Shown: piece after piece, positions 1 through 64,000 of the stretch
Position numbering within the stretch: the stretch's first letter is position 1
How the letters are laid out: each line of letters opens with the position of its first letter
From: a phage
DNA length: 64,000 nucleotides
NCBI GenBank assembly: GCA_020279385.1
Contig: GCA_020279385.1_4762.1
Reading direction: 5' to 3' (one strand)
Translations under genes and position numbers: made by a program
Notes under the pieces: generated by a model
Told to the model about the DNA's origin: nothing
The model's input: the letters and a program-made list of their open reading frames with translations, nothing else
Database searches by the model: none

Positions 1-536
1 TGATTCTTAGTAACACCCGCCAAAAGTTCATCGGTCGCATACGGTTTAATGTGCTTCAATAACTTGTCCATATATCCCTTTTCATTAGCCAAATCGAGAT
101 AAAACCGGGCGTCATCCATATTTACACAATATGCTTTCGCCACTGCCATTAAAACCAATTTTTGGTCCAATTCTTCTGTTAGTTTAGCCCATTTACCGTA
201 TCGTTTCCCCTTAGAAATACTCTGTAAGAGATAATCAAAATGCATTTGATCTGGGAGGCCATGACCGATTAAATTCATCACATACGCGCTATATAGGCAA
301 TCTGCGTGCTGGGAAAGAGCGGTATTAATCCATCTCTGATTGTATGCAGAATTATTCCCAACATTCACGCGCTGTTTATCTAAGGTGATATGATCCATCA
401 GAGCAAATAATGCATTGTCGGTTTTCTCGGTGAATGTATCCGCTAATTCAGACACCTTTTCCCAATCACGAGAGCGCCATGCAATTTCATGCTCGTTTAA
501 TTGTGTATCATCTTCACCGAAAAATTGACCTAACAT
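1..536 (-). CDS. 62: Clamp-loader small subunit gp62, C-terminus cut by window edge
   Basis: RC translation from ATG at 536-534 gives MLGQFFGEDDTQLNEHEIAW...KRYGKWAKL, matching T4 gp62; start overlaps gp44 stop. Confidence 0.85.
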   Translation of the reverse strand, partial: MLGQFFGEDDTQLNEHEIAWRSRDWEKVSELADTFTEKTDNALFALMDHITLDKQRVNVGNNSAYNQRWINTALSQHADCLYSAYVMNLIGHGLPDQMHFDYLLQSISKGKRYGKWAKLTEELDQKLVLMAVAKAYCVNMDDARFYLDLANEKGYMDKLLKHIKPYATDELLAGVTKN

Positions 537-1525
537 TATACGAACTCCAATTCAACCATTAATTGCATTAACAAAAAGACAATGTGAATCTCTTTATCAG
601 CCGCGTGCGCAAACATCTGATTATTTTCACCGATAATCTCGGTCAGACGAATAATCGACGCTGGCTTAACTTGAGTATACAACTCATTATAAAGTTTCTT
701 GACAAATTGAGAGTATGTATTGGTATATCGCGGTGCAAGTTTACGCACATTAGCAAACTGTTTAGTTTTAAGTGCTTCCACCACTTCGGTTACTTCGGTA
801 TTGCTACTTTCGATAACCATGCTCAATACGCCAGCATCAATTTTACCATGTTTAGCGTAGCGGTCCAAAAGTTTCATTACGCGTCGGAAGTCGGGGAAGT
901 TCTGCTTAACCAATTCCGCTAATACGCGCATTTCTTCTACTGGCACACCTTCTTTATCAAGAATTGCTTTACACCGGACGATCATTTCTTTCATCATGCG
1001 AAGCTGATCATCTTTAGTCGGAGATCCAAACGTGATGGGGTCAAATCGAGATCGTAACGCTGGGATAATACCTTCTAGATCGTTTGCTGTGATAATGAAT
1101 GTCACGTTGTTTGAGTATGCCTCAGAGAAACTACGCAAGTGTCTTTGAGCGTCAGCCAACCCCGCTCGGTCATACTCATCGATAATAACAACTTTGCCTT
1201 TTTCTCTTTTTTCTTCATCGAGTGATACACTCTGCGCAAAGCGTGTAATCTCATCGCGGATAAAATCAATCTTACAATCTGCGCCGTTAACAAACAGATA
1301 ATCAACACCCACATCTTCGCAAAGCGCCTTAGCAACGGTTGTTTTACCAGTACCTGGCGATGGGCTATGCAGGATCATAGAAGGGATTCGGCCTTGCTTA
1401 ACAATCTGCGCGAAGATCTTTTTATCTGCTTCCGGCAGAATACATTCAGAAATTGATTTCGGACGGTATTTCTGTTCCCACTGAAACTCATTTTCATTAA
1501 CACTCAGCATATAATCACCTCTCAC
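536..1525 (-). CDS. 44: Clamp-loader ATPase gp44 (RFC-like AAA+)
   Basis: 329 aa; Walker A SPSPGTGKTT, DEYD Walker B, near-colinear with T4 gp44. Confidence 0.95.
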   Translation of the reverse strand: MRGDYMLSVNENEFQWEQKYRPKSISECILPEADKKIFAQIVKQGRIPSMILHSPSPGTGKTTVAKALCEDVGVDYLFVNGADCKIDFIRDEITRFAQSVSLDEEKREKGKVVIIDEYDRAGLADAQRHLRSFSEAYSNNVTFIITANDLEGIIPALRSRFDPITFGSPTKDDQLRMMKEMIVRCKAILDKEGVPVEEMRVLAELVKQNFPDFRRVMKLLDRYAKHGKIDAGVLSMVIESSNTEVTEVVEALKTKQFANVRKLAPRYTNTYSQFVKKLYNELYTQVKPASIIRLTEIIGENNQMFAHAADKEIHIVFLLMQLMVELEFV

Positions 1526-1575
1526 AAATTACATCATTAAAACGGGGAGTATTTACACTCCCCACAAACATTATA

Positions 1576-2262
1576 TTAGTCGGTGTAGCTGGAGTCAAGG
1601 TCACACGCGATCATATAAGATACGGTTTCACTTGCCAGCCATACAGCCTTACGGCGAGTGAAGCTCAGTTTGTAATCTCCGAAGTCCGTAGCAACCAGTT
1701 TCATGTTATCTTTACGAATAAAGAAATGGAAGTCGGCGGTTCCGGTATATTCGCCCATATCAAGACAAAACATCTCATTAGGATTATTTTTGTCAATCTC
1801 TTCCCAACCTTTGATCATCAGACGACCATCAATCGGTAGAAATTCAAGGCGATCCACTTTAAGCTGATTGCTCATTTTCATAAGCTGTTTCAGATCGTCG
1901 TTGCTCAGTTCGTAATCTACATCGCTTGCCGGTGGAGTAACTCGGCCTTTCGGTGATACGATAGCAGCAGCACTAGCACCAGGATAATTAATTTTCAGAC
2001 GATCATTAGACACACGAATGTTACCAGTGCGGTTATCAACCGTAATATCTGCTTCATCGCCTACCAGATTCAGAATACCCAAGAAAGAGTTAAGATCATA
2101 GATCCCAATTTCGTGTTCCAGTTCTTGATTCAGAGTCGCTTCACCATATACAACGTTTGTCATGTTTTTGGTGATCAGGACGTTTCCTTTTTTCAGGATG
2201 ATACCTGGGTTAATAGCGGAAAAGTTTTTCAGGGTAGCAATGGTTTCTTTAGTCAGTTTCAT
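1576..2262 (-). CDS. 45: Sliding clamp gp45
   Basis: MKLTKETIATLKNFSAINPGI... matches T4 gp45 (MKLSKDTTALLKNF...); ATG at 2262, ORF-track start is a TTG one codon upstream. Confidence 0.95.
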   Translation of the reverse strand: MKLTKETIATLKNFSAINPGIILKKGNVLITKNMTNVVYGEATLNQELEHEIGIYDLNSFLGILNLVGDEADITVDNRTGNIRVSNDRLKINYPGASAAAIVSPKGRVTPPASDVDYELSNDDLKQLMKMSNQLKVDRLEFLPIDGRLMIKGWEEIDKNNPNEMFCLDMGEYTGTADFHFFIRKDNMKLVATDFGDYKLSFTRRKAVWLASETVSYMIACDLDSSYTD

Positions 2263-2292
2263 CAAATCACCTTTATCATGTTAATCAATTAA

Positions 2293-2691
2293 TTACGGGT
2301 TTACTTCGTGCTCATTTTGAATCTTTAGCATTCTTTCGATAAATTTTTTCTCGGCTTCCTTATCGGATGAGTGAGTATACTTCAATCCAATGTAAGCTGT
2401 CAAGTATTGTTGCAGAGCATAGACAGTAACAGGATTCTTTGCGGTCTTTTTTCCGTCGAGATATACCAGATCACCACGAACATCAAACGCAAGTTTACGA
2501 CGAATCACATCATCAACAAATTTATCTAGGACAAAATACCACTCAATACACTCTATCCCGTGACGGTAGTTCATTACATCATTATCTTTGATATAGTCAA
2601 ACGGAATATGACATAATTTACTATTTTGTAGGATGAATAGCATTTGTTCTTTTAAGCTCATACGTTTCATTCTATCACTTCCCATCAGCAA
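2293..2691 (-). CDS. rpbA: RpbA-like RNA polymerase-binding protein (by position and size)
   Basis: 132-aa ORF immediately upstream of gene 45 as in T4; start uncertain. Confidence 0.5.
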   Translation of the reverse strand: MLMGSDRMKRMSLKEQMLFILQNSKLCHIPFDYIKDNDVMNYRHGIECIEWYFVLDKFVDDVIRRKLAFDVRGDLVYLDGKKTAKNPVTVYALQQYLTAYIGLKYTHSSDKEAEKKFIERMLKIQNEHEVNP

Positions 2692-3067
2692 TTGCGATCA
2701 GACGAGTTACTACTACGCTAGCGGCTTCAATCAGCAGTTCATCAGTGTCAATCTGATAACCCTTTTCGAGAATATCTTTACCTCGAATAGTTTTAGCGCC
2801 TTTAGCAATTGAATCATCGTAATACTTGCGCATTGCCGCGATCCATTCTTTTTGCACCATATCATCAATATGCGCGTACAGTTCAAAGCGTGCTTGCTGC
2901 GGGATAACCTTCATTTTAGCTTTCTCGCTTTCCGGCATTTGTAGTACCCACGCTTTACGGATCTTGTTCATTGCTCGGTCAAATTCGAGACTGGTTTTCT
3001 TGTTCTGAATGTCTGCTACAGTAATTTTAGCCAGGTTTGCGGAAGTAGTCATAATATTAATCTCCAA
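2675..3067 (-). CDS. Hypothetical early protein (gene 45.2 position)
   Basis: 130-aa ORF in 46-45 interval. Confidence 0.5.
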   Translation of the reverse strand: MEINIMTTSANLAKITVADIQNKKTSLEFDRAMNKIRKAWVLQMPESEKAKMKVIPQQARFELYAHIDDMVQKEWIAAMRKYYDDSIAKGAKTIRGKDILEKGYQIDTDELLIEAASVVVTRLIAIADGK

Positions 3068-3082
3068 AATAAAATCAGTATA

Positions 3083-3313
3083 TCACGTTCTAAAGTTTGT
3101 TGCAACCCCAGCATCAGGGTAATCGAGTTTATCAAAGTTGGGGACCAGCATAAACTCATGATGACGACAAGACAACATTTTTGTTATGTCTGCATCGCTG
3201 TATATGCTGTTTTTCATATCCCCCATACTAACTACATATTCTTCACCGGAATATAGATTGATTAAGGTATACAATTCTAACTCCGGCTGCGTTACTCTAT
3301 CAAATGTTAACAT
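3083..3313 (-). CDS. Hypothetical protein
   Basis: 76-aa ORF between gene 46 and 45.2-like. Confidence 0.4.
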   Translation of the reverse strand: MLTFDRVTQPELELYTLINLYSGEEYVVSMGDMKNSIYSDADITKMLSCRHHEFMLVPNFDKLDYPDAGVATNFRT

Positions 3314-4982
3314 TCATTTCAGTGAATCGCCCACGTTTAACCATCTTGAGATGACGGCTAAAATCATCAGGGTTATGGTCACGATGGCTGATAATATACA
3401 CGTTATCATCTAACTTGTCAATGATGGAATCAAGTGCTTTTACGCCCTGAACGTCCGTAGCCCCATCATAAATTTCGTCGAGTACCAACAAAGAAATATT
3501 AGTACCAGATACTTTACCAGCAACATCACGCCATGTAAAGAGCATCGCAAGGTCAATACGTGCCTTTTCGCCTTGACTGAATGATGTATACGAAAACGAT
3601 TCACGCCCCCGTGATTTGATTGTTTCGTTAAACTCTTCATCTAGCGTAAAGATATAATCCGCTTCCATGATATCAAGATAATACGCAATCCGATCATTGA
3701 AATATGGAATATATTTCTTGACGATAGACGCCTTAACACCGGAATCCTTCAACATTTCTGTTACAAATCCACGATGATATTTTTCAAGAACTAGCTTTGA
3801 TTTTTCATTAGTAATCTCTACCAGTTCGTGTTCCAGTTTAGCAAGTTCTTCGGAATTGTCAACCCTTTCTTTTTGCAATTCTTGCATTGCTTTCTGGATC
3901 TGTTTAGCCCGGCCTACAGATGCCGTTAAATTCGCTCTCTGTGACTCTATAGCGCGTTTAATTTCCAAGACCTTAGTTTGTGCTGTCTGGAAAGAATTGG
4001 CCTTCTCCGCGTATTCTACGCGTTTCTCGTCAATCAGAGACAGTTTATGTTCTGCTTGTGCTTTTTGTTCGCGTACAGCTTGATCATTACCCTGAATGAT
4101 CGGTTGTGTGCACGTAGGACAGATCCCGCCTTTCTCGTGCATATGGATAACACGGTCAAAGTTCTGGATCTGCGCACCAATCTGTGCGATAGCAGTATTA
4201 ATTTTAGCCAATGCCGCGCTAGGATCTTCCGGCATAACAACAGCCAATAGCTCATCGGTCAAGCGCGTTTCTTCGGCTTTAAATGCTTTAGCCGATTCTA
4301 CCTCTTTATCATACATATTCTGCAAACGCTGTAGATTCTCGGCACTAGCCTTGCTCGCGTCCTCTATGTACTTTTTATGAGTGTTGATTTGTTGCTGAAC
4401 GTGATTAGCTTTCATTTCCTGCATTTGGATATTCTGGGTAATCTCGCGCACATACGCTTTATTCAGTTTATCCATTTCGCCTAGCGTAGCAATATCAAGC
4501 AAATCCTCGACCAGTTTACGGCGACCCGCTGCCGGAAGACTCATAAACGGAACATAACCAGCAGTGCCTAAAACAACGATCTGTTTAAAGCTGGCTAGGT
4601 TCATTCCTATGATACCTTCAAAATATTCCTGAAAGTCTTTGGTGCTTGCGCTCTCGTCGATCTTTTGACCGTCGCGATGCACTTCGAATACTTCCGGTTT
4701 TTGACCACGTTTGATATAAAACTCTTTCCCGTCCAGTTCAAACCAGACTTCGACTAACAGTTTCTTTTTGTTGACGCTGTTAATCAATTGGCCTTTCTTG
4801 ATACTACGAAACGGTTTACCGAACAACACAAAGCAAAGCGCCTCGATCATTGTTGATTTACCAGCACCGTTAACACCAGTGATTAGTGTCTTTTTGAATC
4901 CGTCTAGCTGAATCTCTACAGGTTCAGCACCCACGCTCATTATATTTTGATAGCGCAAGGTTTTAAAATTTAACTTTGCCAT
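3300..4982 (-). CDS. 46: Recombination endonuclease subunit gp46 (SbcC/Rad50-like ATPase)
   Basis: 560 aa, N-terminal P-loop GVNGAGKST, coiled-coil middle with CPTC zinc hook, C-terminal LLVLDE signature. Confidence 0.95.
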   Translation of the reverse strand: MAKLNFKTLRYQNIMSVGAEPVEIQLDGFKKTLITGVNGAGKSTMIEALCFVLFGKPFRSIKKGQLINSVNKKKLLVEVWFELDGKEFYIKRGQKPEVFEVHRDGQKIDESASTKDFQEYFEGIIGMNLASFKQIVVLGTAGYVPFMSLPAAGRRKLVEDLLDIATLGEMDKLNKAYVREITQNIQMQEMKANHVQQQINTHKKYIEDASKASAENLQRLQNMYDKEVESAKAFKAEETRLTDELLAVVMPEDPSAALAKINTAIAQIGAQIQNFDRVIHMHEKGGICPTCTQPIIQGNDQAVREQKAQAEHKLSLIDEKRVEYAEKANSFQTAQTKVLEIKRAIESQRANLTASVGRAKQIQKAMQELQKERVDNSEELAKLEHELVEITNEKSKLVLEKYHRGFVTEMLKDSGVKASIVKKYIPYFNDRIAYYLDIMEADYIFTLDEEFNETIKSRGRESFSYTSFSQGEKARIDLAMLFTWRDVAGKVSGTNISLLVLDEIYDGATDVQGVKALDSIIDKLDDNVYIISHRDHNPDDFSRHLKMVKRGRFTEMNVNI

Positions 4983-5226
4983 TAATCCACTCCGCGATCA
5001 CACATTCCATAATATTAAATGCTAACACATCTTCATCAATGTTGTAAACACTTGCCGCCTTCACTTTAACTAGTGTGTCTCTGCGATCTGGCAACATGAT
5101 CACATAATCCAGTGTCGCCGGATCATATGTCATAAAGGGATCAATGTAAATCCCTTTATTCAATGCCAGATATTCGCGAAGACCTTCTATAACCCTGTGT
5201 CTAAGGTAGGTCATCGATAGAATCAT
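4963..5226 (-). CDS. Hypothetical protein
   Basis: 87-aa ORF in 47-46 interval. Confidence 0.45.
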   Translation of the reverse strand: MILSMTYLRHRVIEGLREYLALNKGIYIDPFMTYDPATLDYVIMLPDRRDTLVKVKAASVYNIDEDVLAFNIMECVIAEWINGKVKF

Positions 5227-5783
5227 TTTAGTTTATGTTCCTCTAAAAATTCTTCAATTTCACCTTGCAGGTCTTCCGCTTGTTGTTCCAGAATATCACG
5301 AAATTCACCTACAGTCAAGCGGTGATCACATTTCACCAGTCGATGCGGGAGAATATATCCCTTGTACATTGTCTCTGACGCTTCCAGGAATACACCGCTA
5401 TGCATGACAGAGATCCAACCTGTTAGCGTCAACGGAGTATTCGGAAAATAATATTTGCTGGATTGTTTCCACTGGACGAAAGCACCATATACAATCGGAT
5501 TATATTCACCAACCACACTCCTAATAATGGATTCTACTTTGTCTTTTACAAAGTCGCCAATGTCCATAGTTATCATCAACTCTTTTGGATGAATGATTTT
5601 AAGGTAACGACGGTAGCCGTCATCATACCACATCTTAACAACTGACCGTTCAATATTCGCTTTCAGATAGCCATAGATCGGATTCTTGTAATATGATTGT
5701 TTTAGTGTGTATGTGTGCACCAATTTAATAAAATGTTCCATTACCAGCAAATCAGAATCAGCCGCGACCATAGTCGTATTCAT
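5223..5783 (-). CDS. Hypothetical protein
   Basis: ORF with start reset to ATG 5783 preceded by GAGGAACATATT (recurrent RBS context). Confidence 0.55.
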   Translation of the reverse strand: MNTTMVAADSDLLVMEHFIKLVHTYTLKQSYYKNPIYGYLKANIERSVVKMWYDDGYRRYLKIIHPKELMITMDIGDFVKDKVESIIRSVVGEYNPIVYGAFVQWKQSSKYYFPNTPLTLTGWISVMHSGVFLEASETMYKGYILPHRLVKCDHRLTVGEFRDILEQQAEDLQGEIEEFLEEHKLK

Positions 5784-6075
5784 AATATGTTCCTCGTTCA
5801 ATCTCATATTGTTTCAGGTCTTCTAAAAGTTCATCCACTGCTTGTTTCAGCACATGACGCAGCGTAAAGTAATAACTTTCATCAAATTCTATTTCCGCGC
5901 GAGGAATAGAGCGAAACTTACACTTAACAGTAGTATCGGTGAGTCGCTTTTCGACCATCATCCGAACTTCTTCATGCTCTTTGGAATACCATACATCAAC
6001 GGAGATCCCCTTGCGTCGAGCAAACATAGGCAACGCTGCATTAAATTCCATTACTTTTTGTGCAAGTGTTTTCAT
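5758..6075 (-). CDS. Hypothetical protein
   Basis: 105-aa ORF. Confidence 0.5.
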   Translation of the reverse strand: MKTLAQKVMEFNAALPMFARRKGISVDVWYSKEHEEVRMMVEKRLTDTTVKCKFRSIPRAEIEFDESYYFTLRHVLKQAVDELLEDLKQYEIERGTYYEYDYGRG

Positions 6076-6335
6076 CGTACAGACCCCATAGATCCACGCG
6101 CAATAACATTCTGGGTAATATCAGCAACCTTACGAGATACGATGTTTGTTAGCCCCTCTTTGGTGATATTTTCACGATCAAATGGGATTTCGTCATGAGT
6201 CCACAAACCATAGTTAGACCGAAATGATAGCATATACTGACCATCTCGCACAACCTCAAATACATGGATCTTAGTGAATTTCGATAAACCTTCGTTGATT
6301 TCTTTCAGTGCATTAGTAATCATAACAACCTCCAA
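6072..6335 (-). CDS. Hypothetical protein
   Basis: 87-aa ORF downstream of early promoter at 6349-6377. Confidence 0.5.
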   Translation of the reverse strand: MEVVMITNALKEINEGLSKFTKIHVFEVVRDGQYMLSFRSNYGLWTHDEIPFDRENITKEGLTNIVSRKVADITQNVIARGSMGSVR

Positions 6336-6348
6336 TCAATTTTTAGAG

Positions 6349-6377
6349 AGTATAACGGGGATTTCTCCCCGCGTCAA
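6349..6377 (-). promoter_or_regulatory. Early promoter TTGACG-[CGGGGAGAAATCCCCGT]-TATACT (palindromic spacer)
   Basis: Read on minus strand; overlaps gene 47 stop. Confidence 0.5.
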
Positions 6378-7403
6378 CTAACTTTTTGCGTTATTTACTT
6401 CGGCTAAAAGTTCATCAGAAATACGCTTGACCGCCGCAAGTTCTTCCGGTTCTAGGTTTTGTTCTTCCAGATATTCATAGACCATCTGAATAGTGCTTTT
6501 AACTTCAATAACACCTGTTTCCTGTGATGCGCTACTCTCCAGTTTATGGACCACTTTTAGCTTGTGTACAACGGCCTCTAACGCGCTTTCTAACTTAGTT
6601 AATCCATTATCAGCGACCGTTGCGATAAGACGCACACTAAGCCCTTTAAAGCGTTCTACATCGATTTTATCATCTGACGGGTAAGTGATACGCACATGAT
6701 AAGTTTTGTCATTCTGAATAAACTCTTTTTTGTGTGTATCGGTATCGAATACCCAAAACCCACGCGGATCGTTTTCGTCACCCGCCGTTAGTGTGTATGG
6801 TGCACCAATATACGTTACGTTACCGCCATCACTGATAGTATGAAAGTGACCCGAAAACACTTCACGGTATTTCTTGAGGAAGTCCGCGCTATAACCTTCG
6901 GATTTTAGCCCTTTATAGAAATAGTAACCGGACAATTCCCAATGGCCTACACAATATTCGCTGAATGAGTTTTGAATAAACTCTAAAATCTCTGATTTAT
7001 TGTCATCACAAAACCACGGGAACAGATCAAATGATACACCATCAAAGGTAACTGTTTCAGGTTTATCAATGACCTTAATGCAATCATACTGGCTTAACAC
7101 TTCACGCGGTGCGTTAGGCTGGATCTTGTTTCGTTTAAACATATCATGATTCCCGACCGTGGTATAACAAGTAATATCAGCCTCTTCCAGTAACGGGATG
7201 ACCTTAGTACGGTTAAATTTCATGGTTTCATGGGTAATTGCTTTTCGGCAATCAAACCAATCCCCTGTTTGAATCCATGTCTTAATATTATGCTCTTTGG
7301 AGTATTCAACCGCTTTCTTGATGGTATCAAGAATATACTCATGCACCCACGGATCATCGCCACCGATACCAGTATGCAGATCACCTAAAAGCAAAATTTT
7401 CAT
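6378..7403 (-). CDS. 47: Recombination nuclease subunit gp47 (SbcD/Mre11-like phosphoesterase)
   Basis: 341 aa, MKILLLGDLH...GNHD metallophosphatase motifs. Confidence 0.95.
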   Translation of the reverse strand: MKILLLGDLHTGIGGDDPWVHEYILDTIKKAVEYSKEHNIKTWIQTGDWFDCRKAITHETMKFNRTKVIPLLEEADITCYTTVGNHDMFKRNKIQPNAPREVLSQYDCIKVIDKPETVTFDGVSFDLFPWFCDDNKSEILEFIQNSFSEYCVGHWELSGYYFYKGLKSEGYSADFLKKYREVFSGHFHTISDGGNVTYIGAPYTLTAGDENDPRGFWVFDTDTHKKEFIQNDKTYHVRITYPSDDKIDVERFKGLSVRLIATVADNGLTKLESALEAVVHKLKVVHKLESSASQETGVIEVKSTIQMVYEYLEEQNLEPEELAAVKRISDELLAEVNNAKS

Positions 7404-7448
7404 AGTCTCTTCCTCTCTTCGTTTTCGATGCTCTCACTATATCACAGA

Positions 7449-7473
7449 AAAATAAAAAGGGAAACCCCTTTCA
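7449..7473 (-). terminator. Putative intrinsic terminator
   Basis: AAAGGG-GTTT-CCCTTT hairpin followed by U-rich tract on minus strand. Confidence 0.4.
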
Positions 7474-7494
7474 GAGTCTCCCTTATAAAAGCCA

Positions 7495-7782
7495 TTACAG
7501 CATACTTAATACCGTTTGCCGTGTACTGACCCACATAGCAGAAAGCAGTTCTGGCGTGTGTGGCTGTTTGTAGATATCACGTAATTTTCCGATAGCGTAG
7601 ATATACGCATCACGGTTATCATCGATGATAGCTTGTTCAGCCCACCGCTTAAGGCGTGCAATCTCTCGCGAGTTCTTACGCAAGATCTTTTCCGCTTTCT
7701 TAGCGGCTTTAGCCTCTAGTTCTGCTTGTACTTTGTCTACTTCATTCACTGCAATCTGGTCATGCTGTTCATTGCAAGTCAT
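7495..7782 (-). CDS. Hypothetical protein
   Basis: 95-aa ORF between genes 55 and 47. Confidence 0.5.
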   Translation of the reverse strand: MTCNEQHDQIAVNEVDKVQAELEAKAAKKAEKILRKNSREIARLKRWAEQAIIDDNRDAYIYAIGKLRDIYKQPHTPELLSAMWVSTRQTVLSML

Positions 7783-7783
7783 A

Positions 7784-8017
7784 TTATTTTACCTCTGGGA
7801 TATAATCAATTATTAAAGAAAATTCATCTTCTGATACATTATAGCTATGTGAGATTGTACCCGTCAAGACCTCAAGATCCGGTGATTTGATATTGCACGG
7901 ATCGATAATCACCGGAACGCCGCAATCTCTCAAAAATAATTTGGCGAAATACGGCACGAGGTCAGTTTCAAACTCTGCTTCTTCCAGCAAACGGGAAATG
8001 TTAATTTTCAATCTCAT
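7784..8017 (-). CDS. Hypothetical protein
   Basis: 77-aa ORF between genes 55 and 47. Confidence 0.45.
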
Positions 8018-8534
8018 AAAATTGGTCCAGGCTAGGCAATTCCTCAGTCAATACATCTTCAACCTTTGGCGCTTTCGGTTTATTGACCGATTCCTCGTAG
8101 TTGTTGATTTTATCGTAAATGTCCTGTATGAATGCCTCATCAGCAATCTGGCACATATCAGCGTCGCGTTCGTCATATACATGATGCACAAAATATTTGT
8201 ATTTTGCGGCTGTCGCTGTTCTCTCTTTTTTAATGCGCTGTACAAAAGCATTAAAGCACGCTTGCGTGATGTAAGCATGAGGATTTTTATACTTTGTCTC
8301 GTCAAAATTAATCAAACCCTTGACCGCCGCTTCGATTCCGTCGTCGATCATTTCTTCGCGCCATGTTTGACTATAACCAGAAAAGTTAAAACGACGTGAT
8401 AGATTTTTAGAGATTTGCATAATTGCTAGGCCGATTTGATCGCTCATTGGAACTTGCCGACCTTCTGCTGCAATTTGTTGTTTCCAACGGCAAATTTCTT
8501 CGTAAAGCTCTTTATTGTTTACATAATCAGACAC
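8001..8534 (-). CDS. 55: Late-transcription sigma factor gp55
   Basis: YVNNKEL...[49 protein letters not shown] nearly identical to T4 gp55 blocks. Confidence 0.95.
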
Positions 8535-8574
8535 TTCGCACCCTCGCTATTATTTAGGAAATAACCCTTTCGGG

Positions 8575-10044
8575 CTATTCCCCATTGCCATTATACTTTC
8601 TTTGCTTAGTTATCCACACTCTAACCATCTCTACTGATTCACCGTCAGACGGATCAAGAGTTTTTCCTTTTTTCTTCATGCGGTACTTAAATCCGTTAAA
8701 TCTTGCATTCTCTTGCTCGTTAAAGTCGAACATCTTTTTAAATGATTTTCGCCCTTTACGCTCACCGCATTCTAGCGGAATCATTCGGTCTGTTATTACA
8801 TTGGCATCAGGTAGAAACGTTTTTAGATAATCTACCAACGCCCAATCAGGAACATATAGATTAACATTCTCCTTGCTCTCGTTGTCTCTCAGGTTACAAC
8901 GCAAACATAATTGAAATGCTGGTTCCAGATAATCAGACACATGACGCGCTTTCAAAAACTCGTTTGTTGGGAGATCGCAACTATTAGCAAGACCTTTTAA
9001 AATATCAATCTCCCATCGTTGAGGGTTAAAGCTGAACATCACAGCAACATTTTTATGATGAATGTAAGAGTTAAGACCATAAGATCCGTAAGGTATCCGC
9101 TCACCAATACCATTTGTGCACGCTTCTCGGTCCCGATTAACGGTATAAATGAAGTCATCGCCACATTCATTTTTAACCATATCAACAAGACGTTCAAAGG
9201 TATTGTTTGTTTCTGACTGGTGACGCGACCAGCGTTCGGAGTCAGTCATAAGGATGATGTTAACTCTATCTGTATTTTTATACTCTTTGAAATATAGTCT
9301 GGATTCTAGCGCACTCGGAACAAAATCGCAATTTGCATAGTATCGTAGATACTTCCCGCTATATGTATCAAAGAGATTTGCACATGCTATCGTAACCTTT
9401 TTAAAGTCTCCCCACGTACCGTGTTTGTTATCGTTCAAGAAAACAATTTTCGACCCATTCTTCCGGTGTCCTTCGTTATGTTTTACCATAACGTTGATTT
9501 TCTTCTCTAATAACGCCTCATAAAGCCCTCTAAGAGAAGAATCGATCATATCAGTACCATCCTTTGCACTTTCTATCTTTTCTTTGATAGCGGCCTTCTC
9601 AGAGTCTTTTAGAACTAAGTTCTGTAGGCATTCCGATTCGTCGGCGATTGGTTCGCAATGCTTCGTGATAAGTTCAAGATTAGACTTAAACGGATACTCA
9701 TTAAATTCAACCAGTTGAGGAACTTCATCAATGTAAAGAGCATAATCACCAAACATTTTTGAACGTTCCATATTAGATAACGCTGTATGTGTAATGAATA
9801 TCACATCAGCACCGTCTTTAACTGATTGCATTATCGACGCTTGCACTGTCTTAAGGCTTCTTAGTCTGGTGCTATCAATCAAGACAGCACGACCGCCCAT
9901 TCTTTTAAACTTATTGTAAGATTGTTCACTTAAAACACGAGATGGCGAAGCAATAACCGCTTTTTCTTTTGTCTCTAGGACGTGGGAAAGTATAGCATCA
10001 GTTTTCCCCGCCGCTGGCAATGCGATTAATGTTTCAATCTTCAT
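8575..10044 (-). CDS. P-loop NTPase of unknown family (helicase/nuclease-like?)
   Basis: 489 aa; Walker A LPAAGKTD at residues 9-16, Walker B YIDEVP about residue 110; no T4 counterpart recognised. Confidence 0.75.
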   Translation of the reverse strand: MKIETLIALPAAGKTDAILSHVLETKEKAVIASPSRVLSEQSYNKFKRMGGRAVLIDSTRLRSLKTVQASIMQSVKDGADVIFITHTALSNMERSKMFGDYALYIDEVPQLVEFNEYPFKSNLELITKHCEPIADESECLQNLVLKDSEKAAIKEKIESAKDGTDMIDSSLRGLYEALLEKKINVMVKHNEGHRKNGSKIVFLNDNKHGTWGDFKKVTIACANLFDTYSGKYLRYYANCDFVPSALESRLYFKEYKNTDRVNIILMTDSERWSRHQSETNNTFERLVDMVKNECGDDFIYTVNRDREACTNGIGERIPYGSYGLNSYIHHKNVAVMFSFNPQRWEIDILKGLANSCDLPTNEFLKARHVSDYLEPAFQLCLRCNLRDNESKENVNLYVPDWALVDYLKTFLPDANVITDRMIPLECGERKGRKSFKKMFDFNEQENARFNGFKYRMKKKGKTLDPSDGESVEMVRVWITKQRKYNGNGE

Positions 10045-10331
10045 TAGAAACCCTTACGTCGTGCTTTCTGGCATTTCTTGATCATTTTATCAGAAATTTC
10101 GCGCTTAGGTGCAATCTCTTTCACACCGAAAGCACTAATGCCAAATTCAGAGAGAATATATTCAACTAACAATTCACGCACACGCGCTTTACCGATATTC
10201 ACGCCGTTATTTTTCAGATATGTCTGGCCTTCGACTTGCATCAGATCTAAATCTGCGTCGGTAATATTGATTTCTTCCATGCGCCCAAATCGAGAATAAA
10301 CCATGTGTGCGATTGCATTGTGTACTAACAT
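10044..10331 (-). CDS. Hypothetical protein
   Basis: Start reset to ATG 10331 preceded by GAGGAATATATT. Confidence 0.5.
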   Translation of the reverse strand: MLVHNAIAHMVYSRFGRMEEINITDADLDLMQVEGQTYLKNNGVNIGKARVRELLVEYILSEFGISAFGVKEIAPKREISDKMIKKCQKARRKGF

Positions 10332-10352
10332 AATATATTCCTCACTCAAGAA

Positions 10353-10460
10353 TTACTTAATGATACTTACTTTACCAGATCCATGACAATGAGCGCAACA
10401 CCCATCACCACGCAATCCTGTTCCGTTACAGTGTTTACACTTCTTCAACGGTAAAGCCAT
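10353..10460 (-). CDS. Small zinc-finger peptide (35 aa, 2x CxxCxGxG)
   Basis: MALPLKKCKHCNGTGLRGDGCCAHCHGSGKVSIIK; below ORF-track size cut-off; no clear SD. Confidence 0.3.
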   Translation of the reverse strand: MALPLKKCKHCNGTGLRGDGCCAHCHGSGKVSIIK

Positions 10461-10500
10461 TATAGCAAATAAAGCAATAATGAATACCGAAACTAAATTC

Positions 10501-10770
10501 TCAATAATCATAAATCGCCCTCAGTTCTTTATAGCCTCCAATGTGCTCGTTGTCAATGAATATCTGGGGGTATACAAACCGGAGGCTCTTTGAGTTTAGC
10601 CTCCCCGCCAGTTCTTCAATCATATCACGGTCGGGAATAATGTCAACCCCGACCTGCTTGAATACTGGTTTAAGTGTATACGGAATACCCAGATCATCCA
10701 GTAGCTTCATTGCACTAATACAACCATAACAATGATAAGCCTCTTTCGGTATACCGTATATCTCGATCAT
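10501..10770 (-). CDS. nrdH: Glutaredoxin-like protein (NrdH-like)
   Basis: 89 aa, CYGC redox motif, C-terminal YPQIFIDNEHIGGY glutaredoxin signature. Confidence 0.8.
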   Translation of the reverse strand: MIEIYGIPKEAYHCYGCISAMKLLDDLGIPYTLKPVFKQVGVDIIPDRDMIEELAGRLNSKSLRFVYPQIFIDNEHIGGYKELRAIYDY

Positions 10771-11249
10771 TTCTCAGCCTTTAATCTTTCTAGTTCTTCT
10801 TCCAGTTCCTTGATCCGTTGGTCACGTTCAAAGTCACGCTGTAACTTAGTGGCAAATACTCGCTTAAACTGATTGTAATCATCGATTTTAAACACTTCTT
10901 CTTCGCCATAGCGACGCACAGAAACTTCGTAGTTATTGAAGAATTGTTGCATCATTGCATCAGTAGTCAGTTCTGACGACACCACTTTAAAATAACGTTC
11001 TTCTGATTGCAAAAACCAGTTGTGCGCGTATTCCCGTACATCATCAACATTGCGGCAGGGGTATACCGTGCCATCAATTTCAATCACAGAAACATAATCG
11101 ATATCTGGTTCATGGCGATCAAACGCAATAACTTTAAATGGACGGTCTCCGATAAACTCTGCTATTGCATCATTTGCAACGCTAGAGTTTGCAAAATCTT
11201 CTCTCGTTTTATAATCTTTCCACTGATAGGTCATACCAACAACAAACAT
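10767..11249 (-). CDS. Paralog family A protein (MxWExGKTY family)
   Basis: Shares FANSS..A..IGDRPFKV core and C-terminal coiled coil with next three genes; start reset to ATG 11249 after GAGG. Confidence 0.6.
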   Translation of the reverse strand: MFVVGMTYQWKDYKTREDFANSSVANDAIAEFIGDRPFKVIAFDRHEPDIDYVSVIEIDGTVYPCRNVDDVREYAHNWFLQSEERYFKVVSSELTTDAMMQQFFNNYEVSVRRYGEEEVFKIDDYNQFKRVFATKLQRDFERDQRIKELEEELERLKAEK

Positions 11250-11250
11250 A

Positions 11251-11799
11251 TTACCAACCTCGCTCTTCACCAATCAAAAATTCAACTTCACGACGTTTAA
11301 TATCTTCTTGAAGGTCTTTAATCTTCTGGCGATCTTGCATGATTTCGTCCATCTTGTCAAGTGCTGCAATAAAATCATCGAAACGTTCAAAGGTTTTACC
11401 TTCATTTGCTTCGCCAAATTTAACCATTGTCAGACCATAACGACTACTAAACAGACGTTTCAACTGTCCAACGATCTTAGAATCATCGTTCACCTTTTCT
11501 TCTGGTTCTTTCACTGTTTCAACTTCACGAAAGAATTTTCTATCGAATGGACTAAAGAAATATGTTGCAGTCCAAATGTCTTTTCCTGTAGCAGTTTTCG
11601 CCGTATGATAAACACCGTCTAGCTCTATTGCATCAATCCATCCGTTACCCTCGATCTCGATGATGGTAAATGGCTTGTCACCAATAGCTGCACTAATATC
11701 GCTGTTAAGTGGAGAAAGAACACCTTCTCCGTTAGTAATAAACTCAGTTTTAGCGTTTTCATCTTTCCAAGTGTAAGTTTTACCAATTTCCCATTTCAT
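11251..11799 (-). CDS. Paralog family A protein
   Basis: MKWEIGKTYTWKD...; tandem paralog. Confidence 0.65.
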   Translation of the reverse strand: MKWEIGKTYTWKDENAKTEFITNGEGVLSPLNSDISAAIGDKPFTIIEIEGNGWIDAIELDGVYHTAKTATGKDIWTATYFFSPFDRKFFREVETVKEPEEKVNDDSKIVGQLKRLFSSRYGLTMVKFGEANEGKTFERFDDFIAALDKMDEIMQDRQKIKDLQEDIKRREVEFLIGEERGW

Positions 11800-11811
11800 A
11801 ATATATTCCCC

Positions 11812-12276
11812 TTAACCGATTTTATCAAGTTCGTTTAATGCTTTCTCTGCTTCCTGTATAGCTTGCACCCTTTCCGGCATTTTGTCAAGAAAATCTTTCA
11901 ACTCTTCAAAACTGGAGATATGACGCAAGGCGTTAGCACCGATAGCCGCATGTGATTTGCATTCAAAGCGGATTTTATAATTATCCATCGCCAACTTGAG
12001 AAGATCAATTAATTTAGATTCTTCTGGAATAATAATTTCTTCAAATCTGCTACGGTCATGATCCAGAAACCAACAAGATAGACCTACATCGGTTGAACTC
12101 ATATAAGTTCCATCATGAAGATAAACAGACCGCACGTATCCTTTTTTCGCATCAACCGACGCAACTTTAAACGGTAATCTCAGATATTTCAAATAATCAA
12201 CATCATACCATTTAAAAAATTGGTTTGCATCTTTTACATCTTTCCACGCATAGGTCTTACCAGCTTCCCATTTCAT
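11812..12276 (-). CDS. Paralog family A protein
   Basis: MKWEAGKTYAWKD... from ATG 12276. Confidence 0.6.
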   Translation of the reverse strand: MKWEAGKTYAWKDVKDANQFFKWYDVDYLKYLRLPFKVASVDAKKGYVRSVYLHDGTYMSSTDVGLSCWFLDHDRSRFEEIIIPEESKLIDLLKLAMDNYKIRFECKSHAAIGANALRHISSFEELKDFLDKMPERVQAIQEAEKALNELDKIG

Positions 12277-12280
12277 AATA

Positions 12281-12808
12281 TCATCTCTCATTTTTGATAC
12301 GTGATTCTAATTGGATCATACGGTCGCGCGTTTGTTTGTATTCTCGGATAGCACCGATCCGGCTAGGCATACCATCCAGTACGCTCTTAATACCTTCTAG
12401 GGTAGTAATTTTGGCAATGCTATTATGTAACCCCATCTTATCGATCAACTGAATGTCGTAGGCTTCCATAAGCAGACCCAGTCGTTCTAAAGTTAGGTCT
12501 TCTTCTTTTTCTTCCGAATCTGGAATCTTAGGTTCAATAGTAACTTCGGTAAAGAAACGACGCTCACCTGCCCAAAACCACACGCCGGAACAGCCAATAG
12601 GGGATTCTTTTAACGTCATAGAGTCGAAATTACTACCAATAATAGTAATTTCTCTAACATCACCATCATCGTCAAGGTCTTCTACCCTAAACGGGCGACC
12701 AGCCAACAAGTCAACAATACATCTGTTAATAGACGACGAAAATTTAGTCAGTTCGGCTTTCGACGCTTCGCATTCAATCTTGTAAGTTTTACCAACTTCC
12801 CATTCCAT
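12281..12808 (-). CDS. Paralog family A protein
   Basis: MEWEVGKTYKIE... from ATG 12808 after GAGGTG. Confidence 0.65.
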   Translation of the reverse strand: MEWEVGKTYKIECEASKAELTKFSSSINRCIVDLLAGRPFRVEDLDDDGDVREITIIGSNFDSMTLKESPIGCSGVWFWAGERRFFTEVTIEPKIPDSEEKEEDLTLERLGLLMEAYDIQLIDKMGLHNSIAKITTLEGIKSVLDGMPSRIGAIREYKQTRDRMIQLESRIKNER

Positions 12809-12818
12809 AATAATCACC

Positions 12819-13322
12819 TCAAATAATTTTCACTGGAATACTATTAACAATCTTGTATTGTACTTGATTGTCAGACCCCCGCCACGGCTTCTTCGTTGGC
12901 ATATCTTTAATATAACGACCATCTATGAACATGTCAACTGATTCTACAATTTTTCTTTGCTCATCATTCAATTGGTCAAGGGTATAACCGGACCATAGCC
13001 AAATATCTTTATTTGGCATCCATGATTTTACTTCATCGATGATCCGCTGTACACCCTTTAAATTGCGTTTATACAGTGGATCGCCACCTAAGAATGTTAG
13101 CCCCTGAATAAAATCAGGTCTAAGCAGATCCAGAATCAATCCCATTGTATCATCTGTGAATGGTTCCCCGTTCTTAGGATTGAGTAGACTGGAATTAAAG
13201 CAACCATCACATGCGTGTGAACATCCGGTAACGTAAAGGGAGACTCTCACTCCCTCACCGTTAACCATATCACAATCTTTAATATCGGCATAGCGTAGTT
13301 TGCCGTATGTATCAGAACTCAT
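12819..13322 (-). CDS. nrdG: Anaerobic ribonucleotide reductase activating protein NrdG (radical SAM)
   Basis: CSHACDGC CxxxCxxC motif, GGDPL, WRGSDNQV as in T4 NrdG. Confidence 0.9.
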   Translation of the reverse strand: MSSDTYGKLRYADIKDCDMVNGEGVRVSLYVTGCSHACDGCFNSSLLNPKNGEPFTDDTMGLILDLLRPDFIQGLTFLGGDPLYKRNLKGVQRIIDEVKSWMPNKDIWLWSGYTLDQLNDEQRKIVESVDMFIDGRYIKDMPTKKPWRGSDNQVQYKIVNSIPVKII

Positions 13323-13464
13323 ATTCAATTACCCCGAACTCGTTTACAATCTGCGCTTTATAGTAACCACCGCGAGATGCTAATAGATAAGCTGGGCTTA
13401 GGTATTCGTATTCACGGATTTCTACTTGTGCGTTTTCAGTTTCCCAAATCAGTAAAGTCCACAT
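13312..13464 (-). CDS. Possible small ORF (49 aa) overlapping nrdG start
   Basis: ATG 13464 downstream of promoter 13507-13535 and SD GGAGAA; MWTLLIWETENAQVEIREYEY... Confidence 0.25.
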   Translation of the reverse strand: MWTLLIWETENAQVEIREYEYLSPAYLLASRGGYYKAQIVNEFGVIEYEF

Positions 13465-13506
13465 GTTCGATTCTCCTGTAAAGTTGTATCTCGTCTTGAT
13501 GAATAT

Positions 13507-13535
13507 AGTATAGGGGATCTCGCGATCCCCGTCAA
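13507..13535 (-). promoter_or_regulatory. Early promoter TTGACG-[GGGATCGCGAGATCCCC]-TATACT
   Basis: Palindrome fills spacer; upstream of nrdG. Confidence 0.5.
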
Positions 13536-13539
13536 GCGT

Positions 13540-14073
13540 TTATTTTAAATTTTTTCGAATGTATTCAGACCATTCCTTCCCTGTCATTTCGGACCCGTTC
13601 TGGAAACTGAAATATTCATACGGCATCGAGTCAAGATAAAACAGGATCATACATCGCGCCATATAATACCAATCACGATTAAAGTAAACTACGTTATCAC
13701 CAGTACCATCAGCACCTTTATCATAACCATCTCGGGTACGGGCGACCCATTGAATAGTATCATTTTTCTCACGGATAGTCACAGGTTCCCAATATCCAGC
13801 ACATCCAGCATGACCACACGAACAAGTAAGGAAATATTGCCCTTTTGCTTTGTTGTCATCCCATTCACGATGGATTGGTTCGATCTCGTGAAACAGTGCC
13901 AAACAATCATGATTATGCAACACTGGCTTACCATCAATCAATGCATGGAATGTATACAAACGACCAGTAGACAAATAGCTATCCTCGCGCTCACAGAGTT
14001 CAATAGCAATCTTTTTAGCTCGTTCTTTGTGTCGTTGTGCTTTACGTTTACGGTTTAATGATTTCATAGTCAC
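13540..14073 (-). CDS. Hypothetical protein (Cys-cluster CSCGHAGC)
   Basis: 177-aa ORF between nrdD and nrdG (mobD position in T4, no HEG motifs seen). Confidence 0.55.
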   Translation of the reverse strand: MTMKSLNRKRKAQRHKERAKKIAIELCEREDSYLSTGRLYTFHALIDGKPVLHNHDCLALFHEIEPIHREWDDNKAKGQYFLTCSCGHAGCAGYWEPVTIREKNDTIQWVARTRDGYDKGADGTGDNVVYFNRDWYYMARCMILFYLDSMPYEYFSFQNGSEMTGKEWSEYIRKNLK

Positions 14074-14084
14074 CTCACATTATT

Positions 14085-14489
14085 TCAAAGATCGCGATAT
14101 TGTACATTATGAAAATGAGAACTTGCATTACCAATATTGTAGATAATAAATTCTTCATCCGGCGCTTGCGCTACAAATTGAGTATGAGCAACCGCCACAA
14201 CCTTAAAAATACGATCCGTGATCTTGTGTTTAATTTCTGCCCCTACTTCCATAGGAACATATTCATTTGTTTCTGTTTCAGTCGCAAAACAGCCATCTTC
14301 TTCATAAGCACGAACAAATCGGTCGCAATCAGTACGCTTAACAAATTCAAGAGTATATAATTCTCGTGAATTGTCGGTATAGACCAATACAGAATTATTA
14401 TGATAGCGAATCACATACAGGTTATTATCATCGTCAATTACGCAAAAGCTACGGATTCCTTCGCCTTGACTCCAGCAGATATTAACCAC
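14085..14489 (-). CDS. Hypothetical protein
   Basis: 134-aa ORF, GTG start after GAGGAACG. Confidence 0.5.
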   Translation of the reverse strand: MVNICWSQGEGIRSFCVIDDDNNLYVIRYHNNSVLVYTDNSRELYTLEFVKRTDCDRFVRAYEEDGCFATETETNEYVPMEVGAEIKHKITDRIFKVVAVAHTQFVAQAPDEEFIIYNIGNASSHFHNVQYRDL

Positions 14490-14651
14490 CGTTCCTCTAA
14501 TAAAAAACTTTCCTTTAAATTAAAACTAGTCAATGTGCTAGCGTGCATTTTAACAACAACACCATCGCCAATTTCCAGTTTACGAAGTTTAACTTCTTTG
14601 CTCAGTACACAAAACATCATCATGTTGTCCTCTCTTTGTTTCGATGTGAGC

Positions 14652-14679
14652 ATTATACATGAGCTAATCATGTTGTCAA
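14652..14679 (-). promoter_or_regulatory. Early promoter TTGACA-N16-TATAAT
   Basis: Immediately downstream of nrdD terminator. Confidence 0.5.
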
Positions 14680-14685
14680 CACCCC

Positions 14686-14717
14686 AAAACGAAAAAGCCG
14701 ACCCTTTCGGATCGGCT
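14686..14717 (-). terminator. Intrinsic terminator after nrdD
   Basis: GCCGATCC-GAAA-GGGTCGGC hairpin plus UUUUUCGUUUU. Confidence 0.65.
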
Positions 14718-14722
14718 AAAAA

Positions 14723-16585
14723 TTACATGTGCTTAACGCGGTTTACCATCTCGGAGTGTTTCCCGTGGTTAAATGGACGCAGATCAACAGATCCAAGATA
14801 TCCACTAACGCGACGGATAACATTCATATTTTCCAGATTGTCATTTCCGCAATCAGGGCAAACAAAACCCAACTCGGTCGCTCTCATTTCCTTATTAGAT
14901 CCGCATACATGACATACATCAGAAGGAGTATTAACACCGAAGTAGTGCAATTTATCCATTGCATAGTCTACTACAGTTTCAAGACCTTTCAGGTTGTTTT
15001 TCATGTCTGGGAACTCAACATAAGAGATCATGCCACCGGACGCCAGCCAGTGATAATCTTTCTCAAAGTCGATTTTCTCAAATGGTGTGACTTTCCGGTC
15101 TACGTCAAGGTGGAATGAGTTGGTGTACCAGTCTTTATCGGTAGCACCCTTAACAATACCAAATTGCGCTCGGTCCAGTCGATTAAATCGATAGCAAAGG
15201 CTCTCGGCTGGCGTACCGTAAAGACTAAACCCAAGTCCGGTTTCATCCTTCCATTTTTCAGTATAATGACGCAAGATCTTAAGAATATGTTTACCGTATC
15301 GCTGCGCATCTTCCGAATCAAACGGATGAACACCAAACAGGACGCTCAATACCTCATGTAAACCAATATATCCAAGAGAGATACTAGCGCGACCATCTTT
15401 CAACACTTCCAAAATTTCATCGTTTTGATGAATACGGAAAAATGCACCTTCTGTATACAGCACCGGAGCAACATTGGCTTTAGCCCCTTTTAAAGCGTCT
15501 ACGCGACTCATGAGCGCATCAAAACAAATAGGCATACGATTAGCTAGCTCTTGTTCGAATAGCTCAATTCTGCGCATTACAGACGCTTTACCAGCACGAC
15601 GCGCGGCAATAATGGCAATACGCGGAAGATTTAGAGTCACAACACCTAAGTTATTACGTCCGTCTAATACTTCTTCGCCTTTCTCATTATGCCACACACC
15701 CAGGAAGCTACGACAACCCATCGGGCTAACCGGAACACTAGATCCGGTGATACTACGGTTATTCTTCGCAGAGATATAATCAGGGTAAAGACGCTTACTA
15801 GAACATTCCAATGCAAGTTGCTTAATGTCGTAGTTCGGATCTTCCGGTTTAAGGTTTAATCCTTCTTCTAAGAACATCACCAGCTTAGGAAACACCGGAG
15901 TGATACCATCTTTACCTAAACCTTTAGTTCGAACTTTCAGGATCGCTTTCTGAATCAGTTTTTCTTCCCAGCTAGTCCCCATACCAAAGGTTAAAGTCAC
16001 AAAAGGCGTTTGACCGTTGGTGGAGAACAAAGTGTTGATCTCATATTCCAACGCCTGATATCCGTCTAGCGTTTCTTTTTCTGTCTTCTCTTGTGCATAG
16101 AGAGTATCAGCTTTGATTCCGTAGGTTTCGGCATCAGCAAGGTGTTTATGATATGTTTTCTCAACGTATGGCGCTAAAACCTGATCGATGTTTGCAATTG
16201 TGGTCCCTCCATATTGATGACTCGCCACCTGTGCGATAATTTGAGCGGTTACAGCACATGCAACACCGATCGATTTCGGACTTTCGATTTGTGCGCTACC
16301 CAATTTAAAACCATTCTCTAACATGTCTTTGAGATTAACAAGACAGCAGTTAGTAAACGGCATAGCGGGTGCATAATCCATATCATGATAATGAATGTCA
16401 CCGTCTACATGCGCTTTATAGATGTGCTCAGGTAACACGGTTTTAGCAATCTGTTTAGACACAGCACCAGCAATCAGATCTCGACGTGTCGGGAATGTTC
16501 GCGCGTCTTTGTTCGCGTTCTCTTTGCTTACTTCGTTTTCTTTACCCGTTGCGATCTCTGTAATGTCTTTGATTAGTTTTTCCAT
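14723..16585 (-). CDS. nrdD: Anaerobic ribonucleoside-triphosphate reductase NrdD
   Basis: 620 aa, C-terminal glycyl-radical motif RRVSGYLG and Zn-ribbon CHVCGS..CPDCG. Confidence 0.95.
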   Translation of the reverse strand: MEKLIKDITEIATGKENEVSKENANKDARTFPTRRDLIAGAVSKQIAKTVLPEHIYKAHVDGDIHYHDMDYAPAMPFTNCCLVNLKDMLENGFKLGSAQIESPKSIGVACAVTAQIIAQVASHQYGGTTIANIDQVLAPYVEKTYHKHLADAETYGIKADTLYAQEKTEKETLDGYQALEYEINTLFSTNGQTPFVTLTFGMGTSWEEKLIQKAILKVRTKGLGKDGITPVFPKLVMFLEEGLNLKPEDPNYDIKQLALECSSKRLYPDYISAKNNRSITGSSVPVSPMGCRSFLGVWHNEKGEEVLDGRNNLGVVTLNLPRIAIIAARRAGKASVMRRIELFEQELANRMPICFDALMSRVDALKGAKANVAPVLYTEGAFFRIHQNDEILEVLKDGRASISLGYIGLHEVLSVLFGVHPFDSEDAQRYGKHILKILRHYTEKWKDETGLGFSLYGTPAESLCYRFNRLDRAQFGIVKGATDKDWYTNSFHLDVDRKVTPFEKIDFEKDYHWLASGGMISYVEFPDMKNNLKGLETVVDYAMDKLHYFGVNTPSDVCHVCGSNKEMRATELGFVCPDCGNDNLENMNVIRRVSGYLGSVDLRPFNHGKHSEMVNRVKHM

Positions 16586-16629
16586 TGTATCACCTATGAA
16601 AAAGCGGGATTTCTCCCGCTCGTTGATAG

Positions 16630-17124
16630 TTATTTTACCAGTTCTGCTAATTCTTTTTCCGCCGCTTCCAGTTCAGCTTTCAGTTGTTTGATCTCTTGTC
16701 GCTTCTTATTAGCGGCTTCCTGCTTACTATTTCGGATAATCTGATCTAGATATGAATCCCACTCCTGAATATTTTTGATAATGTAACCGTCAACATTAAT
16801 TGGTCGGAGATTTAGTACAGCTTCCAGTTTAGTTGCAAAAACTTTAATTGCTGGTGTGAAGTATTCATACTCGTTATCTTCAAACCAATAACCTAGACTT
16901 GCATTATCAATACGAAGACGAAGTTTAAGATCAAGGTCTTTATCTTCGGTGTAAAGATCTTTCACCTGCCCCATCGAGCTAACAACAACTTTAAAACGAA
17001 TTTTATCTACACCGCCAAAAACATCTTCAAGAATATCAGCAATTGAGCTATTAGCGCAAGATTGGTCGCTGAATGCGTCAAGATTTTCTTTAGTTACAGT
17101 ATACCAAATATCTTGTTTCCACAT
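16630..17124 (-). CDS. Paralog family A-like protein
   Basis: CANSSIADILEDVFGGVDKIRFKV core plus C-terminal coiled coil; conserved RBS GAGGATTATATTATG. Confidence 0.6.
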   Translation of the reverse strand: MWKQDIWYTVTKENLDAFSDQSCANSSIADILEDVFGGVDKIRFKVVVSSMGQVKDLYTEDKDLDLKLRLRIDNASLGYWFEDNEYEYFTPAIKVFATKLEAVLNLRPINVDGYIIKNIQEWDSYLDQIIRNSKQEAANKKRQEIKQLKAELEAAEKELAELVK

Positions 17125-17154
17125 AATATAATCCTCTCGTTGTTAAGTGGGAGT

Positions 17155-17182
17155 ATTATAGCATACTCCCTTTGCATGTCAA
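17155..17182 (-). promoter_or_regulatory. Early promoter TTGACA-N16-TATAAT with GGGAGTAT/ATACTCCC hairpin around -10
   Basis: Upstream of 16630-17124. Confidence 0.5.
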
Positions 17183-18357
17183 GCACCAACTTTTTTCTTT
17201 ACTGCTTTCACCTTCTGGCGAATTGCTCGAATCTCTTCGATCTCTTTTTCAGTCTCTTTAACAATTTCTTTGCGATTCTGAATATCTGTATCGAGATTAT
17301 CATCAAGTTTAGGCAGCATGTCAATCAAGAACTTTTTAAGGTCTTTCAGGTTTCGGATAACAGCACCTTCACCCATTACCGCAACACCAACACCATCCGG
17401 CAGATCACCAAACAGTTTAACCAGTTCAGACAGATGATCATGGTCTTCTAATGCTTCCTCCGGTTCAGATGGCAGTTCAACAAAGTTATAACGTTCATCA
17501 TTGCTGATCAAGTGATACCAGCAAAGCCCGAAAGATTTCGGTGTATATTCTACACCATCAATTTCAACCGCGTCAACACTTCCATAATCATCTACTTTAG
17601 TTACCTTAAATCCTTGTCCCAGCTTTTGAACAATTTCAACAACATGACTTGATACAGTTTCAGCGGTAAACCAATATGGCAAATTATGCTGATTTGGCTT
17701 GTAGCGTTCACCTACTTTAAATCTCTGACCATCCGCTTGCATAGAATGAAATTGTTGTTTCGTGATTTCCGCGAAGTATTCAAATTCGCCACCATCAAAC
17801 ACACAAGCCCATTGATCACAAAAACGATCTGCCTTAACAGTTTCACCTTTCGCGGTGATCATGGTAGCCGATCCATGAAATTCTTCTTCAACTAAAAAGC
17901 CATATTCGACAAAATCAACAAGTTTCATAGCTTCTTTGTGGTCTGGATCATGCTCTCCCCAGAATCGCTTAAATTCTTGCAAACCTTCTGGGGTAAACGA
18001 ATAACATTTACCTTTTTCAAAGTAAGTCGGCATTGCATCCTCTTTCTTGTTCATCGCTTCGTATGCCTCTTTTGAGATGCGTTTAAAGTATTTACGCTCA
18101 TTGTGCATAATCATAGTGGCCCAATAATCAACAATATCATTAGCGGAATAAACTACATCTCCAGCTTCAATAGTAATAACATGACCGTGGTCATCTTTTT
18201 CTAATACTTTAAAGCCCTTTTCTACGATTTCAGCAACCCGAATATGACCACGGCGCGAAGCATCGGTCAGAATAATTGAATAGCGAGAAAAGTCTAGAAA
18301 CTCATCTTTACCGCCTTCACGGAATGCATAGTAATGACCTTCAAAGAATTTAGCCAT
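17179..18357 (-). CDS. Paralog family B protein (internally duplicated, 392 aa)
   Basis: Contains two copies of the ...ERKYFKRI... module found in next two genes. Confidence 0.65.
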   Translation of the reverse strand: MAKFFEGHYYAFREGGKDEFLDFSRYSIILTDASRRGHIRVAEIVEKGFKVLEKDDHGHVITIEAGDVVYSANDIVDYWATMIMHNERKYFKRISKEAYEAMNKKEDAMPTYFEKGKCYSFTPEGLQEFKRFWGEHDPDHKEAMKLVDFVEYGFLVEEEFHGSATMITAKGETVKADRFCDQWACVFDGGEFEYFAEITKQQFHSMQADGQRFKVGERYKPNQHNLPYWFTAETVSSHVVEIVQKLGQGFKVTKVDDYGSVDAVEIDGVEYTPKSFGLCWYHLISNDERYNFVELPSEPEEALEDHDHLSELVKLFGDLPDGVGVAVMGEGAVIRNLKDLKKFLIDMLPKLDDNLDTDIQNRKEIVKETEKEIEEIRAIRQKVKAVKKKVGA

Positions 18358-18387
18358 AATATAATCCTCTCGTTGTTAAGTGGGAGT

Positions 18388-18416
18388 ATCTTACTACTCC
18401 CGTTTCATCATGTCAA
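18388..18416 (-). promoter_or_regulatory. Early promoter TTGACA-N17-TAAGAT with GGGAGTA/TACTCCC palindrome
   Basis: Upstream of 17179-18357. Confidence 0.45.
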
Positions 18417-18979
18417 GCGTTAAATGACTTTTGGATCTCTTTCAGTTCAGCTACTTTATCGGCGCTGAATTTAGCGTAGGTATCATGTCGAATAATTTCA
18501 CTTTCAAGAAAGGTTTCCAGCCGAGATCTATTTTCAATAAGGAACTCTTTCAGGTCTTCCGCGTTCTTGATAAAGATTTTATTGTCAGTAATGTCATCTT
18601 CAATCGCAAAGGAGATAGAGCGAACTTTACCAAACAAGTTAATCAGATCTTCCAGCGATTCTTCTTTCTTAACTGGTTTCATTTCTTCAAACTGCTTTTT
18701 AGTGATTCGTTTAAAGTATTTGCGCTCGCTTGCGTCAATCATGATTGACGCGCCCTCATAATCATGAGTTTCTACCAAATACACTTTACCCATAACATTA
18801 ACCGTAAGAACTTTAAAGCCCCTGTGAAGCACACCATACAGGAACTTGTTATGTTGTGGATAGCGTTTGATAAATTCCTCTGCGGACTCAGCATTACGGA
18901 AAGTGTAATAACGACCTCGTTCAAAAACAGCATCATTTGAAGACTTAGCTGGATACAATTTATACGTTTTCTGTACCAT
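18413..18979 (-). CDS. Paralog family B protein
   Basis: MVQKTYKLY... from ATG 18979 with GAGGATTATATT RBS; ERKYFKRITKKQFEEMK motif. Confidence 0.6.
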   Translation of the reverse strand: MVQKTYKLYPAKSSNDAVFERGRYYTFRNAESAEEFIKRYPQHNKFLYGVLHRGFKVLTVNVMGKVYLVETHDYEGASIMIDASERKYFKRITKKQFEEMKPVKKEESLEDLINLFGKVRSISFAIEDDITDNKIFIKNAEDLKEFLIENRSRLETFLESEIIRHDTYAKFSADKVAELKEIQKSFNA

Positions 18980-18993
18980 AATATAATCCTCTA

Positions 18994-19266
18994 TCATTTC
19001 ACTAATTGAACAGCACGAAACAGAATGCGGTCACACGGAAGAAGCATAAATTCCCAACGCGGATCAAAGTCTTTAGCGGTATATGTTTTCCCATCAACCG
19101 AGATTTCACTTACATAACCAATAGGTGACACTTTAAGAACAGTAAACCCATTCTTGATGACTTCGTAGGTATCTTTCAATCCTTCGTAGTCATCCTCTAG
19201 GAAGTCTTTACGTGCTTGCTCAGATTTAAAAACATAGGCCACACCGGATTTAAACATCTTACGCAT
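18994..19266 (-). CDS. Paralog family B short member
   Basis: MRKMFKSGVAYVFKSEQARKDF... from ATG 19266 after AAGGAGAATCAA. Confidence 0.5.
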   Translation of the reverse strand: MRKMFKSGVAYVFKSEQARKDFLEDDYEGLKDTYEVIKNGFTVLKVSPIGYVSEISVDGKTYTAKDFDPRWEFMLLPCDRILFRAVQLVK

Positions 19267-19297
19267 TGTTGATTCTCCTTCTTGATTAGATGGGAGT

Positions 19298-19326
19298 ATT
19301 TTACTACTCCCATTTCTTATTGTCAA
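19298..19326 (-). promoter_or_regulatory. Early promoter TTGACA-N17-TAAAAT with GGGAGTA/TACTCCC palindrome
   Basis: Upstream of 18994-19266. Confidence 0.45.
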
Positions 19327-19329
19327 CTA

Positions 19330-19803
19330 CTATCTTAATCTTTGTATAAATTGTTTCTTATACTTCTTCGTGATCTCTTCTCTTGTATCCGCGTCACAGT
19401 AATCGAAACCTTCTGCGTCCATAATAGCAACCATCTCCGAGCGTGTCAAGCGTGAAAATCGTTTTACTTTATCAACAGCATATTGAGGATGTAAATGATT
19501 GTTGGTGTAGTCTCCTTTGATGTAATTAACATAGTTTGTAGCCCAAACAACGAAATCAGCACCTAAAGCACCAACACCAAACCGTTTAAAGTCTCCGGTC
19601 AACGATCCTTCTAGGCGGTTGCAACACGAATGAAGCAATCCCCTTACGCGGCCTTGCCCTTTCCCATCTAGATCATGATCATGGTCAAGATGGTTTTTGC
19701 TCATATCCTCAAAAAGTGGCAATTGACAAAGGGGGCAAATGCCCCCCTGTTTTTCGAATAGTTCTTGTTTATACTCTTTAGCACTCTTAGCAGTCAGTAA
19801 CAT
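19330..19803 (-). CDS. 49: Endonuclease VII (Holliday junction resolvase) gp49
   Basis: 157 aa from ATG 19803; CPLC..HLDHDHDL..GKGQGRVRGLLHSCCN matches T4 endo VII. Confidence 0.9.
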   Translation of the reverse strand: MLLTAKSAKEYKQELFEKQGGICPLCQLPLFEDMSKNHLDHDHDLDGKGQGRVRGLLHSCCNRLEGSLTGDFKRFGVGALGADFVVWATNYVNYIKGDYTNNHLHPQYAVDKVKRFSRLTRSEMVAIMDAEGFDYCDADTREEITKKYKKQFIQRLR

Positions 19804-19827
19804 AAATTCACCCTCCAAAGAAGGTAT

Positions 19828-20109
19828 TTAACCATTAATCTTGTTTTTGACTACAAAGGATCGGAACTCATCAAAACCACCTATATAATCACCATTATAG
19901 AAAATCTGCGGCATGGTGGCAATAACTTCTACCCCTGCGCGATCCTGAATGTCGGCAATGATAGAATCAATCTTTACCGGACGACCGTTTTCGTCCACAC
20001 CATCATTAACCGGAATGTAGATGTAAGGGATCTTACGCGATTCACAAAGGCGCTTTGCATTCTGGCAATACTTACAGTTATAACCTTCAAAACCAAAAAT
20101 TTCTACCAT
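19828..20109 (-). CDS. nrdC: Thioredoxin/glutaredoxin NrdC
   Basis: CKYCQNAKRL redox motif and MPQIFYNGDYIGGFDEF as in T4 NrdC. Confidence 0.85.
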   Translation of the reverse strand: MVEIFGFEGYNCKYCQNAKRLCESRKIPYIYIPVNDGVDENGRPVKIDSIIADIQDRAGVEVIATMPQIFYNGDYIGGFDEFRSFVVKNKING

Positions 20110-20110
20110 G

Positions 20111-20866
20111 TTATACCTCATTCAGTTCTATATCAAGTTCATTTTCAATAATATAGGCATTAACTGCCCGTGCCGCATCATCTTCTGTGTCAAATCTTCC
20201 TATATACACACCGCGAACTTTAGCACCGTAATTACCTTGTTTTGGTACTTTGTAAACGTATCTATGACGGGAACTTGCTGCTTTTTGGAGCTTCTTGCCA
20301 TATTCAGACTTTGCATATTCTATATCATCAATCTCGTTTATACAAGACCTATCACCAAAATGTTTCAACGCTGCAAGATTATATGCATACGCCGCACCGA
20401 TCTCGGAGGGAAAATATCCTAAATGTATAGACTTCCCATCCAACATTATTGCACCAGTCCAATAACCTTTATTCTTATTAAACGACACACCTTTATACTT
20501 CGAATATGTTTTGCATTTGGTCTTGCTCATATTCATATTATTTTGTTTGCTTGTCGTCTCTCTAAGGTTTTCAATGCGGCTATTATAACGATCTCGGTCT
20601 TTATGATCTATATACTTAGGACAATGACCATGAAACATATGATAGATAACACGGTGCATACGTTCGTATCGCTCGCCAGTCCATACAATACGATACCCAT
20701 CGGGGGTATCACTTCCAGCTAATCCGTTTATAACACCTTTTCGGTGCGGGTGAATCTTCCACCTAAGAAAACCATCATCATAATAAAACCGTGAATGATA
20801 TAAATCATACAAACGTTTATCTTCTGGAGTCTTGTGTATAACATCATATTTTAACATTGGTGACAT
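20111..20866 (-). CDS. HNH homing endonuclease with tandem AP2-like DNA-binding domains
   Basis: IDHKDRDRYNSRIENLRETT HNH motif; two YKGVSF/YGAKVRGVYIGRF AP2-like modules. Confidence 0.8.
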   Translation of the reverse strand: MSPMLKYDVIHKTPEDKRLYDLYHSRFYYDDGFLRWKIHPHRKGVINGLAGSDTPDGYRIVWTGERYERMHRVIYHMFHGHCPKYIDHKDRDRYNSRIENLRETTSKQNNMNMSKTKCKTYSKYKGVSFNKNKGYWTGAIMLDGKSIHLGYFPSEIGAAYAYNLAALKHFGDRSCINEIDDIEYAKSEYGKKLQKAASSRHRYVYKVPKQGNYGAKVRGVYIGRFDTEDDAARAVNAYIIENELDIELNEV

Positions 20867-21659
20867 AAACTTCCTTAGTATCGGATTTTTTACCCCCGCT
20901 ACGATCTAAACAATATGTTTTATCCAGTTCAACAACAGAAACATCATTACGTTCGATAAAATCAAGCAAATGGTTGTTAACTTTCCCTTTGTGGTGAGTA
21001 ACATTGCTTAATCCAAACTTAGTACCGCTAGACATTAATGATTCTATCCACATGTAGAATTTAATCTCTTCTTCTTCACTCCAGAACTTATTATATTCTG
21101 CCGACGTGATCCAATATGGCGGATCAAGGAAAACGAAATCATCCGGCAAGATCTCGATCTCGTCATAGCGACCAGACGTAAAACTGATTCGACCGTCTTT
21201 GTTTTCTTCCTTAAAATTCAGGACACGCTCTACCGCGTTTTCGTTAAAAGTCCGGCGACCAAAATTAGCATTAAATTCTCCCTTCCGGTTATGGCGGTTA
21301 ATGTTGCTAAAACTGTGCTGAATCAGAACAAACAGAGATAGCGGATCTGGATTCTCGTTATACTTCTTGCGGAATGCCATGTAAGCATCTTTATCATCAC
21401 GAGACAAATCATTTTCGGCAATAATCCGCTTGATCGTAGAAACCGGATCAGGACACTCGTCAATCGCTTTGTACGCGTCAATTAAGCGGTGATCATAGTC
21501 ATTCGCCAGAACATCCCCTTCGACGTACAGAGACACGCTCAAGCCGCCACAAAAGGCATCAACAAAGCGGTTATAGTGCTTAGGGAAATACTTACTAACA
21601 CCTGGCAATAACTTTTCCTTATTGCCAGTATAGGGAATTAAACCTAATGCTTTCTTCAT
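20844..21659 (-). CDS. dam: DNA adenine methyltransferase Dam
   Basis: YTGNK, FVDAFCGGLSVSL, DPPY, FGLSNV blocks colinear with T4 Dam. Confidence 0.9.
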   Translation of the reverse strand: MKKALGLIPYTGNKEKLLPGVSKYFPKHYNRFVDAFCGGLSVSLYVEGDVLANDYDHRLIDAYKAIDECPDPVSTIKRIIAENDLSRDDKDAYMAFRKKYNENPDPLSLFVLIQHSFSNINRHNRKGEFNANFGRRTFNENAVERVLNFKEENKDGRISFTSGRYDEIEILPDDFVFLDPPYWITSAEYNKFWSEEEEIKFYMWIESLMSSGTKFGLSNVTHHKGKVNNHLLDFIERNDVSVVELDKTYCLDRSGGKKSDTKEVYVTNVKI

Positions 21660-22090
21660 TATCCCTTCCTCAAATAAGTTCGCTCAATCTCTACCAGTTC
21701 GAAAAATTCATCCCAATCACACGGAAAGTTGCAGTTTCCAAAATGGTCTTCGTTATAGAGTTCTTTACCGGATGGCAGCTTAATATCTGTTACAGTATAC
21801 CAACCGCAACAATCGCAATCACCCTCAGCAACAGAAACCTTCGTAGGAATTTGCATCATTGCTAGATAGGTCGGTACGTCAGACTGTTCAAAGATCATGT
21901 AACCTTCATGGTCAAACGAGACAAAATTGTCATCACCCAAAAAAGGAATGTAATGGTCATAATCGGTTACAGGTTGACCGTGCAATTCCCACTCTACAAT
22001 TTTAACATTACCGCTAAACTTGATACCCATAATGTCAACAAGAAAATGAGTATCGTCAATGTAAATCTTACTAGGAGTTGGATAAACCAT
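21659..22090 (-). CDS. Hypothetical protein
   Basis: 143-aa ORF. Confidence 0.5.
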   Translation of the reverse strand: MVYPTPSKIYIDDTHFLVDIMGIKFSGNVKIVEWELHGQPVTDYDHYIPFLGDDNFVSFDHEGYMIFEQSDVPTYLAMMQIPTKVSVAEGDCDCCGWYTVTDIKLPSGKELYNEDHFGNCNFPCDWDEFFELVEIERTYLRKG

Positions 22091-22100
22091 TATATAATCC

Positions 22101-22397
22101 TCATATCTCAGAGAATAGAATCTCTGTTAGCTTCACTGACTGCTCTCTGAATGTTAGCGTATACTCGAAAGGAAAGTCAACACCTAATTTCAGAAGAGAA
22201 TAGCCTACCGCCTCTTTATGCTTATCGGTTAGGGCGATCCTAACCAATTCCCGTTGAATCTCTTTAGGCGGTGAATGGATAGTAACACGGGTATCATGCA
22301 ATGTCCAGTCACCATTACGAATCAAGATTAACGGGTTATCATCATTGAAGATCACCGACCCCTTTCCGGTCGGTGAGTGTTTTATACTAATCATCAA
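22101..22397 (-). CDS. Hypothetical protein
   Basis: 98-aa ORF. Confidence 0.45.
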   Translation of the reverse strand: MMISIKHSPTGKGSVIFNDDNPLILIRNGDWTLHDTRVTIHSPPKEIQRELVRIALTDKHKEAVGYSLLKLGVDFPFEYTLTFREQSVKLTEILFSEI

Positions 22398-22608
22398 ATT
22401 CTAAGAAATATTCTGGAACGATATACCCGTTAAAGTCATTGCACTTATAAAAATGTGGTGCATTTAATGCTGGATGAGCATTAGTAAAGAGTTTACCCTC
22501 TAGAAACAGAATGTAATTAATAGGTCTAATACCTACAGAATCAGGGTCTAAACCTTTTTCTTTCAGTTCAGCCAGCGTTAAAACTCGTCCAGATCGTAAC
22601 TTAGCCAT
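22387..22608 (-). CDS. Hypothetical protein
   Basis: 73-aa ORF. Confidence 0.45.
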   Translation of the reverse strand: MAKLRSGRVLTLAELKEKGLDPDSVGIRPINYILFLEGKLFTNAHPALNAPHFYKCNDFNGYIVPEYFLEFDD

Positions 22609-22894
22609 GATTTACCCCTAATTCATCAAGATTATGTCGCAGCATTTCAGAGTATTTTTCTACTTCCTTGATCTTAGTGTGGATCTCCACGATCTCATCT
22701 TCACTATCAGATAGTTTAATGGCAATCGCGAGCGTGCTTTTACCAGCTTTCATAGTCTCTTTCCGTTCAACCAATAGATCCGCGTGTTTCAATAGCAATT
22801 CTTCACGTTGAACATAAGCGACGGTCAAAGCCTCATCAGCAATTTCTAAAGCGTTTTCAGCGACACCAACAACCATTTTACGAGTAGACAGCAT
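22601..22894 (-). CDS. Hypothetical protein
   Basis: 97-aa ORF. Confidence 0.5.
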   Translation of the reverse strand: MLSTRKMVVGVAENALEIADEALTVAYVQREELLLKHADLLVERKETMKAGKSTLAIAIKLSDSEDEIVEIHTKIKEVEKYSEMLRHNLDELGVNHG

Positions 22895-22908
22895 AAATTC
22901 ACCTCACA

Positions 22909-23217
22909 TTATTTCACGTTAACGCCGTCATCAATCCAGCCGACGCTATTTGGTTTAACAGTTTTACCATAGGATGCATACTTAATCAAGCATGGTTTAA
23001 CATCATTATCAAATCTTCCTAAACGTACTCCCAAATCAGGAATATCCATGTATGCGGCTTTATATCCCCATGTACCGTATTCAGAATCAATCTCAACCGG
23101 ACGGCCTTTAAAAGCATACACTACACCGTGACGGTCAACGATAACATAGCGATAGCCAGCCGGAAGATACACAGTTTCGCCGTAAACTTTAACTGGAGTA
23201 GCAGAAGAGATAAACAT
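22909..23217 (-). CDS. Hypothetical protein
   Basis: Start reset to ATG 23217 (GAGGATTATATTATG); promoter 23252-23280 upstream. Confidence 0.5.
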   Translation of the reverse strand: MFISSATPVKVYGETVYLPAGYRYVIVDRHGVVYAFKGRPVEIDSEYGTWGYKAAYMDIPDLGVRLGRFDNDVKPCLIKYASYGKTVKPNSVGWIDDGVNVK

Positions 23218-23251
23218 AATATAATCCTCACATCGTTCATTTGATGCGGTC

Positions 23252-23280
23252 ATTATATGATAACCGCATTTTCATGTCAA
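23252..23280 (-). promoter_or_regulatory. Early promoter TTGACA-N17-TATAAT
   Basis: GCGGT/ACCGC hairpin around -10. Confidence 0.5.
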
Positions 23281-23287
23281 CAGTTTT

Positions 23288-23596
23288 TTAAAAATCTTCT
23301 TCCGGTTTATATCGACCGTCATCGACTGGTTTTGGACTGAATCCTTTATGCGTGCGCGGCTTCGCTTCCGGTTTACCAGCAATCATCAAACCAAAACATT
23401 TCAGCCCCTTATAACACATAACAATATCAACCACGATCCACGTTATAGGCCATAAGATTGCAGCAATACAAAATGCTCCTGTATCGACCTCTTTGGTGTC
23501 CTTGTCGAATCTGGCGTACAAGCAGAATACTAGATACGAGATCATTGCACCAGTAGTCCAGATATAAAGCACATTAACAATATCTTGTGTTGTCAC
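23288..23596 (-). CDS. Hypothetical membrane protein
   Basis: Hydrophobic segments; GTG start 23596 preceded by AAGGAGGATAAT. Confidence 0.45.
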   Translation of the reverse strand: MTTQDIVNVLYIWTTGAMISYLVFCLYARFDKDTKEVDTGAFCIAAILWPITWIVVDIVMCYKGLKCFGLMIAGKPEAKPRTHKGFSPKPVDDGRYKPEEDF

Positions 23597-23606
23597 ATTA
23601 TCCTCC

Positions 23607-23885
23607 TTACATGTCTTGCAGTGCATAAAAGCATTTTTCTTCATAGTCATAGAAAATGTCAAAGTATGCTTTTTCCACATACTCGCCATTAATCCAAGCG
23701 GCAGTAACAATCAGAGTGGTCCAGTTAGATCCGCTCTCAACGGTAAAGGTTTTAATACCCAGCTTCGCTGCCAAGTCGAACGCAAACCGGACGCAACCAC
23801 GGCAGGAAGTGATATTGGAAGTTTTTATTTTAAAGCCACCGCGAGTTTTAGAAATTTCTACTTTAGCGAAAGACAGGTTGCTCAT
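23607..23885 (-). CDS. Hypothetical protein
   Basis: 92-aa ORF with GGAGAATCAAA RBS and promoter 23928-23956. Confidence 0.55.
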   Translation of the reverse strand: MSNLSFAKVEISKTRGGFKIKTSNITSCRGCVRFAFDLAAKLGIKTFTVESGSNWTTLIVTAAWINGEYVEKAYFDIFYDYEEKCFYALQDM

Positions 23886-23927
23886 TTTGATTCTCCTTAA
23901 GAAAGTGTGTTTCGTTTTGATGTGTGT

Positions 23928-23956
23928 AGTATAGGGGATACGTGATCCCCTGTCAA
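23928..23956 (-). promoter_or_regulatory. Early promoter TTGACA-[GGGGATCACGTATCCCC]-TATACT
   Basis: Palindromic spacer. Confidence 0.5.
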
Positions 23957-23964
23957 CAATTTTT

Positions 23965-24228
23965 TTATGATTTTAGTGAATTAACCACTACATCAAAATG
24001 ATGTACAGAGCACACCCTACGAAACACATATTCATCATGTTTCGGAATCGCCCCCAACCGCTTTATTTCGCTCGCTGACACGATAAACCGTTTATCAGGT
24101 GCATTTACCTTATATGCTTCAACAACGCACGGAAAACGCGTTTTAGAGAGTTCGGGATAGTTTTCTGACTCCATCAGGACAATGAATACCCTATTACATT
24201 GATTGTAGAATCCGGTTTTTGATTTCAT
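23965..24228 (-). CDS. Hypothetical protein
   Basis: ORF; start ambiguous (overlaps upstream ORF in ORF-track coordinates). Confidence 0.35.
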   Translation of the reverse strand: MKSKTGFYNQCNRVFIVLMESENYPELSKTRFPCVVEAYKVNAPDKRFIVSASEIKRLGAIPKHDEYVFRRVCSVHHFDVVVNSLKS

Positions 24229-24535
24229 CAAGTTTTCTTCTCTGTGAAATTCGTGCAATCTTCCTTTCATGATTTCGTTGGTTCTTGTCTTCACAGTTTA
24301 CCCACTCAACAAGGTCTTTGCCTAACTCGAAAGCCCATTCTCGGTCCTGCTTTACGTTTTGTAGGTATGGACTTTCCGACACTCGACGAAGTGATCTTGT
24401 CGTAACAAGAATGATCCCAGGAATGTTCGGATGTTCCTTTCCATATACAATAGGACGCGAGTCACTATCAATACCCTGTAAGAAGGTGTATCCTGAATCA
24501 CTTAGGATCATATACATTTTCATTTCATCCATCAC
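24194..24535 (-). CDS. Hypothetical protein
   Basis: 113-aa ORF. Confidence 0.45.
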   Translation of the reverse strand: MMDEMKMYMILSDSGYTFLQGIDSDSRPIVYGKEHPNIPGIILVTTRSLRRVSESPYLQNVKQDREWAFELGKDLVEWVNCEDKNQRNHERKIARISQRRKLDEIKNRILQSM

Positions 24536-24789
24536 AGTTTCCTCAACCAGTTATTAAAGCGAGTAAACCATGATGCTTTTCGTGCTTCTTTTACTTTATG
24601 TGCCCGCAAACCACTGAAACACCATTCATAATCATCACTGAAACATGATTCAACAGGAACACCCGCATTTCGTAGTTCTCTGGTCTTTATCATGAATCCT
24701 TGACATAAGGGGCGACCTTCAACAATGATAGGAAGTTTAACTTTTTCCATGAAAGTATACCCAGCACGGTCAATAATTTCAATCTTCAT
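24532..24789 (-). CDS. Paralog family C protein (KLPIIVEGRP family)
   Basis: MKIEIIDRAGYTFMEKVKLPIIVEGRP...; RBS GAGGATTATATT. Confidence 0.6.
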   Translation of the reverse strand: MKIEIIDRAGYTFMEKVKLPIIVEGRPLCQGFMIKTRELRNAGVPVESCFSDDYEWCFSGLRAHKVKEARKASWFTRFNNWLRKL

Positions 24790-24807
24790 AATATAATCCT
24801 CAATTGA

Positions 24808-25011
24808 TTACACTTCCCAGGCTTCTTTGCTAAGAAAACACCATTTATACTCAGGAGAATAACCTTTAATCGGTACTCCAGCTTTTTGTAATTCCTGCGT
24901 TTCAACAACATAATCATGCCCATACGGTCGGCCTTCCACGATGATAGGAAGTTTAACACCTTTCATGAAAGAATATCCACCATCGTCAAAAATTTCAATT
25001 TTAATTTTCAT
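24808..25011 (-). CDS. Paralog family C protein
   Basis: MKIKIEIFDDGGYSFMKGVKLPIIVEGRP... Confidence 0.6.
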   Translation of the reverse strand: MKIKIEIFDDGGYSFMKGVKLPIIVEGRPYGHDYVVETQELQKAGVPIKGYSPEYKWCFLSKEAWEV

Positions 25012-25034
25012 TTTACATTATCTCCATAGTTCTT

Positions 25035-25256
25035 TCAATCAATATCAATTTCACCAGCACGAACATCTAGGATAAGATGCGGTAGGTGTATGCAATTTTC
25101 CCAACCAATGCGCTTCATTTCTTCTACGGTAACGTAAGCCCACCCGTTCGCTGTAATAAAGTCTACTTCAACCTTGAGAGGAAAGCAAGACTTTTCTATG
25201 TCTTCAAATCCGATAATGTGTTTTGTCGTTGAATATGGAATATATCCGGTGATCAT
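25035..25256 (-). CDS. Hypothetical protein
   Basis: 73-aa ORF. Confidence 0.45.
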   Translation of the reverse strand: MITGYIPYSTTKHIIGFEDIEKSCFPLKVEVDFITANGWAYVTVEEMKRIGWENCIHLPHLILDVRAGEIDID

Positions 25257-25687
25257 TTTGTGATCTCCTTATACTCAACACACCATAAGCGGGTAGCCCA
25301 TGATAAACGCTCATAACGCTGGCAGAAATTGGACCATAGATATTGTGTACCGTCTTGCATGGTTGAAATATGCGTTTTCTCACCTAATTTCACGAAAGAA
25401 GTATTCGATTTTGTGATCTCGACCGGAGTATATCCGAAAGCGGGTTCCAACTCAACATCTGAACTAAATGCCAATTTAACAGAATTTGTTTTCCTGACCG
25501 CTGTCCGGTTTCCTTCTGGGTATAGCACAGCAGGTTTAGCGCCTAAGCGGATAAACTCAGTGTTTTTAATAAACAGAATATCATGATAACCGTCATATTC
25601 CGACACTTCCATAGTAACAGGAAAATCGATATGTGCTAAACCTGGTAGATCTCGCATATCATGAAATGTAGCCATCAACTTTTTCAT
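25253..25687 (-). CDS. Hypothetical protein
   Basis: Start reset to ATG 25687 after GAGGAATACAAG. Confidence 0.5.
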   Translation of the reverse strand: MKKLMATFHDMRDLPGLAHIDFPVTMEVSEYDGYHDILFIKNTEFIRLGAKPAVLYPEGNRTAVRKTNSVKLAFSSDVELEPAFGYTPVEITKSNTSFVKLGEKTHISTMQDGTQYLWSNFCQRYERLSWATRLWCVEYKEITK

Positions 25688-25697
25688 CTTGTATTCC

Positions 25698-25895
25698 TCA
25701 CTCTTCTGTTTCATTTCTTTTATATGGTACTATAACAGGATTAATACAGCAAGCACCAATTACGTTATGAGCACCACAATTTAAGCATTTATAATCATGG
25801 AACTTATTAAGGAATCGCCCGAACTCATAACCGACTAACGCCGCGTGTACTTGAGTCTCGATCTCATCCATATCAGCCAATGTTTTAACCTTCAT
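25698..25895 (-). CDS. Hypothetical Cys-rich protein
   Basis: MKVKTLADMDE...CLNCGAH..CC; start reset to ATG 25895 (GAGGATTATATTATG). Confidence 0.5.
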   Translation of the reverse strand: MKVKTLADMDEIETQVHAALVGYEFGRFLNKFHDYKCLNCGAHNVIGACCINPVIVPYKRNETEE

Positions 25896-25905
25896 AATAT
25901 AATCC

Positions 25906-26196
25906 TCAAATACTGGTTTTGCGAAGATGGTCATTACATGCTTTTAATGCATCAGTCGCGGTGTCATAGCGAGTATTATCATAGCACCAGTAACCATCTG
26001 TCAACTGATAAATTAATCCATCCTTTTTAGCGTCGATGAAAGACAATTCTTTGAAAGTTTCTACTTTCTTTGCTGATACTCCACGGTCACGGCGTTTATA
26101 GAGTTTAGCTAAAATGCGTTCAGCTTGTTCCTCTTTATCGCCAGACAGATCTCAGATGATGTTTCTGATATGCTTGATTAATTGTTCAGTGGTCAT
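25906..26196 (-). pseudogene. Small early gene interrupted by in-frame TGA at codon 15 (stop at 26152-26154)
   Basis: Own promoter (26227-26254), SD TAAGGAGAATCAAAT and ATG 26196; single reading frame MTTEQLIKHIRNII*DLSGDKEEQAERILAKLYKRRDRGVSAKK... continues 81 codons past the TGA. Confidence 0.45.
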
Positions 26197-26226
26197 ATTT
26201 GATTCTCCTTAGTTGGTATGGTTATC

Positions 26227-26254
26227 ATTATACGGGGATTTCTCCCCGTGTCAA
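26227..26254 (-). promoter_or_regulatory. Early promoter TTGACA-[CGGGGAGAAATCCCCG]-TATAAT
   Basis: Same palindrome as at 6355-6371; drives the TGA-interrupted gene. Confidence 0.5.
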
Positions 26255-26257
26255 CAA

Positions 26258-26479
26258 TTAAATGATCTCTGCTTCACCGTTAAGGAAGAAAGACCATGTT
26301 TTGTTAGGATAACGAAGCGCCCACGATTCAGCAGTTTTAACACCAGCTTCGAACAATTGACGGCTGGTTACTTTAGCCATACCATCTTCGATGGCAACGT
26401 TTTCAATAATCATCGGGTACTTAGCGCCACGCATGAAACCGAAGCCAGCGGAAGATTTGATAATTTTAACAGTTGCCAT
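26258..26479 (-). CDS. Paralog family C protein
   Basis: MATVKIIKSSAGFGFMRGAKYPMIIEN...; ATG 26479 after GGAGAATCAAAA. Confidence 0.6.
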   Translation of the reverse strand: MATVKIIKSSAGFGFMRGAKYPMIIENVAIEDGMAKVTSRQLFEAGVKTAESWALRYPNKTWSFFLNGEAEII

Positions 26480-26518
26480 TTTTGATTCTCCTAGAAAGTG
26501 TCGTGTTTCGATGGGTGT

Positions 26519-26547
26519 ATTATGCAATAACACCGGATCGCTGTCAA
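26519..26547 (-). promoter_or_regulatory. Early promoter TTGACA-N17-CATAAT
   Basis: GGTGT/ACACC palindrome around -10. Confidence 0.5.
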
Positions 26548-26566
26548 CACTTTCTAAGAAAAATTT

Positions 26567-26851
26567 TTAAACTAATCGAATATAACCAAGAATTTCAGCG
26601 CCTTTAGCCAGTCCTAAAACTTCCCATTCAAGGTCGCCGTAGTCATAATTTGCAACCATCAACTGACCATTTTTCATGCAGCAATCATGAGAGAAAATTT
26701 GCCCCGCATAAACTACGATAGTAATAAACTTTCCTGATTCTGGCGGTGTGGAAGACAAAGCGACCATATGACCATTCAGCTTAGTAACCAGTGATGGAAC
26801 AATAAAATTCGGGCTTACCTTAATACCGTTAAATTCGTTTGTGTCTTTCAT
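26567..26851 (-). CDS. Hypothetical protein
   Basis: 94-aa ORF. Confidence 0.5.
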   Translation of the reverse strand: MKDTNEFNGIKVSPNFIVPSLVTKLNGHMVALSSTPPESGKFITIVVYAGQIFSHDCCMKNGQLMVANYDYGDLEWEVLGLAKGAEILGYIRLV

Positions 26852-27198
26852 GCCAGACCTCGCAAAACACTAATAGCATAATCATGCTGGTTATTCATAA
26901 TATCAATTGCATTGTGATAACGAGCTAAACCATCAAGGATAAATTCTTGTTTATCCTGTTTCAGTTTGGTATCACGCGCAGCCATAAGAGCATCAAGAAC
27001 AGGTCCAAAGTGATTATCTAATTCATCTTCGGTTGCAATGTTTCCTATTGCCTCGTCGATCCGTGATTCTAATGCTTGCTTTTCGTTGATCACTTGCTGG
27101 GTATATTCCAACACATCAAGAATATCGCGGGTAACGTCGCCATGATAAGGTATTCCCGCATGAAGATGATCAATTAATCGCTGAATATCAATGTTCAT
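26848..27198 (-). CDS. Hypothetical protein
   Basis: 116-aa ORF. Confidence 0.5.
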   Translation of the reverse strand: MNIDIQRLIDHLHAGIPYHGDVTRDILDVLEYTQQVINEKQALESRIDEAIGNIATEDELDNHFGPVLDALMAARDTKLKQDKQEFILDGLARYHNAIDIMNNQHDYAISVLRGLA

Positions 27199-27533
27199 TT
27201 GTAACCCTCCTCTGAAAGCACATCCCAGATCGTTGAGTCAAGATGCATTAAATTCCACATAATAGAGTCATAACTACCGAAGCCAGAAGTAAAAATTACA
27301 TCACACTGGCGATAGGTCTTATGAAAATCGGTGGCTGTCTCTGCATCAATCGGCATATCGTCACCTGAAAGCACCAGACATTTAAGAATCATAACTCTGT
27401 TAGCCGTTGGCGCTTGCTTAGTCTTTTCAGCATATTTTTCGATGATCCGTTTTGCCTTTTCTTCTTTGATACGTCCAGACCAAATCCGGTTTCGGTATTG
27501 ATTCATAATAATTTCAATCACATCATTTTGCAT
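27195..27533 (-). CDS. Hypothetical protein
   Basis: 112-aa ORF. Confidence 0.5.
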   Translation of the reverse strand: MQNDVIEIIMNQYRNRIWSGRIKEEKAKRIIEKYAEKTKQAPTANRVMILKCLVLSGDDMPIDAETATDFHKTYRQCDVIFTSGFGSYDSIMWNLMHLDSTIWDVLSEEGYK

Positions 27534-27732
27534 TCTTCACGGTCTCCATAATGGTTTTGTAAGCCAGTTTAAGATGATCACCGAAAAACTTTGCGGTGTT
27601 ACCCTTCGGATCGCGGAGCATGGTTTCTACGATCTCATCGGCAGTAACAATTTCTCCTTTCTTTGCTGAATGTTCTACCATATACTTCAAAGTTTCTTCG
27701 GAAGCAAGTGCTGCCGCTACTGGATTAATCAT
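27523..27732 (-). CDS. Hypothetical protein
   Basis: 69-aa ORF directly downstream of promoter 27763-27791. Confidence 0.5.
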   Translation of the reverse strand: MINPVAAALASEETLKYMVEHSAKKGEIVTADEIVETMLRDPKGNTAKFFGDHLKLAYKTIMETVKNAK

Positions 27733-27762
27733 TTTTGATTCTCCTTTGTTTTCGATGTGTGC

Positions 27763-27791
27763 ATTATGCTATACCCTATTCCGGTTGTCAA
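27763..27791 (-). promoter_or_regulatory. Early promoter TTGACA-N17-CATAAT
   Basis: Directly downstream of terminator 27797-27828. Confidence 0.5.
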
Positions 27792-27796
27792 CACCT

Positions 27797-27828
27797 AAAA
27801 ACGAAAAAGCCACCCTTTCGGATGGCTT
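27797..27828 (-). terminator. Intrinsic terminator
   Basis: GCCAUCC-GAAA-GGGUGGC hairpin plus UUUUUCGUUUUU. Confidence 0.65.
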
Positions 27829-28060
27829 TTGATTATATTTTATTCACGTCCATTTGTATAGTAGTGTTTGAATCGACCTTTGCTAAACTAGTTAAACATA
27901 GTAACCAATTCACCATCCCTTTCCAATGATAACCCTTCCTCGTCTTAGACGGGTCTTCCGATTCGGCAGTAATTGAACACGCGAAAGTATGAGGAAGCCA
28001 AATAGTTGTGTTAATGCTAGTATTCTTTTACTTCTGGTATGCATCCCACGGTGACTAACA

Positions 28061-28459
28061 TTAAGACAGTCGAGTGAGTTTATAAATTGTTTTAAAACAT
28101 AGAGCTTTGATATCGTCTAAAACGCTCTGTAACGAGCTATCAACATCATTATAAATCTCACTAGCCATTTGCGTTAACTCTTGCAAATAGGCAATTTCGC
28201 TAATCTCCTTGCGGACGACCAACGTTGGCTGATAACGACCAGTGATCCCAATATTGGTTTCAGTGAAATCATCAACCAATTCTTGCATTTCAAGATAGAA
28301 CTCTTCTAGAGCCTTATGTTTTGCATAAGATCCAGGACCAGTTACCCCAAAATGCGCAGAATGCATATAAGTAACACTCATCAGACATTCACCGATAAAG
28401 CGGTCAACTTTATTAGCTTTCCCCTCTTCGGACGTCTTTCGAAAATCACTGAATTTCAT
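28061..28459 (-). CDS. Hypothetical protein
   Basis: 132-aa ORF downstream of rI. Confidence 0.5.
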   Translation of the reverse strand: MKFSDFRKTSEEGKANKVDRFIGECLMSVTYMHSAHFGVTGPGSYAKHKALEEFYLEMQELVDDFTETNIGITGRYQPTLVVRKEISEIAYLQELTQMASEIYNDVDSSLQSVLDDIKALCFKTIYKLTRLS

Positions 28460-28749
28460 GTTCTCGATTCTCCATATTTATGCAACATAACAAACTGTTG
28501 TGCGGCATATTCCCCCATAATAAAACACTGCTTAGAATCCATACATTTACTACGAGCATACATCTTCATAATATGGGCATGAAATTTCTGGCTGGTTTCA
28601 ATGGAAGGAGATATTTTGTTTACATATACTATCATTGCACCGTCGAAATAATCAGTAAAGTCACCAGTTGGATCATATTGATCAGCACTGACACTTCCGA
28701 CCGCAGTCAAGCATATTGCCGCTGTTAGAGTTTTACGAATAAATGACAT
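28456..28749 (-). CDS. rI: Lysis-inhibition regulator RI-like periplasmic protein
   Basis: 97 aa, N-terminal signal/anchor MSFIRKTLTAAICLTAVGSVSA, C-terminal KCMDSKQCFIMGEYAAQQF resembling T4 RI; adjacent to tk as in T4; late-promoter motif upstream. Confidence 0.6.
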   Translation of the reverse strand: MSFIRKTLTAAICLTAVGSVSADQYDPTGDFTDYFDGAMIVYVNKISPSIETSQKFHAHIMKMYARSKCMDSKQCFIMGEYAAQQFVMLHKYGESRT

Positions 28750-28782
28750 AAGTCATTCCCCCAGATTAAAAATATTCAGTTA

Positions 28783-28790
28783 TATTTATA
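28783..28790 (-). promoter_or_regulatory. T4-type late promoter TATAAATA upstream of rI
   Basis: TATAAATA on minus strand 33 nt upstream of rI ATG, in loop of a CCCCAGATTA/TAATCTGGGG inverted repeat. Confidence 0.4.
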
Positions 28791-28817
28791 ATCTGGGGCT
28801 TTATTTATGATTAACTC

Positions 28818-29414
28818 TTATTTGGTAGTACCGTCAATAAAATGTTTACGGCACACAGAGACATATTTATCCTCTGCACCAACTTCTATTTGAGCACCAT
28901 CGCGAATAACATTACCATCTTTATCTACGCGAAGGACCATAGTCGCTTTCTTGCCACAATGACAAATACCCTTCATTTCGACCAGTTTATCAGCAAATGC
29001 CATTAATGCCGCAGATCCTTCAAATAGATTGCCCTGAAAGTCAGTGCGAAGGCCATAGCACAGTACAGGGATATTTGCATCATCAACAAGCGCACACAAG
29101 CCTAAAACATGCTCTTTAGTCATAAATTGGGCTTCATCTACAAATACTGCATCTGGACGCCAGCGATCCGTTCTACGCTTACCTAGTGATTCACGATAAA
29201 CCAAGTCGAAAAGATCATCCGATTTAGTGAAGGTGATCGCTGGAGCACTTAGACCAATTCGGGAAACGACTTCACTTTCTGAATCTCGATTATCAATCGC
29301 TGGCTTAAGAATTAATACTCGCATATCACGTTCGGTATAGTTATAAGCACTTTGTAACAGAGAAGTTGATTTGCCAGCGTTCATAGATGCATAGTAGAAA
29401 TATAATTGCGCCAT
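28818..29414 (-). CDS. tk: Thymidine kinase
   Basis: P-loop YYASMNAGKST, VDEAQF, Zn-ribbon CHCG..C..H as in T4 Tk. Confidence 0.95.
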   Translation of the reverse strand: MAQLYFYYASMNAGKSTSLLQSAYNYTERDMRVLILKPAIDNRDSESEVVSRIGLSAPAITFTKSDDLFDLVYRESLGKRRTDRWRPDAVFVDEAQFMTKEHVLGLCALVDDANIPVLCYGLRTDFQGNLFEGSAALMAFADKLVEMKGICHCGKKATMVLRVDKDGNVIRDGAQIEVGAEDKYVSVCRKHFIDGTTK

Positions 29415-29707
29415 TAATTAATCTCCAAAAATCCAACAAGACCTAAACCGATATAAGTCCAGATACCAATAAAAAAGATGTTAATGCTCATGGCAAGGAT
29501 AAACCCTTTCAGAGTTTTGGGATACCCGACCCAATATTCCCGACCATCTTCTAACCGGATCAACTTATTTCCTTGCGAGTCCATATCAACCACAACATGT
29601 TTATTTCGAGATTGCAATAGATATTGTTTTACAATCTCTACACCCGCCATAATAACAATAACGAAAATAAAAGTCCACACAACAAGATTAATGATAGTCT
29701 CAAGCAT
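29414..29707 (-). CDS. Hypothetical membrane protein
   Basis: 97 aa, two hydrophobic helices. Confidence 0.45.
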   Translation of the reverse strand: MLETIINLVVWTFIFVIVIMAGVEIVKQYLLQSRNKHVVVDMDSQGNKLIRLEDGREYWVGYPKTLKGFILAMSINIFFIGIWTYIGLGLVGFLEIN

Positions 29708-29942
29708 TTTCTATCACCTCCACCCAATCAGGTGTTTCCTGAAAGACTCCTTCACCTTCATGATGGTCGCAACCTTTATTGCTGCAATACATCCACCAAT
29801 CCCACATTCCCCACGGTAAACGCTGCATATCGTCGTTACAGCAAGTGAAGATGATAGGCCAACCACATCTAACACATCGGCAGTTTTCCTTCATGTGAGC
29901 GGTATTAGACTTCTTCATAGATGACTCCAATATAATCGACAT
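29700..29942 (-). CDS. Hypothetical Cys-rich protein
   Basis: 80 aa with CRCVRCG...CC...C..C. Confidence 0.4.
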   Translation of the reverse strand: MSIILESSMKKSNTAHMKENCRCVRCGWPIIFTCCNDDMQRLPWGMWDWWMYCSNKGCDHHEGEGVFQETPDWVEVIENA

Positions 29943-30145
29943 TTACATTTAGGACAATGCGGTTCTTTAATATAATACCCGTCTGTCTTTGGAACACTAA
30001 CAGGAGCGGTTTTTATATTGTATTCAGTGAAACAACGAAAACAAGTTACGTTTTCTACAGACTGACGTTTCACCCAATCACCGGAATATAGATCATTTTT
30101 ATTTGTCATATTCAACCACCACAATGTTAATGTCTGGAGTAGCAA
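29915..30145 (-). CDS. Hypothetical Cys-rich protein
   Basis: 76 aa with CFRC...CPKCKC. Confidence 0.4.
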   Translation of the reverse strand: MLLQTLTLWWLNMTNKNDLYSGDWVKRQSVENVTCFRCFTEYNIKTAPVSVPKTDGYYIKEPHCPKCKCRLYWSHL

Positions 30146-30554
30146 TATTAATGATCTCTTCTACACATTCCCACTCAAGGCCACCGATACCGCAACCGAT
30201 TTTAGGAATATAGAAAGGCTGTATAGCACCTTCAAAAACATCATTGATAGTCTCAAATCCTTTCAGGATAGCACCATATTCAGCATTTGGACCCGGTCGG
30301 AATTGGGTATATAGATTCACCCCGCACCAGTTATAACCATTAACTTGATGCGTCCAGACACTAAACCCACCCAGCTTTTCTACCTTACCGCGAGAAGTTT
30401 GCTTGTCAATCTCTAACGCTTGCGGGAACTCTTTCGCGATCTTTGCAGCAATACCAGCACCCATAGTATGAAAACAATTACAACCATGAATTAAATGACC
30501 GTTTCCTTGTTTAAACAGGGCGATGAGATCGCCCTTTACAGTATCAATAATCAT
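30099..30554 (-). CDS. Macro-domain-like protein (putative ADP-ribose binding/processing)
   Basis: 151 aa; HGCNCFHTMGAGIAAKIAKEFP and IPKIGCGIGGLEWE blocks resembling macro domains. Confidence 0.6.
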   Translation of the reverse strand: MIIDTVKGDLIALFKQGNGHLIHGCNCFHTMGAGIAAKIAKEFPQALEIDKQTSRGKVEKLGGFSVWTHQVNGYNWCGVNLYTQFRPGPNAEYGAILKGFETINDVFEGAIQPFYIPKIGCGIGGLEWECVEEIINIATPDINIVVVEYDK

Positions 30555-30569
30555 AATATAAACCTCTCA

Positions 30570-30929
30570 TTAGTCACGGGAAGACAACCCAGCCATAAAA
30601 CGGCTTAACAGTGTGTCGCGATAAGCAAAGCATAATTGCTTATCAGGGGCAGTATCACAAAGGTTGCGTTTTGTTTTAGCAAAGCTGGCAATACTCAGAT
30701 CCCATGCTCGATTTTTTCGTTTTTCGTCTCGACCTTGTTTGTATGCTTCGTCAAGTTCGAGCGCGATAAAATCGCTACACATGTTATCATCATCACAGAA
30801 GGTTTTAATGATCTTTTTGTTGATCTCAAATCCTTTGTATTCGAACTTTGGATAAGGGCGCTCATTACTAGCAAGCGCACCAGCAGAGAACATCATAGCA
30901 ATCATAGCAATTATTGTCAACTTTTTCAT
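30570..30929 (-). CDS. Hypothetical secreted protein
   Basis: 119 aa, signal peptide MKKLTIIAMIAMMFSAGALA. Confidence 0.5.
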   Translation of the reverse strand: MKKLTIIAMIAMMFSAGALASNERPYPKFEYKGFEINKKIIKTFCDDDNMCSDFIALELDEAYKQGRDEKRKNRAWDLSIASFAKTKRNLCDTAPDKQLCFAYRDTLLSRFMAGLSSRD

Positions 30930-30936
30930 ATATTCC

Positions 30937-31527
30937 TCAATAGCGTTTAGTTTTAAGAATGCCTTTACTCTTTAGATGGTTAGCCTTTTTTAGTACGTCA
31001 TCAGCATAACCTAAACCGGCTTTATAGTTCCACCCAGCATTGTAAGAAGCTAGCGCGAGTCGGATATTACCGTTTCGAACATCCAGCCAGTATGCTAACT
31101 CATCCATCGCGTAGAATGCAGAAACCTCGCGATTCATGATAAAGTTGATAGTCTGGCGATCACTCATTTTAACACCGCGCTTTGCATTTTTCGCTTTCAC
31201 CGTTTTAAGGTAATTTTGAAATAATCCATAAGCATGATGATTTTTCTTTGGTGCTAAGTTTGCACCCGCGCTTGATTCTTGCCATGCGATACCCGCCAGG
31301 ATGTGACCTAAACCCTTTCCGTTATAGCGAATATTCGGATGGTACTTTTTCAACTTACCGCTTTTCTCGAATTGCTCGCCGTATTGATAGGCGAAATGTA
31401 AATTATCTAGTTGGTGTGCTGTAAAGTTGTCTATCGGCGCTTTTTTGATCGGTGCGCTAGTCGATGCGTGTGTAGCACCAACGGCTAGTGACAGACTCAA
31501 TAATATCGCTTTTAGAACTTTTAACAT
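30937..31527 (-). CDS. Secreted lytic-transglycosylase-like protein
   Basis: Signal peptide; AWQESSAG..GLFQ..YNAG motifs of SLT domain. Confidence 0.65.
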   Translation of the reverse strand: MLKVLKAILLSLSLAVGATHASTSAPIKKAPIDNFTAHQLDNLHFAYQYGEQFEKSGKLKKYHPNIRYNGKGLGHILAGIAWQESSAGANLAPKKNHHAYGLFQNYLKTVKAKNAKRGVKMSDRQTINFIMNREVSAFYAMDELAYWLDVRNGNIRLALASYNAGWNYKAGLGYADDVLKKANHLKSKGILKTKRY

Positions 31528-31613
31528 TAATTTCTCCTGTTTGGCTTAACTTTCTGATTCCATAATATAGCCAGATCACCAGAAAGTCAAGCATTATTTT
31601 TAACCAATTTCCA

Positions 31614-32036
31614 TTATTGGTCTACCTTCAAAACAACCGCCGACATTTTACCCGCCAGTCGTTTTGGATTCTCTATAATCATTCGGCAGCATAGACCGTG
31701 ATATGGCTTACCCTCTTCGATTAGATCTACTGTCATCCCGATCCACATGTTACCGTCAGTAATTTCTAATCGATTCGGTCGGTCTTCCATTTTCAGGAAG
31801 TCGAAGATCTCCGGCAAACGAGTTTCTATCTTATTGAATAGTTCCATTGTCTTATGTTCATCAATATGACGATCGGTTAGACGGTCGATCATATGCGGAC
31901 TAAAGCGAATGAAAATATACTCACCGTAACCATCATTCAAGCACTTTTCTTTGATCTGCGCATTGGTTTTGCGCATTTCGGTTTCGAAGAATCTACGCAG
32001 CTTACTACGGCGAACATGTACGTTAATTGTTTCCAT
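31614..32036 (-). CDS. regB: Endoribonuclease RegB
   Basis: METINVHVRRSKLRRFFE...NRLEITDGNMW..CRMIIENPKRLAGK matches T4 RegB; ATG 32036. Confidence 0.85.
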   Translation of the reverse strand: METINVHVRRSKLRRFFETEMRKTNAQIKEKCLNDGYGEYIFIRFSPHMIDRLTDRHIDEHKTMELFNKIETRLPEIFDFLKMEDRPNRLEITDGNMWIGMTVDLIEEGKPYHGLCCRMIIENPKRLAGKMSAVVLKVDQ

Positions 32037-32040
32037 TTTA

Positions 32041-32376
32041 TTATCCTTTCTTAAACAAATTGCGAATCCAGTATACAAACGGGATTTCTTTAAACTTGAA
32101 TTTCTCTATAGTTAATTCTTTAGTAGCAAAATGAATACCATAAGCATCATGTGTAACTATATGCCATTTTCTATAGTCCAAATGTGAACAACCGTCTGGA
32201 TCTAGGTTAATAATAGTTTCTCGCTCACTAGGATTATTTTTCCACAATTTTGTAATAGGATCGCACATAATTCGACCTAGCGTACCATGAATAATCTCAC
32301 AACGGTAAAGTTTTCCAGCAGTGAGATAGGCGCACCCGTCATAGTCGGTATAAACAAACACTTCTTTAACACTCAT
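32041..32376 (-). CDS. Paralog family D protein (GCSHL motif)
   Basis: 111 aa; DPDGCSHLDYRKW motif shared with next two ORFs; promoter 32408-32437. Confidence 0.5.
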   Translation of the reverse strand: MSVKEVFVYTDYDGCAYLTAGKLYRCEIIHGTLGRIMCDPITKLWKNNPSERETIINLDPDGCSHLDYRKWHIVTHDAYGIHFATKELTIEKFKFKEIPFVYWIRNLFKKG

Positions 32377-32407
32377 TTTAATACTCCTTTGTTGTTTCGA
32401 TGGGGGT

Positions 32408-32437
32408 ATATTACTACCCCCCGATCATGTGTGTCAA
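32408..32437 (-). promoter_or_regulatory. Early promoter TTGACA-N18-TAATAT with GGGGGTA/TACCCCC palindrome
   Basis: Upstream of 32041-32376. Confidence 0.45.
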
Positions 32438-32683
32438 CTACTTTTTCAAGATTTTTTTGATTGCATTCCAAAGACCTTTATTTCCAGGTTGTTTTGGTTC
32501 TTCGATCAGTGTCCATGTTCGACCGTCTAAGTGTGCACAATTTTTAAGGCAAATAAAAATCTGGTGTCCCTTATCAGCACGGATATAACCACTATTCGCA
32601 AATCTTTCATGTGGTGTATATTCATACAGTGTATTAGGTGTAATATACTTGCGGTTACTATAAGGTGTCATCACATACATCAT
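32438..32683 (-). CDS. Paralog family D protein
   Basis: KNCAHLDGRTW motif. Confidence 0.5.
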   Translation of the reverse strand: MMYVMTPYSNRKYITPNTLYEYTPHERFANSGYIRADKGHQIFICLKNCAHLDGRTWTLIEEPKQPGNKGLWNAIKKILKK

Positions 32684-32874
32684 GGTACTAACTCCCAACG
32701 ATCACCGCGAAGATGAGAACATCCACCATCAAGAAGTATCGTAATACGATAACCTATATCATCTTTGATGTAACCGATTGTCGGTGGATTTTCGTCGTCT
32801 CGTGCCGGGGTAAAATCATACATCTTTCCGGGCGTAATATCTTGTCCTTTATTGCTATTGGTATAAACTTGCAT
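32680..32874 (-). CDS. Paralog family D protein
   Basis: LDGGCSHLRGDRW motif. Confidence 0.45.
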   Translation of the reverse strand: MQVYTNSNKGQDITPGKMYDFTPARDDENPPTIGYIKDDIGYRITILLDGGCSHLRGDRWELVP

Positions 32875-32895
32875 TTTCTTAATCTCCTATATTAA

Positions 32896-33594
32896 CTAAC
32901 CACGGGTATAGTGTTCCAGAACAACGGTCAGATGAATATATTCTAATAAATCCTTCCAAAAGTCAACATCTGGTCCTTCCGGCATACCGTTTTTCTTTGC
33001 CTCTTCACGCGCGAGTTTAACACGCTCGTAGAGATCTTTCAATTCTTCCCGCACATTATCAAAGGTTCTTTCTCCTAACTTACACGCTAAAATAGAAGAA
33101 CGTCGCGCGAGCGGGAATTGTAGATCACCTGTCTGATAGATTTCAAGTAGCTGATAACCAACACGCAGAGCATGAGAAAGATCTTTCCAGTTACTGAAAT
33201 ACTTTTCAGATTTTGCTACCTGTTTCTTGAGATAACCAGACAAACCCCACATACCAACATGATAGAATTTATCGCGATGTGTTCGGATGTATTCCCATTC
33301 TCTGGAGGATTCAACCAACATGTTACTAGGCGCGTGCACCATGTCAATAGCGCCGATATCGCCTTTACATGCCAGATTGATAAACCGTTTTAGACTGAAC
33401 ATATTAACATCAATATCGTCTTTGGTGTTCTTGATACCTTGACCGCTAGTGCTTTGGTCATAGTGTTCTTTCATCGATCCTAAGATAATTTCTTTCGCAG
33501 TCGGAACAAAGATACCACGATAATCTTTATCTGAATTTTCAGTATCGAGGCCATATAAGTGAGATCCGAAGACCATTTTAACCATTGTATGCAT
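32896..33594 (-). CDS. Minimal nucleotidyltransferase (Pol-beta superfamily) with C-terminal helical domain
   Basis: 232 aa; FGSHLYGLDTENSDKD fits the hG[GS]x3Gx5SDxD nucleotidyltransferase signature. Confidence 0.65.
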   Translation of the reverse strand: MHTMVKMVFGSHLYGLDTENSDKDYRGIFVPTAKEIILGSMKEHYDQSTSGQGIKNTKDDIDVNMFSLKRFINLACKGDIGAIDMVHAPSNMLVESSREWEYIRTHRDKFYHVGMWGLSGYLKKQVAKSEKYFSNWKDLSHALRVGYQLLEIYQTGDLQFPLARRSSILACKLGERTFDNVREELKDLYERVKLAREEAKKNGMPEGPDVDFWKDLLEYIHLTVVLEHYTRG

Positions 33595-33637
33595 AATTAA
33601 ACCCTCAGTTGATTAAGAGATTGCATCATATCATCAT

Positions 33638-33670
33638 AAAAAGAAAAAGCCAACCCTTTTTGGATTGGCT
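33638..33670 (-). terminator. Intrinsic terminator after GrcA-like gene
   Basis: GCCAATCC-AAAAA-GGGTTGGC hairpin plus UUUUUCUUUUU. Confidence 0.65.
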
Positions 33671-33680
33671 TGATGAAAAA

Positions 33681-34097
33681 TTAGAGAGATTCGGTAAAGG
33701 TACGAGCGATAACATCACGTTGCTGGTCTGGAGTCAGACTATTGAAGCGCACTGCGTAACCAGAAACGCGAATTGTAAGCTGCGGGTACTTCTCAGGATG
33801 TTCAACAGCGTCCAGCAACATTTCTCGTAACAATACGTTAACATTCAAATGCTGACCACCTTCGACAACCGGAGCACCATTATCTACAATGACAGGACGG
33901 AAGCTAGTTGTGTGCAGTGCCAGCGAATCGACGTCTTCTGCGGTGATCACATGGTCTTCTGCGAAAGTTTTACTAACAATTACTTTAGCGCCGATCAGTG
34001 CTTTCGGTTCGGATACCAGAATCATAGGCGCGAAGTGTCCACCAATAATAGTACCTTTATGCTCACCTTTCATGATTTGAATTGCTTTAAATTCCAT
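33681..34097 (-). CDS. Autonomous glycyl-radical cofactor (GrcA/YfiD-like)
   Basis: 138 aa ending ...[16 protein letters not shown], the glycyl-radical motif. Confidence 0.8.
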
Positions 34098-34232
34098 AAT
34101 TCACCTCTTATAGATCAGGACGTTCGTCATTAATTTTACCAACCAAAACACCATAGAGTTTATCAGGTTGGATTTTACGATTCTTTTTAATTGTAGCACG
34201 AAATCGACGAGCTACGCTATCTTTATTTTTCA

Positions 34233-34718
34233 TTAGTTGATACCTAAGCCAATGAAAATAGGTTGGTCTTCTACACTACCCCTTCCAACACTAAGTCGAT
34301 TCAATTCTAAAAACTGCAATACGCTGTCAGTAAATCCGCGCATGGTAGTATCTAGGATAAAGATTGTTCTGTCAAGACTACGACCTCGCCATGTGATCGG
34401 ATTCAGGAAAGTTCGGATCGACGTGCAATCTACATTTGAAATATTGACATTTTCACCACGACCGCGATCTCGGATCGTTTTGGCATGTTCCCGCGTCGTT
34501 GAAACGATAAAGACACTATAGCCTTTTCTCGTATAATGGTCATATAACTTGATTGTAGCGTCTGTATGCCCTGTCTGACGTCCTAAATTGATTGAGACAA
34601 TGGAATCTAGGTCATCAGCAAAATTGCGTCGCTTACGACGTTCTATGATGCCATTTACGGCAGATACACACGCAGCATAAATCAAATCTTTACTTTCCAA
34701 TTTTACATCAATATTCAT
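34233..34718 (-). CDS. Hypothetical protein
   Basis: 161-aa ORF. Confidence 0.5.
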   Translation of the reverse strand: MNIDVKLESKDLIYAACVSAVNGIIERRKRRNFADDLDSIVSINLGRQTGHTDATIKLYDHYTRKGYSVFIVSTTREHAKTIRDRGRGENVNISNVDCTSIRTFLNPITWRGRSLDRTIFILDTTMRGFTDSVLQFLELNRLSVGRGSVEDQPIFIGLGIN

Positions 34719-34780
34719 GGTAAAGTCTCCAGTGAACGGGGAGAGATCCTTAGATTGTCTCCCCGTTGATGGTTAATATT

Positions 34781-35170
34781 TTATTTTGGATCTGGGTATT
34801 TGCTGTGTGGTAGCTGAAAATGAACACCGTCTTTAAAACTAGTCCAATCCCCGCCCCATTCAACAGGAACACCCAATTCTCGACCAGCTTGTTTAAATGC
34901 ATCAGCGATCATGCGGTAATATTTCATGTTCCATGTATCCTTATCTTTCGGATACGCTACAACGTCAACCGCGAAACCGTGAAGATGACGAGATTTCATA
35001 GTCTTAGATTTACCTTCCGCAACATATTTCTTTTGCGTTTCTAGACTACGCACACCTTCCGTAATGCCAAAATCGACCGGAGTCAGTTCTAATGCACGAT
35101 GAACGACTTTTACCAGATCAGGATGCACACCAACAAGCCGATCTTTGCTTCTTTGAGATAATCTAAACAT
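34781..35170 (-). CDS. Peptidase M15-type cell-wall hydrolase (candidate endolysin)
   Basis: 129 aa; SRHLHGFAVDV and DGVHFQ zinc-binding motifs of M15/VanY-like peptidases; sits where T4 has e. Confidence 0.7.
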   Translation of the reverse strand: MFRLSQRSKDRLVGVHPDLVKVVHRALELTPVDFGITEGVRSLETQKKYVAEGKSKTMKSRHLHGFAVDVVAYPKDKDTWNMKYYRMIADAFKQAGRELGVPVEWGGDWTSFKDGVHFQLPHSKYPDPK

Positions 35171-35198
35171 TATTCACCCCCTTTGTGAGTGATAATAT

Positions 35199-35390
35199 TT
35201 AGATTCCGGCGATCCTGCATAGAGTTCTTGTATTAGCACCAATAAGGATAGCATTAACGACAACCATTCCCCAATCAACCCACGGATTATTATAAATGCT
35301 AAATCCGTTTGCTAGGCCAAATACAAGCATTCCGGTACACATACTCAGAGCAATAATCAACATCACGGTAAAACCAAATGCAAATCTCAT
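35199..35390 (-). CDS. Small hydrophobic protein
   Basis: 63 aa, predicted transmembrane. Confidence 0.4.
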   Translation of the reverse strand: MRFAFGFTVMLIIALSMCTGMLVFGLANGFSIYNNPWVDWGMVVVNAILIGANTRTLCRIAGI

Positions 35391-35391
35391 A

Positions 35392-35658
35392 TTATTTTCC
35401 TTTTCTCTGTTTACGTTTATAAAAGTAATACATTACCTCATCGCGTCCGGTGATCCAACATGCTATGGCAGTAAACAGGTTTACAATTCCCAACACACCT
35501 ACGGATGCGGCACTATCAACGGACATAGGAACAGTAAAGGCCATTGCTAGCATAGCAACGCCACAAATGACATTAAGCACCATTATAATAAGACCGAAGA
35601 AAACCATTGTCAATCCTCCGACACAAGAAAACCAACAATCACGCCAGTGATAAGACAT
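35392..35658 (-). CDS. Small hydrophobic protein
   Basis: 88 aa, predicted transmembrane. Confidence 0.4.
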   Translation of the reverse strand: MSYHWRDCWFSCVGGLTMVFFGLIIMVLNVICGVAMLAMAFTVPMSVDSAASVGVLGIVNLFTAIACWITGRDEVMYYFYKRKQRKGK

Positions 35659-35801
35659 GATGCGCCGCTAATCAGACAACCCGCACCAAGTGATTCCCAC
35701 CAGATCAGAGAAGCGACAATAACACAGAATCCCCATACTACCGCAATCACAACATAGGCAAGGGTCGCCCAAAACATATATTTGTTCATAATAAACCCCA
35801 T
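35610..35801 (-). CDS. Small hydrophobic protein
   Basis: 63 aa; start uncertain. Confidence 0.35.
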   Translation of the reverse strand: MGFIMNKYMFWATLAYVVIAVVWGFCVIVASLIWWESLGAGCLISGASCLITGVIVGFLVSED

Positions 35802-35974
35802 TCACCAAACAAATAAGAAAAAAGCCATATCAACAGAAACGAGGCAATTGATCCGGCAAGCAAAATGATATTAGAGAATCCGCCGTCTATCCAGGCGACA
35901 AAACAGAATACACCAGTATAGAAGCATAAACCCAGTACAAAGCATACTATAAGCAACCATAGACAAAACGCCAT
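35786..35974 (-). CDS. Small hydrophobic protein
   Basis: 62 aa. Confidence 0.4.
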   Translation of the reverse strand: MAFCLWLLIVCFVLGLCFYTGVFCFVAWIDGGFSNIILLAGSIASFLLIWLFSYLFGEWGLL

Positions 35975-36035
35975 AGAAAGCCCTCCAGTGAGCTAATTTA
36001 GTGCGGGTAGTACATTACCCTACCCATATTGTTAA

Positions 36036-36194
36036 TCATCGCAGAGCTTCTTCTAGCGCGATCCCAAACCATCCACAAACAACGCCCATACAGACAGCTA
36101 CAAGAAGATTCATTCTCTCTTTAGGGATCATTGCAATCATAACAACAACCATACAGAAAGCCATTACCATTGAAGTTAACATTTGTTCAACCAT
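36036..36194 (-). CDS. Small hydrophobic protein (52 aa)
   Basis: ATG 36194 after AAAGGTG; MVEQMLTSMVMAFCMVVVMIAMIPK...; below ORF-track cut-off. Confidence 0.3.
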   Translation of the reverse strand: MVEQMLTSMVMAFCMVVVMIAMIPKERMNLLVAVCMGVVCGWFGIALEEALR

Positions 36195-36196
36195 TA

Positions 36197-36535
36197 TCAC
36201 ACCTTTAAAGTCATAGACGCATAAACATTAATGCCAGGCCAGTTAGGATCGCAATTATACTCAACATCCCACAAATAAAGCGGTTTAGATGTATCAGCCA
36301 AGTTTTTAAAATCTTCTACCCACATTTCAAGGCTATATGATGGATAAACTAGGCTATCATATCCGCCGTAACGTTGGCCTACTGGTCGGTCAGTAAAAAC
36401 TACATCAAGATCCGGTAATTCTTTTTCAAGGATAACCACCAGCGCATAAATCAGACGGTCTTCCTTGTTACGCTGCCGAAGGACCGTTGTCAGTTGGTTT
36501 TTCTGGTTCACTAGCAAGCACCTCCACATTTTCAC
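36197..36535 (-). CDS. Hypothetical protein
   Basis: 112-aa ORF. Confidence 0.45.
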   Translation of the reverse strand: MKMWRCLLVNQKNQLTTVLRQRNKEDRLIYALVVILEKELPDLDVVFTDRPVGQRYGGYDSLVYPSYSLEMWVEDFKNLADTSKPLYLWDVEYNCDPNWPGINVYASMTLKV

Positions 36536-36788
36536 AGAATGAAATTTTCACAGACACAATTTTACCATAAGTGAAGAATGAATATACATTATCGATATAT
36601 TCAACGTCACCTACAATCACATCAAACTGCGGATCAGCAACCGCCGCAACATATTCTACCAGTTCATCAAGAGAATGCAACTTAATTTCATCAATTCGGC
36701 TGTATTTGGTTGCATCTTTAATTTTAAAACCACGTTCTTTCAGTTTGTCAATCAGAATTTCACGCGGAGTTTCAAACAGTTTGCTCAT
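36468..36788 (-). CDS. Hypothetical protein
   Basis: 106-aa ORF. Confidence 0.45.
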   Translation of the reverse strand: MSKLFETPREILIDKLKERGFKIKDATKYSRIDEIKLHSLDELVEYVAAVADPQFDVIVGDVEYIDNVYSFFTYGKIVSVKISFCENVEVLASEPEKPTDNGPSAA

Positions 36789-36810
36789 AGTATAATCCTC
36801 ACATAGTTAA

Positions 36811-37005
36811 TCAATGGTCAATAATCTTGCACATTATAACAGAAAGAACAAAGACCGCAACCCACATATAGATCCCAGCAATCAATGCAATTTCAATATC
36901 ACAATATCCAAGATATACAACAGGAATAAAAACAAACATACAGACCAGCGCAAAGAAACTAGCAAAGGCGCTCGAAAATCCGATGGCAGTATTACTAATC
37001 TTCAT
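36811..37005 (-). CDS. Small hydrophobic protein
   Basis: 64 aa. Confidence 0.4.
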   Translation of the reverse strand: MKISNTAIGFSSAFASFFALVCMFVFIPVVYLGYCDIEIALIAGIYMWVAVFVLSVIMCKIIDH

Positions 37006-37006
37006 G

Positions 37007-37189
37007 TTAACAATCCTCGCGGCTTAAGTCAACAGCAATTGCATACAGAATAATGAATATACTAGCAGATCCGAGAATCAACGCACCGTCACATTTTGAA
37101 ACTCGCTCATCAAAATGTAACATTATCCATCCGAGGATGTTAAAGGCGCAGACCGCGCCTATGTTCGCTAACCAATTAATCTTTTTCAT
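37007..37189 (-). CDS. Small hydrophobic protein
   Basis: 60 aa. Confidence 0.4.
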   Translation of the reverse strand: MKKINWLANIGAVCAFNILGWIMLHFDERVSKCDGALILGSASIFIILYAIAVDLSREDC

Positions 37190-37197
37190 AATATACC

Positions 37198-37524
37198 TTA
37201 GAAAGAAACAGTTTTCAAGAAATCCAGATTTTCAGTACCGAAAACAGAAAAGTAGTGTTTTCCTTTTTCGGTTTTAGAGAAAGCGATTGTCTTCTCTACA
37301 TGGTGACGGAAGCCAGACAGACGATCACCCAGGTCAAGGCGGCAAGCGTAAGTAGTGCCGTTTTCGAAAGTAACCTCGATTTGAGTTTTGTCATATTCGC
37401 TTTCATAGGCTTTTGCTGCCGCTTCCAGTGCTTTACGCTCGAAGTCTTCGAAGTGGAATACTTCGTTTGCGTTAGCGAATACAGAAGATTCAGAGAAGAT
37501 AACTTTAACAGATACTGGTTTCAT
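37198..37524 (-). CDS. Hypothetical protein
   Basis: 108 aa; RBS TAAGGAGTATCAAA. Confidence 0.55.
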   Translation of the reverse strand: MKPVSVKVIFSESSVFANANEVFHFEDFERKALEAAAKAYESEYDKTQIEVTFENGTTYACRLDLGDRLSGFRHHVEKTIAFSKTEKGKHYFSVFGTENLDFLKTVSF

Positions 37525-37621
37525 TTTGATACTCCTTAGTGTGTTTCGTTTCGATGAGGTAACTATACTCTAGCCACCTCATTAAGTTTTAACAAAAAGT
37601 GCTATTTTCTAGTTTAATGTA

Positions 37622-37765
37622 TCAATCCCAGACAATCCAAACCTGTATAGAAGACTTTGCATCTGGGTTATCTTTAAGGATTTTATCAATGGCATTGTTT
37701 AGCTTCTCTCTTGTTTTGAACAAACCAACAATACAACCCATTGCTTGTAATTTAAAAACTGGCAT
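37622..37765 (-). CDS. Small ORF (47 aa)
   Basis: Promoter 37799-37827, SD GGGGGT, ATG 37765; MPVFKLQAMGCIVGLFK... Confidence 0.3.
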   Translation of the reverse strand: MPVFKLQAMGCIVGLFKTREKLNNAIDKILKDNPDAKSSIQVWIVWD

Positions 37766-37798
37766 TTTACCCCCATATCTTCTCGTTTCGATGGGTGT

Positions 37799-37827
37799 AT
37801 TATGCTATACACCATCTCGTATGTCAA
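37799..37827 (-). promoter_or_regulatory. Early promoter TTGACA-N17-CATAAT
   Basis: GGTGTAT/ATACACC palindrome around -10. Confidence 0.5.
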
Positions 37828-37834
37828 CAACTTT

Positions 37835-38023
37835 TTAGTCTTTTTTCATAATTTCTAGAGCAGTTTCTACAGCACCTTTCCAACCCTCCCACATAATGGA
37901 CATAGTAATGAAGTTAAAGCACCCACAGGAATCAACCTTTTTAGAGATAAACCATTCTACAAACGCTTCGCTCATACCATGCTCTTTAGCGGATTCGCGT
38001 AATTGTTCAATTTGGTCTTCCAT
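37835..38023 (-). CDS. Hypothetical protein
   Basis: 62 aa; RBS GAGGTGATACT. Confidence 0.45.
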   Translation of the reverse strand: MEDQIEQLRESAKEHGMSEAFVEWFISKKVDSCGCFNFITMSIMWEGWKGAVETALEIMKKD

Positions 38024-38045
38024 AGTATCACCTCAACAATTAACG

Positions 38046-38240
38046 TTATTCAAACTCAAACGGTTTATTCAACCTACTGTAAAAGTACATATAACAAGCA
38101 TAGTTTTGTTTTGGCTGTACCGTATCAGATAGACACGCTTTTACAGCCTCGCGGTCCGATGGATCTACACCCTCAGCTTTAAGTAATGCTAAAATCTGGT
38201 TATAGCGTACTCTTAGTTGTACTAATGGTTTATCCCCCAT
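38046..38240 (-). CDS. Hypothetical protein
   Basis: 64 aa. Confidence 0.45.
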   Translation of the reverse strand: MGDKPLVQLRVRYNQILALLKAEGVDPSDREAVKACLSDTVQPKQNYACYMYFYSRLNKPFEFE

Positions 38241-38249
38241 ATTACCCCC

Positions 38250-38471
38250 TTATAGTTGATCAGCGATGTAAGCGTGACAAGCGCGGAGTTTCATTAATGC
38301 ACTACCTTTCACTTCGCCTACGATGTTCATAACTTCTAAGCGGTCGGATGGATTCATCTTAGAGCACCAGATCTGGTTAGCCAATTCCAGTTTACTCATA
38401 TTTGGTTCCATCTCAAACAGTTCGCGCTCAAAGTCGATAATTTCTTTTGCTGCGTCTTTAAAGTTAATCAT
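38250..38471 (-). CDS. Hypothetical protein
   Basis: 73 aa; GGAGAATCAAA RBS; promoter 38501-38529. Confidence 0.5.
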   Translation of the reverse strand: MINFKDAAKEIIDFERELFEMEPNMSKLELANQIWCSKMNPSDRLEVMNIVGEVKGSALMKLRACHAYIADQL

Positions 38472-38500
38472 TTTGATTCTCCCGTTTCGTTGATGGTTGT

Positions 38501-38529
38501 ATTGTAGGGGAGTTATCCTCCCCTGTCAA
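38501..38529 (-). promoter_or_regulatory. Early promoter TTGACA-[GGGGAGGATAACTCCCC]-TACAAT
   Basis: Palindromic spacer. Confidence 0.5.
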
Positions 38530-38537
38530 CACTTTTA

Positions 38538-38723
38538 TCAGAAATATGCAATATAGTTTGCCAGTCCTACAGAGTCATCATTCGGCATTGCTTTTACTGC
38601 CAGTTCAAACCCTGCTTCAACTTTCTGTTTAGCGGATTCTTCGTTATAACCCCAGATTACCAGAATAGCTACTACGTTTTCTTTGCTTACTTCTTTCAGT
38701 GCTTTAGTGATGCGACGTGCCAT
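38538..38723 (-). CDS. Hypothetical protein
   Basis: 61 aa; GGAGAATCAAATT RBS; promoter 38770-38798. Confidence 0.5.
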   Translation of the reverse strand: MARRITKALKEVSKENVVAILVIWGYNEESAKQKVEAGFELAVKAMPNDDSVGLANYIAYF

Positions 38724-38769
38724 AATTTGATTCTCCGTTTAAGAAAGTGTGTTTCGTTTCGATGGGTGT

Positions 38770-38798
38770 ATTATGCTATAGGCCGGATCTGGTGTCAA
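38770..38798 (-). promoter_or_regulatory. Early promoter TTGACA-N17-CATAAT
   Basis: Directly downstream of terminator 38822-38851. Confidence 0.5.
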
Positions 38799-38821
38799 CA
38801 ACTTTTTTAAAAAAATTTTAG

Positions 38822-38851
38822 GCAATAAAAAAGCCACTCCGAAGAGTGGCT
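38822..38851 (-). terminator. Intrinsic terminator
   Basis: GCCACTC-TTCG-GAGTGGC hairpin plus UUUUUUAUU. Confidence 0.7.
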
Positions 38852-39001
38852 TATAGGGAAGGTAGCGAATCTTCCTTGTCTCCAACCTGCTAGCGGCCTA
38901 GCAAGTGAATGCTTTAGCGTACCGGATAGCCCACATACGCTGTAATAAATGCGGCTAGGTGACGTCCAAATCATTCTAACCGCGCTGTCTTTAGTTCACT
39001 A

Positions 39002-39220
39002 TTATTTATATCGCTTTCTCTCGCGACGTTTTTTATCTTCTTCCTTGATAGAGTTAAATGCATCAAAAAGACACATGACACTAATAATAAACATAACCGT
39101 ATTTTCTACGATATCCCACGGCTTCGCATCAGTACAGATCCCCCAAACGGTAAGAAATGCAAATAAGGCAGAAGAGATCACAAGCATGATACTTGCTAAG
39201 ATATAAAAAGTCATTTTCAT
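39002..39220 (-). CDS. Small hydrophobic protein
   Basis: 72 aa. Confidence 0.4.
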   Translation of the reverse strand: MKMTFYILASIMLVISSALFAFLTVWGICTDAKPWDIVENTVMFIISVMCLFDAFNSIKEEDKKRRERKRYK

Positions 39221-39411
39221 GGTTTTACCTCAATTCTTCGATATTCATCACACATCCACGCAGTAAGCAAGAATCCCAACACATAAGCAACAAAATACGT
39301 TAATGCTTCTTCTGGTTCGGTGCTATGCGTCATCATCAGACTAGCGAGAAAGGTCTTAACAATTACATTTAAAATAATTAGCCACGCAAATAATTTCATC
39401 GTTTGCCCCAT
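39217..39411 (-). CDS. Small hydrophobic protein
   Basis: 64 aa. Confidence 0.4.
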   Translation of the reverse strand: MGQTMKLFAWLIILNVIVKTFLASLMMTHSTEPEEALTYFVAYVLGFLLTAWMCDEYRRIEVKP

Positions 39412-39635
39412 TTCGGTCGAGTCTTTTCAAACTTATACATTCCGTAACAATCTCGAATCATCCACGTAACAAGAGCACCAGTCAACACAGACAATACACA
39501 GAAGAAGTAAAACGGTCCGGTTGCATTATCAACATGAGCAAGCCAGGTAAAGAAAACACATGCTAAGAATGTAAAGATCATCATAAAGCACAAGAAAGCG
39601 AAATATTTTATACTACTCATAGCGCCACCATACAA
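39396..39635 (-). CDS. Small hydrophobic protein
   Basis: 79 aa. Confidence 0.4.
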   Translation of the reverse strand: MYGGAMSSIKYFAFLCFMMIFTFLACVFFTWLAHVDNATGPFYFFCVLSVLTGALVTWMIRDCYGMYKFEKTRPKWGKR

Positions 39636-39723
39636 AAGATCATAAGAAAACCCAACGCAATAAGAATTGCATCAAATTTAGTGAACTCCGGTCCACCTAT
39701 CAACATCATTCGTTCTATTTCGT

Positions 39724-39966
39724 TCATAGCGTACAAAGCCATTTAAAAGCACCACATAAAGCGAGCAGAATACTAGGTATAAACGAGACCATAACAAGTT
39801 TGCAAAAATCATCTAAGGTAACACCGGAATAGCTACCTACTGTAACAACACCGATCATCAGACACAGAAAGAAAACAAATGCAATCATAAACAAAGTATT
39901 GCTAAACAGTTTAGTGATCATTAGACACCCCACGACGATCAATTTCAAAAACTTTTTTATCATCAA
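39724..39966 (-). CDS. Small hydrophobic protein
   Basis: 80 aa; start uncertain. Confidence 0.4.
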   Translation of the reverse strand: MMIKKFLKLIVVGCLMITKLFSNTLFMIAFVFFLCLMIGVVTVGSYSGVTLDDFCKLVMVSFIPSILLALCGAFKWLCTL

Positions 39967-40114
39967 CGAAGCATGTCACAACTGCCTCGTTGACTTCCGC
40001 AAATTGTTGTGTCACCCACTTAAGGTCAGAGCGAAACAATGTTCTATTAATAACAAATGTTTTACCGCTCTTATCCTTACCCATAAATTTTGCTTTAACC
40101 ATATCCAATTCCAT
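39911..40114 (-). CDS. Hypothetical protein
   Basis: 67 aa. Confidence 0.4.
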   Translation of the reverse strand: MELDMVKAKFMGKDKSGKTFVINRTLFRSDLKWVTQQFAEVNEAVVTCFVDDKKVFEIDRRGVSNDH

Positions 40115-40123
40115 ATTATCACC

Positions 40124-40282
40124 TTATTTGCTAATCGCTAAACCCAATCCGAAGAGAGCACCCGATGCTACAGTATACCCGAAAGTTTCAAAGGCAGTAA
40201 AGATATCTAAGCCACCAGCTAACAGAGTTGCAGTAAACAGAGTACCAGCTACGAACATAAAAGTTTTACCGATGAATTTCAT
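40124..40282 (-). CDS. Small hydrophobic protein (52 aa)
   Basis: Promoter 40314-40342, SD GGAGAATCAAA, ATG 40282; MKFIGKTFMFVAGTLF...; below ORF-track cut-off. Confidence 0.35.
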   Translation of the reverse strand: MKFIGKTFMFVAGTLFTATLLAGGLDIFTAFETFGYTVASGALFGLGLAISK

Positions 40283-40313
40283 TTTGATTCTCCTTTCGTT
40301 TGTTTGTGGGGGT

Positions 40314-40342
40314 ATCTTACTACCCCCGTTTCATGTTGTCAA
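40314..40342 (-). promoter_or_regulatory. Early promoter TTGACA-N17-TAAGAT with GGGGGTA/TACCCCC palindrome
   Basis: Upstream of 40124-40282. Confidence 0.45.
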
Positions 40343-40348
40343 CTATTT

Positions 40349-40726
40349 TTAAGAATATTTTACTTCGTCTACAATGTCTTTCATGACATTGATTTCCATT
40401 CCGGTCAGAACACGTTGGAACATGTGCTGCACATACGCTTTCAGGTATTCATTTGATGGCTTGCTATCGAAAGTCTTTTTAGTGTAGTAGTCATCACCGA
40501 AAGCTACTGTAATTATATTTTCGTCGTCGTTCCAAGCGATATAAGCAAATTTGCCGTTATCCCAGAAGCGAGCACTAATTGCTACTTTTGTTGAATCGAA
40601 TCCTACTTCGCTGTGAGATTCAAGAACTACTTGCGTGCCAGTTTCTTTATGAATGTAGTAGCGGGATACTAAGTCAAAGTTACGGGTGTAGTGACATTCG
40701 AATTTATCTTTAAACATCATCATCAT
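40349..40726 (-). CDS. Hypothetical protein
   Basis: 125 aa; promoter 40764-40792. Confidence 0.55.
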   Translation of the reverse strand: MMMMFKDKFECHYTRNFDLVSRYYIHKETGTQVVLESHSEVGFDSTKVAISARFWDNGKFAYIAWNDDENIITVAFGDDYYTKKTFDSKPSNEYLKAYVQHMFQRVLTGMEINVMKDIVDEVKYS

Positions 40727-40763
40727 TTTGATTCTCCTAAGTGTGTTTCGTTTCTATGTGTGC

Positions 40764-40792
40764 ATTATGCTATAGTCGTTTATGGTTGTCAA
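40764..40792 (-). promoter_or_regulatory. Early promoter TTGACA-N17-CATAAT
   Basis: Directly downstream of terminator 40798-40828. Confidence 0.5.
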
Positions 40793-40797
40793 CAACT

Positions 40798-40828
40798 AAA
40801 AACAAAAAACCCCGAAAAATTTTCGGGG
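40798..40828 (-). terminator. Intrinsic terminator after 57B
   Basis: CCCCGAAAA-UU-UUUCGGGG hairpin plus UUUUUUGUUUUU. Confidence 0.65.
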
Positions 40829-40835
40829 TATAAAA

Positions 40836-41306
40836 TTACAGTTTGGTCGTCCACTCCAGGTCTAGATCTTCGACATACTCATGAGATCGGACAATCTCTA
40901 AATCGAACTCTAGGTCAGTGCCAAATTTACGCGCACCAACATCATAAGAAAGCGTGATATGCGGTACATATTCAGGATAATCCCACGTCGCACCTAAAGC
41001 AGTGCCGATATCGTGTCTGAATTGCATGTAGTCGCTTTCAAATGCCAGCACAAGCGCATTAGTACCGGATTGAGTTTCAAACACTTTCAGATGGCATAGA
41101 GAGCCTAAGAACTTCTCCCCTTCTTCTGGGATAAACGGAACATAGACACGAGAATATAAGATAGTGCTATGCAGTTTATCACGAGGAACGGCATTAGGCA
41201 GATCGTAGAACTCCTGCAATTTTTCAATGCGGTCTAGTGTATCCTCAGTGAATTTAACCGCCGCATATGTACCTTTAACGGATTCTCTAAACGGGGTCAT
41301 AATCAA
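40836..41306 (-). CDS. 57B: 2H phosphodiesterase, Acb1/gp57B-like (anti-CBASS candidate)
   Basis: 156 aa; two HxTx motifs (KLHSTILYS, PHITLSY); sits directly upstream of 57A as T4 57B does. Confidence 0.7.
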   Translation of the reverse strand: MIMTPFRESVKGTYAAVKFTEDTLDRIEKLQEFYDLPNAVPRDKLHSTILYSRVYVPFIPEEGEKFLGSLCHLKVFETQSGTNALVLAFESDYMQFRHDIGTALGATWDYPEYVPHITLSYDVGARKFGTDLEFDLEIVRSHEYVEDLDLEWTTKL

Positions 41307-41569
41307 GCCTCCGTGATCAGTTCTACTTCCTCTTCTGCGTCTTCCGCTGCTTTGTCTTTAGGGAGAAGTGCTTTCACTTCTTCGACAATAGCATCAAGGG
41401 AAACAGTGCCGTTTTCGTCTGGCTGAATACCCAGAATGCGTACCAGTTCCATCAATACACGCTCACGATCTTTCAGTTGGCCTTCTAAGAATGCGGCCTT
41501 TTCTTGAGTGTCAAACAGACGTACTTTCAGGACATTAATCATTTGTTCATGCTGATTGGACATATTCAC
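41303..41569 (-). CDS. 57A: Tail-fibre assembly chaperone gp57A
   Basis: 88 aa acidic coiled-coil protein at the 57A position; LDAIVEEVKAL resembles T4 gp57A. Confidence 0.75.
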   Translation of the reverse strand: MNMSNQHEQMINVLKVRLFDTQEKAAFLEGQLKDRERVLMELVRILGIQPDENGTVSLDAIVEEVKALLPKDKAAEDAEEEVELITEA

Positions 41570-41595
41570 ATCTCCTACTTGTTGATAACTTTTTA

Positions 41596-42252
41596 TTAAA
41601 TGTTCGCGAGAATCGCGCTTTCAAATTCTTCTAATGTACCATTATTTATGATAATGGTTTCACCGTCAATAGGCAAAATTCCTTTTTCGGTGGAGTGAGT
41701 CGATACAATACCAGTATCACGCTGAATATGCAACACCTTAGCACCCATAGCACGCATGAGAGCAATTTCAATAGGCTGACGCACATCAACCACTACAAAA
41801 TACCCTTCTTCATTTTTGCGCTTCATAAACTCATTCACGAAGAGATTACACCAATAAAGCGGATTGATCAAGTTAACCATTATATCAGTACCGAGAGTGG
41901 TTAACATGAGACGAATAGACCAGACGTTATTATGTTTTTCGCCGATCTCATTAACGACCTTGTAAATCTCAGCCAGACGATCACAAGTAAAGGAACTACC
42001 GCCATACTTCGAATCTAGCATAAGCAGACACTGAATAAACCACTTATGCGCGGTATAGGTATCAATACCTAGATCGGCTTCTCTGTCACGCCCTAACCCG
42101 TCAAAGTCAAGATAAGTCAGACCTAAGTCTGGTTGACATTCGCATAAGATTTCTTTGATCGGTGCTGCCAGTTGATAACTATGTCCATCAATTATTAACG
42201 CGGCAGTGTCTTTTCCTACTCGCTTTTTACCACAAAGTGCAATCAATTTCAT
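41596..42252 (-). CDS. 1: dNMP kinase gp1
   Basis: MKLIALCGKKRVGKDT P-loop and colinearity with T4 gp1. Confidence 0.9.
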   Translation of the reverse strand: MKLIALCGKKRVGKDTAALIIDGHSYQLAAPIKEILCECQPDLGLTYLDFDGLGRDREADLGIDTYTAHKWFIQCLLMLDSKYGGSSFTCDRLAEIYKVVNEIGEKHNNVWSIRLMLTTLGTDIMVNLINPLYWCNLFVNEFMKRKNEEGYFVVVDVRQPIEIALMRAMGAKVLHIQRDTGIVSTHSTEKGILPIDGETIIINNGTLEEFESAILANI

Positions 42253-42267
42253 TATATAAGCCTCTTA

Positions 42268-42858
42268 TTACTTTCTAAAAGCAGGGTGCATAGCTTTAAT
42301 ACCTTCCACCCGTTGACGATCCGCCGCCTGAATTGCTGGGCGAGGAACGATCAGTTGACCATCACGTTCAATGCTCATTGTTTTAAAGGGAAGAATTGCA
42401 GTACACACCAGAGATTCATGCATATCATCGGTGTATGTTAACTCAAGTTCCCCCAATTGTGAACACCAACAACCATAAAAGTTAAAAGTGCACACAATGT
42501 TACGTCGTTCGTTGTCCATCATGTGAACTTGAACGGCTTCCGGCATTGAATCCTTCCACGCAGTGGAGTTACCGTTATTGTAGTCTACTATAGAAAGCAT
42601 CCATGTGTAAAGGTTTAGATAGCTTTCCAAATGCTCATCGACAATAAACCGGACTACCAACGGGTCAAACTCCACATGACTAGACGGATAATCAGCGACC
42701 GCCAAACCATATTGACCAGCAACTTGCTTAGTCGGTGGAATGGTTATAGCCGGGAGTGTAACACCTTGAGCATTTAAAGTAAAGCCTTTTGTTAGTTGTC
42801 CATCTGGAATATTGATCTGCCAGTTGCTGGGGTTAGCATAGTTAAAGAGATTAGACAT
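42268..42858 (-). CDS. 3: Tail completion/sheath stabiliser gp3 (by synteny)
   Basis: 196-aa ORF at the gene 3 position between gene 1 and gene 2; late-promoter-like TAATAAATA upstream. Confidence 0.6.
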   Translation of the reverse strand: MSNLFNYANPSNWQINIPDGQLTKGFTLNAQGVTLPAITIPPTKQVAGQYGLAVADYPSSHVEFDPLVVRFIVDEHLESYLNLYTWMLSIVDYNNGNSTAWKDSMPEAVQVHMMDNERRNIVCTFNFYGCWCSQLGELELTYTDDMHESLVCTAILPFKTMSIERDGQLIVPRPAIQAADRQRVEGIKAMHPAFRK

Positions 42859-42879
42859 TACTGATTCCTCAAATGAAAA

Positions 42880-42888
42880 TATTTATTA
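42880..42888 (-). promoter_or_regulatory. Late-promoter-like TAATAAATA (gene 3)
   Basis: One mismatch to TATAAATA, about 22 nt upstream of gene 3 ATG. Confidence 0.35.
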
Positions 42889-43012
42889 ACAATTGTCGCT
42901 TTGCGACGTGCCGGAGGCACTGACTACTTTTTAACCGAAACAAATTTTTATTATTCTAAAGATCTTTCTTCGTTTTGGTTATGTTTTAACCAATAACTAT
43001 ATTTTTATACAG

Positions 43013-43021
43013 TAATAAATA
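43013..43021 (+). promoter_or_regulatory. Late-promoter-like TAATAAATA (84-aa ORF)
   Basis: Same 9-mer as at gene 3, divergent orientation. Confidence 0.35.
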
Positions 43022-43047
43022 AAACGGGTACTATACGAGGACTTCTT

Positions 43048-43302
43048 ATGACAGAAGACATTTTGTTAAAACTCTATGATCGTCTGGATAACGAATTAGC
43101 AACATTGCGGGGTGAAGTTCTCTATTTGTCTAAATGCAATACAGATCTGCTTAAGCAGATTGCAGAAAGGGATGATCAAATAAAATCCCTTTCAGGTGCA
43201 TTACGTGATCGCGACAAGGCATTAGAGATTTTACAGCGTGTTACCAATAAGGAAGAATTAAAAGACTTCTTACATGGTTATGCTCATGCTATCGATCTAT
43301 AA
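43048..43302 (+). CDS. Hypothetical coiled-coil protein
   Basis: 84-aa plus-strand ORF with TAATAAATA late-promoter-like motif 27 nt upstream and terminator hairpin downstream. Confidence 0.5.
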   Translation: MTEDILLKLYDRLDNELATLRGEVLYLSKCNTDLLKQIAERDDQIKSLSGALRDRDKALEILQRVTNKEELKDFLHGYAHAIDL

Positions 43303-43305
43303 TAA

Positions 43306-43330
43306 AAAAGCCCGTCATTGACGGGCTTAA
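43306..43330. terminator. Bidirectional terminator between convergent genes
   Basis: AAGCCCGTCA-aT-GACGGGCTT hairpin, U-rich on both sides. Confidence 0.6.
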
Positions 43331-43332
43331 TT

Positions 43333-44361
43333 TTAATATGTATCAGCTAATTTAATTATGTTATCAAGTTCCGTGATTGGTAAAGTTTCTGTGTATCCAT
43401 CTTTCAACATGGATTTATCAACAACGCCACAATGATAAGTTCTCTTTATTTCCTTTTCAAGTTCCCACGGAATCCTGCCATCAACACTTTGTTTGACGTA
43501 AACAAGTTTGTGAACAAACTTAGATTTCTGCATATGTTGTTTCATTCTGGTTTCCGGTAATTCATTGGTTACACCAAACTTTATAAATTTATCATCTAAC
43601 GTCTGGATATAAAAATATCCCATCTCAGATGGACGATAGCCAGAAGAACTACATTTCGGACACCCTTTAGCGTTTCTGTTGAACGTACAATATCTTACAG
43701 AATTTTCTGCGTCATGTTTTGTACATTTAAGTTTTATCCATGAATTTGCAGTACCTATCCATTCACCATCGACACCTATATATTCATACCCTAACTTTTT
43801 ACATTTATCTTCTATTCTAGATAGTGCATCTTCCACGGGAACGACATATTCCGTCTTAAATTGTTCAGCCGCACATTTCTTACAACCACATGTACCATGA
43901 TTTTTAAAATCAAAGAACTTTGTATTCTTCCAAATATGGTCATGTTTCTTGCATCTAAGAATCATCTTAGTAACTTGTGATTTCCAGCCACCAACAAATC
44001 CCAAAAATTCATAATCAAGATCTTTACATTTTTCTTCAATGAATTTGGTTGCTTCCTCTTCTGTCATAACTCCCCTACATTGAGGGCAACCAACAATAAC
44101 CTTTTTAGCATAGAAACTATTACTGGAAACATCATAGACAGTTCCATGCTTATTGCATTGGATAACAGATCTAGTCAATTTTCCTTTCCATTCTCCAGAA
44201 AATCCTAAGAATGTATGGTCGACAAGTTTACACCTTTCAATAACTTTATCCGCAAATTCTCTAGGAGATTTTGTTACCTTGTTTACTCTGTATTCTATTT
44301 TTTCCGGTTGACGAAGATAATAAACGTGGGGATTGCTCCCCACGGAATTAATATTAAGCAT
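43333..44361 (-). CDS. Putative homing-endonuclease-like nuclease (three Zn-ribbon repeats + C-terminal GIY-YIG-like motif)
   Basis: 342 aa from ATG 44361 just after gene 2 stop; three about 45-aa repeats (GxWxG..CxKH..CxxC) and GYFYIQT...KFGVT; inserted between genes 3 and 2. Confidence 0.6.
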   Translation of the reverse strand: MLNINSVGSNPHVYYLRQPEKIEYRVNKVTKSPREFADKVIERCKLVDHTFLGFSGEWKGKLTRSVIQCNKHGTVYDVSSNSFYAKKVIVGCPQCRGVMTEEEATKFIEEKCKDLDYEFLGFVGGWKSQVTKMILRCKKHDHIWKNTKFFDFKNHGTCGCKKCAAEQFKTEYVVPVEDALSRIEDKCKKLGYEYIGVDGEWIGTANSWIKLKCTKHDAENSVRYCTFNRNAKGCPKCSSSGYRPSEMGYFYIQTLDDKFIKFGVTNELPETRMKQHMQKSKFVHKLVYVKQSVDGRIPWELEKEIKRTYHCGVVDKSMLKDGYTETLPITELDNIIKLADTY

Positions 44362-45175
44362 CCTTCCACACCTTCCTTGCATCATAGTTTTTACCTTTAG
44401 AAACAAATTTATATGTGTTAAGGTAGATAATATTGCTCCAGTCTTTCGGGCTAATCTCAACAAGTTTTGTTTTAATGTGTCCCGGAAGATATGCTTTGAT
44501 CATGTGGTCACTACCACGCATACCTTTTACATCGCTCCATTTGATTTTTAAGCGTGTTTTATTACTCAAGGTAGGAGTAGATGCATATTGCTTTAAAAGT
44601 GCCTCTAAAAACTGCTGACGGGCTTTAGGCGTTACATAGTGTAAGTTAAGACCCAGCATTACAGTATTACCCGCCTTTGTCTTAGAATCACCCAGACAAA
44701 TGATCAGCGGGAAAACATCCCAATATGGCAAAGTGTCTTTATACTTCGCATCATACATAAAGGTATAGATTCGACCTACTTGCGGTTTTACAATCTGGTG
44801 TCCCTTTATTCCCGCTTTTATTGTTTTAGTAAACCACTCCTGTGATTTTTCTTTAGGACGACTCTTTGATACAGCACGCATAGACGCACGAAAATCATTA
44901 ATCATCATCATTGCGCGTTGCTGCTTATTGAGACCCTTTGCACCTTTCCCTTTTAGTTTTTCAACTTCTATTGCTGTTTTAATTTCGCTTGCATAACGAG
45001 ACATACTTTTAGTGAAAGTCGCATAGGCTATTCCCTTAGAATCTGCAAATGCTTTAGCTGTCATTCCTTTGGCTTTTGCTTTCGCAAATTCTACACCCAA
45101 TTCGACCCACTGTTTAGACTTTCTTTTTTGGGGAGACGGCTTTTCGTCTTCTGTGATTATTTCAAATACGCTCAT
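44354..45175 (-). CDS. 2: DNA end-protector protein gp2 (by synteny and composition)
   Basis: 273-aa Lys-rich ORF at gene 2 position (T4 gp2 is 274 aa). Confidence 0.65.
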   Translation of the reverse strand: MSVFEIITEDEKPSPQKRKSKQWVELGVEFAKAKAKGMTAKAFADSKGIAYATFTKSMSRYASEIKTAIEVEKLKGKGAKGLNKQQRAMMMINDFRASMRAVSKSRPKEKSQEWFTKTIKAGIKGHQIVKPQVGRIYTFMYDAKYKDTLPYWDVFPLIICLGDSKTKAGNTVMLGLNLHYVTPKARQQFLEALLKQYASTPTLSNKTRLKIKWSDVKGMRGSDHMIKAYLPGHIKTKLVEISPKDWSNIIYLNTYKFVSKGKNYDARKVWKDA

Positions 45176-45186
45176 AATATTATCCT

Positions 45187-45660
45187 CTATTTGTTAAGCC
45201 CTTTAAAGCCAAACACTTTCTTTAATGCATGTTCGGTGATGATCTTAAACTCCATGTTATGCTTTTGGCATAATTTCACGGCAGCTAACCATTTTTCAGT
45301 ATTTTTTGTGTATGTCCATACTTCATGCATATATCGTTGCTTTGTCTTCGCGGTCATTCTTTTTGGCTTTTCCGGTGGCCTTGTCTCTTTAGCTGGTTTA
45401 ACTTCCCATAAATGCTCCTTGCCATCATCAAACTTAACGTAAAAATCCATAAAGTATCTGTGTCTTTTCCCGTCTGTCGATGACTCATAAGGAATTACTA
45501 CGGTCTCAGATCCCCATTTTGCAACTCTAGGATTGCGGTCTAGCCACTGCATGATCCATCTTTCCCAGCTTGAACGGTATGTGATCTTACGTATATCCCC
45601 TTTATACTTTTCCTTATTCTCAGGAACATACTTGCCCTTATAAGTGTTAGATCCTCCCAT
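45187..45660 (-). CDS. 4: Head completion protein gp4 (by synteny)
   Basis: 157-aa ORF at gene 4 position, divergent from gene 53. Confidence 0.65.
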   Translation of the reverse strand: MGGSNTYKGKYVPENKEKYKGDIRKITYRSSWERWIMQWLDRNPRVAKWGSETVVIPYESSTDGKRHRYFMDFYVKFDDGKEHLWEVKPAKETRPPEKPKRMTAKTKQRYMHEVWTYTKNTEKWLAAVKLCQKHNMEFKIITEHALKKVFGFKGLNK

Positions 45661-45675
45661 TTTAGCACCCTTTAT

Positions 45676-45683
45676 TATAAATA
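45676..45683 (+). promoter_or_regulatory. T4-type late promoter TATAAATA (gene 53)
   Basis: TATAAATA 33 nt upstream of gene 53 ATG. Confidence 0.55.
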
Positions 45684-45715
45684 CATAATACTATTTATCA
45701 ATTGAGGGTGATAAA

Positions 45716-46270
45716 ATGCTCTTTTCTTTCTTCCCTGCCATTGAATACAACGGCAAGATGATTACTGACATTGTGCGCAATTACCGCGCATATTTCAACG
45801 CAATAATTTCTGATTATAACATACAAACATATTACATTCAAGGTAGTCCACGACCGGAACAAGTTGCATATGAAGTATACGGAAACCAACAACTTTATTG
45901 GATCTTGCTGATGCTTAATGACGTATACGATCCGTTCCATGACTGGATCACTGATCAAGAGACAGCATATGAATCAGCCGAACAACGATATGCAAACGTA
46001 GGAGGAAATCAAGTATTATACCACGTTGATATTGACGGAAACAAGTATTGGAATCTTACCGAATATCCGAAAGGATCAAGCAATTGGTATGATAAAGGGG
46101 ATATTCATCACCGTTATTTGCAGTTTCATGGTGCATTGTCGGCGGTAGACACACTGGAAGATGCGATCCTCCGTAATGAGGAACGACGCAAGATCAAGAT
46201 CATAGATCCTACACAAATTAAACAATTTATTAACGCATTCATTCGAGAAATGGAAAAGGCTGATGTGTAA
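45716..46270 (+). CDS. 53: Baseplate wedge protein gp53
   Basis: MLFSFFPAIEY...YYIQGSPRPEQVAYEVYGNQQLYWILLM matches T4 gp53; TATAAATA late promoter upstream. Confidence 0.9.
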   Translation: MLFSFFPAIEYNGKMITDIVRNYRAYFNAIISDYNIQTYYIQGSPRPEQVAYEVYGNQQLYWILLMLNDVYDPFHDWITDQETAYESAEQRYANVGGNQVLYHVDIDGNKYWNLTEYPKGSSNWYDKGDIHHRYLQFHGALSAVDTLEDAILRNEERRKIKIIDPTQIKQFINAFIREMEKADV

Positions 46271-46281
46271 GGTGATTAATT

Positions 46282-48084
46282 ATGCTAATGTTTAATAACT
46301 CCGTTAAATGGTTTACCGGAATTGTAGAAAACAGGGAAGACCCATTAATGCTGGGGCGTGTTCAGGTTAGGATTCATGGTATACACCCCTCGCTATCCGC
46401 ACACGGTGACATTCAAGGTCTTCCAACCGAAGATCTATTATGGATTACGCCAGTACAAGATATTACAAGCGCGGCGATCTCCGGTATAGGTCAAAGCCCT
46501 ACTGGTATTGTTGAAGGTTCAATGGTATTTGGTTTGGCTTTAGATGAACGTTATTTAAACTGCGTTATTCTGGGTACTATTGCCGGACAATATACAGAGA
46601 AACCACTCACTACAGAAGGGTTTTGCGACCCTTCTGGTGCATATCCTCGTTATATTGGTAATGATGTTAATATTCTTGCTCGTGGCGGTATTAACCCAGA
46701 AACCGGACAAACAACAAAACCTGATAGTGTCTATATTCGAGATGAAAACACTGGAGTTGCAGTAAATCCAGACGACGAGCCATTAGACCAAATTCCGGTT
46801 GATGATAATCCTGATTTTACAATAGAAAAAATGTTGCGTGGCGATGAGGGATATCGCGAGAAATGGTATCTTGATTCAGAAGGATATCCGACAATAGGCA
46901 TCGGGCATTTGATCATTTATAAGAAAACCAGTGATCTTGGTATTATCAATAATGAACTTTCTAAGCTGGTAGGGCGTGAAGTTACAAACGGAAGACTTAC
47001 CGCCGAAGAAGTTAGTAAAGTATTTGCTGACGATATAGAAAAGACTCGTCGTGATATGCGCAAACATCCACGAATTGCACCTGTCTATAATAAATGTAAT
47101 GCCTCACGTCGTATGGCATTAGAAAATATGGCGTTTCAAATGGGTGTTGGTGGATTGGGTAAATTTAAGAATAGTCTTGCTGCGATGTTAGCGGAAGAAT
47201 GGAAACAAGCCTATGATGGATTACGTCAATCGGTATGGGCTAACCAAACTCCAGGACGCTCCAGCCGTGTTTCTAAAATTATTTTAACTGGTAACTTAGA
47301 ATCATATGGCGTAATTGCTCCAAAGAAAGAGGAATCAATTTCTGATGATCCGCGAGCACGTTTGAGAAATGCCCGTATTGCTGCCTATAAGACGCAGAGA
47401 GCAGAAGAAGAAGACCCAGAAGCACCGTTTACCCCACAAGACACACGAATCATGTTTAAAGAGCCTAAGAGTTCGTATTCTGCTAGGTATCCTTATAACC
47501 ATGTGTACGAGTCAGAGAGCGGTCATATTATCGAGATTGATGATACTCCTTCTCATGAGCGATATCATCGTAAACATCCTTCGGGTACATTTGAAGAAAC
47601 CAGACCGGACGGAACGAGGGTAGAAAAGATTGAAGGCGATGATTATCTGATCGTTAAACAAGGCCGGAAAGTAAACGTCAAGGGTAATTTGCAAGTTGTT
47701 GTTGAAGGTGACGCGCAAGTTTATTATATGGGTAATGTGATGCAAACCGTTGATGGTAACGTCACTGAATTTATTCGTGGCAATGTTAATCAGACCGTTG
47801 AAGGTACTGCTAACATGCATGTTGTAGGTGATGTTACCGCTCAGCTTGACGCTAATTTAACGGCTAATGTCAAGGGTAATGCTGAATTAATGATCGAGGG
47901 TAACACTACCGAAACAATTAAAGGTAACTATGATTTAACCGTTGAGGGTAATTTTAATATGACAGTCAATGGCACTAAATCAGATCAGGTTAATGGTGAC
48001 TGGTCCCGTAATTGTGGTGCAAGCGTTAAAGATATTGCATCTGGTACAGTTAAAATTGATGGTAGCCGTATTGATCTTGGGTGA
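46282..48084 (+). CDS. 5: Baseplate hub and tail lysozyme gp5
   Basis: 600 aa; N-terminal OB fold, central lysozyme block EGYPTIGIGHLI, C-terminal VxGxxxxxx beta-helix repeats. Confidence 0.95.
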   Translation: MLMFNNSVKWFTGIVENREDPLMLGRVQVRIHGIHPSLSAHGDIQGLPTEDLLWITPVQDITSAAISGIGQSPTGIVEGSMVFGLALDERYLNCVILGTIAGQYTEKPLTTEGFCDPSGAYPRYIGNDVNILARGGINPETGQTTKPDSVYIRDENTGVAVNPDDEPLDQIPVDDNPDFTIEKMLRGDEGYREKWYLDSEGYPTIGIGHLIIYKKTSDLGIINNELSKLVGREVTNGRLTAEEVSKVFADDIEKTRRDMRKHPRIAPVYNKCNASRRMALENMAFQMGVGGLGKFKNSLAAMLAEEWKQAYDGLRQSVWANQTPGRSSRVSKIILTGNLESYGVIAPKKEESISDDPRARLRNARIAAYKTQRAEEEDPEAPFTPQDTRIMFKEPKSSYSARYPYNHVYESESGHIIEIDDTPSHERYHRKHPSGTFEETRPDGTRVEKIEGDDYLIVKQGRKVNVKGNLQVVVEGDAQVYYMGNVMQTVDGNVTEFIRGNVNQTVEGTANMHVVGDVTAQLDANLTANVKGNAELMIEGNTTETIKGNYDLTVEGNFNMTVNGTKSDQVNGDWSRNCGASVKDIASGTVKIDGSRIDLG

Positions 48085-48092
48085 GGTAACTA

Positions 48093-48659
48093 ATGGTTGA
48101 AATTCTTCCGATGAGTTCAAAATTGGAGGATATCAGCGAGCGAGAAATCTTTGAGGTGGTGTTCTCTTATAAAGCAACGCCACCGGATGCAAATACCACA
48201 TACACGATTAAAGAGTTTAAGATCAGCGAGTATCGCCCTAATAAGGGCGTTACCGTTGAAGAAACTAAAATATCTGGTGAGTATCGGGATAGTTTTTCGC
48301 TTGGCGCGGATTCTCTTAAATATATAACGAAAGATAGAATTAAAAAATCTGCCGGAAGTTTTGATGATTTACCAGATCCAACTACCGCAGATCTATATTA
48401 TTTTAACGCTCCTACACGTCTACAGGAGGTTTATACTTATAAAGTAACCCTAACCTATATCCAATCTGTTTCAGAGTCTTCTGGTGGTTCCGGTGAAGGA
48501 AATAGTGGTGGTTCCAATAGCCGAGAGGGTGCTGGTGAAACTAATCCGCCTCCGGTAGTAACCGAACACACAATAGAGAAAGTTTATACTCAAACCGTTT
48601 TTGGAAATTGGGATGTGTGGAGCAAACAGTTAAGAGATTATGTACATAGGGGTGTTTAA
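48093..48659 (+). CDS. 5.1: Hypothetical protein (gene 5.1 position)
   Basis: 188-aa ORF between genes 5 and 5.4. Confidence 0.55.
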
Positions 48660-48952
48660 TGGCTGGATTATCCTACGATAAAGCTAAAACTACAGGGCAC
48701 GGAAACTACCCACCTACGGTAATTAATGCAACTCAATCTAAGGTATTTGTTGAGGGTATCCCTGTATTAGTCGAAGGAGACCCAATTACACCACATACAA
48801 AAACAACAAAGCCTTATGATACACACGGGGGAACTACGGTCGCCAGTACCCCGAAAGTATTTGTTACCGGAAAGAAAGCAATTCAAATGGCAGATCGTAT
48901 TAGCTGTGGCGATACCGTCGCTATGGCATCACCGAAGGTATTCATAAAATGA
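48659..48952 (+). CDS. 5.4: PAAR-like spike-tip protein gp5.4
   Basis: 97 aa, same size and position as T4 gp5.4. Confidence 0.7.
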
Positions 48953-50853
48953 CAAAGCAAAAGATTACACAAATTCCTGATATTTTTAATGCTGCTACAT
49001 TCGATGAAATTAAAAGCGCATTAACAGACTGGATGAGAAACCAGGAAGAATTTAAAGATTTTGATTTTAATGGTGCTGGTATTAACGTATTGATGGACTT
49101 GCTCGCATATAACACTCTGTATATTCAGCAATTCGCTAACGCCGCGCTATATGAATCTTTTATCAGAACGGCAATTAAGCGTAGTTCAGTTGTTCAAGCC
49201 GCGCAAGATTTAGGATATTTGCCAGCAAGTAAAACTAGTGCATCGACTACAATTATGTTGCACGTAACACATCCTCGAAATCCGGCAAGTATTCGAATCC
49301 CACGAGGAACTAAATTTATTGCAAGTGTGGATCGCCAGACTTCTTACCCGTTTGTGACTACAGAAGACGTTGTGAGCGTTTTAGGTTCAAATGGTTTATA
49401 TACGCCTATGCTTAAAGTCGCACAAGGTCGTATTGTTCGTACAGAAATGTTATTTGATCCGAAGAAACAAATTCTGATCCGTGATCCTGATATTGACCGC
49501 GCTCAGGTTAAGTTGTGGGTAGATGGTGCTGAATGGAAAGACTGGACACGAGAAAGCATTGTTAACGCAACTGGTGCAAGCAATATTTTCTATATGCGTG
49601 AAACCGTAGACGGTCATACAGAAATCTTCTTTGGTGAAGGTGAATCAACTTTATCTGCTGCTGGCGGTGCACTGGAAGCAAATTATATTGGTGGACTTAA
49701 GCCGTCAACTGGTGCTAATATTGTTATCGAATATATCAGCACTAAGGGCGCGGAAGCAAACGGATCTGTCAATTTCACATACGCGGATACATTGGCATCT
49801 ATCTCTATTGTTAAAATTATTGAGAATCCGACAAATGATCGTGATTATGTCGGTGCAGATGGTGGTGGTGATCCTGAATCAATCGAACGTATCCGTGAAC
49901 TTGCTCCGGTAATGCGTGAATCTCAGCGTCGTTGTGTAACTGCTTCCGACTATGAGGCTTTTGTTTCCAGCCGATTTGGTAGTATTGTTCAGGCGGTACA
50001 ATGTTTCACCGATCGAGAAAAACCAGGTTATGCTTTTGTTGCTGTTAAGCCTAAATCGGGTTTGCGATTGACAACTGTTCAAAAAGAAGATATGCGGGAT
50101 TATCTGGCAAAATATAACCTTGCCCCTATCACACCGAGCATCATTGACCCTAACTATCTGTATATTAAACAGAATATTAAAGTTTCATATTCAATCAATG
50201 ACTTGTCAGAATCAGAGCAGTGGTTGCGCGGTGCGGTTATTGATCAGATTGATGCATATTATACCGACGAAGTGGAAATTTTTAACCAGACATTTAGTAA
50301 GTCTAAAATGCTTGCTCGTATTGACAAAGCTGATGTATCTGTGATAGGTTCTAGTGCAGAAATCGAGATGGTGCGAGAGATCGACAACTTCTATAAAGCA
50401 CCGATGGCGGGAATCAAGTTTTTAAACCAGTATAAGAGCGGAATCAAGTCTAGTTCATTCAACTTCGAAAAGGACGACAAGCAATATCCGATCCATTATG
50501 TAAGTACAGAAATGAACAAAGAATCCGGTTTAGCTAAATTGCTGGTTGGACCTTTCCCTGTTGATTCTACAATCGCTTTACCGCACTATTCCGGCACTGA
50601 TTTTGATAAAGAGGTTATTGACGGGGCGGACCTATACTTTGAGGTTGGAGAGGTTCAGCATTATGAAGACCTTATTTCATGGGATCTGGGTAAACTGAAT
50701 ATCAATAGCGATCGCTTTACGGGTTCATATATTGAGTTGACAGCTAAACCGATTGCTGATAACATCTTTACTAAAGACGGTTCTTTGATCGTGTTTGAAA
50801 ACGATCTCCGTCCTCAGTACACAACTATTAGTCTGGAGGCAATTGCTCAATGA
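48949..50853 (+). CDS. 6: Baseplate wedge protein gp6
   Basis: 634-aa ORF in the gp6 position, translationally coupled to 5.4 and 7. Confidence 0.85.
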
Positions 50854-53800
50854 TTAAAGCGCCTAGTGTAACTAGCTTGACAATAGAAAAATTGTCTGCT
50901 AATCAGGCGTATATCACATGGGATGACGTAGGCGAAAACTTCTTTTATTTTGTGGAGTTAGCCGAAACCAGAACACGAGACGGGGAGATCATCCCCGTCG
51001 ATGAGTTAAGCTGGATAAACCTGGGATATACTGCCGACCAAAACTGGTTTGAGGACAAAAAAAACCTTTTTCCAGAATATTATTACAAGTTTCGTGTAGC
51101 AGTAGCCGCAGAAGGATTTGAACAAAGTAAATGGATTGAAACAGAAGAGTTTCAGACATTTAAAACAAACGCATATAATTTTTCTATGATGCGAGAGTTC
51201 AACCTTGCAAACGAGTTTATAAAGGAAAAATTTACATACGATAATAGAGAGTATGTCAAGTTTAATACTGACCTGATTCAAGCATCATTGATGAAGGAAG
51301 ATTTTGTCTTTAGTCCTGAATATGCAAACATGACAAATATATCAAACTACATTGTAGTTGATGGGAACTTTCATGAAATACAGGATCATATAGAAAAAGT
51401 TTGTACTGATATAAACCGCACGATGTTAGCGGAAATGAACGGTGTTTTGTACCTTTTCGAACGGTTCCAGCCGATTGTGAAGGTGTCGAACGATAAAGGC
51501 CAATCATGGAAAGCATACAAGGCTTTTAATGACCGTGTAGGCAATCCGGTTTCCCGCACATGCGTTTATCAGTCTAAAACCACTACTTACGTTTTAGGAT
51601 ATGACCGAATCTTTTACGGACGACAAGCTAGCGATACTCGGTGGAGCGCGGACGATGTTCGATTTAGTGATGATACGATCACTTTTGCAAAGGTTGGTGA
51701 CGAAAACGATTTAGGCTTTGACGTTGAGGTCTTTGGTGTATTTTCCAGATTAACAGGGGACACCACAAAATACGCAGAAGCTATGGCGTGCAGTGATGAC
51801 TATTTGTGGGTTGGTGCTAAAGATGTTATTCGCCGGATTCGTCTTAAGAATACTCCTGTTGATACCGTACAGGGTTCGCCTACGTTTGGAGAAAAAATAT
51901 TCGATCCTGATGTTATCCGAGTAACAGGAAATGATAAAGCTGTCATTCAGAAAATGGATGTGATCGACGGTAAATTGCTTGTATTTGTTACGGGTGAAGT
52001 TAAACAGCGTTATCAAGATCCAACTAAACCAGAAAACGTTGTTCCGTCAGATGATGCGGGTGTATACTTAATAGGGAGTGATGGTCTGTCTTTTCAGAGA
52101 GTATTTGGCAACACTCCGCAGGAAAGGGAATATATTCAGCATGGGTTCAGTAATATGTCAACCAATGGTGATGAGGTGTTCATAAGCCATTATAATCATC
52201 ACTTCGAAAGCATTTTACCTGATCCAGAAACTGCCGCGAAATATGAATTGGGCGAAGCTGTAAAATATTCTCAGGAGCCAACTTATCTAACTGATAAGAA
52301 AATACATCAAACTACTTTCAGAGCAAGTTATGATGATTTGCGTATTTGGGAGTTAGGACCGCAAGCGTATTATAATGAGGCCGATTATACATGGATGCGT
52401 CGAAACGGTGTCCGTGTGTGGATCACAAATGATAATCGCCCGTTGGTTGTTTATCCAGAGGTTATCTATACTCAAGAAGTTGATACATCTGGCATTCTTG
52501 ACCAAAATAGGGTCAACCGAGAAGTTTATGATAAAGGGACCGTGACCTGTTATCTTAACAATGTTAAATTTGAAGGATTCAAACAATATGCATCCGGTGT
52601 AATGTTCCATAAAAACACAGGAGAGATCATAGGATTCTATCAATTTAACTATCGCGTTCGTGATCAGGTTGGTGTATATTGGAAGCCTACAAATGTAGCA
52701 TTTGTTGCTGAACTGCAAAATCAGGTCCGAGAGGTTCCCTGGGTTCCGGTTCACTACGATCGAGAGCAAGATCCAGATTTGCGGCCTTTACTGAATAAGA
52801 TGACACCGGATAGCTTTTTGCTTGAGAACGAAAATTTCAGAAAATTCTCTGAATATTATCTGCAATTCTTAAGTGATGGTTCAGGAACATATTATAATAA
52901 ACTAAAAAATCTGATTAAAAACAAATATCCACGCGAGCAAGATGCATATGAGTATCTTTGGTCAGAGATGAACAAACGAAACATCTATGCAGATAAAAAC
53001 AAGCGAGATGCGGTAGTAAGATTCTTTGAATCCCGCAAATCAGATTTTTATTCCACTAAGGGCGTGGAGGCTTCTTACAAGTTCTTGTTTAAGTTACTTT
53101 ATAATGAAGATGTGGAAATTGAGGTTGAATCACAAGCCGGACTAGAGTATGATATTGTTGTTAGTTCAACGAACATTGACGAGGATATCGTAGGTCGCAC
53201 GATTTATACTCCAACCGGACGGGCTAACGTGACGTATCTTGAAAGGGAATATGAAGGTGGTCGCCTACGCTGGCGCGTAACCATTCATAACCTGATCGGG
53301 CGGTTCGAAGAAGGACAAGTGATCAAATCAGAGAAAACAGCGTTTGAAGGGATGATCCTTGTTGGTGTACGTGGTAAAGAGTTGTTGAGTAGTTCAATCG
53401 ACTATATCAACCGCTCACGAAGCCAATACACCATGAAGATTAAAAGTGCATTGCCAGTTTCGCGCTATGCAAATGATGTAATGCGATTCGTTCATCCTGT
53501 CGGCTTTGGGTTTATCGGTGTTACCCTGCTTACGATGTTCATTAACAGCGGGTTGAGCATGAAGCACACCGAGACGATAATTCAATCTCTGAAAAATTAT
53601 AAGTTTGACAGCGGATTGCCTAGCGTGTATCCTGATCGGGTGGCAGACCTTGACGTTGACGGAAACATTAAGAAAGACCCGCTTACCGGAAAAGCATTAT
53701 ATTTGACTTCACCTTTAATTGGTGAAGAATTTCCGGTTCCTCCTGAATATGATCAGGAGAACAGCGAATTGTTCCACGGACTTAAAGCAAGCGAACGAAG

Positions 53801-53939
53801 ATTTGCAATGAGTCCACTGTTTGACCAGTCGGCGGTAACATTCTCTATGTTCCGTGAACTTGTGGATAAACGGTTGAAGGATAATATAGGGAATCCACGC
53901 GATCCGAAGAATCCGACACAGAGGAAAATTAATGGCTAA
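50850..53939 (+). CDS. 7: Baseplate wedge initiator gp7
   Basis: 1029 aa (T4 gp7 is 1032 aa), conserved position. Confidence 0.85.
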   Translation: MIKAPSVTSLTIEKLSANQAYITWDDVGENFFYFVELAETRTRDGEIIPVDELSWINLGYTADQNWFEDKKNLFPEYYYKFRVAVAAEGFEQSKWIETEEFQTFKTNAYNFSMMREFNLANEFIKEKFTYDNREYVKFNTDLIQASLMKEDFVFSPEYANMTNISNYIVVDGNFHEIQDHIEKVCTDINRTMLAEMNGVLYLFERFQPIVKVSNDKGQSWKAYKAFNDRVGNPVSRTCVYQSKTTTYVLGYDRIFYGRQASDTRWSADDVRFSDDTITFAKVGDENDLGFDVEVFGVFSRLTGDTTKYAEAMACSDDYLWVGAKDVIRRIRLKNTPVDTVQGSPTFGEKIFDPDVIRVTGNDKAVIQKMDVIDGKLLVFVTGEVKQRYQDPTKPENVVPSDDAGVYLIGSDGLSFQRVFGNTPQEREYIQHGFSNMSTNGDEVFISHYNHHFESILPDPETAAKYELGEAVKYSQEPTYLTDKKIHQTTFRASYDDLRIWELGPQAYYNEADYTWMRRNGVRVWITNDNRPLVVYPEVIYTQEVDTSGILDQNRVNREVYDKGTVTCYLNNVKFEGFKQYASGVMFHKNTGEIIGFYQFNYRVRDQVGVYWKPTNVAFVAELQNQVREVPWVPVHYDREQDPDLRPLLNKMTPDSFLLENENFRKFSEYYLQFLSDGSGTYYNKLKNLIKNKYPREQDAYEYLWSEMNKRNIYADKNKRDAVVRFFESRKSDFYSTKGVEASYKFLFKLLYNEDVEIEVESQAGLEYDIVVSSTNIDEDIVGRTIYTPTGRANVTYLEREYEGGRLRWRVTIHNLIGRFEEGQVIKSEKTAFEGMILVGVRGKELLSSSIDYINRSRSQYTMKIKSALPVSRYANDVMRFVHPVGFGFIGVTLLTMFINSGLSMKHTETIIQSLKNYKFDSGLPSVYPDRVADLDVDGNIKKDPLTGKALYLTSPLIGEEFPVPPEYDQENSELFHGLKASERRFAMSPLFDQSAVTFSMFRELVDKRLKDNIGNPRDPKNPTQRKING

Positions 53940-54927
53940 TGAAAATAGTGTGATCTATCGCTCAATCATTACTAGTAAATTCAGAACGGAAAAACTTCTG
54001 AATTTCTATAATTCTGTAGGCGATGGGGCAAATCAAATTACAATTTATGGAACGTTTGGACGTTCGGAGCCGTGGTCAGAAAACGAAAAAGAGGTGGGCT
54101 TTGCCCCACCTTATCCGACCGATTCAACGGCTGGTGTTGTTGACATGTGGACCCATATGATGGGGGCGGTTAAGATTAACAAATCACTTCTTGATGCGGT
54201 TATCCCTCGTAAAGATTGGGGTGATACCGGACAGGATAACCCGCGCACATTCTTTATCAATGACATTGTTGTTGTCAACTCAGCACCATATAACCGAACT
54301 GATGTTGGTAGCGGCTGGATGGTGTATCGCGTAACCGATGTTCCTGATCGCGGTTACTGCTCTATTTCAAGCATTGACGCTAAAGTAGAGTGTTTGAAGC
54401 TGGGCGGAAAGTGGACCCCCACTCATGAATCAATTGCGCCACCTGTAGGAAAGGGCGATTCTATTGATATGGGTGATGGGTATCGTTGGGAATATCTGTA
54501 CACAATTCCACCTGATGCGGCGATCAACCGTTGCACCAATGAACATATTGTTGTACCGTTCCCCGATGAACTGCGACAAGATCCGGCGCGTTGGGGCTAT
54601 GACAATGTGATCACATGGTATAATGACTATAATCTTCTTTATCGGCTGAAAGTAGTAACTTTGCGTTTTCAGGCTTATATGGACTCTGCGCAATTCCCAA
54701 CTACCGCGTTAGTGGGTAATACTGGTTTCCGTCAGTTAAGCATTATCCTTAACCCATTGGAAAAGAAAGCACGCCCTAGCGATCCAGACGTTAAAGCGGT
54801 TAAAGATCAGTACCGTCCGCAAGACTTAGAGCCACACTCAGGAGAAATGATCTACATGGAAAACCGACAACCTATCGTTCGGTCATTAGATCAAACAGAA
54901 CTTGTTTCTGTATTGTTTGAGTTCTAA
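53932..54927 (+). CDS. 8: Baseplate wedge protein gp8
   Basis: SVIYRSIITSKFRTEKLLNFYNS...FGRSEPWSENEKEVGFAPPYPTDS nearly identical to T4 gp8. Confidence 0.95.
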   Translation: MANENSVIYRSIITSKFRTEKLLNFYNSVGDGANQITIYGTFGRSEPWSENEKEVGFAPPYPTDSTAGVVDMWTHMMGAVKINKSLLDAVIPRKDWGDTGQDNPRTFFINDIVVVNSAPYNRTDVGSGWMVYRVTDVPDRGYCSISSIDAKVECLKLGGKWTPTHESIAPPVGKGDSIDMGDGYRWEYLYTIPPDAAINRCTNEHIVVPFPDELRQDPARWGYDNVITWYNDYNLLYRLKVVTLRFQAYMDSAQFPTTALVGNTGFRQLSIILNPLEKKARPSDPDVKAVKDQYRPQDLEPHSGEMIYMENRQPIVRSLDQTELVSVLFEF

Positions 54928-54941
54928 GTGTATGATTTAAA

Positions 54942-54975
54942 AGCCAATTCGAGAGAGTTGGCTTTTTCCATTTTT
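54942..54975 (+). terminator. Intrinsic terminator after gene 8
   Basis: GCCAATTC-GAGA-GAGTTGGC hairpin followed by TTTTTCCATTTTT. Confidence 0.6.
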
Positions 54976-54979
54976 GGTG

Positions 54980-55007
54980 TTGACAATCTTATTTGGTAAG
55001 GTATAAT
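54980..55007 (+). promoter_or_regulatory. Sigma70 consensus promoter TTGACA-N16-TATAAT driving the gene 8-9 cassette
   Basis: Perfect -35 and -10 hexamers on plus strand inside the late structural module. Confidence 0.6.
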
Positions 55008-55036
55008 ACACACATCTAAACAACGGAGGATAAATT

Positions 55037-55294
55037 ATGGCACGTCGTAAATTTACAGATAATTGTGAAGCAATTCAGGTATCCCCTTGCGGTTGGGATG
55101 TGATCGCGAACGGTGAAAAGATCGGAGAGATCATCGATCATACTCATTCATCATTAGCCGATTACACCGATGAACTATGGGAGGGTATCAACTTCATGAA
55201 TGACACTAAACGATTCAAGACTATCGACGAAGCTATCTATTTTGTGTATAATCCAACTTTCGGTATGTGGGGAACTAGAAAATGGCACGCGTAA
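55037..55294 (+). CDS. Hypothetical protein (cassette gene 1)
   Basis: 85 aa; SD GGAGGA; downstream of TTGACA-N16-TATAAT promoter. Confidence 0.5.
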   Translation: MARRKFTDNCEAIQVSPCGWDVIANGEKIGEIIDHTHSSLADYTDELWEGINFMNDTKRFKTIDEAIYFVYNPTFGMWGTRKWHA

Positions 55295-55614
55295 ATATTA
55301 AATTGCATTACACAATGAATAAAGCTAAGTTCCCAATGCAAAAGCATTACTATGGTCTACGTGCACAAGATCCTAAACTCTATGGTACTCATTGGTTTTG
55401 TAAACATGATAACCAATGGCACACATACGAAGAAATGCACGAGATGATGAAACAGGGTATTGAATTTAGTTATTCTAATTATGACCATCGTATAACTTGC
55501 ATTCGAAAATTGAAACGATGGATTCGTAAGAATCCGCAATTTAAAAACTTTGTGTTCTTTATGTCTCATGTTTATTTGGGACATAGCGTTACCGTCACAG
55601 CAAAGGTTAAATAA
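55282..55614 (+). CDS. Hypothetical protein (cassette gene 2)
   Basis: 110 aa; overlaps gene 1 stop. Confidence 0.5.
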   Translation: MARVNIKLHYTMNKAKFPMQKHYYGLRAQDPKLYGTHWFCKHDNQWHTYEEMHEMMKQGIEFSYSNYDHRITCIRKLKRWIRKNPQFKNFVFFMSHVYLGHSVTVTAKVK

Positions 55615-56453
55615 TGGCACGACTTTCTAAACAAGAACAAAAATTACACGATCGGGTGATGGAGTTGATTAATTCAGATCGCCCATTGACATATGAAGAA
55701 AAAGAATTTTGCTATAGTAACTATCATGGCGATGGTCTAGGCGGTTCAGGTGCATTCTTTACCCCAGAAGGGCTTGCATGGGATTTTACCATCGATGCAC
55801 ATTGCACAGGAAAAGTATTAGATCTTTGTGCTGGGATCGGTCGATTATCTTTTTGTATGTTACATCGTTGTAAGCCAGAAAAGATCGTATGCGTCGAACT
55901 CAATCCAGAATTTGCGCGGATCGGTAAACGACTATTACCGGAAGCAGAATGGATCACCAGCGATATATTCGAATTTGAGTCAAACGAAAAATTCGATGTT
56001 GTGATCAGCAATCCACCTTTCGGGAAAATCAATACTACCGACACAAAGGATGTATTTGAGTACACTGGCGGCGAATTTGAATTTAAGGTTATGACATTAG
56101 GCCAGAAGTTTGCCGATGTAGGTTATTTTATTGTTCCTGTTGGTTCCGCTGGTTTTGCCTATTCCGGTAGACCTTATTATGACGGGAGCATGAAGTCTAA
56201 TAAATATCTAAAATGGAGCAGACAAACTGGTTTGGCGACTTACGCCGGATGTGGGATCGATACATCAATCTATCGCGATGAATGGCATAGTACCAACGTT
56301 TTAACAGAAGTGGTTGAGGTTCGGTATTACGAGAAAGAAGCCGTAGAAGCGCCTAAATCACGTCCTAACGAACAAATAGAAGAAAGTAAGGAGATTACCT
56401 TACCGAAACAGGAAAGCGAGTCTGGGACGCTCTCAGATTTGTTTGACATTTAA
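55614..56453 (+). CDS. SAM-dependent methyltransferase, NPPF type (cassette gene 3)
   Basis: 279 aa; FFTP, VLDLCAGIGRLS (SAM-binding) and VVISNPPFG blocks in that order (gamma-class arrangement). Confidence 0.7.
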   Translation: MARLSKQEQKLHDRVMELINSDRPLTYEEKEFCYSNYHGDGLGGSGAFFTPEGLAWDFTIDAHCTGKVLDLCAGIGRLSFCMLHRCKPEKIVCVELNPEFARIGKRLLPEAEWITSDIFEFESNEKFDVVISNPPFGKINTTDTKDVFEYTGGEFEFKVMTLGQKFADVGYFIVPVGSAGFAYSGRPYYDGSMKSNKYLKWSRQTGLATYAGCGIDTSIYRDEWHSTNVLTEVVEVRYYEKEAVEAPKSRPNEQIEESKEITLPKQESESGTLSDLFDI

Positions 56454-56457
56454 TTAT

Positions 56458-56484
56458 AAGCCGTCCTTGTGGGCGGCTTTTTTG
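56458..56484 (+). terminator. Intrinsic terminator after cassette methyltransferase
   Basis: GCCGTCC-TTGT-GGGCGGC hairpin plus TTTTTT. Confidence 0.7.
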
Positions 56485-56503
56485 TATGTATTTTATAAAT
56501 AAT

Positions 56504-56511
56504 ACATCATA
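56504..56511 (+). promoter_or_regulatory. T4-type late promoter TATAAATA (gene 9)
   Basis: TATAAATA 18 nt upstream of gene 9 ATG, after cassette terminator. Confidence 0.55.
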
Positions 56512-56528
56512 ACATGAGGAATTAAACA

Positions 56529-57383
56529 ATGGCACAAGTTCCAAAGAAAAGAATAGACACAGGTACTGTCGGCAATCCATCGACTGGCGATATCTTATAT
56601 GATGGCGGTAATAAAATTAACGATAACTTTGATTCAATATATGACGCATTTGCTGATCAACGTCTAAAAGAGATTGATCACGGTGCTGGTCGAATGGTTA
56701 TTCATGCAACTGGATACTATCAGAAACACCCACGACAAAGCTATGCAGGATCTGCGGTAGAGATTGGTAGCCTACATGATATTGACACAACTCAAGGCGC
56801 ATTAATAGCAATTCTTCCTAAAGCTAAAGTTGGTGAGGGTGTTGTGTTCATAAATAGTAACGGTAGCTTTTCGGCAACAACACCACTAAACATTAGAACT
56901 CAAGCCGGAGATTCTATTAGCGGGTATTCAGGTGACGCGGTAATAACTCAACCTTTCTCAAAAGTCACCGTCTGGTGTACTGCCGTCGAAGGTAGTAGAG
57001 TTACTTGGCGGCTGGGCATCGAAAGTATGTTTACCGACACAACTACACCACTAGATAGGACCGTTAATGTAACTGGAGTTGCAACCAACGTTGCTATTGC
57101 AGCAAAAACAGAATATGTATCAATTAAACTATTAACAACCGCTAGCAATACGACGGGTTCAAAAATGCGCTCAAGCGAAACTCTATTGATGATTGATGCC
57201 AGAGCCGGAAAAGTTTACGCGACAGAATATGCGGTTTTACAGAAAACAGAAGACGAATTATACACGGTTCGTTATTTCATTGGTTCCGGCGATAAAGTAT
57301 ATGCAGAGTATAAGGCTACTGGCGAAAATATTCGTTTAGCAGTTAAAGCCACAGACACTATTAAAATCGGGGTTGCTACATGA
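56529..57383 (+). CDS. 9: Baseplate long-tail-fibre attachment protein gp9
   Basis: KKRIDTGTVGNPSTGDILYDGGNKIN matches T4 gp9 N-terminus. Confidence 0.9.
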   Translation: MAQVPKKRIDTGTVGNPSTGDILYDGGNKINDNFDSIYDAFADQRLKEIDHGAGRMVIHATGYYQKHPRQSYAGSAVEIGSLHDIDTTQGALIAILPKAKVGEGVVFINSNGSFSATTPLNIRTQAGDSISGYSGDAVITQPFSKVTVWCTAVEGSRVTWRLGIESMFTDTTTPLDRTVNVTGVATNVAIAAKTEYVSIKLLTTASNTTGSKMRSSETLLMIDARAGKVYATEYAVLQKTEDELYTVRYFIGSGDKVYAEYKATGENIRLAVKATDTIKIGVAT

Positions 57384-59182
57384 AACAATTAATTAATATC
57401 GGTAACGTTGTAGATGACGGTACTGGTGATTATCTAAGAAAAGGCGGTCAAAAGATCAACGACAACTTTTCTGAACTTTATACTAAGCTGGGGGACGGCG
57501 ATACCCCCCACGCATCCGGTGCATGGAAAACGCACACAGCACCATTATTAAAGCCTAATTTTGGTGATGCGTGGGCTATCAATACAACAAACAACGCGGT
57601 GTCGGTAGAGCTTCCTAAAGGTGGAGTTGGTGATTATAACAAGACAATTAAACTTCGTGATGTTTGGCGCTCGTGGGCGTCTCATAACGTAACATTGAAG
57701 CCAGCACAAGGTGATACCATTAAGGGATCTCCAATCGACCGTGAGTTGTATAAAGATTTTATGGATGTTGAACTGGTTTATTGTGCGCCTGGACGCTGGG
57801 AATATATCGAAAACAAGCGAGTTGACACGATCACCACGTCTGACCTAAGCACAGTAGCTAAGGAAGTTTATATTGCCACAGAAGGGCAAACAGATTTCCC
57901 TAATGTATTTGGTTCTAACACATATAACACTCGAAATGTTGAAGTATATTATCGAGGAAACCTTTTATATTATGGCAAGTCTTTTAGTAATGACTCTAAC
58001 TACGGTTCAATTGGTGAGGATGGATCACTTGTTGAACTTGATGGCAAAAGCATAAAACTTCGTTTTCCTTGTTCGGCTGGGGATACCGTTCAAATTATTA
58101 CATATATGGACGGAATTGCATCATTCCGATCTAGTTATATCACACACACAATTAGAGTGTATGATACTGGAATGACAGCACTAGAAACTATTCCGGGTGA
58201 AGTGTGGGTAGGTGATTTATCGACGAAAAAAGAATTTACCAATGCTGATTTGGGAGTTAGTAAACGTGATATAATTAACCCAAATTCATTTGAGTTATTA
58301 ATAAATGGTACTCAAATGATTAAAGCTGGTGATGCTGATCTTCCTTCGTTTGTTTGTGAAGGTGCTGACGGAGAAACCGAAGAGAGTTGCGCACTTGCTG
58401 GCGGTCAGTGGGTACAGTCTGGAGAAGATTATTCACTGGTATTTGATGAGAATAGCATTGTAACAGGGATTAAATTAGCTAAAGCGTTGGACAATAGAGA
58501 TACTATAACAATTCGTTGGTTTAATAACGATATCGGAACTCTATTAGAATGGGATGGTGTCGGAGGAATTAAAGAAAAAGCAGACAAGATTTATCTCAAT
58601 AACGAAGACGAAGTTAATTTAACAAAACAAATTGAATATACTGACTTCCAGAATCCTAGCCAGAAAAACACTCGTCCGGCAGAAGAGTATTCAGGTCGAA
58701 TTATGGATATATATGCACTGTTTGATATTTTCCATCCGATCGGCACGATATACGAAAACGCACATAACCCAGCTAACCCAGCGACATATATGGGTATTGG
58801 TATCTGGGTTCGGTATGCGGAAGGAGAATTTCTTGCTGGTTGGTCTTCCGATGCCAGCGACCAGAATTTTGCATTAAACAATAACGATCTTGATATTCAT
58901 GGACAACCTACACACACCGCTGGTGGTACTGGTGGTGAAGTTGCCTATCAAATCAAGAAAGATATGATTCCTGAATTACAATCCAGCGATCGTGTTTTGG
59001 TGAAAGACGATACAGGGTCAATTATCATTGGTGGTTGTCAAGTTGATCCTGATGCGGCAGGTCCAGCGTTTACGAAATATAGAGAGGATATCGTAAAAGT
59101 TAATTCTGGAAATGCTGATCCATCAATGATGGGTATTCTTCCTCCATATCGCACCGTTCATCGCTGGTTAAGGGTAGGTTAA
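57380..59182 (+). CDS. 10: Baseplate wedge protein gp10
   Basis: 600 aa (T4 gp10 is 602 aa), conserved position. Confidence 0.9.
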   Translation: MKQLINIGNVVDDGTGDYLRKGGQKINDNFSELYTKLGDGDTPHASGAWKTHTAPLLKPNFGDAWAINTTNNAVSVELPKGGVGDYNKTIKLRDVWRSWASHNVTLKPAQGDTIKGSPIDRELYKDFMDVELVYCAPGRWEYIENKRVDTITTSDLSTVAKEVYIATEGQTDFPNVFGSNTYNTRNVEVYYRGNLLYYGKSFSNDSNYGSIGEDGSLVELDGKSIKLRFPCSAGDTVQIITYMDGIASFRSSYITHTIRVYDTGMTALETIPGEVWVGDLSTKKEFTNADLGVSKRDIINPNSFELLINGTQMIKAGDADLPSFVCEGADGETEESCALAGGQWVQSGEDYSLVFDENSIVTGIKLAKALDNRDTITIRWFNNDIGTLLEWDGVGGIKEKADKIYLNNEDEVNLTKQIEYTDFQNPSQKNTRPAEEYSGRIMDIYALFDIFHPIGTIYENAHNPANPATYMGIGIWVRYAEGEFLAGWSSDASDQNFALNNNDLDIHGQPTHTAGGTGGEVAYQIKKDMIPELQSSDRVLVKDDTGSIIIGGCQVDPDAAGPAFTKYREDIVKVNSGNADPSMMGILPPYRTVHRWLRVG

Positions 59183-59183
59183 T

Positions 59184-59828
59184 ATGATTTCTAAAACACG
59201 TTCTAAAGCAAGCGTATTTTCTAGCGACGCAGCATTCATTTCATACGATCCGGGGTCGAAAGACCCCATTATTGGTGACATTCGCCCAATTGGTGGATTA
59301 AACGTAGACCAATCTCGCAAAGGTTCTTTTATTAACAACGTACAATCAGCCATTGATGATTTGTATAGCATTTCTATGCTTAATGTCGGTGATGTATTGG
59401 TAACTACAAATTCAACTCCACCGGAAGCGGCGGGACAAATAGAAACTCTTTCTTTCACTGGAACGGTAACAAATAAACACGATCCAGCCGCGACAAAAGT
59501 TGTAATTGAAGTTTTGGGTTATCCATTTGTTGTTAATGTTGGAACATCGAATGTTGCATTATGCGAAATGGTCACAACAAAATTTACTGAATTGAAAGAC
59601 AAAAGTATCTTATTCTCTAGAGTTGAGAGGAAAGGTACTGGCAACGATAAAATAGAGATTCAGTATATTGATTCAAACGCACACGAAGCAACGGTCGTAG
59701 AAAAATATGGTATTAGCGTTCGTGGGGAAATAAATTCCCCTGCTCGTTATGGTTATGGTGCATGGTCCAGATTGGGAACGGAAGAAAAATTTGATTCAAC
59801 ACTATTTTATTTTAAGCGTATTGCGTAA
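59184..59828 (+). CDS. 11: Baseplate wedge / short-fibre attachment protein gp11
   Basis: 214 aa, C-terminus ...FYFKRIA resembles T4 gp11 ...FYHFERTA. Confidence 0.9.
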   Translation: MISKTRSKASVFSSDAAFISYDPGSKDPIIGDIRPIGGLNVDQSRKGSFINNVQSAIDDLYSISMLNVGDVLVTTNSTPPEAAGQIETLSFTGTVTNKHDPAATKVVIEVLGYPFVVNVGTSNVALCEMVTTKFTELKDKSILFSRVERKGTGNDKIEIQYIDSNAHEATVVEKYGISVRGEINSPARYGYGAWSRLGTEEKFDSTLFYFKRIA

Positions 59829-59839
59829 GGTGTAAAATT

Positions 59840-61243
59840 ATGAATAACACTATTAATCACGTAAAAGACGATGCACAGTATGTTAAGTTTGACCCTACCG
59901 GAAATTGGCCTAGCAATATAAAAAACGTACAAGCGGCATTAGCCGCTATTCAGGGATTTGCGATTGCAGGTCTTCCAACTGCAACCGAAGAAACAGCGGG
60001 TATTGCTGAAATTGCTACTCAACAAGAAGTAGATGATGGGTTGGATGGAACTAAAATTGTTACCCCAAAAACATTGGCTGTTAAGCTGTCAAGACCGGAC
60101 GCAACAAAACTTGTCAAAGGGATCACTCGCTATGCTAATAACGATGAAGCTATGGGCGATACTCCAAATATTGCAATTGGTCCTGATACATTAACCCATG
60201 TATTCGAGAACAAGAAAGCAACGGAAACCGTACAGGGTACAATTAAAATCTGTTCTATGGACGCGGCAAAAATCGGTAGCGATGACACTATGGCAGTTAC
60301 GCCTAAAAAGATGCACGCTGCTATTGCTCAGATTGTTCCTGGATTGATTCCAGAGCAAAATACCGCGTCAGAAGCCCGTGAGGGTTTAGTTAGACTGGCA
60401 ACAAGCCAACAAACGCTTGCTGGGACTATCAGAGAAGGATTTGCCGTTAGTCCATATGCGTTTTCCAACGCAAGAGCAAATGAAAATCAGGCGGGTACTG
60501 TTAAAATTGCGTCATCCCAACAAATGATTGACGGAAATGACAACACAGTAGTAGTATCAGCACAAAAATTTGCAAACACTAAAGCAACCACTGGACAATT
60601 CGGTGTTGTTAAGCTAACAGATAATCCCGGTTCCGGTGAAGCAAATGCTGCATTATCTGCAAATGCTCGTGTATTGCCTCTAAGCGGTGGTGTCGTTACT
60701 GGTGATGTTTATCGTCATAATGGAGGTGACGGAAACCAGTTTACCACTAAAAACGAAATGGATGCATGGTGTATGCCAATTGGTGCAATTATTCTAACTG
60801 CATTCAATAGCAATGATCACGGTGCATTTAAAATTTGTAACGGTCAATGGTTGAATAAACACCAATATCCTACGCTATTTGCTCGCATCGGATTTACATA
60901 TGGTGGTGACGGTGGAGATCATTTCGCTGTTCCAGATATGCGCGGTCTTGTTGCTCGTGGGTGCGATTGGGGAAGGGGTTTAGACCCAGGTCGTGGATTT
61001 GGTACATATCAAGACGATACTATGCAACGGATAAATGGTCAATTCCCGGTAGCTAACCGCTATCGTGGATGGGCTAATGGCGCATTTAGTCTCATTGGTG
61101 GTCAGTGGAACACCAACTACAAAAACGGTAAGGGTGATGATTGGGGTGCTATAGTAGACTTTGACAGCGCAAGACAGGTTAGAACGTCTGGCGAAACTCG
61201 CGTTAAAAGCCTTGCATTAAACTACGTTATAAGGGTACAATAA
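59840..61243 (+). CDS. 12: Short tail fibre gp12
   Basis: YVKFDPTGNWP..; repeated TxxKITRYANNDEA-type blocks; C-terminal GQWLNKHQYPTLFARIGFTYGG..PDMRGLVARG as T4 gp12. Confidence 0.9.
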   Translation: MNNTINHVKDDAQYVKFDPTGNWPSNIKNVQAALAAIQGFAIAGLPTATEETAGIAEIATQQEVDDGLDGTKIVTPKTLAVKLSRPDATKLVKGITRYANNDEAMGDTPNIAIGPDTLTHVFENKKATETVQGTIKICSMDAAKIGSDDTMAVTPKKMHAAIAQIVPGLIPEQNTASEAREGLVRLATSQQTLAGTIREGFAVSPYAFSNARANENQAGTVKIASSQQMIDGNDNTVVVSAQKFANTKATTGQFGVVKLTDNPGSGEANAALSANARVLPLSGGVVTGDVYRHNGGDGNQFTTKNEMDAWCMPIGAIILTAFNSNDHGAFKICNGQWLNKHQYPTLFARIGFTYGGDGGDHFAVPDMRGLVARGCDWGRGLDPGRGFGTYQDDTMQRINGQFPVANRYRGWANGAFSLIGGQWNTNYKNGKGDDWGAIVDFDSARQVRTSGETRVKSLALNYVIRVQ

Positions 61244-63012
61244 TGATCGAACAATTAAACATTCGAAAGATCCCTAACGTCGATGGTGTCCCTGGAGAGG
61301 GACAACATTCTATTAGCTGGATTAAAAATGGTGAATGTCTAAGCGCAGCAACCACAGAAACAGGACACGAGGGGACGCTTAATCGCGCCCCTTATGCGAT
61401 TCAAGAAAATATTGTTCGTCTGGATGAAAATTCTAAGACAACGGTAACAAAAGTTAACGAAGTTGTTACAGCAGTTAATGATATTAAAACTACTTTAGGC
61501 GCGGTTGCTGATGGTAGTATTATTGATATTGTCAATCAAACTATTGCAAAGGTTGAGTCTGTAGAAGAAAATTTAGGAGAAACTTCAAGGACATTACAAA
61601 CCACAGTAGATGAACTGGCGGAGACAGGAAAGAAAATTGGTGTTCGTCCGGCAGCAGATCCGAGTACACGAACAATATATGATGATATTTCTTTCATCAA
61701 ACAAGAATTGGGTGCTTTCCCTAACTTCACTATCAACGGTTCTCCAGATCCGGGTAGTTCAGGTTCCGGTATCAAATATCGAGTTATCCAGAATACGGAA
61801 GCATTAAACAACCACGGTCAGCGAATCCGCCAACTAGAAAACGACTGGCAAGATTCTGACGTTGGAGAGCTAACAAAACAAGTTAACAAAATGCGAAGCG
61901 AGCTAGGCGATACATCACTAGCAACACAGGACAATGTTTATCTTCGTCTTCGCACAAATACTCGCAATATCGCTAGTATATCAAACGAAGTTCAGGAAGT
62001 AAAGAAAGCGATTCTATTTGAATCAATTCCTGATATCGGGACTAAAGTAACTAAGCTACAATCTGATTATACACAGCTTAATGATGAAGTCAACGGCGTT
62101 GACGCTGGTATCCGTCCTCGTTTAACTCTTCTGGAAAATACGATTGGCAGTCCTCAAGCCGCTGGAAGTATTGATTATAGATTGACTAATCAAGAACGGG
62201 AATTTGTAGATCTTAAATCTATTGTCGGTGTTAGTGGTGCTGATGGCCTACGTGGTGAGGTTGCACGAATCTCTAACACAGTTGGTACTGATAGTGAGCG
62301 TCATACTATCGCAGGTCGTCTAAAAATTGTAGAAAATACACAGGGACGACTAGAAGCTAGCGTACAGGATATCGAGCAAATGATCGGCGATCGAGATTCC
62401 GGTCTAACCGCCGGGGTTATTAAGCTGTCAAGCGACATGTACGGCAATCCAGAAGGAAGCACGCAGCTTGAACAAGATGGGATCGTGAAAACTGTTAAGG
62501 AATTGAGCACATCAAATGCAAGCAAGGTAACAGACGTTCCTGATGATGGTTTCCATTATCTACGTAAGCACGGGGAATGGGTTCAGGTCGCATGGGCGGC
62601 TGGTGCATTTAAAAACACCGCTCAGATTGATATTACTCTCGACGGACAAGATCAATACAAAGGAATCCCGCTAAACGATATGACCGAAGAAGTTCCTGCG
62701 CGTGGAATGGTTAAGAGCGAATCTCTTGTTACGGTTAACGACAAAGGCTTATTCCGTTGTGATTTCCGTTGTTCTGTAAATGCGGTACATAACGCTACTT
62801 TCGTAGTCGGTATTGCTAAAAATGGTCTGATTGTACATGAGGTACGAAATGGTCATTATGGACCTGATGATTTAATTAGCTATTCTACCAGTGCTTTCCT
62901 AAATATTGAAAAGGGCGACCGGATCGATATTCGCATTAAGGGCGTATCCGAAGAAGCATTAGCGCAACAGCTACAAATTAAAGAGTTCCTCTTTGGAATT
63001 TCTCCGGTATAA
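61243..63012 (+). CDS. wac: Fibritin (whisker) Wac with extra C-terminal domain
   Basis: N-terminus VDGVPGEGQHSISWIKNGE as T4 Wac; coiled-coil body; foldon-like GFHYLRKHGEWV followed by about 125 extra residues. Confidence 0.9.
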   Translation: MIEQLNIRKIPNVDGVPGEGQHSISWIKNGECLSAATTETGHEGTLNRAPYAIQENIVRLDENSKTTVTKVNEVVTAVNDIKTTLGAVADGSIIDIVNQTIAKVESVEENLGETSRTLQTTVDELAETGKKIGVRPAADPSTRTIYDDISFIKQELGAFPNFTINGSPDPGSSGSGIKYRVIQNTEALNNHGQRIRQLENDWQDSDVGELTKQVNKMRSELGDTSLATQDNVYLRLRTNTRNIASISNEVQEVKKAILFESIPDIGTKVTKLQSDYTQLNDEVNGVDAGIRPRLTLLENTIGSPQAAGSIDYRLTNQEREFVDLKSIVGVSGADGLRGEVARISNTVGTDSERHTIAGRLKIVENTQGRLEASVQDIEQMIGDRDSGLTAGVIKLSSDMYGNPEGSTQLEQDGIVKTVKELSTSNASKVTDVPDDGFHYLRKHGEWVQVAWAAGAFKNTAQIDITLDGQDQYKGIPLNDMTEEVPARGMVKSESLVTVNDKGLFRCDFRCSVNAVHNATFVVGIAKNGLIVHEVRNGHYGPDDLISYSTSAFLNIEKGDRIDIRIKGVSEEALAQQLQIKEFLFGISPV

Positions 63013-63017
63013 GAAAT

Positions 63018-63042
63018 TAAAGGGGCGTTAAGCCCCTTTTCC
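63018..63042 (+). terminator. Intrinsic terminator after wac
   Basis: AGGGGC-GTTA-AGCCCCT hairpin plus TTTT. Confidence 0.6.
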
Positions 63043-63058
63043 GTTTATAGGTGATATT

Positions 63059-63991
63059 ATGTCAGGATATGTAACCAATAACCCAAGAGAATTAAAAGAC
63101 GCTATTCTGCGTCGTTTAGGCGCACCAGTAATTAACGTAGAAGTCACAGAAGACCAGATTTACGATTGTATTCAGAGAGCACTAGAACTCTATGGGGAAT
63201 ATCATTTCGATGGTGTGAATAAAGGATATAAAGTATTTCGTGTTAGTGCAGAGCAAGCTCAACACGGGGTATTTGATTTAAGCGATTCTGGTGTATTCGC
63301 AGTAACTAAAATAATTCGAACAAACGTAGGTAGCGCGGCTACGATGGATGGTACTGCCGTTTATCCGTGGTTTACTGACTTTCTGTTGGGTTTAGCGGGT
63401 GTAAATGGCGGTTTAGGATCTGGCTGTAGTAAATTTTATGGTCCAAATGCGATGGGCGGTGATCTGGGATATTTCGAACAGCTTATGAGCTATCGCGCAA
63501 CTATGCAAAACATGCTTAATCCGCTGCCAGATTATTGGTATAATAGCGCAAACGGACAACTTAAGATCACTGGTAATTTTCGAGAAGGTGATCTCATTGT
63601 TGTTGAATTATATGTTAAAAGCTATGTAGACGTTCCTGATATGATCGGCGCGGTTGCTGGTTATGCTCATGCGGGAGGATGTTCTACCGCTGGCGGGATT
63701 AGCGCCGTTTATGATAATCCAACTGCTGGTTTAAGCGGGATTGTTGCTGGCATGGGACCGATCAGTGAGAACAAGCAGGGCGCATATAATAACCGTTGGG
63801 TTAAAGACATGGCAACCGCTTTCACTAAGGAGGTGTGGGGGTCCATCATGGCTAAACATCAAGGTCTGCAATTACCCGGCGGTGTCACTGTTGATGGTAT
63901 CCGAATCATTGAAGAAGCACGCGCCGACATTGAGAAATTGCGACAAGAACTAGAATTATTAGATCCTCCGTTCGGCATCCTCATGATTTGA
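63059..63991 (+). CDS. 13: Neck protein gp13
   Basis: [52 protein letters not shown] nearly identical to T4 gp13. Confidence 0.95.
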
Positions 63992-64000
63992 TTTATTGGG

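Follow-up and report, generated by a model that had tools for sequence, protein, structure and literature searches.

Acb1 is a phage nuclease that counters CBASS, an immune system whose signals are made by CD-NTases; it linearizes the signal before the effector can be activated (PMC9117128). T4-related phages degrade CBASS signals, and T4 Acb1, the product of gene 57B (NP_049750.1), is the founding anti-CBASS nuclease (Hobbs et al. 2022, PMC9117128). Its catalytic tetrad is formed by two HxT motifs, comprising H44, T46, H113 and T115 in T4 numbering, and the mutants H44A and H44A/H113A are catalytically inactive (PMC9117128). Four aromatic residues (Y12, W74, F107 and W147) stack on the bases of the ligand, and E141 touches adenine N6, which explains the enzyme's requirement for adenosine (PMC9117128). 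A C-terminal lid (residues 145–152), flexible in the apo crystal structure (PMC9117128), is needed for activity (10.1101/2025.08.21.671373).

Three further enzymes frame the comparison. The closest solved structure to the protein described here is Acb1 of Erwinia phage FBB1, available in the apo form (7T26) and with the 3'3'-cGAMP product (7T27); the phage belongs to another lineage. 2H PDE-9 of Burkholderia phage BCSR5 (9Q2G/9Q2Y) shares the 2H fold and the structural group of Acb1; it degrades 3'3'-cGAMP and spares 2'3'-c-di-AMP (10.1101/2025.08.21.671373). 2'3'-c-di-AMP is a further substrate of T4 Acb1, and its degradation sets off the Panoptes decoy system (10.1101/2025.08.21.671373). More remote is Escherichia coli LigT, of the 2'-5' RNA ligase superfamily, which has the 2H fold and two HxT/S motifs in common with these proteins but is larger and has no Acb1 lid.

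The gene analysed here lies in a 64-kb stretch of phage DNA (the window). The 3 kb around it are 99.6% identical to Krischvirus RB49 (OZ035808) and 95–99% identical to 58 other records of the genus, and the window is Krischvirus, from an RB49/JSE-like T4-type coliphage. An RB49 isolate, vB_EcoM-G2494, was among the 57 phages of the lysate screen of Hobbs et al. (PMC9117128 supplement), and our literature search returned no searchable paper containing both 'RB49' and 'Acb1'. We assign the gene, with a probability of about 0.93, as the Krischvirus (RB49-type) orthologue of T4 gene 57B, encoding Acb1. The assignment follows from homology, fold, conservation of functional residues, synteny and purifying selection, each of which is described below. 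The protein is a clear, ordinary member of the already described Acb1 family.

The acb1 reading frame and its start codon

The original prediction, made from the sequence alone, had placed a 156-residue Acb1-like 2H phosphodiesterase with two HxT motifs at 40836..41306. This minus-strand frame is real; according to the open reading frame list and the sequence it encodes 156 residues if started at a TTG codon, and both motifs, HSTI and HITL, lie within it. The figure of 156 holds for the TTG frame. The protein itself is most likely two residues shorter, judging from the signals around the start, with translation beginning at the ATG at 41300, so that the coding sequence of acb1 (gene 57B) spans 40836..41300 on the minus strand and comprises 154 codons and a TAA stop.

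The minus strand reads GGAGGC-T-TGA-TT-ATG at this point, where TGA is the stop codon of the preceding gene, 57A. The Shine-Dalgarno box GGAGGC (41307..41312, minus strand), identified from the sequence, is embedded in the final codons of 57A. Spacing to GGAGG is 7 nt from the ATG at 41300 and 1 nt from the TTG at 41306, and the JSE and RB49 records both give a 57B coding sequence of 465 nt, matching the ATG start. We favour the ATG over the TTG because of this ribosome-binding-site spacing and these annotations. The TTG, rejected as a start for its proximity to the GGAGG box, also overlaps the 57A stop (TGA, 41305..41303).

Sequence family and predicted fold

The 57B protein has one above-threshold match in Pfam, to PF23474 (Anti-CBASS protein Acb1), which scores 174.4 bits (E=1.5e-51; cutoff 27) and extends over profile positions 1–143 of 144. 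A search of PDB sequences likewise gave a single match, to FBB1 Acb1 (7T26/7T27; E=1.8e-43, residues 10–153), with which the alignment shows 53% identity. tblastn recovers T4 57B (X03016; E=2e-36) with 46.8% identity. Aligned globally with the 152-residue T4 protein (NP_049750.1), the comparison proposed with the original prediction as its check, the sequence shows 48% identity over the full length; a lack of similarity to Acb1 is thus not at issue. UniRef names relatives 'Anti-CBASS protein Acb1', and all 64 database relatives carry PF23474. The statistical weight of the assignment lies in the full-length match to the family, as measured by the Pfam and 7T26 E-values, and not in the pair of HxT motifs: about 0.18 such motifs are expected by chance in 154 residues (P(≥2) ~0.015), which makes the pair only mildly unlikely.

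We next modelled the fold. Single-sequence AlphaFold gave an unusable model (pLDDT 37) and was replaced by a run on a 62-sequence alignment, which yielded a pLDDT of 91.6 and a pTM of 0.84. Low confidence in this AF2 model is confined to residues 1–5 and 151–154, the latter as would be expected of a flexible lid. A Foldseek search of the PDB places 7T26 first, with a target-normalized TM-score of 0.97 and an r.m.s.d. of 0.9 Å over 138 columns, followed by 7T27, then by 2H PDE-9 (9Q2Y/9Q2G; TM ~0.7) and by LigT and cellular 2H enzymes (~0.5). The 57B protein is accordingly predicted to adopt a compact 2H phosphoesterase fold like that in the FBB1 Acb1 crystal. Sequence identity is 16–18% to 2H PDE-9 and 11–13% to E. 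coli LigT. The lid is N-terminal in 2H PDE-9, whereas in the 57B protein, as in Acb1 proper, it is C-terminal. With the 174.4-bit PF23474 match, 53% identity to FBB1 Acb1 and a TM-score of 0.97, the proposed identity as an Acb1-like 2H phosphodiesterase is well supported.

The fold held in common with LigT raises the question of whether the protein could instead be a LigT-type RNA 2',3'-cyclic phosphodiesterase or 2'-5' RNA ligase that works on RNA ends, in tRNA repair for instance. Its PHROG match, phrog_755 (E=1e-54), is described as 'RNA ligase', several orthologues in GenBank and RefSeq are called 'RNA ligase' or 'RNA 2',3'-cyclic phosphodiesterase', and Pfam reports weak matches to 2_5_RNA_ligase2 and LigT_PEase. 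We regard this as very improbable. The two Pfam matches fall short of their cutoffs (PF13563, 19.4 bits against 27; PF02834, 14.1 against 23.3) where the Acb1 model scores 174, and the structural match to LigT (TM ~0.5, r.m.s.d. 6–7 Å) is far poorer than that to Acb1 (0.97, 0.9 Å). The Acb1-specific tryptophan of the C-terminal lid and the adenine-contacting glutamate are present. The phrog_755 description is a legacy superfamily label, older than the 2022 characterization of T4 57B (PMC9117128). The 57B protein shares the fold superfamily of LigT but lies outside the PF02834 and PF13563 families.

Active site and substrate contacts

Alignment to T4 Acb1 places every functional residue, the published residue numbers being in agreement with the T4 sequence. 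The catalytic tetrad is identical, T4 H44, T46, H113 and T115 corresponding to H44, T46, H114 and T116; the first motif, H44-S45-T46, is encoded at 41163..41171 and the second, H114-I115-T116, at 40953..40961 (both minus strand). Active-site substitution, which would have spoken against Acb1, is therefore nowhere seen in the alignment. The base-stacking residues correspond as Y12 to Y12, W74 to F74, F107 to Y108 and W147 to W150, so that all four positions remain aromatic, and T4 E141 corresponds to E144. The C-terminal lid, LEWTTKL (residues 148–154, encoded at 40839..40859 on the minus strand and including W150), aligns with LDWADDLK in T4 and LEWSDK in FBB1. Hence Y12, the adenine-contacting glutamate and the lid tryptophan are conserved with T4, and every residue shown to be important by Hobbs et al. 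2022 is either kept or conservatively changed (W to F, F to Y). The two proteins differ in length by two residues (154 in the 57B protein, 152 in T4), with one additional residue after G79 and two near position 130. The two-residue insertion, in the 127–131 loop before the last strand, also sets the 57B protein apart from FBB1 Acb1.

Across 62 aligned database relatives (31–79% identity), H44, T46, S50, H114, T116, L117 and Y119 are invariant (62/62). Y12 occurs in 61 of the 62 sequences, E144 in 56 and W150 in 47; position 74 is phenylalanine in 41 members and tryptophan in 21, and position 108 may be F, Y, H or W. At every conserved column of this alignment the 57B protein has the majority or an accepted residue.

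The two aromatic exchanges bear on whether the enzyme, though a true Acb1, might have a substrate range shifted from that of T4, sparing 2'3'-c-di-AMP, for example, and so giving no trigger to Panoptes, or cleaving additional signals. Substrate and product profiles do vary within the Acb1 structural group, with selectivity governed by the enzyme core (10.1101/2025.08.21.671373), and the 57B protein is only ~48% identical to T4 Acb1, with F74/Y108 in place of W74/F107 and the two-residue insertion. Because identity to the tested enzymes is only ~50%, the range could differ in detail. We nonetheless think a genuine shift unlikely. F74 and Y108 are also found in FBB1 Acb1, which has been crystallized, is active and cleaves 3'3'-cGAMP, and most family members (41/62) have phenylalanine at position 74. 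Hobbs et al. tested nine further Acb1 homologues, and every one cleaved 3'3'-cGAMP as well as cAAA (9/9; PMC9117128); no feature of the sequence indicates a specific change.

Gene order and expression signals

The position of acb1 in the genome is that of T4 57B. On the minus strand, gene 3 (tail completion; 42268..42858) is followed by gene 1 (dNMP kinase; 41596..42252, Pfam DNMK 230 bits), by 57A (tail-fibre chaperone; 41303..41569, Pfam GP57 27.4 bits, phrog_1002 E=4.7e-26) and by 57B. Gene 1 and 57A, both annotated as such in JSE and RB49, serve as syntenic anchors, and the order 3-1-57A-57B is common to the window, T4, JSE and RB49. The original prediction had rightly assigned the gene to the 57B slot beside 57A and gene 1. 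Its description of the slot as upstream of them holds in plus-strand coordinates only; transcription runs on the minus strand from gene 3 through gene 1 and 57A to 57B, which is the last gene of the string, as in T4. The TGA stop of 57A is 2 nt before the ATG of acb1.

An intrinsic terminator found in a terminator scan (40809..40829, minus strand) closes the 3-1-57A-57B string. It begins 6 nt past the acb1 stop and consists of a 9-bp G+C-rich stem and a 3-nt loop followed by TTTTTTGTTTT; the RNA fold has an energy of −14.5 kcal/mol (z = −3.2). Beyond it lies the best sigma70-like match of the region, TTGACA-17-CATAAT (11/12 positions; 40792..40764, minus strand). In the T4 record the 57B stop is likewise followed by a stem-loop and an early promoter, and ipI is the next gene, whereas here the downstream neighbour is an ORFan restricted to Krischvirus.

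The T4-type late promoter TATAAATA occurs four times in the whole window, no more than expected by chance, and none of the four is near 57A or 57B. A sigma70-like site within gene 1 (41669..41641, minus strand) is a consensus match only.

Selection and conservation

Comparison of acb1 with four relatives, each with 7–11 DNA differences, reveals a total of 34 codon differences, all synonymous (0 nonsynonymous), the comparisons being phylogenetically non-independent. A fifth, more distant metagenomic relative differs by 12 synonymous and 5 nonsynonymous codons. Such a pattern is what a functional, constrained gene would show. At the protein level, tblastn finds the 57B sequence at least 99% conserved in 56 phage records.

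These data bear on a further reading, in which linkage to 57A is all that has preserved the protein, now a decayed or non-catalytic relic or else a 'sponge' that only binds. We find this hardly credible. No residue of the catalytic tetrad is lost, and the family-invariant positions are all retained; the 34 synonymous against 0 nonsynonymous differences point to strong purifying selection, and the protein is at least 99% conserved across 56 records. The gene moreover has a good ribosome-binding site and a terminator dedicated to it.

Predicted activity

On analogy with the T4 and FBB1 enzymes, from which catalysis, substrate range and protection in vivo are inferred, the Krischvirus Acb1 would act as follows. 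An adenine-containing cyclic di- or trinucleotide CBASS signal (3'3'-cGAMP, cUA, cAAA or cAAG) would bind a U-shaped pocket lined by the stacking aromatics Y12, F74, Y108 and W150, where E144 would read adenine N6 and the C-terminal lid would shut over the ligand. The H44/T46/H114/T116 tetrad could then promote a metal-independent acid-base attack of the adenosine 2'-OH on the 3'-5' phosphodiester. Cleavage 3' of adenosine, via a 2',3'-cyclic phosphate intermediate, would linearize the signal, so that CBASS effectors would never be activated and the phage would escape abortive infection.

For the use of RB49-type coliphages in therapy and for their host range, this activity predicts resistance to CBASS signalling with adenine-containing cyclic di- and trinucleotides. 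The same activity may leave these phages sensitive to decoy systems that sense Acb1-type activity, such as Panoptes.

The neighbourhood of acb1

At 39911..40114 (minus strand), 0.7 kb downstream of acb1, is a dmd homologue (Pfam Dmd 58.6 bits, phrog_2102). Dmd is a phage antitoxin against RnlA/LsoA-type toxins, and in T4 its gene is 61.5, elsewhere in the genome than 57B. Since dmd is only 0.7 kb from acb1, two known counter-defence genes are near neighbours in this lineage. The region had been flagged in the original prediction as counter-defence territory, a description that dmd bears out in part; the intervening genes are ORFans with no assigned function, and ipI is absent.

The first of these genes, encoding 125 residues (40349..40726, minus strand; phrog_15253, function not assigned), occupies the T4 ipI slot right after the acb1 terminator and is preceded by the promoter-like site at 40792..40764. 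tblastn finds it in 59 records, all from Krischvirus and all at least 95% identical. Its sole Pfam match is sub-threshold, to Gp30.7 of T4 (16 bits), and the best PDB sequence match, to HLA chains at E=0.09, is at chance level. We consider it a candidate lineage-specific early or anti-defence gene. Between it and dmd is a 52-residue hydrophobic, membrane-like reading frame (40124..40282, minus strand; phrog_16462, no function assigned). Very small frames of 41–80 residues occur at 40124..40282 and 39002..39966 (minus strand), most of them strongly hydrophobic and membrane-like, and no family assignment was found for any of them. Within the locus, novelty could emerge only from the 125-residue ORFan and the 52-residue frame that precedes dmd.

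A second known anti-CBASS protein of T4, the cyclic-nucleotide sponge Acb2 (Vs.4), was sought by tblastn across the 64-kb window, with no match better than E=1.4. T4 keeps vs.4 in the vs.6-vs.8 neighbourhood, which, from the coordinate offset to the RB49 record, should fall inside the window; in RB49, nrdC.11 directly follows vs.6. As the window contains no Vs.4/Acb2 homologue, Acb1 is perhaps the only anti-CBASS factor of this phage. A more far-reaching proposal would combine these observations, with a Krischvirus Acb1 of altered spectrum (for example, sparing 2'3'-c-di-AMP) that is perhaps the sole anti-CBASS factor, and with the ORFan, the 52-residue frame and dmd forming a small anti-defence islet, peculiar to the lineage, that includes an undescribed inhibitor. 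We put this forward as speculation, with the odds well against it.

Annotation of orthologues and variable neighbours

The supposition that the function of the gene was probably known already proved right. RB49 and JSE both annotate it as 57B. Public labels of orthologues are inconsistent, and include 'RNA ligase', 'hypothetical protein', 'gp57B conserved hypothetical protein', 'putative RNA 2',3'-cyclic phosphodiesterase' and, rarely, 'anti-CBASS protein'. A tblastn search of the phage collection with the 57B protein returned 1476 records, one of which bears the last of these labels. The KFS-EC record (MH560358) has no RNA ligase or 57B feature under the 3-kb match, and acb1 is probably entered there as a 'hypothetical protein'. 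The evidence justifies renaming the orthologue records to anti-CBASS nuclease Acb1, a change of little importance beyond annotation.

Farther along, on the other side of gene 3, a 376-residue endonuclease-like frame (43333..44463, minus strand) has three CapR-homology repeats (PF21817) and matches phrog_681, 'endonuclease'. Here and in JSE it is situated between an ORF130w-like gene and gene 2, and RB49 (AY343333) and GoldenSnicker lack it there. The frame has the look of a mobile insertion of the homing-endonuclease type, varying among otherwise near-identical phages. Convergent with it is an 84-residue frame on the plus strand (43048..43302; phrog_17832), coiled-coil-like and with no function assigned. 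Between the two sits a perfect 9-bp G+C-rich hairpin (43308..43328) that receives a terminator score on both strands and is probably a bidirectional terminator.

Follow-up and report, generated by a model that had tools for sequence, protein, structure and literature searches.

Genes 3 and 2 of T4 are neighbours separated by 106 bp. In the phage considered here, the homologues of these genes are separated by two ORFs, one of which resembles a homing endonuclease. The question raised by this locus is what the intervening DNA is, and whether it is mobile. The window, the whole stretch of 64,000 nucleotides that was analysed (GenBank assembly GCA_020279385.1, contig GCA_020279385.1_4762.1), derives from a phage of the RB49-like, T4-related genus Krischvirus and is 97-99% identical by megablast to RB49, Phi1, ECD7, JSE and their relatives. 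The region is the late-gene block of a T4-like phage. Its minus strand encodes homologues of gene 1 (dNMP kinase, 41596-42252), gene 3 (42268-42858), gene 2 (DNA end protector, 44354-45175) and gene 4 (45187-45660), and the list of ORFs continues beyond gene 4 with homologues of gene 53 and gene 5 on the plus strand. Between genes 3 and 2 lie an 84-aa ORF on the plus strand (43048-43302; phrog_17832, function unknown), which is a homologue of RB49p130 and Phi1 ORF130, and a 342-aa homing-endonuclease-like ORF on the minus strand (43333-44361; phrog_681), which is a homologue of Phi1 ORF130.1. The list of ORFs agrees with the earlier note in its description and coordinates of both ORFs, and the neighbourhood of genes 3 and 2 in T4 is likewise as that note had it.

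The earlier note regarded the two ORFs as one inserted pair. Both do lie within a gene pair that T4 has side by side, and they are convergent, with one terminator common to both. However, the 84-aa ORF is found in all 59 Krischvirus records surveyed, with at least 95% amino-acid identity (95-100%), whether or not the nuclease gene is present, and most of these records lack the nuclease gene. The ORF has no homologue outside Krischvirus among the other phage records. Moreover, comparison with the RB49 junction places the boundary of the indel to the right of the terminator. Only the nuclease gene is therefore an indel, and the presence of the 84-aa ORF in 59 of 59 records, together with the position of the boundary, rules it out as part of the mobile unit. 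It is extremely improbable that the two ORFs were put between genes 3 and 2 as a single two-gene module. Judged by its distribution, the 84-aa ORF is a genus-specific resident gene unrelated to the nuclease gene.

The nuclease gene is present in some Krischviruses and absent from others that are nearly identical. Compared with RB49, the inserted segment spans 43332-44357, with 1,026 bp replacing 5 bp (GTTAT), as revealed by the junction comparison and an alignment of 12 loci. The insert is placed exactly, with the stop codon of gene 2 on one side and the downstream terminator on the other. DNA of the nuclease gene was found in 11 phage records, which represent nine distinct phages (Skers, ELT3, ECD7, Cognac, FL37, FL38, pEJ01, G2248 and Phi1), as a single copy and always at the same locus. 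About 43 Krischvirus records, including RB49, GEC-3S, KFS-EC and kaaroe, lack exactly this segment. The gene in the window is 99.6% identical in DNA sequence to that of Skers, annotated as a putative GIY-YIG nuclease family protein, and 84% identical to Phi1 ORF130.1. At the protein level, the orthologues at this site (Phi1 ORF130.1, ECD7 gp128 and the Skers protein) are 74-99.7% identical and do not differ in kind from the 342-aa protein. No paralogue of the protein was detected elsewhere within the window by tblastn, and blastn revealed no repeated DNA in the window, though megablast had reported a second place in the record. Comparison of the gene 3-gene 2 junction with and without the insert, as the earlier note had suggested, thus bears out its view that the gene is mobile. 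According to that note, a C-terminal motif that failed to align with the GIY-YIG fold, along with a gene found at this position in all relatives, would speak against its reading; the gene is instead sporadic.

The architecture of the 342-aa protein places it among zinc-finger-containing endonucleases. Its PHROGs match is to phrog_681, labelled 'endonuclease' (E 1e-78), and Pfam detects CapR (PF21817) in three stretches (E 4.7e-15; 56 bits against a cut-off of 24.2), as well as a weak match to DUF723. A search of NCBIfam with the protein gave no match. The CapR-type zinc-finger repeats, all encoded on the minus strand, comprise residues 33-98 (repeat 1, 44068-44265), 101-165 (repeat 2, 43867-44061) and 176-240 (repeat 3, 43642-43836). 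Repeats 1 and 3 were delimited with Pfam (CapR/DUF723 for repeat 1), the AlphaFold2 model and the repeat alignment, and repeat 2 contains the best Pfam CapR stretch, residues 108-161. When the three repeats are aligned to each other, the residues C, K, G, G, W, C, K, H, G, C and C are invariant, and C137, C160 and C163 of repeat 2 are invariant among homologues. In the AlphaFold model each module is a helix followed by three strands and a helix. The three tandem repeats of the form GxW...CxKH...CxxC described previously are therefore real, but their period is about 65-74 aa instead of 45 aa. The figure of 45 aa corresponds to the GxW-to-CxxC span only.

The mean pLDDT of the full-length AlphaFold model is 84, but its pTM is only 0.37, and for this reason the model does not predict how the domains are arranged relative to each other. 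With this model as query, Foldseek found nothing in the PDB beyond weak similarities to tandem dsRBD proteins, a consequence of the beads-on-a-string build of the protein. The C-terminal domain (residues 241-342; 43336-43641, minus strand) was therefore modelled alone, which gave a pLDDT of 95.9 and a pTM of 0.88. The model lends moderate confidence to a GIY-YIG alpha/beta fold. A Foldseek search of the PDB with the model of the domain returned nothing significant, the top match being a UPF0213/GIY-YIG-like protein (E 0.87), and the family profile had no meaningful matches among PDB sequences. The domain has no Pfam match even at E<=1, including T5orf172, MUG113 and PF01541. Its motifs read FYI ... 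KFG, with the first Tyr retained but an invariant Lys in place of the second. Its profile did not align with the I-TevI catalytic domain in hhalign (probability 0.2%), using an I-TevI sequence that was checked against 1MK0/1LN0; there is no detectable sequence-profile similarity between the two. Judged by the GIY and YIG motifs and by profile similarity to I-TevI, the domain is not a canonical GIY-YIG domain.

The affiliation of the C-terminal domain is revealed by its homologues. With the domain alone as query, phmmer retrieved 453 cluster representatives, and among the best 150 of these the domain lies at or near the C-terminus. The proteins of 65 sampled representatives contain CapR (44/65), MUG113 (27/65), DUF4379 (20/65), DUF723 (16/65) and T5orf172 (13/65). 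Among full-length homologues, 13 of 30 match MUG113 and 11 of 30 match T5orf172. Residues Y251, K261, G263, R272, G295, E302, G322, E325 and T326 are invariant across 66 sequences. Alignment with Odn, a T5orf172 protein, by hhalign was significant (E 0.0033 over 90 columns) and proceeded motif by motif, pairing Odn R148 with R272 and the catalytic residue of Odn, E180, with E302. Mutation of E180 abolishes cleavage by Odn, and Barth et al. equated this residue with E75 of I-TevI (PMC8263062). R272 and E302 are thus the predicted catalytic residues of the 342-aa protein. The GIY-YIG-like motif that had been noticed near the C-terminus is real and conserved. On these sequence relationships, the C-terminal domain is best placed as a divergent subgroup of the MUG113/T5orf172 branch of the GIY-YIG superfamily.

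Conservation of the domain also bears on whether the protein is still a nuclease. It could be the product of an inactive or decaying homing endonuclease gene, or a domesticated regulator whose CapR repeats bind DNA without cutting. CapR itself demonstrates that the zinc-finger module can repress alone (PMC8096241), and the 342-aa protein has Lys at the position of the second Tyr in the YIG motif and does not conserve the helix-1 His/Tyr. In addition, about half of the codon differences among the nuclease alleles change the amino acid, such that these are about as frequent as synonymous differences, which fits relaxed selection and is compatible with recent inactivation. However, both deviations, Lys in place of Tyr and the lack of the His/Tyr, occur throughout the family and are also features of Odn, which is active (PMC8263062). 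All invariant residues of the nuclease domain are kept, and the ORF is intact in all nine carriers, with no frameshift or stop codon in any allele. A regulator would also not be expected in only about one-sixth of isolates. It is unlikely that the gene is inactive or encodes a regulator, and a nuclease with a predicted catalytic Arg and Glu is the favoured reading of the protein.

The expression signals at the locus differ between the two ORFs. TAATAAATA occurs three times in the window. Gene 3 and the 84-aa ORF, which are on opposite strands, each have one of these copies 30-35 nt upstream. The copy on the minus strand (42880-42888) is 30 nt upstream of gene 3; that on the plus strand (43013-43021) is where the earlier note had placed a late-promoter-like sequence ahead of the 84-aa ORF. 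Gene 3 is a bona fide late gene. Since two copies are positioned upstream of gene 3 and the 84-aa ORF, 'late-promoter-like' seems a reasonable label for this motif. The nuclease gene has no TAATAAATA of its own according to the motif search of the window. A bidirectional intrinsic terminator, active on both strands by prediction (43308-43328; -16.3 kcal/mol, z -5.7), forms the left boundary of the insert. It serves the 84-aa ORF and the transcript that runs from gene 4 through gene 2 (and the nuclease gene where present), and it is annotated on both strands in GEC-3S. The bidirectional terminator described previously does exist, but it lies between the convergent genes and does not bracket them. 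The stop codon of the 342-aa ORF is 4 bp away from it.

The start of the nuclease gene is closely joined to the end of gene 2. Its ATG (44361-44359) overlaps the gene 2 stop codon (ATGCTTAA) and arises within the final gene 2 codons, which read GAT GCT TAA in carriers and GAT GCA TAA in RB49. A terminator-like hairpin on the minus strand (44325-44344), with an 8-bp stem containing six G-C pairs followed by UUUAUUAU, is located 10 nt past the gene 2 stop and 17 nt inside the nuclease ORF. The hairpin is identical in every carrier, and an analogous hairpin lies between gene 2 and the start codon of a paralogue in JSE. The nuclease gene is probably expressed by read-through from gene 2, attenuated by this hairpin. 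Attenuated expression is known for other phage homing endonuclease genes.

The gene 2 side of the insert differs from the rest of the flanking DNA. Across the 12 aligned loci, the flanks are 97-99% identical, and carriers differ from non-carriers at 0.7-2.6% of positions on both sides. In contrast to this background, the last 23 codons of gene 2 (44358-44425, minus strand) are recoded in the window: against each of the six insert-less loci, 18-19 of the 68 positions differ (binomial P 1e-13 to 1e-24), and the changes are synonymous in nine codons and alter the amino acid in five. All carriers except Phi1 have the same sequence as the window across this patch. Such a pattern is as expected for a recoded target or a co-conversion tract, and the patch is a putative recognition or cleavage region in insert-less phages. 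A scan of all records with this segment revealed that MIZ4, MIZ5 and kvi lack the insert yet have the carrier-type patch, and in kvi the sequence switches from RB49-type to carrier-type inside the patch, indicating a crossover. Insert-less phages with a carrier-type patch would be expected if conversion tracts vary, or if a phage loses the gene but keeps a resistant flank. The left flank of the insert has no informative polymorphism. Alternatively, the recoded patch could be no target at all but common linked variation that came from a diverged donor.

Two further alleles extend the comparison. The nuclease allele of Phi1 is 30-45% divergent over 43693-44092, corresponding to residues ~90-223 and therefore to repeats 2 and 3, whereas the ends of the gene are near-identical. 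A search of the phage collection for the donor of this middle segment found it in Phi1 only. The gene 2 patch of Phi1 represents a third version. JSE encodes a 380-aa paralogue at the same left junction, with four zinc-finger repeats and the same C-terminal domain, that is 27% identical to the protein in the window; the end of gene 2 in JSE is yet another allele, common to four further records. The site downstream of gene 2 is a hot spot, with the JSE paralogue at the same junction and HNH-type genes nearby, between genes 2 and 4 and between genes 4 and 53 in Cognac and MIZ6. The 3'-end alleles of gene 2 can be set beside the nuclease found with each: none with the RB49-type, the 342-aa protein with the window-type, a protein with repeats 2 and 3 replaced with the Phi1-type, and the four-repeat paralogue with the JSE-type. 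It is conceivable, if doubtful, that the locus is a natural series of modular retargeting of a zinc-finger-array nuclease.

The analysis shows the presence/absence indel, the family of the domain, the conservation of its predicted catalytic residues, a recoded flank that accompanies the insert, and alleles of recombinant origin. On this basis we read the 342-aa gene as a free-standing homing endonuclease gene of the T5orf172 family. We assign this reading a probability of roughly 0.8; cleavage, the position of the target, homing and attenuation are the parts that we infer. In a mixed infection, the zinc-finger array would recognise the RB49-type sequence of an insert-less genome at the gene 2 3' end and the terminator junction, and the nuclease domain tethered to it, with R272 and E302, would cut near the bound site. 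Repair by recombination from the carrier genome would copy the gene along with the adjacent gene 2 patch, resulting in co-conversion and marker exclusion. The carrier genome would be spared because the insert splits the site and the site is recoded. Expression would occur via read-through of the late transcript from gene 4 to gene 2, damped by the hairpin at 44325-44344.

Similar genes have been described in other phages. T5orf172 homing endonuclease genes were defined by Barth, Dunham and Seed in 2023; 87% have zinc fingers of the CapR, DUF723 or DUF4379 type, which often occur as repeats, like 'beads on a string', and the genes are variably present, adjoin essential genes and swap DNA-binding modules (PMC10448857). 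The putative ones of ICP1 (gp53, gp121, gp130, gp165 and gp174; PMC10448857) are like the 342-aa gene in that they encode an N-terminal zinc-finger array and a C-terminal T5orf172-type domain, vary among close isolates, lie beside essential structural genes and exchange DNA-binding modules, as seen here in the Phi1 allele. The 342-aa gene differs in that it resides in a T4-like Krischvirus and that its C-terminal domain itself falls below the Pfam T5orf172 and MUG113 models. The earlier note considered a homing endonuclease with the nuclease domain at the C-terminus unusual. The zinc fingers and the GIY-YIG-superfamily C-terminal domain do make the protein a homing endonuclease candidate, but the T5orf172 family carries its nuclease domain C-terminally, and the domain order is therefore normal and represents a published standard architecture (PMC10448857, PMC8096241). 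The PLE repressor CapR of V. cholerae, after which PF21817 is named, has homology to zinc-finger regions at the N-terminus of ICP1 proteins that bear T5orf172 at the C-terminus (Netter et al. 2021, PMC8096241), and its zinc-finger module is homologous to those of the 342-aa protein. However, CapR is a transcriptional repressor with a single module and no nuclease domain, whereas the 342-aa protein has three modules and an intact nuclease domain.

The T4 Seg proteins provide a second comparison. Like the 342-aa gene, the genes for SegF and SegG are intergenic between conserved genes, are not associated with an intron and have a linked recoded flank or co-conversion tract. Seg-mediated marker exclusion is established. 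Unlike the 342-aa protein, the Seg proteins and I-TevI have an N-terminal catalytic domain and other DNA-binding modules, such that the domain order is reversed.

Not all T5orf172 nucleases are homing enzymes. Odn (ICP1 gp88), the one biochemically proven T5orf172 nuclease, has the same type of C-terminal nuclease domain as the 342-aa protein and is a proven anti-satellite nuclease (PMC8263062). Accordingly, the 342-aa gene might be derived from a homing endonuclease gene and now benefit the phage by cutting the DNA of the host or of a competitor, such as a satellite, plasmid, prophage or co-infecting phage. The intact gene in nine of nine carriers and the presence of homologues in Salmonella and E. 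coli chromosomal contigs would fit such a role. However, Odn is not a homing element; it targets the satellite replication origin by means of a RepA_N-derived DNA-binding domain borrowed from the replication initiator of its target, whereas the 342-aa protein has the generic CapR repeats of homing-type members. Several features point to self-propagation at the locus: the gene is sporadic, is inserted precisely between genes and is linked to a recoded flank, and a second paralogue occupies the same site. No candidate external target was found. It is highly unlikely that the gene serves in conflict with other DNA, and the distinct nuclease-based exclusion module suggested by the earlier note finds no specific support. 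Homing remains the best explanation for the 342-aa gene.

The kind of gene is known already. Databases list its orthologues as 'endonuclease' or 'GIY-YIG nuclease family protein', and the family was described in 2021-2023. The 342-aa gene is an ordinary example of a known family and carries little weight as a discovery. Krischviruses are not mentioned by Barth et al. 2023, who state that T4 itself lacks the T5orf172 family and that homing of the ICP1 T5orf172 genes is unverified (PMC10448857). A search of the literature found no experimental homing by any T5orf172 enzyme and no paper that treats this Krischvirus locus. In the available part of Arbiol et al. 2010, segC is the only Phi1-unique homing endonuclease named, most unique genes are described as ORFans, and ORF130.1 is not mentioned (PMC2839356).

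Finally, the locus has practical value as a test system for homing by T5orf172 enzymes in easily crossed E. coli phages. It offers natural variants in the form of carriers, insert-less RB49-type phages that are putatively sensitive, insert-less carrier-type phages that are putatively resistant, and an allele with swapped repeats. If modular retargeting were true, with each repeat reading a short block of DNA and swaps tracking the flanks, the locus would provide the first 'recognition code' for T5orf172 enzymes, and the tractable E. coli phage pair RB49 x Phi1 would provide the first direct test of T5orf172 homing. The nuclease insert also explains one of the 'unique ORFan' differences between Phi1 and RB49 without shuffling of promoter-stem-loop cassettes. 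T4-like phages other than T4 do host the T5orf172 family.

The protein encoded by the nuclease gene varies in its start among annotations. Gene 2 contains two in-frame ATGs at 44361-44385 that precede the annotated nuclease start by 21-24 nt, and some annotations adopt them, including those of phage FL37 (350 aa) and of P0001, a cluster representative. Distant homologues of the nuclease begin approximately 20 residues downstream of the start of the window protein. The N-terminal ~20 residues thus seem to have originated at the insertion site itself.

Each of the three CapR-type repeats (43642-44265) is modeled as helix-3 strands-helix, an order of elements shared with the double-stranded-RNA-binding domain (dsRBD). 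When the full-length model of the 342-aa protein was compared to the PDB with Foldseek, tandem dsRBD proteins were the top matches, all weak: TARBP2 (7zpk_C; E 1.4e-3, probability 0.6), R2D2, NF90, DGCR8 and ADAR2. The modeled likeness could reflect a genuine shared fold, or else it could be an artefact of a multi-domain query.

Megablast with the 3.7-kb query revealed a second matching place in most related records, outside the window. A check of the nuclease DNA across the phage records placed it outside the nuclease gene, and a search of the window for repeated DNA found no counterpart there.

The 84-aa ORF (43048-43302) encodes a protein with 100% identity in most of 59 Krischvirus records, and no homologue was found among other phage records outside Krischvirus. 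Pfam matches are weak and only of coiled-coil type. The ORF is a gene restricted to the genus, and it is probably expressed late. Twin outward-facing TAATAAATA motifs have gene 3 on one side (42880-42888, minus strand, directed toward gene 3) and the 84-aa ORF on the other (43013-43021, plus strand, directed toward the ORF). Between them, two small G+C hairpins lie next to each other: GTCGC-TTT-GCGAC and GTGCC-GGA-GGCAC (42895-42920). A canonical TATAAATA is present at 45676, upstream of gene 53.

In phage JSE, the corresponding site downstream of gene 2 is occupied by a 380-aa CapR-repeat/T5orf172-type paralogue (1902-3044 of its locus, minus strand), which shares 27% identity with the window protein and has a terminator-like hairpin of its own at 3067-3087. 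JSE gene 2 is divergent and shorter (248 aa), an allele also found in four other records.

Junctions neighbouring the nuclease site are filled in relatives by other mobile-nuclease-like genes, the stretch of genes 3, 2, 4 and 53 being a hot spot. In Cognac, genes 2 and 4 are separated by a 341-aa ORF whose N-terminus is HNH-like (3803-4825 of its locus, plus strand), and in MIZ6 an annotated HNH homing endonuclease of 232 aa lies between gene 4 and gene 53 (3141-3836 of its locus, minus strand). In Cognac, ELT3, G2494 and MIZ6, gene 4 alleles differ by 14-47% mismatches per 100 bp over the region corresponding to window 45190-45648, with flanks still 97-99% identical. An HNH gene adjoins divergent gene 4 in two of the four phages; the two that lack an adjacent HNH gene may have kept a conversion footprint.

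Follow-up and report, generated by a model that had tools for sequence, protein, structure and literature searches.

The eukaryotic DNA methyltransferase DNMT1 is a well-known case of methylation coupled to replication by a clamp-binding motif (PMC9690074). In T4, gp43, gp55 and gp33 bind the gp45 sliding clamp via hydrophobic-acidic C-termini that are interchangeable and are carried on variable linkers, the C-terminal epitope of the gp55 family being the clamp-binding part (PMC2988020). The bacterial beta-clamp motif is QLSLF, and the type QL[SD]LF is found in Hda, Pol II, Pol IV and others (PMC5397184). No methyltransferase is among the gp45 ligands named in sliding-clamp reviews (PMC2988020, PMC9690074), and a literature search across 8 million papers retrieved no report of clamp-motif replication-coupled methylation for a phage or bacterial methyltransferase. 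RB49 and phi1 are also known for PeSLs, mobile regulatory cassettes which, where they occur in conserved core blocks, border plastic adaptive genes (Arbiol et al. 2010, PMC2839356; Comeau et al. 2014, PMC4122927). Here we describe a PeSL-type cassette from a phage of this group, and read the product of its third gene as, probably, a DNA adenine methyltransferase that is expressed early and is held to the sliding clamp by a tether.

The window, as we call the whole 64-kb stretch of DNA analyzed, comes from a Krischvirus (RB49/JSE/phi1 group). Between gene 8, coding for a baseplate wedge subunit (53932..54927, + strand; Pfam Phage-Gp8, 1.4e-143; phrog_977), and gene 9, coding for the baseplate wedge tail fiber connector (56529..57383, + strand; Pfam T4_gp9_10_N, 5.8e-41), lies a 1.6-kb insert. 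It is a three-gene operon with a PeSL-type start and a terminator end, fixed in Krischvirus at this position, and all of its elements are on the + strand. A hairpin with a U-run (54939..54966; 12-bp stem, -17.3 kcal/mol, z -5.0) serves as gene 8 terminator and as the stem-loop half of the PeSL-type element. It is followed by an early promoter of the sigma-70 type, TTGACA-N16-TATAAT (54980..55007), with 12/12 hexamer matches. ORF1 (55037..55294; 85 aa, acidic, phrog_16603) is preceded by the SD GGAGG at 55025-55029. ORF2 (55282..55614; 110 aa, basic, phrog_12630) overlaps ORF1 by 13 nt, and the ATG of the third gene, encoding a 279-aa NPPF amino-methyltransferase (MTase; 55614..56453, phrog_3820), overlaps the ORF2 stop by 1 nt. 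Because start and stop codons overlap, the arrangement suggests that ORF1, ORF2 and MTase are translationally coupled. A second terminator hairpin (56458..56479; 9-bp stem, 6 G-C pairs, -15.9 kcal/mol, z -4.7) closes the cassette. Downstream of it, 27 nt from the gp9 ATG, stands the late-promoter box of gene 9, TATAAATA (56494..56501). This octamer is not enriched across the window (4 found, 5.7 expected), so only its position supports the late-promoter reading, and we rejected it as statistically supported alone. In genomes that lack the cassette, the gap between genes 8 and 9 is 63 nt (T4), 10 nt (Lw1) or 9 nt (Roth27); that of T4 holds a hairpin and then TATAAATA, the same arrangement as on the gene 9 side of the cassette. 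The first-pass annotation had described a self-contained early-promoter operon inserted into a late baseplate cluster between two genes that are adjacent in T4; with its own 12/12 promoter, its flanking hairpins and all the listed elements where that annotation had placed them, this description stands.

Five perfect TTGACA-TATAAT promoters are present in the window, where 0.08 would be expected; the four others all lie in the early region, on the minus strand. The cassette promoter shares its class with the early promoters of the phage, and host RNA polymerase should transcribe the cassette early, so that the MTase should be produced while clamps are being loaded. The upstream part of the cassette has the order of a PeSL: a stem-loop terminator and a near-perfect sigma-70 promoter, then an SD and a start codon, upstream of non-essential ORFans, with the AT-rich TTTTTCCATTTTTGGTG 5' of the -35 box, GGAGG, and ATG at 55037. 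It differs from the published type in having a spacer of 16 rather than 17 nt, a stem of mixed A/T and G/C pairs where polyG/polyC is called frequent in published PeSLs, a single PeSL with a plain terminator at the 3' end of the cassette, and a module that is fixed across the genus rather than variable. Of recombination or mini-circle formation, also a trait of PeSLs, the two ORF2 alleles within the genus would be an indirect sign. By analogy, the PeSL layout would explain the transcriptional insulation of the module within the late cluster. Such a PeSL-plus-ORFans architecture has been described before and is ordinary for the genus.

The cassette had also been taken for a horizontally acquired moron. 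It has its own promoter and terminators between conserved genes, as a moron would; however, a recent or sporadic gain finds no support in its GC content (0.35-0.42), which is like that of the rest of the genome, or in its genus-wide fixation, with 58/59 matching Krischvirus records carrying the cassette at 94-98% nucleotide identity.

The 279-aa protein has the motifs of the gamma class in the gamma-class order, as noted at first pass: motif X, FFTP (aa 48-51; 55755..55766, + strand), the SAM-binding motif I, VLDLCAGIGRLS (aa 68-79; 55815..55850, + strand), and the catalytic motif IV, NPPF (aa 133-136; 56010..56021, + strand). FFTP and the LCAGIG of motif I are invariant in two homologue alignments. 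As for NPPF, the N, first P and F are invariant and the second P nearly so in the first alignment; N, P and P are invariant and F nearly so in the second. In 28 homologues, the positions of all three motifs are invariant or nearly so. In an AF2 model, residues 1-246 are mostly of high confidence and make up one domain with a SAM-binding Rossmann fold, the very fold whose absence from structure prediction had been set beforehand as refuting. The model agrees with the earlier remark that there is no target-recognition domain, the single 246-residue domain being followed by a disordered tail. Taken together, motifs and model indicate a SAM-dependent amino-methyltransferase of a single domain. It is not the only methyltransferase of this phage. 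Dam, as the first pass had also recognized, is encoded at 20844..21659 (- strand; Pfam MethyltransfD12, 2e-30); it is an unrelated D12-class adenine methyltransferase without the tail, its JSE orthologue ending ...VYVTNVD. A search of the 279-aa MTase with Pfam MethyltransfD12 gave no match.

MTase residues 247-279 are predicted to be a 33-residue disordered acidic stretch (AF2 pLDDT < 50), composed of a linker (aa 247-271; 56352..56426, + strand) and the C-terminal octapeptide TLSDLFDI (56427..56450, + strand), a candidate gp45 sliding-clamp-binding motif. The likeness is to the end of the JSE DNA polymerase gp43: the MTase ends ...ESGTLSDLFDI* and the polymerase ...KVASLTDLFDI*, the last five residues being identical. 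Among 954 six-frame ORFs of JSE, the MTase tail is the closest to that of gp43 (6/8 identical in register), with gp33 following among real proteins (3/8). The pattern [ST]L.{1,2}[LFM][FY] occurs in the last 12 residues of only gp43, gp55, MTase and one spurious 41-aa ORF of JSE. A scan of the window gave the same outcome; there, the late sigma factor gene 55 (8001..8534, - strand) has the tail of the JSE gene annotated 55. Among Krischvirus isolates the linker varies (KQESES / EQETAS / EDKSPS) and the tail is constant. Over its final 149 aa, gp43 shows at least 99% identity across 57 phage records, of which all that were listed are Krischvirus. The polymerase of T4 ends SLDFLFG, and by analogy with T4 and RB69 we infer that SLTDLFDI binds gp45 in Krischvirus. 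The proposed docking partner is encoded in the window by gene 45 (1576..2265, - strand; Pfam gp45-slide_C 3e-14, DNA_PPF 6e-6). We also considered whether the 3' end of gene 43 had recently been copied here by gene conversion; this is not borne out, as only 14 nucleotides are identical and the Asp and Leu codons differ. The disordered linker with its clamp-binding-like C-terminal peptide was absent from the first-pass annotation, and we consider it the most informative feature of the locus.

Homologues from Pseudomonas, Burkholderiales and Rhizobiales genomes and from 40-90 kb IMG/VR viral contigs have Ala/Pro/Glu-rich linkers that end QLSLFDAA, QLDLFAMAA or QA[SD]LFGDAA. A strict beta-clamp motif is present in 52 of 149 unique family members, whereas none of 2387 control ORFs taken from these loci has it (Fisher 6e-69, a value that overstates independence because family members are related). 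Of the long-tailed members, 63/113 carry [LAMPFV][SDNTEG][LIM]F, and most others end xLF or xLL. The MTase versions of the T4-like phages RB16 and KP27 end NLFTFTIE and DLFTFTIE, with an LxxF core in common with the tails of their own gp55 and gp33 (TLEMFL, TLDDFM); the resemblance of these tails to the clamp ligands is confined to that short core. As far as their terminal motifs indicate, tail type is thus shown to track clamp type across homologues. The tail is not a universal feature of the family: Aeromonas phage 65, phiM12 and flavobacterial versions are without it, and so are the enterobacterial prophage copies, which are the closest relatives of the catalytic domain (53-61% identity). 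That the closest relatives are tail-less implies that the tether is dispensable for the enzyme.

These tail-less relatives also speak for the alternative that the protein is an ordinary orphan phage DNA methyltransferase with a short recognition motif that acts alone, the likeness of its tail being without function. Orphan methyltransferases are common in phages, and in both PHROGs and RefSeq the family already bears the name 'DNA methyltransferase'. Yet such an enzyme would not be expected to have a tail that, known clamp ligands aside, is unique in the JSE proteome and stays invariant while the linker drifts, nor would the corresponding motif for the bacterial clamp be expected so much more often than by chance in its bacterial-genome and provirus-like homologues. 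We consider this explanation unlikely, with roughly one chance in six of being correct.

The MTase fold alone does not separate DNA from rRNA enzymes, and an RNA or protein methyltransferase acting on the host translation machinery (METTL5-like rRNA m6A, RsmC-like rRNA m2G or PrmC-like glutamine N5) must be weighed as well. The best profile matches are to DNA methyltransferases (PADLOC mad2, 1e-16; Type II MTase, 1e-9; Pfam Eco57I, above cut-off), and over the stretch from motif X to motif IV, DNA methyltransferase profiles are the better-scoring ones. A PDB search with the family profile gave only generic matches (E ~1e-3). Several GenBank records name MTase homologues PrmC/HemK. The assignment as a PrmC/HemK release-factor glutamine methyltransferase is not supported, TIGR03534 scoring 37.1 bits against a cut-off of 199.1 and over residues 64-137 only. 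The first pass had kept in view a housekeeping RNA or protein methyltransferase common at this position in related phages; the gene is indeed common there, but it stays below the thresholds of those RNA or protein methyltransferase families that it was scored against. Gene neighborhoods also tell against a role in translation, as the gene is found in replication modules, beside or fused with genes for DNA methyltransferases. In RB16 and KP27 it stands between gene 41 (helicase) and gene 61 (primase). In Dickeya JA11 it is fused to an N6_N4 DNA methyltransferase fragment, and a complete N6_N4 methyltransferase is encoded two genes further on. Of two bacterial-side loci examined, one, in a Pseudomonas genome, has a Sipho_Gp157 neighbor, and the other, an IMG/VR contig clustering with Rhizobiales loci, has MT-A70, helicase and Prim-Pol/AAA_25 neighbors. 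Moreover, a clamp-binding tail makes little sense on an enzyme for RNA or a translation factor. An RNA or protein substrate is accordingly improbable in our estimate, somewhat more so than a lone orphan enzyme.

The two small genes bear on a third explanation, that of the first-pass annotation, in which ORF1 and ORF2 would serve the methyltransferase as accessory or specificity subunits, the three proteins together forming a system for modification or anti-restriction. Neither protein matched Pfam, NCBIfam or PADLOC, and their PHROGs families are of unknown function, which bears out the earlier remark that they have no recognizable motifs. ORF1 forms one cluster among 5.8 billion proteins; apart from Krischvirus, only three phage records have relatives of it, of which the listed ones are rV5-like (FV3, HMD-6; 69-70% identity). 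ORF2 occurs in Krischvirus; the listed rV5-like phages have a version of 58-60% identity, and three Campylobacter-labelled records also match; no remote relatives were found among 1.84 billion representatives, and its AF2 model (pLDDT 62) is too poor for use. Co-transcription with overlapping codons would suit a common system, and for an MTase without a recognition domain a separate specificity subunit is conceivable. However, ORF1 and ORF2 occur as a pair without the MTase in rV5-like FV3, ORF2 occurs alone in the other listed rV5-like phages, two ORF2 alleles (100% and 72%) stand beside the same MTase within Krischvirus, and no neighbor family is shared by the MTase homologues across ~150 loci. 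We therefore rejected the two proteins as accessory subunits of the methyltransferase, and rate a three-protein system very unlikely. Going by their distribution, ORF1 and ORF2 are best described as a separate two-gene module shared with rV5-like phages. Least probable of all, by a little, is that the tail is the active part and competes with gp43, gp55 or gp33 (in prophages, with host polymerases) for the clamp, thereby regulating replication or late transcription: the tail is nearly the same as that of the polymerase and gp45 does couple replication to late transcription (PMC2988020), but the conservation of FFTP, LCAGIG and NPPF, which vary little or not at all across phyla, points to selection on enzymatic activity, and tail-less members persist.

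Published work sets bounds on the methylation that the enzyme could bring about. The literature search returned neither a methylome nor enzymology for any member of the MTase family, and the literature on Krischvirus and Slopekvirus methylation has nothing on the cassette MTase; papers on KP15 and KP27 sought further methyltransferases and listed only Dam and Dcm. By HPLC-MS, no modified nucleoside was detectable in DNA of Krischvirus TB34 (PMC13390438), and RB49 DNA is cut by DraI, HpaII and NheI (PMC4041780); dense or non-specific methylation is hence unlikely. Across the phages of the HPLC-MS study only cytosine derivatives are reported and N6-methyladenine is nowhere mentioned (PMC13390438), so sparse adenine methylation may not have been sought there.

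We thus favor a clamp-tethered DNA adenine methyltransferase. In this enzyme we infer clamp binding, a DNA substrate, adenine N6 as the target and the biological role. The tail would dock on gp45 clamps that the clamp loader has set on replicating phage DNA, and the enzyme would in this way be held on new duplex DNA. Moving with the clamp along the freshly made duplex, it would methylate adenines of that duplex at N6. The affinity for DNA that a recognition domain would otherwise give would come from the tether, which would also direct methylation preferentially to DNA copied by the phage replication machinery. The near-copy of the polymerase tail suggests just this, DNA methylation that travels with replication. 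The likely benefit, in a phage whose cytosines are unmodified, would be protection from restriction or self-marking.

More broadly, and more tentatively, there may be a widespread and so far unrecognized family of DNA methyltransferases, in phages and prophages, that ride the sliding clamp, their tails retuned to the clamp at hand (QLSLF-type for beta, a copy of the polymerase tail for gp45); we put the chances of this somewhat below even. Such a family would be to viruses and bacteria what DNMT1-PCNA is to eukaryotes. In Krischvirus, the tether to the phage's clamp would keep methylation to phage-replicated DNA, marking the own DNA of a cytosine-unmodified T4 relative against that of its host. 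A real tether would explain how an enzyme that has no recognition domain locates DNA, would add a class of enzyme to the "tool-belts" of gp45 and the beta-clamp, and would offer a phage a simple route to methylate only DNA that it has replicated itself. Self-only methylation would bear on how RB49-like phages, which are without hydroxymethylcytosine, cope with restriction and tell their own DNA from that of the host.

Among known systems, the catalytic domain is closest to the gamma-class N6-adenine DNA methyltransferases (M.TaqI, M.BseCI, type I HsdM and the Eco57I/MmeI family). It shares with them the Rossmann fold, the motifs X, I and IV in this order and the catalytic NPPF, and differs in having neither a target-recognition domain nor a conserved separate specificity subunit. 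T4 Dam is likewise a phage-encoded orphan adenine methyltransferase, and its orthologue is present in the same genome as the MTase; it differs in having no tail and no Pfam-detectable relatedness to the 279-aa protein, and we take it to be of the alpha class (DPPY, with motif IV before motif I in the sequence). Like the tails of gp43, gp55 and gp33, that of the MTase is a hydrophobic-acidic peptide at the extreme C terminus, on a flexible and variable linker; unlike them, it sits on a methyltransferase, as a ligand that is a candidate by sequence. The bacterial-genome and provirus-like homologues end in beta-clamp motifs (QLSLF, QLDLF or QADLF) on disordered linkers, whereas the MTase of the window, with the spacing LSDLF, resembles the T4-type motif instead. 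A parallel in overall design is DNMT1-PCNA, in which a DNA methyltransferase is also brought to new DNA by a short clamp-binding motif, the PIP-box (PMC9690074). DNMT1, however, is an unrelated, large, multidomain C5-cytosine enzyme that acts on hemimethylated CpG, whereas the MTase described here is a 246-residue NPPF amino-methyltransferase domain with a tail.

The interval between gp8 (Pfam Phage-Gp8, 1e-143), which ends at window position 54927, and gp9 (Pfam T4_gp9_10_N, 6e-41), which starts at 56529, contained, each in its place and all on the plus strand, the ORFs, promoter, hairpins, and TATAAATA named by the first-pass annotation. A hairpin with a U-run (54939-54966; 12-bp stem, -17.3 kcal/mol, z -5.0 versus shuffles) is followed by a TTGACA-N16-TATAAT promoter (54980-55007; 12/12 matches), a Shine-Dalgarno (SD) sequence GGAGG (55025-55029), ORF1 (85 aa; 55037-55294), ORF2 (110 aa; 55282-55614, overlapping ORF1 by 13 nt), a 279-aa methyltransferase ORF (55614-56453), whose ATG shares 1 nt with the ORF2 stop codon, a second hairpin (56458-56479; -15.9 kcal/mol, z -4.7), and TATAAATA (56494-56501) upstream of gp9. 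The three products share a Met-Ala-Arg start (MARRKF, MARVNI, and MARLSK; window 55037, 55282, and 55614); methyltransferase homologues across phyla mostly start with MAKL(T/S)K or MARI. The window has five perfect TTGACA-N15-18-TATAAT sites where 0.08 would be expected; the four besides the cassette promoter are all on the minus strand in the early region. Hence, the cassette promoter is one of the phage's own early class, in agreement with the early, host-polymerase schedule proposed before. TATAAATA showed no enrichment in the window (4 copies against 5.7 expected), so its position is its sole support.

Promoter-early stem-loops (PeSLs), reported in RB49 and phi1 by Arbiol et al. 2010 (PMC2839356) and Comeau et al. 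2014 (PMC4122927), are small cassettes in which a stem-loop terminator is combined with a near-perfect sigma-70 promoter, AT-rich DNA lying on the 5' side and an SD and start codon on the 3' side; they border ORFans, insulating transcription and mediating modular shuffling, and those inside core blocks go with plastic adaptive genes (PMC2839356, PMC4122927). Every sequence feature of a PeSL is present at the 5' boundary of the cassette, although its stem is not of the polyG/polyC type. The cassette architecture is thus of a known kind, a PeSL module. Another perfect sigma-70 promoter (window 26227-26254, minus strand) has a spacer that is itself a GC hairpin (TTGACA CGGGGAGAAATCCCCG TATAAT), as in those PeSLs whose stem-loop separates the -35 and -10 boxes.

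The gene 8-9 region matched 59 phage records at 90-99% nucleotide identity, all from Krischvirus phages of Escherichia and Shigella (RB49, phi1, JSE, and others), and 58 of them span the full 2.6 kb of genes 8 to 9. Since the GC content of the cassette (0.35-0.42) also equals that of its flanks, the cassette is fixed in Krischvirus, and its earlier description as a horizontally acquired moron is not supported as far as recent acquisition is concerned. Genes 8 and 9 are indeed adjacent in T4, where the 63-nt gap itself contains a hairpin and TATAAATA, and also in Lw1 (10 nt) and Roth27 (9 nt). In Acinetobacter phage Ac42, a distant T4 relative, a homing endonuclease (94214-94969) occupies the junction; this boundary between transcription units has therefore served more than one insertion and is a recurrent insertion site. 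A different homing endonuclease gene (251 aa, HNH_3 and AP2 domains) lies at window 20111-20866 on the minus strand, between gene 49 (endonuclease VII, 19330-19818) and dam (20844-21659), whose end it overlaps; JSE has nrdC at this site.

ORF1 and ORF2 are both conserved and hence both real genes. As previously noted, they lack recognizable motifs: neither matched a family in Pfam, PHROGs (function unknown), NCBIfam, or PADLOC. No remote relatives were found for ORF1 (one cluster among 5.8 billion proteins) or ORF2 (four matches among 1.84 billion representatives), and the AF2 model of ORF2 was unreliable (pLDDT 62). The rV5-like phage FV3 carries ORF1 and ORF2 as an overlapping pair without the methyltransferase, and the other rV5-like phages listed carry ORF2 alone (58-60% identity). 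Within Krischvirus, ORF2 exists as two alleles, one ~100% identical (JSE, phi1, others) and the other ~72% (RB49, GEC-3S, E26, MIZ5), whereas the flanking ORF1 and methyltransferase are >90% identical; this looks like allelic replacement within the cassette, which is a mosaic. Conversely, none of ~290 methyltransferase relatives in cultured phages has ORF1 or ORF2 alongside, and ~150 methyltransferase loci share no neighbor gene family. The idea that the small proteins are accessories of the methyltransferase is therefore unsupported.

The 279-aa protein scored above the Pfam gathering thresholds for MTS (37.8 bits) and Eco57I (27.4 bits) and matched PHROG 3820, labeled "DNA methyltransferase" (3e-116). 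In PADLOC, the top match was the MADS DNA methyltransferase mad2 (1e-16) and Type II MTases ranked next, with matches extending over FFTP to NPPF. Several GenBank records label it a release factor glutamine methyltransferase; given the NCBIfam PrmC score (37 bits against a cut-off of 199), the label is unfounded. An AF2 model built from 28 homologues (mean pLDDT 83) had high confidence over most of residues 1-246 and fell below 50 for residues 247-279. Structure comparison, including Foldseek, matched it to lmo1582 (uncharacterized; 19.0), METTL5 (18S rRNA m6A; 18.6), PH1948 (18.2), M.BseCI (16.3), Type I HsdM (16.1), MmeI (16.0), and M.TaqI (15.7). The protein is thus predicted to be an NPPF amino-methyltransferase with no recognition domain, as the initial reading had it; the modeled fold is by itself silent on whether DNA or rRNA is the target.

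Genomic context points to DNA. Pseudotevenvirus and Slopekvirus copies lie between helicase gene 41 and primase gene 61; of the two bacterial-side loci examined, the Pseudomonas genome locus has a Sipho_Gp157 gene nearby, and the other, on an IMG/VR contig grouping with Rhizobiales genome loci, includes genes for an MT-A70 methyltransferase, a helicase, and a Prim-Pol/AAA_25 primase-helicase. A gene of Dickeya phage JA11 (198163-199332) joins the family domain to a C-terminal N6_N4 DNA methyltransferase fragment (profile positions 170-216 only), and a complete N6_N4 methylase lies two genes beyond. Further relatives are found in Aeromonas phages, phiM12, and Dickeya jumbo phages, and in enterobacterial chromosomes (53-61% identity), where the two inspected copies marked the outer edge of, respectively, a prophage (Enterobacter) and a degraded island (Citrobacter).

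In the homologue alignment, T4-like phage versions continue into an acidic or proline-rich extension whose end is conserved, and enterobacterial prophage copies have no C-terminal extension. The low-confidence, disordered extension of the 279-aa protein ends in ...ESGTLSDLFDI, nearly identical to the ...KVASLTDLFDI end of the JSE DNA polymerase, gp43. Over its last 149 residues, gp43 is conserved at 99% identity or more across 57 phage records (the ones listed are all Krischvirus). The methyltransferase linker differs from one Krischvirus isolate to another (KQESES, EQETAS, EDKSPS), and GTLSDLFDI is constant. The hydrophobic-acidic C termini of gp43, gp55, and gp33 are binding epitopes for the sliding clamp gp45, per Geiduschek and Kassavetis; their linkers are variable and probably unstructured, and the epitopes can be exchanged between proteins with function kept (PMC2988020). 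The T4 gp43 C terminus is ASLDFLFG, and that of JSE gp33 is TNTLDI; the clamp gene of this phage lies at window 1576-2265, minus strand.

When the rebuilt JSE genome was scanned in six frames (954 ORFs of at least 40 aa), the methyltransferase tail was the closest to the polymerase tail, with 6/8 residues identical in register; gp33, at 3/8, was the next real protein. Apart from one spurious 41-aa ORF, the only proteins with [ST]L.{1,2}[LFM][FY] in their last 12 residues were gp43, gp55, and the methyltransferase, and the window gave the same outcome. Dam and the third small methyltransferase of JSE had no clamp-like tail. The latter (223 aa; JSE 120467-121138, outside the window) has no Pfam match, but its FPPC and ENPV motifs recall C5-cytosine methyltransferases. 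Motif-like termini were also seen in a JSE DprA-like protein (101422-102009; ...GGSDLSWLDI end), DNA ligase (127866-129362; ...VKEVFDV end), and RNase H (146221-147168; start MTYNPFTKTTATLNDFFDD, N-terminal ...ATLNDFFDD), which may be further gp45 ligands.

Across the family, tail type follows clamp type. C termini were read from 80 IMG/VR and 80 bacterial-genome loci: QLSLFDAA in Pseudomonas, SQLDLFAMAA in Burkholderia/Caballeronia, Q[ALP][SDN]LFG[DE]AA or QLSLF at the very end in Rhizobiales and relatives, VQLSLFDWAA in a Desulfovibrio relative, and ...TLF, ...VLF, or ...FLF in Streptomyces. The wider consensus for beta-clamp binding is QL[SD]LF. These bacterial-side tails match the bacterial beta-clamp-binding motif QLSLF (PMC5397184). 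They follow Ala/Pro/Glu-rich linkers of up to ~90 residues, which are unalignable, yet the motif is retained. Of 149 unique family members, 52 had the strict motif Q[LAMPFVH][SDNTEG][LIM]F within their last 12 residues, versus 0 of 2387 control ORFs (at least 100 aa, same loci; Fisher 6e-69, which overstates independence as members are related).

On the phage side, the RB16 and KP27 methyltransferases end in QNLFTFTIE and SDLFTFTIE; their clamp ligands end in TLEMFL and TLEDFL (gp55), TLDDFM and TLDGFM (gp33), and SLNTLFGDDW and SLNDLFGDW (polymerase), respectively. The likeness is a shared LxxF or LF core, weaker than in Krischvirus. The tail is absent from the flavobacterial, enterobacterial prophage, Aeromonas phage 65, and phiM12 versions. 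A neighbor-joining tree of the catalytic domain (no bootstrap) pairs the Krischvirus clade with its sister, the tail-less enterobacterial prophage clade, and sets it apart from the RB16/KP27 clade, so the two gp45-type tails may have arisen independently. Since relatives without a tail exist, the tether would be an add-on that the enzyme does not need.

We propose that the 279-aa protein is an early-expressed adenine-N6 DNA methyltransferase, which would be kept on replicating phage DNA by gp45 via its copy of the polymerase tail. The analysis shows the cassette anatomy, the enzyme's fold and motifs, the disordered tail, its likeness to the polymerase end, and the match of tail to clamp type; gp45 binding, a DNA substrate, adenine N6 as target, and the biological role are inferred. 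Dense methylation is disfavored, since no modified nucleoside was detected by HPLC-MS in Krischvirus TB34 DNA (PMC13390438) and RB49 DNA is cleaved by DraI, HpaII, and NheI (PMC4041780). Only cytosine derivatives are reported across the phages of the former study, and N6-methyladenine is nowhere mentioned (PMC13390438); sparse adenine methylation may thus not have been sought. Krischvirus SAP reportedly has fully glucosyl-methyl-modified cytosines, versus none in the 99.96% identical TB34, and no pathway genes for this modification were found (PMC13390438); the cassette is present in both.

The PeSL module type and the generic gene label were already known. A clamp-binding tail on such a methyltransferase, or a beta-clamp/gp45 switch, was not found in the literature searched, and Slopekvirus studies targeting DNA-modification genes missed this gene. 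The cassette would thus supply an orphan phage DNA methyltransferase with a candidate replication-clamp tether, analogous in principle to DNMT1-PCNA.

Follow-up and report, generated by a model that had tools for sequence, protein, structure and literature searches.

In T4-like phages, whiskers control the timing of tail-fibre deployment, and the foldon of their constituent protein, fibritin, is a widely used trimerisation tag. The stretch of phage DNA analysed here (64,000 nucleotides, referred to as the window) encodes a fibritin that continues well beyond a foldon-like segment, and this locus raises the question of what such a whisker carries at its free end and what purpose the addition serves. 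The first-pass annotation of the window proposed an extra receptor-binding or environment-sensing module, a role that is not established. The extended protein is an RB49-type fibritin, a kind that had already been described and that was not recognised as such in the first pass.

Layout of the wac locus and its product

The window is 99% identical in nucleotide sequence to phage JSE and belongs to a Krischvirus, an RB49/JSE-like coliphage. Its wac gene (fibritin, neck whisker protein; 61243..63012, plus strand) is one uninterrupted ORF of 589 aa plus a stop codon and shares 99% nucleotide identity with the gene annotated as wac in Escherichia phage JSE. The ORF is not a chance one: the whole gene is matched at 76-99% nucleotide identity by every one of the 58 Krischvirus records in the phage collection, and the six wac genes compared in full have 589 codons each. 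Along its full length, the product matches PHROG 1056 'fibritin neck whisker' (E 3.4e-180), and T4 fibritin (PDB 2bsg) aligns with it in one collinear alignment, residues 7-430 of Wac corresponding to residues 6-435 of T4 (E 4.8e-52). The T4 fibritin chains in the PDB have 486-487 aa, and the initial comparison of 589 aa here with 487 aa in T4 was correct.

As for T4-type fibritin, the gene is flanked by gene 12 (short tail fibre) and gene 13 (neck), and distant homologs have the same placement; in the window, the neighbours are a gp12-like short-tail-fibre gene with a Pfam Collar domain upstream (59840..61243) and a gp13-like neck gene downstream (63059..63991). Between wac and gene 13 lies a GC-rich, terminator-like hairpin (63019..63039, given without strand), 7 nt past the wac stop codon, with a perfect 8-bp stem, AAAGGGGC-GTTAA-GCCCCTTT. 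In a consensus scan it was assigned to the minus strand. Its stem is palindromic, and TCCGTTT follows the plus-strand copy; by its sequence, the element looks like a terminator or an RNA-stabilising hairpin.

Four segments can be distinguished in Wac. The first is the N-terminal collar or neck-attachment domain (aa 1-50; 61243..61392, plus strand), which aligns with the T4 fibritin fragments 1ox3 and 2ibl (aa 7-84 of Wac, E about 1e-14) and corresponds to the conserved N-terminal domain of about 50 aa by which T4-type fibritin attaches to the neck; 78% of its positions are invariant across 6 Krischviruses, and it is 54% identical to that of a distant fibritin, P0004. A long segmented shaft follows (aa 51-425; 61393..62517, plus strand), collinear with T4 fibritin 6-435 in a single alignment and, given this homology, probably a coiled coil.

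The third segment is a foldon-like beta-hairpin (aa 426-450, core DVPDDGFHYLRKHGEWVQVA; 62518..62592, plus strand), identified by Pfam, phmmer and a structure model. The Pfam Fibritin_C match spans Wac aa 368-450 and extends to position 91 of the 93 in the profile (E 1.5e-24), and phmmer aligns aa 425-449 (NASKVTDVPDDGFHYLRKHGEWVQV) with the T4 foldon (fibritin 456-480). The core of the hairpin, P-D-G-Y-R-K-G-E-W-V, is preserved, and the motif is modelled as a hairpin with strands at 437-442 and 445-451 (pLDDT about 58). Within Krischvirus, 80% of its positions are invariant and its dN/dS is 0.01-0.09. In P0004, P0022 and phage 92A1 the motif has degenerated, P0022 being without the Trp and P0004 without the turn Gly, and the tail is kept in all three. 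The foldon forms the extreme C-terminus of T4-type fibritin; in Wac, in contrast, the hairpin stops at aa 450 and 139 residues lie beyond it. Thus, the foldon hairpin is kept upstream of the tail, and the C-terminal knob was added after the hairpin and did not replace it.

The fourth segment (aa 451-589; 62593..63009, plus strand) is the 'RB49-type' C-terminal module, for which we predict a C1q/TNF-like (BclA_C-like) jelly roll. A foldon-like segment followed by an extra globular domain is what the first-pass annotation had described, and the two peptides it quoted are present in Wac (GFHYLRKHGEWV, aa 436-447, and CDFRCSVNAVHNATFVVGIAKNG, aa 506-528). Its boundaries need revision: the extension is real, but the start given, 62640, falls on the last base of codon 466 and so misses the first 15 or so codons of the domain, and the length is about 139 residues (aa 451-589) in place of about 125.

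Predicted fold of the C-terminal domain

A first AlphaFold2 model of the tail, built from 3 near-identical sequences, was too weak (pLDDT 55). With RB49-type and P0004 tails added to give a 5-sequence alignment, the model was all-beta with a mean pLDDT of 71; the core (aa 501-580) reached 77-90, and the N-terminal third of the domain (aa 451-500) was poor, mostly 43-69. The fold described below is that of this monomer model from a shallow alignment. It has the compact antiparallel beta-jelly-roll of about 130-140 aa that is typical of C1q/TNF domains, and its best structural matches (match value last in brackets) were the tail fibre of cyanophage A4 (9k09, 11.4), the C1q domain of Caprin-2 (4oul, 11.1), the short-tail-fibre CBD of cyanophage A-1(L) (8ke9, 10.9), F-BclA (9h38, 10.6), ectodysplasin (1rj7, 10.6), BclA (3twi and 1wck, 10.5) and cerebellin (5h48, 10.5). 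TWEAK, C1q chains, APRIL, BAFF, TRAIL, CD40L and others came next, so that the C1q/TNF superfamily accounts for nearly all of the top 50. Further matches were the receptor-binding protein (RBP) of lactococcal phage 1358, the receptor-binding domain of TM4 gp23 and a TNF-like lectin of Photorhabdus. An independent, weaker model of the tail matched the same families, and the viral structure library BFVD returned many phage proteins labelled 'C1q domain containing', collagen-like or tail fibre.

Sequence comparison points in the same direction at lower strength. The tail in the window scores 16.3 bits against Pfam BclA_C (cut-off 38); 7 of 10 non-redundant family tails match BclA_C below the cut-off (best E 2.7e-7), 4 of the 10 match C1q (best E 0.0018), and the homolog P0021 has a precomputed BclA_C match. 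No match reaches the Pfam gathering score of BclA_C (PF18573) or C1q (PF00386), and the tail profiles A5 and A7 gave no meaningful match to the PDB by sequence. These sub-threshold matches are suggestive of remote homology, which the tail probably shares with BclA_C, the closest family by sequence. We therefore describe aa 451-589 as having a predicted C1q/TNF-like fold and not as a certified member of either family. Separately, the closest Wac homologs, P0007-P0010, carry a precomputed match to Pfam PF28231.1, which is absent from the Pfam scan of the Wac in the window.

The tail had first been characterised as Cys-containing, which does not hold as a structural feature. Across the family, C alternates with V or I at position 506 and with T, V or A at position 510; the two cysteines of the window are four residues apart in the same predicted beta-strand, and a conserved disulfide was accordingly rejected. 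Constraint is found elsewhere, in a HNAT loop (516-519), KNG (526-528), NGHYG-DE (536-543), LNI--GD (553-559) and a terminal ISPV strand, and the variable part of the tail comprises residues 460-500.

Distribution, constraint and exchange of the tail

Few sequences resemble the tail. A tblastn search with the tail of 50,697 phage records gave matches only in the 58 Krischvirus records, and an exhaustive HMMER scan of 1.84 billion representatives found only the RB49-type cluster, the distant fibritin P0004, whose tail is 30% identical, and one repeat protein. The latter (P0005, 696 aa) matched in six weak stretches and was treated as spurious. A later large search recovered Wac homologs down to 30% identity, and from 95% to 30% identity (P0003-P0022 and the locus L011 25860..27635) the architecture and the length, 587-591 aa, were held; this constant length suggests a ruler-like constraint on whisker length. 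In uncultured T4-like phages, RB49-type wac always lies in the order gp10-gp11-gp12-wac-gp13-gp14. Outside the genus, the same layout occurs in a cultured phage, Serratia phage 92A1, whose Wac has 591 aa, 31% identity and the foldon-like sequence NPDDQFYYVRQGDRWVQI. Phage Skers was considered as a natural Krischvirus without wac and was rejected, since it is also without gp13 matches and its record of 154.8 kb is probably incomplete.

Within the genus, the tail is always 139 aa long and at least 74% identical in amino acid sequence, with neither hypervariable loops nor module swaps. Between RB49 and the window, dN/dS of Wac is 0.18 in the tail, 0.08 in the shaft and 0.04 in the N-terminus, and over pairs of Krischviruses it is 0.15-0.39 in the tail and 0.08-0.13 in the shaft; by these ratios, the tail is under purifying selection that is somewhat relaxed. 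It is also the part that diverges fastest at long range, identity to P0004 being 29.5% in the tail, 42% in the shaft and 54% in the N-terminus.

Recombination has occurred inside the tail. In the ECD7 group, wac (L002 in phage ECD7) is a clean recombinant that switches at about aa 480-500: the shaft shares 99.5% identity with that of RB49 (dS 0.02), and aa 501-589 share 97.8% identity with the window (dS 0.03).

On a larger scale, the window and RB49 share 95-100% nucleotide identity over gp53 to gp8 and in gp13. Between these parts lies a diverged island (56640..63012; gp9-gp10-gp11-gp12-wac) with only 62-87% nucleotide identity, and its right edge is the wac stop codon, identity changing from 84% to 99% between about 62960 and 63030. 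The gp13 protein is 100% identical to that of RB49, and Wac is 78% identical with synonymous sites saturated. This sharp contrast indicates that the genes for the peripheral baseplate, the short fibre and the whisker behave together as a single exchanged cassette. A smaller segment, 55142..55441, with small ORFs between gp8 and an ORF143-like gene, has 76% nucleotide identity to RB49 within a stretch of 93-100%. In the uncultured phage that encodes P0004, the short tail fibre (L006 2396..3724) aligns with gp12 of the window over the first ~310 residues only, at 39% identity; its C-terminal receptor-binding part, which here carries the Collar domain, differs, indicating that this lineage exchanged the tip of gp12 and kept a homologous Wac tail.

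Candidate roles of the knob and comparison with known fibritins

Morphological and genetic evidence has the C-terminal part of fibritin touching the long tail fibre just below the knee, and the C-termini of Wac and gp36 are reported to covary, with RB49-like phages noted in this context in PMC9569957; the foldon alone suffices for folding only in the fibritins of T4 and JS98, that of RB49 needing its expanded C-terminal domain (PMC3797505). We lean slightly towards a model whereby the knob is both a trimerisation and folding cap and a distal docking surface for the long tail fibre. Fibritin being a parallel trimer (PMC3797505), each of the six whiskers would carry at its free end one knob of roughly 45 kDa made of three copies of aa 451-589, a packing that we infer from the known architecture; domains of the C1q/TNF superfamily form tight trimers with both termini at the base next to the stalk. 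The knob would then serve as the C-terminal nucleus, trimerising and registering the three chains, and the shaft would zip from the C-terminus, in parallel with the heads of collagen VIII/X, C1q and BclA and with the T4 foldon itself. C1q-type heads nucleate the trimeric collagen-like stalks of collagens and BclA. A folding cap fits the published folding data on RB49 fibritin, and it fits the decay of the foldon in distant members in which the tail persists. In the virion, the same knob would be where the whisker docks at its distal end, most probably onto the enlarged knee of the long tail fibre (gp35 and/or gp36, the latter 496 aa long in RB49), and docking would assist fibre attachment and hold the fibres retracted.

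The evidence on the fibre partner is mixed. In RB49, gene 36 (L007 30157..31647) encodes a gp36 that resembles T4 gp36 over aa 57-154 only, the remaining roughly 340 aa being without a Pfam family. Gene 35 (L007 28814..29953) encodes a gp35 with a weak Pfam ILEI match and no match to the PDB by sequence; an ILEI/PANDER-like domain has recently been reported in the T4 kneecap, gp35 (bioRxiv 10.64898/2026.03.06.709160). Serratia phage 92A1 combines its RB49-type Wac with a full-length RB49-type gp36 (33% identity), a co-occurrence that common descent can explain. At the level of alleles, no covariation of tail and gp36 was found: the ECD7 group and JK32 have gp36 proteins 99.6-99.8% identical to that of RB49 (99.8% in ECD7) together with tails that are only 80-82% identical. 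Such uncoupled alleles would mean either that there is no allele-specific coupling or that the interface is conserved. In T4, cryo-EM places the contact between whisker and fibre not at the tip but at the coiled-coil segment alpha11 (361-386), which lies in a CBM-like groove of gp35 (bioRxiv 10.64898/2026.03.06.709160). Special conservation of the equivalent segment of Wac (aa 356-381) was considered and rejected, this segment ranking 190 of 350 shaft windows in Krischvirus and 102 of 350 against P0004.

A narrower explanation, which we regard as unlikely, would make the knob a cap for folding and trimerisation and nothing else, replacing a weakened foldon and binding nothing in the mature virion. 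The folding requirement of RB49 fibritin, the decay of the foldon in distant lineages, the nucleation of stalks by C1q-type heads and the uncoupling of tail allele from gp36 all agree with it. However, T4 manages with a foldon of 27 residues, and 139 constrained residues with the HNAT and NGHYG-DE loops suggest an extra surface function; moreover, the strong conservation of the foldon hairpin within Krischvirus argues that it has not simply been superseded.

It also seems improbable that the knob is an auxiliary adhesin or lectin for a host-surface glycan (LPS, O-antigen or capsule) or a ligand from the environment, in which case the whiskers would serve as accessory fibres for receptor binding or sensing; the more specific idea, a lectin-like head of the C1q/TNF type with a glycan of the host or the environment as its ligand, we consider quite doubtful. 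The C1q/TNF jelly roll is used by the host-binding tips of other phage fibres, and the host-binding fibres among the best structural matches, which lend the idea some support, share a layout of attachment domain, three-helix stem and C-terminal knob. A stem-CBD construct of A-1(L) binds host cells, but the CBD alone did not, and ligand specificity is not transferable by fold similarity at 11-18% identity. The matches with the 1358 RBP, TM4 gp23 and the Photorhabdus lectin also speak for binding. The rapid long-range divergence of the tail, with dN/dS 2-3 times that of the shaft, would suit an adhesin, yet the 58 Krischviruses infect varied E. coli and Shigella hosts with tails that are at least 74% identical, free of hypervariable loops and below a dN/dS of 0.4, which sets them apart from typical adhesins such as gp37/gp38. 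Likewise, wac shares the diverged gp9-gp12-wac island with the short tail fibre gene, but this linkage could be hitch-hiking. We know of no fibritin for which an adhesin or sensor function has been demonstrated. The literature assigns the expanded C-terminus a part in folding and trimerisation together with a proposed long-tail-fibre contact (PMC3797505), and a study of O-antigen recognition in RB49-like phages names Wac only as the holder of the long tail fibres, not as a receptor-binding protein (PMC9569957). Were the knob to bind glycans, the six whiskers would be accessory adhesins or sensors feeding into long-tail-fibre release.

Finally, we dismiss as highly improbable that the extension is a longer coiled coil or a disordered tail ending in the true foldon, or else an artefact of annotation or gene fusion. 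Nothing was found in favour of this reading: the foldon motif ends at aa 450, the tail is predicted to be all-beta with a confident core, the ORF is uninterrupted and matched over the whole gene in all 58 Krischvirus records, the six genes compared in full have 589 codons each, and divergent metagenomic and Serratia-phage homologs have the same layout, so that neither the longer coiled coil nor the C-terminal foldon that the first-pass annotation had named as grounds for withdrawal was found.

A trimeric C1q/TNF-like head on a retained foldon would provide a structural rationale for the failure of RB49 fibritin to fold with the foldon alone, and it suggests a possible alternative trimerisation domain. 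In addition, aa 451-589, with its conserved HNAT and NGHYG loops, offers a defined module to mutate for the question of contact between the whisker and the gp36/gp35 knee. The general picture is unchanged, as C1q-like knobs are common on phage fibres and RB49-type fibritin was already catalogued.

RB49 represents one of eight C-terminal types of fibritin, and in distant fibritins alien sequences replace the C-terminal domain (Letarov and Krisch, PMC3797505); a 2022 paper also describes the C-terminal moiety of Wac in RB49-like phages as unrelated to that of T4 (PMC9569957). In the published RB49-type fibritin (RB49, Phi1, JSE), a conserved N-terminus and a coiled-coil shaft are followed by a larger, alien C-terminal module that folding requires, and the Wac described here is the same protein: it has 589 aa in RB49 and in the window, genes 12 and 13 flank it, and the two sequences are 78% identical overall and 76% identical in the tail over all 139 aa, so that the C-terminal modules are homologous. 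Whereas the module was published as an unrelated sequence that replaces the foldon, with no fold given, here the foldon hairpin is retained and a C1q/TNF fold is assigned by prediction. Letarov et al. 2005 (J Bacteriol 187:1055) reportedly described an RB49-type fibritin with an alien C-terminal module, and the foldon remnant may already have been noted there; a literature search whose reach did not extend to that paper found no assignment of the C1q/TNF fold to the RB49-type tail. The extended Wac is thus already known, and the increments made here are the fold assignment, the retained foldon and the wider distribution of the architecture.

Compared with T4 fibritin (PDB 1aa0, 1avy and 2bsg), the N-terminal domain and the shaft are homologous (E 5e-52), and the foldon hairpin core P-x-D-G-x-x-Y-x-R-K-x-G-E-W-V is conserved at 10 of 21 positions. 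T4 fibritin ends 7 residues past the hairpin, its last residues being LLSTFL in the wild-type protein, whereas Wac, in which QVAWAA aligns with those last residues, runs on into the 139-aa domain. The C-terminal domain of BclA and the gC1q heads (PF18573 and PF00386; 1wck, 3twi, 4oul and 5h48) resemble the tail in predicted fold at 12-18% sequence identity, below the Pfam gathering scores, and they sit on a collagen triple helix, in contrast to the coiled-coil stalk of Wac. The CBDs of cyanophage A4 gp24 (9k09) and A-1(L) gp33 (8ke9), at 11% identity, belong to host-contacting fibres of the tail or baseplate, whereas Wac forms a whisker of the neck.
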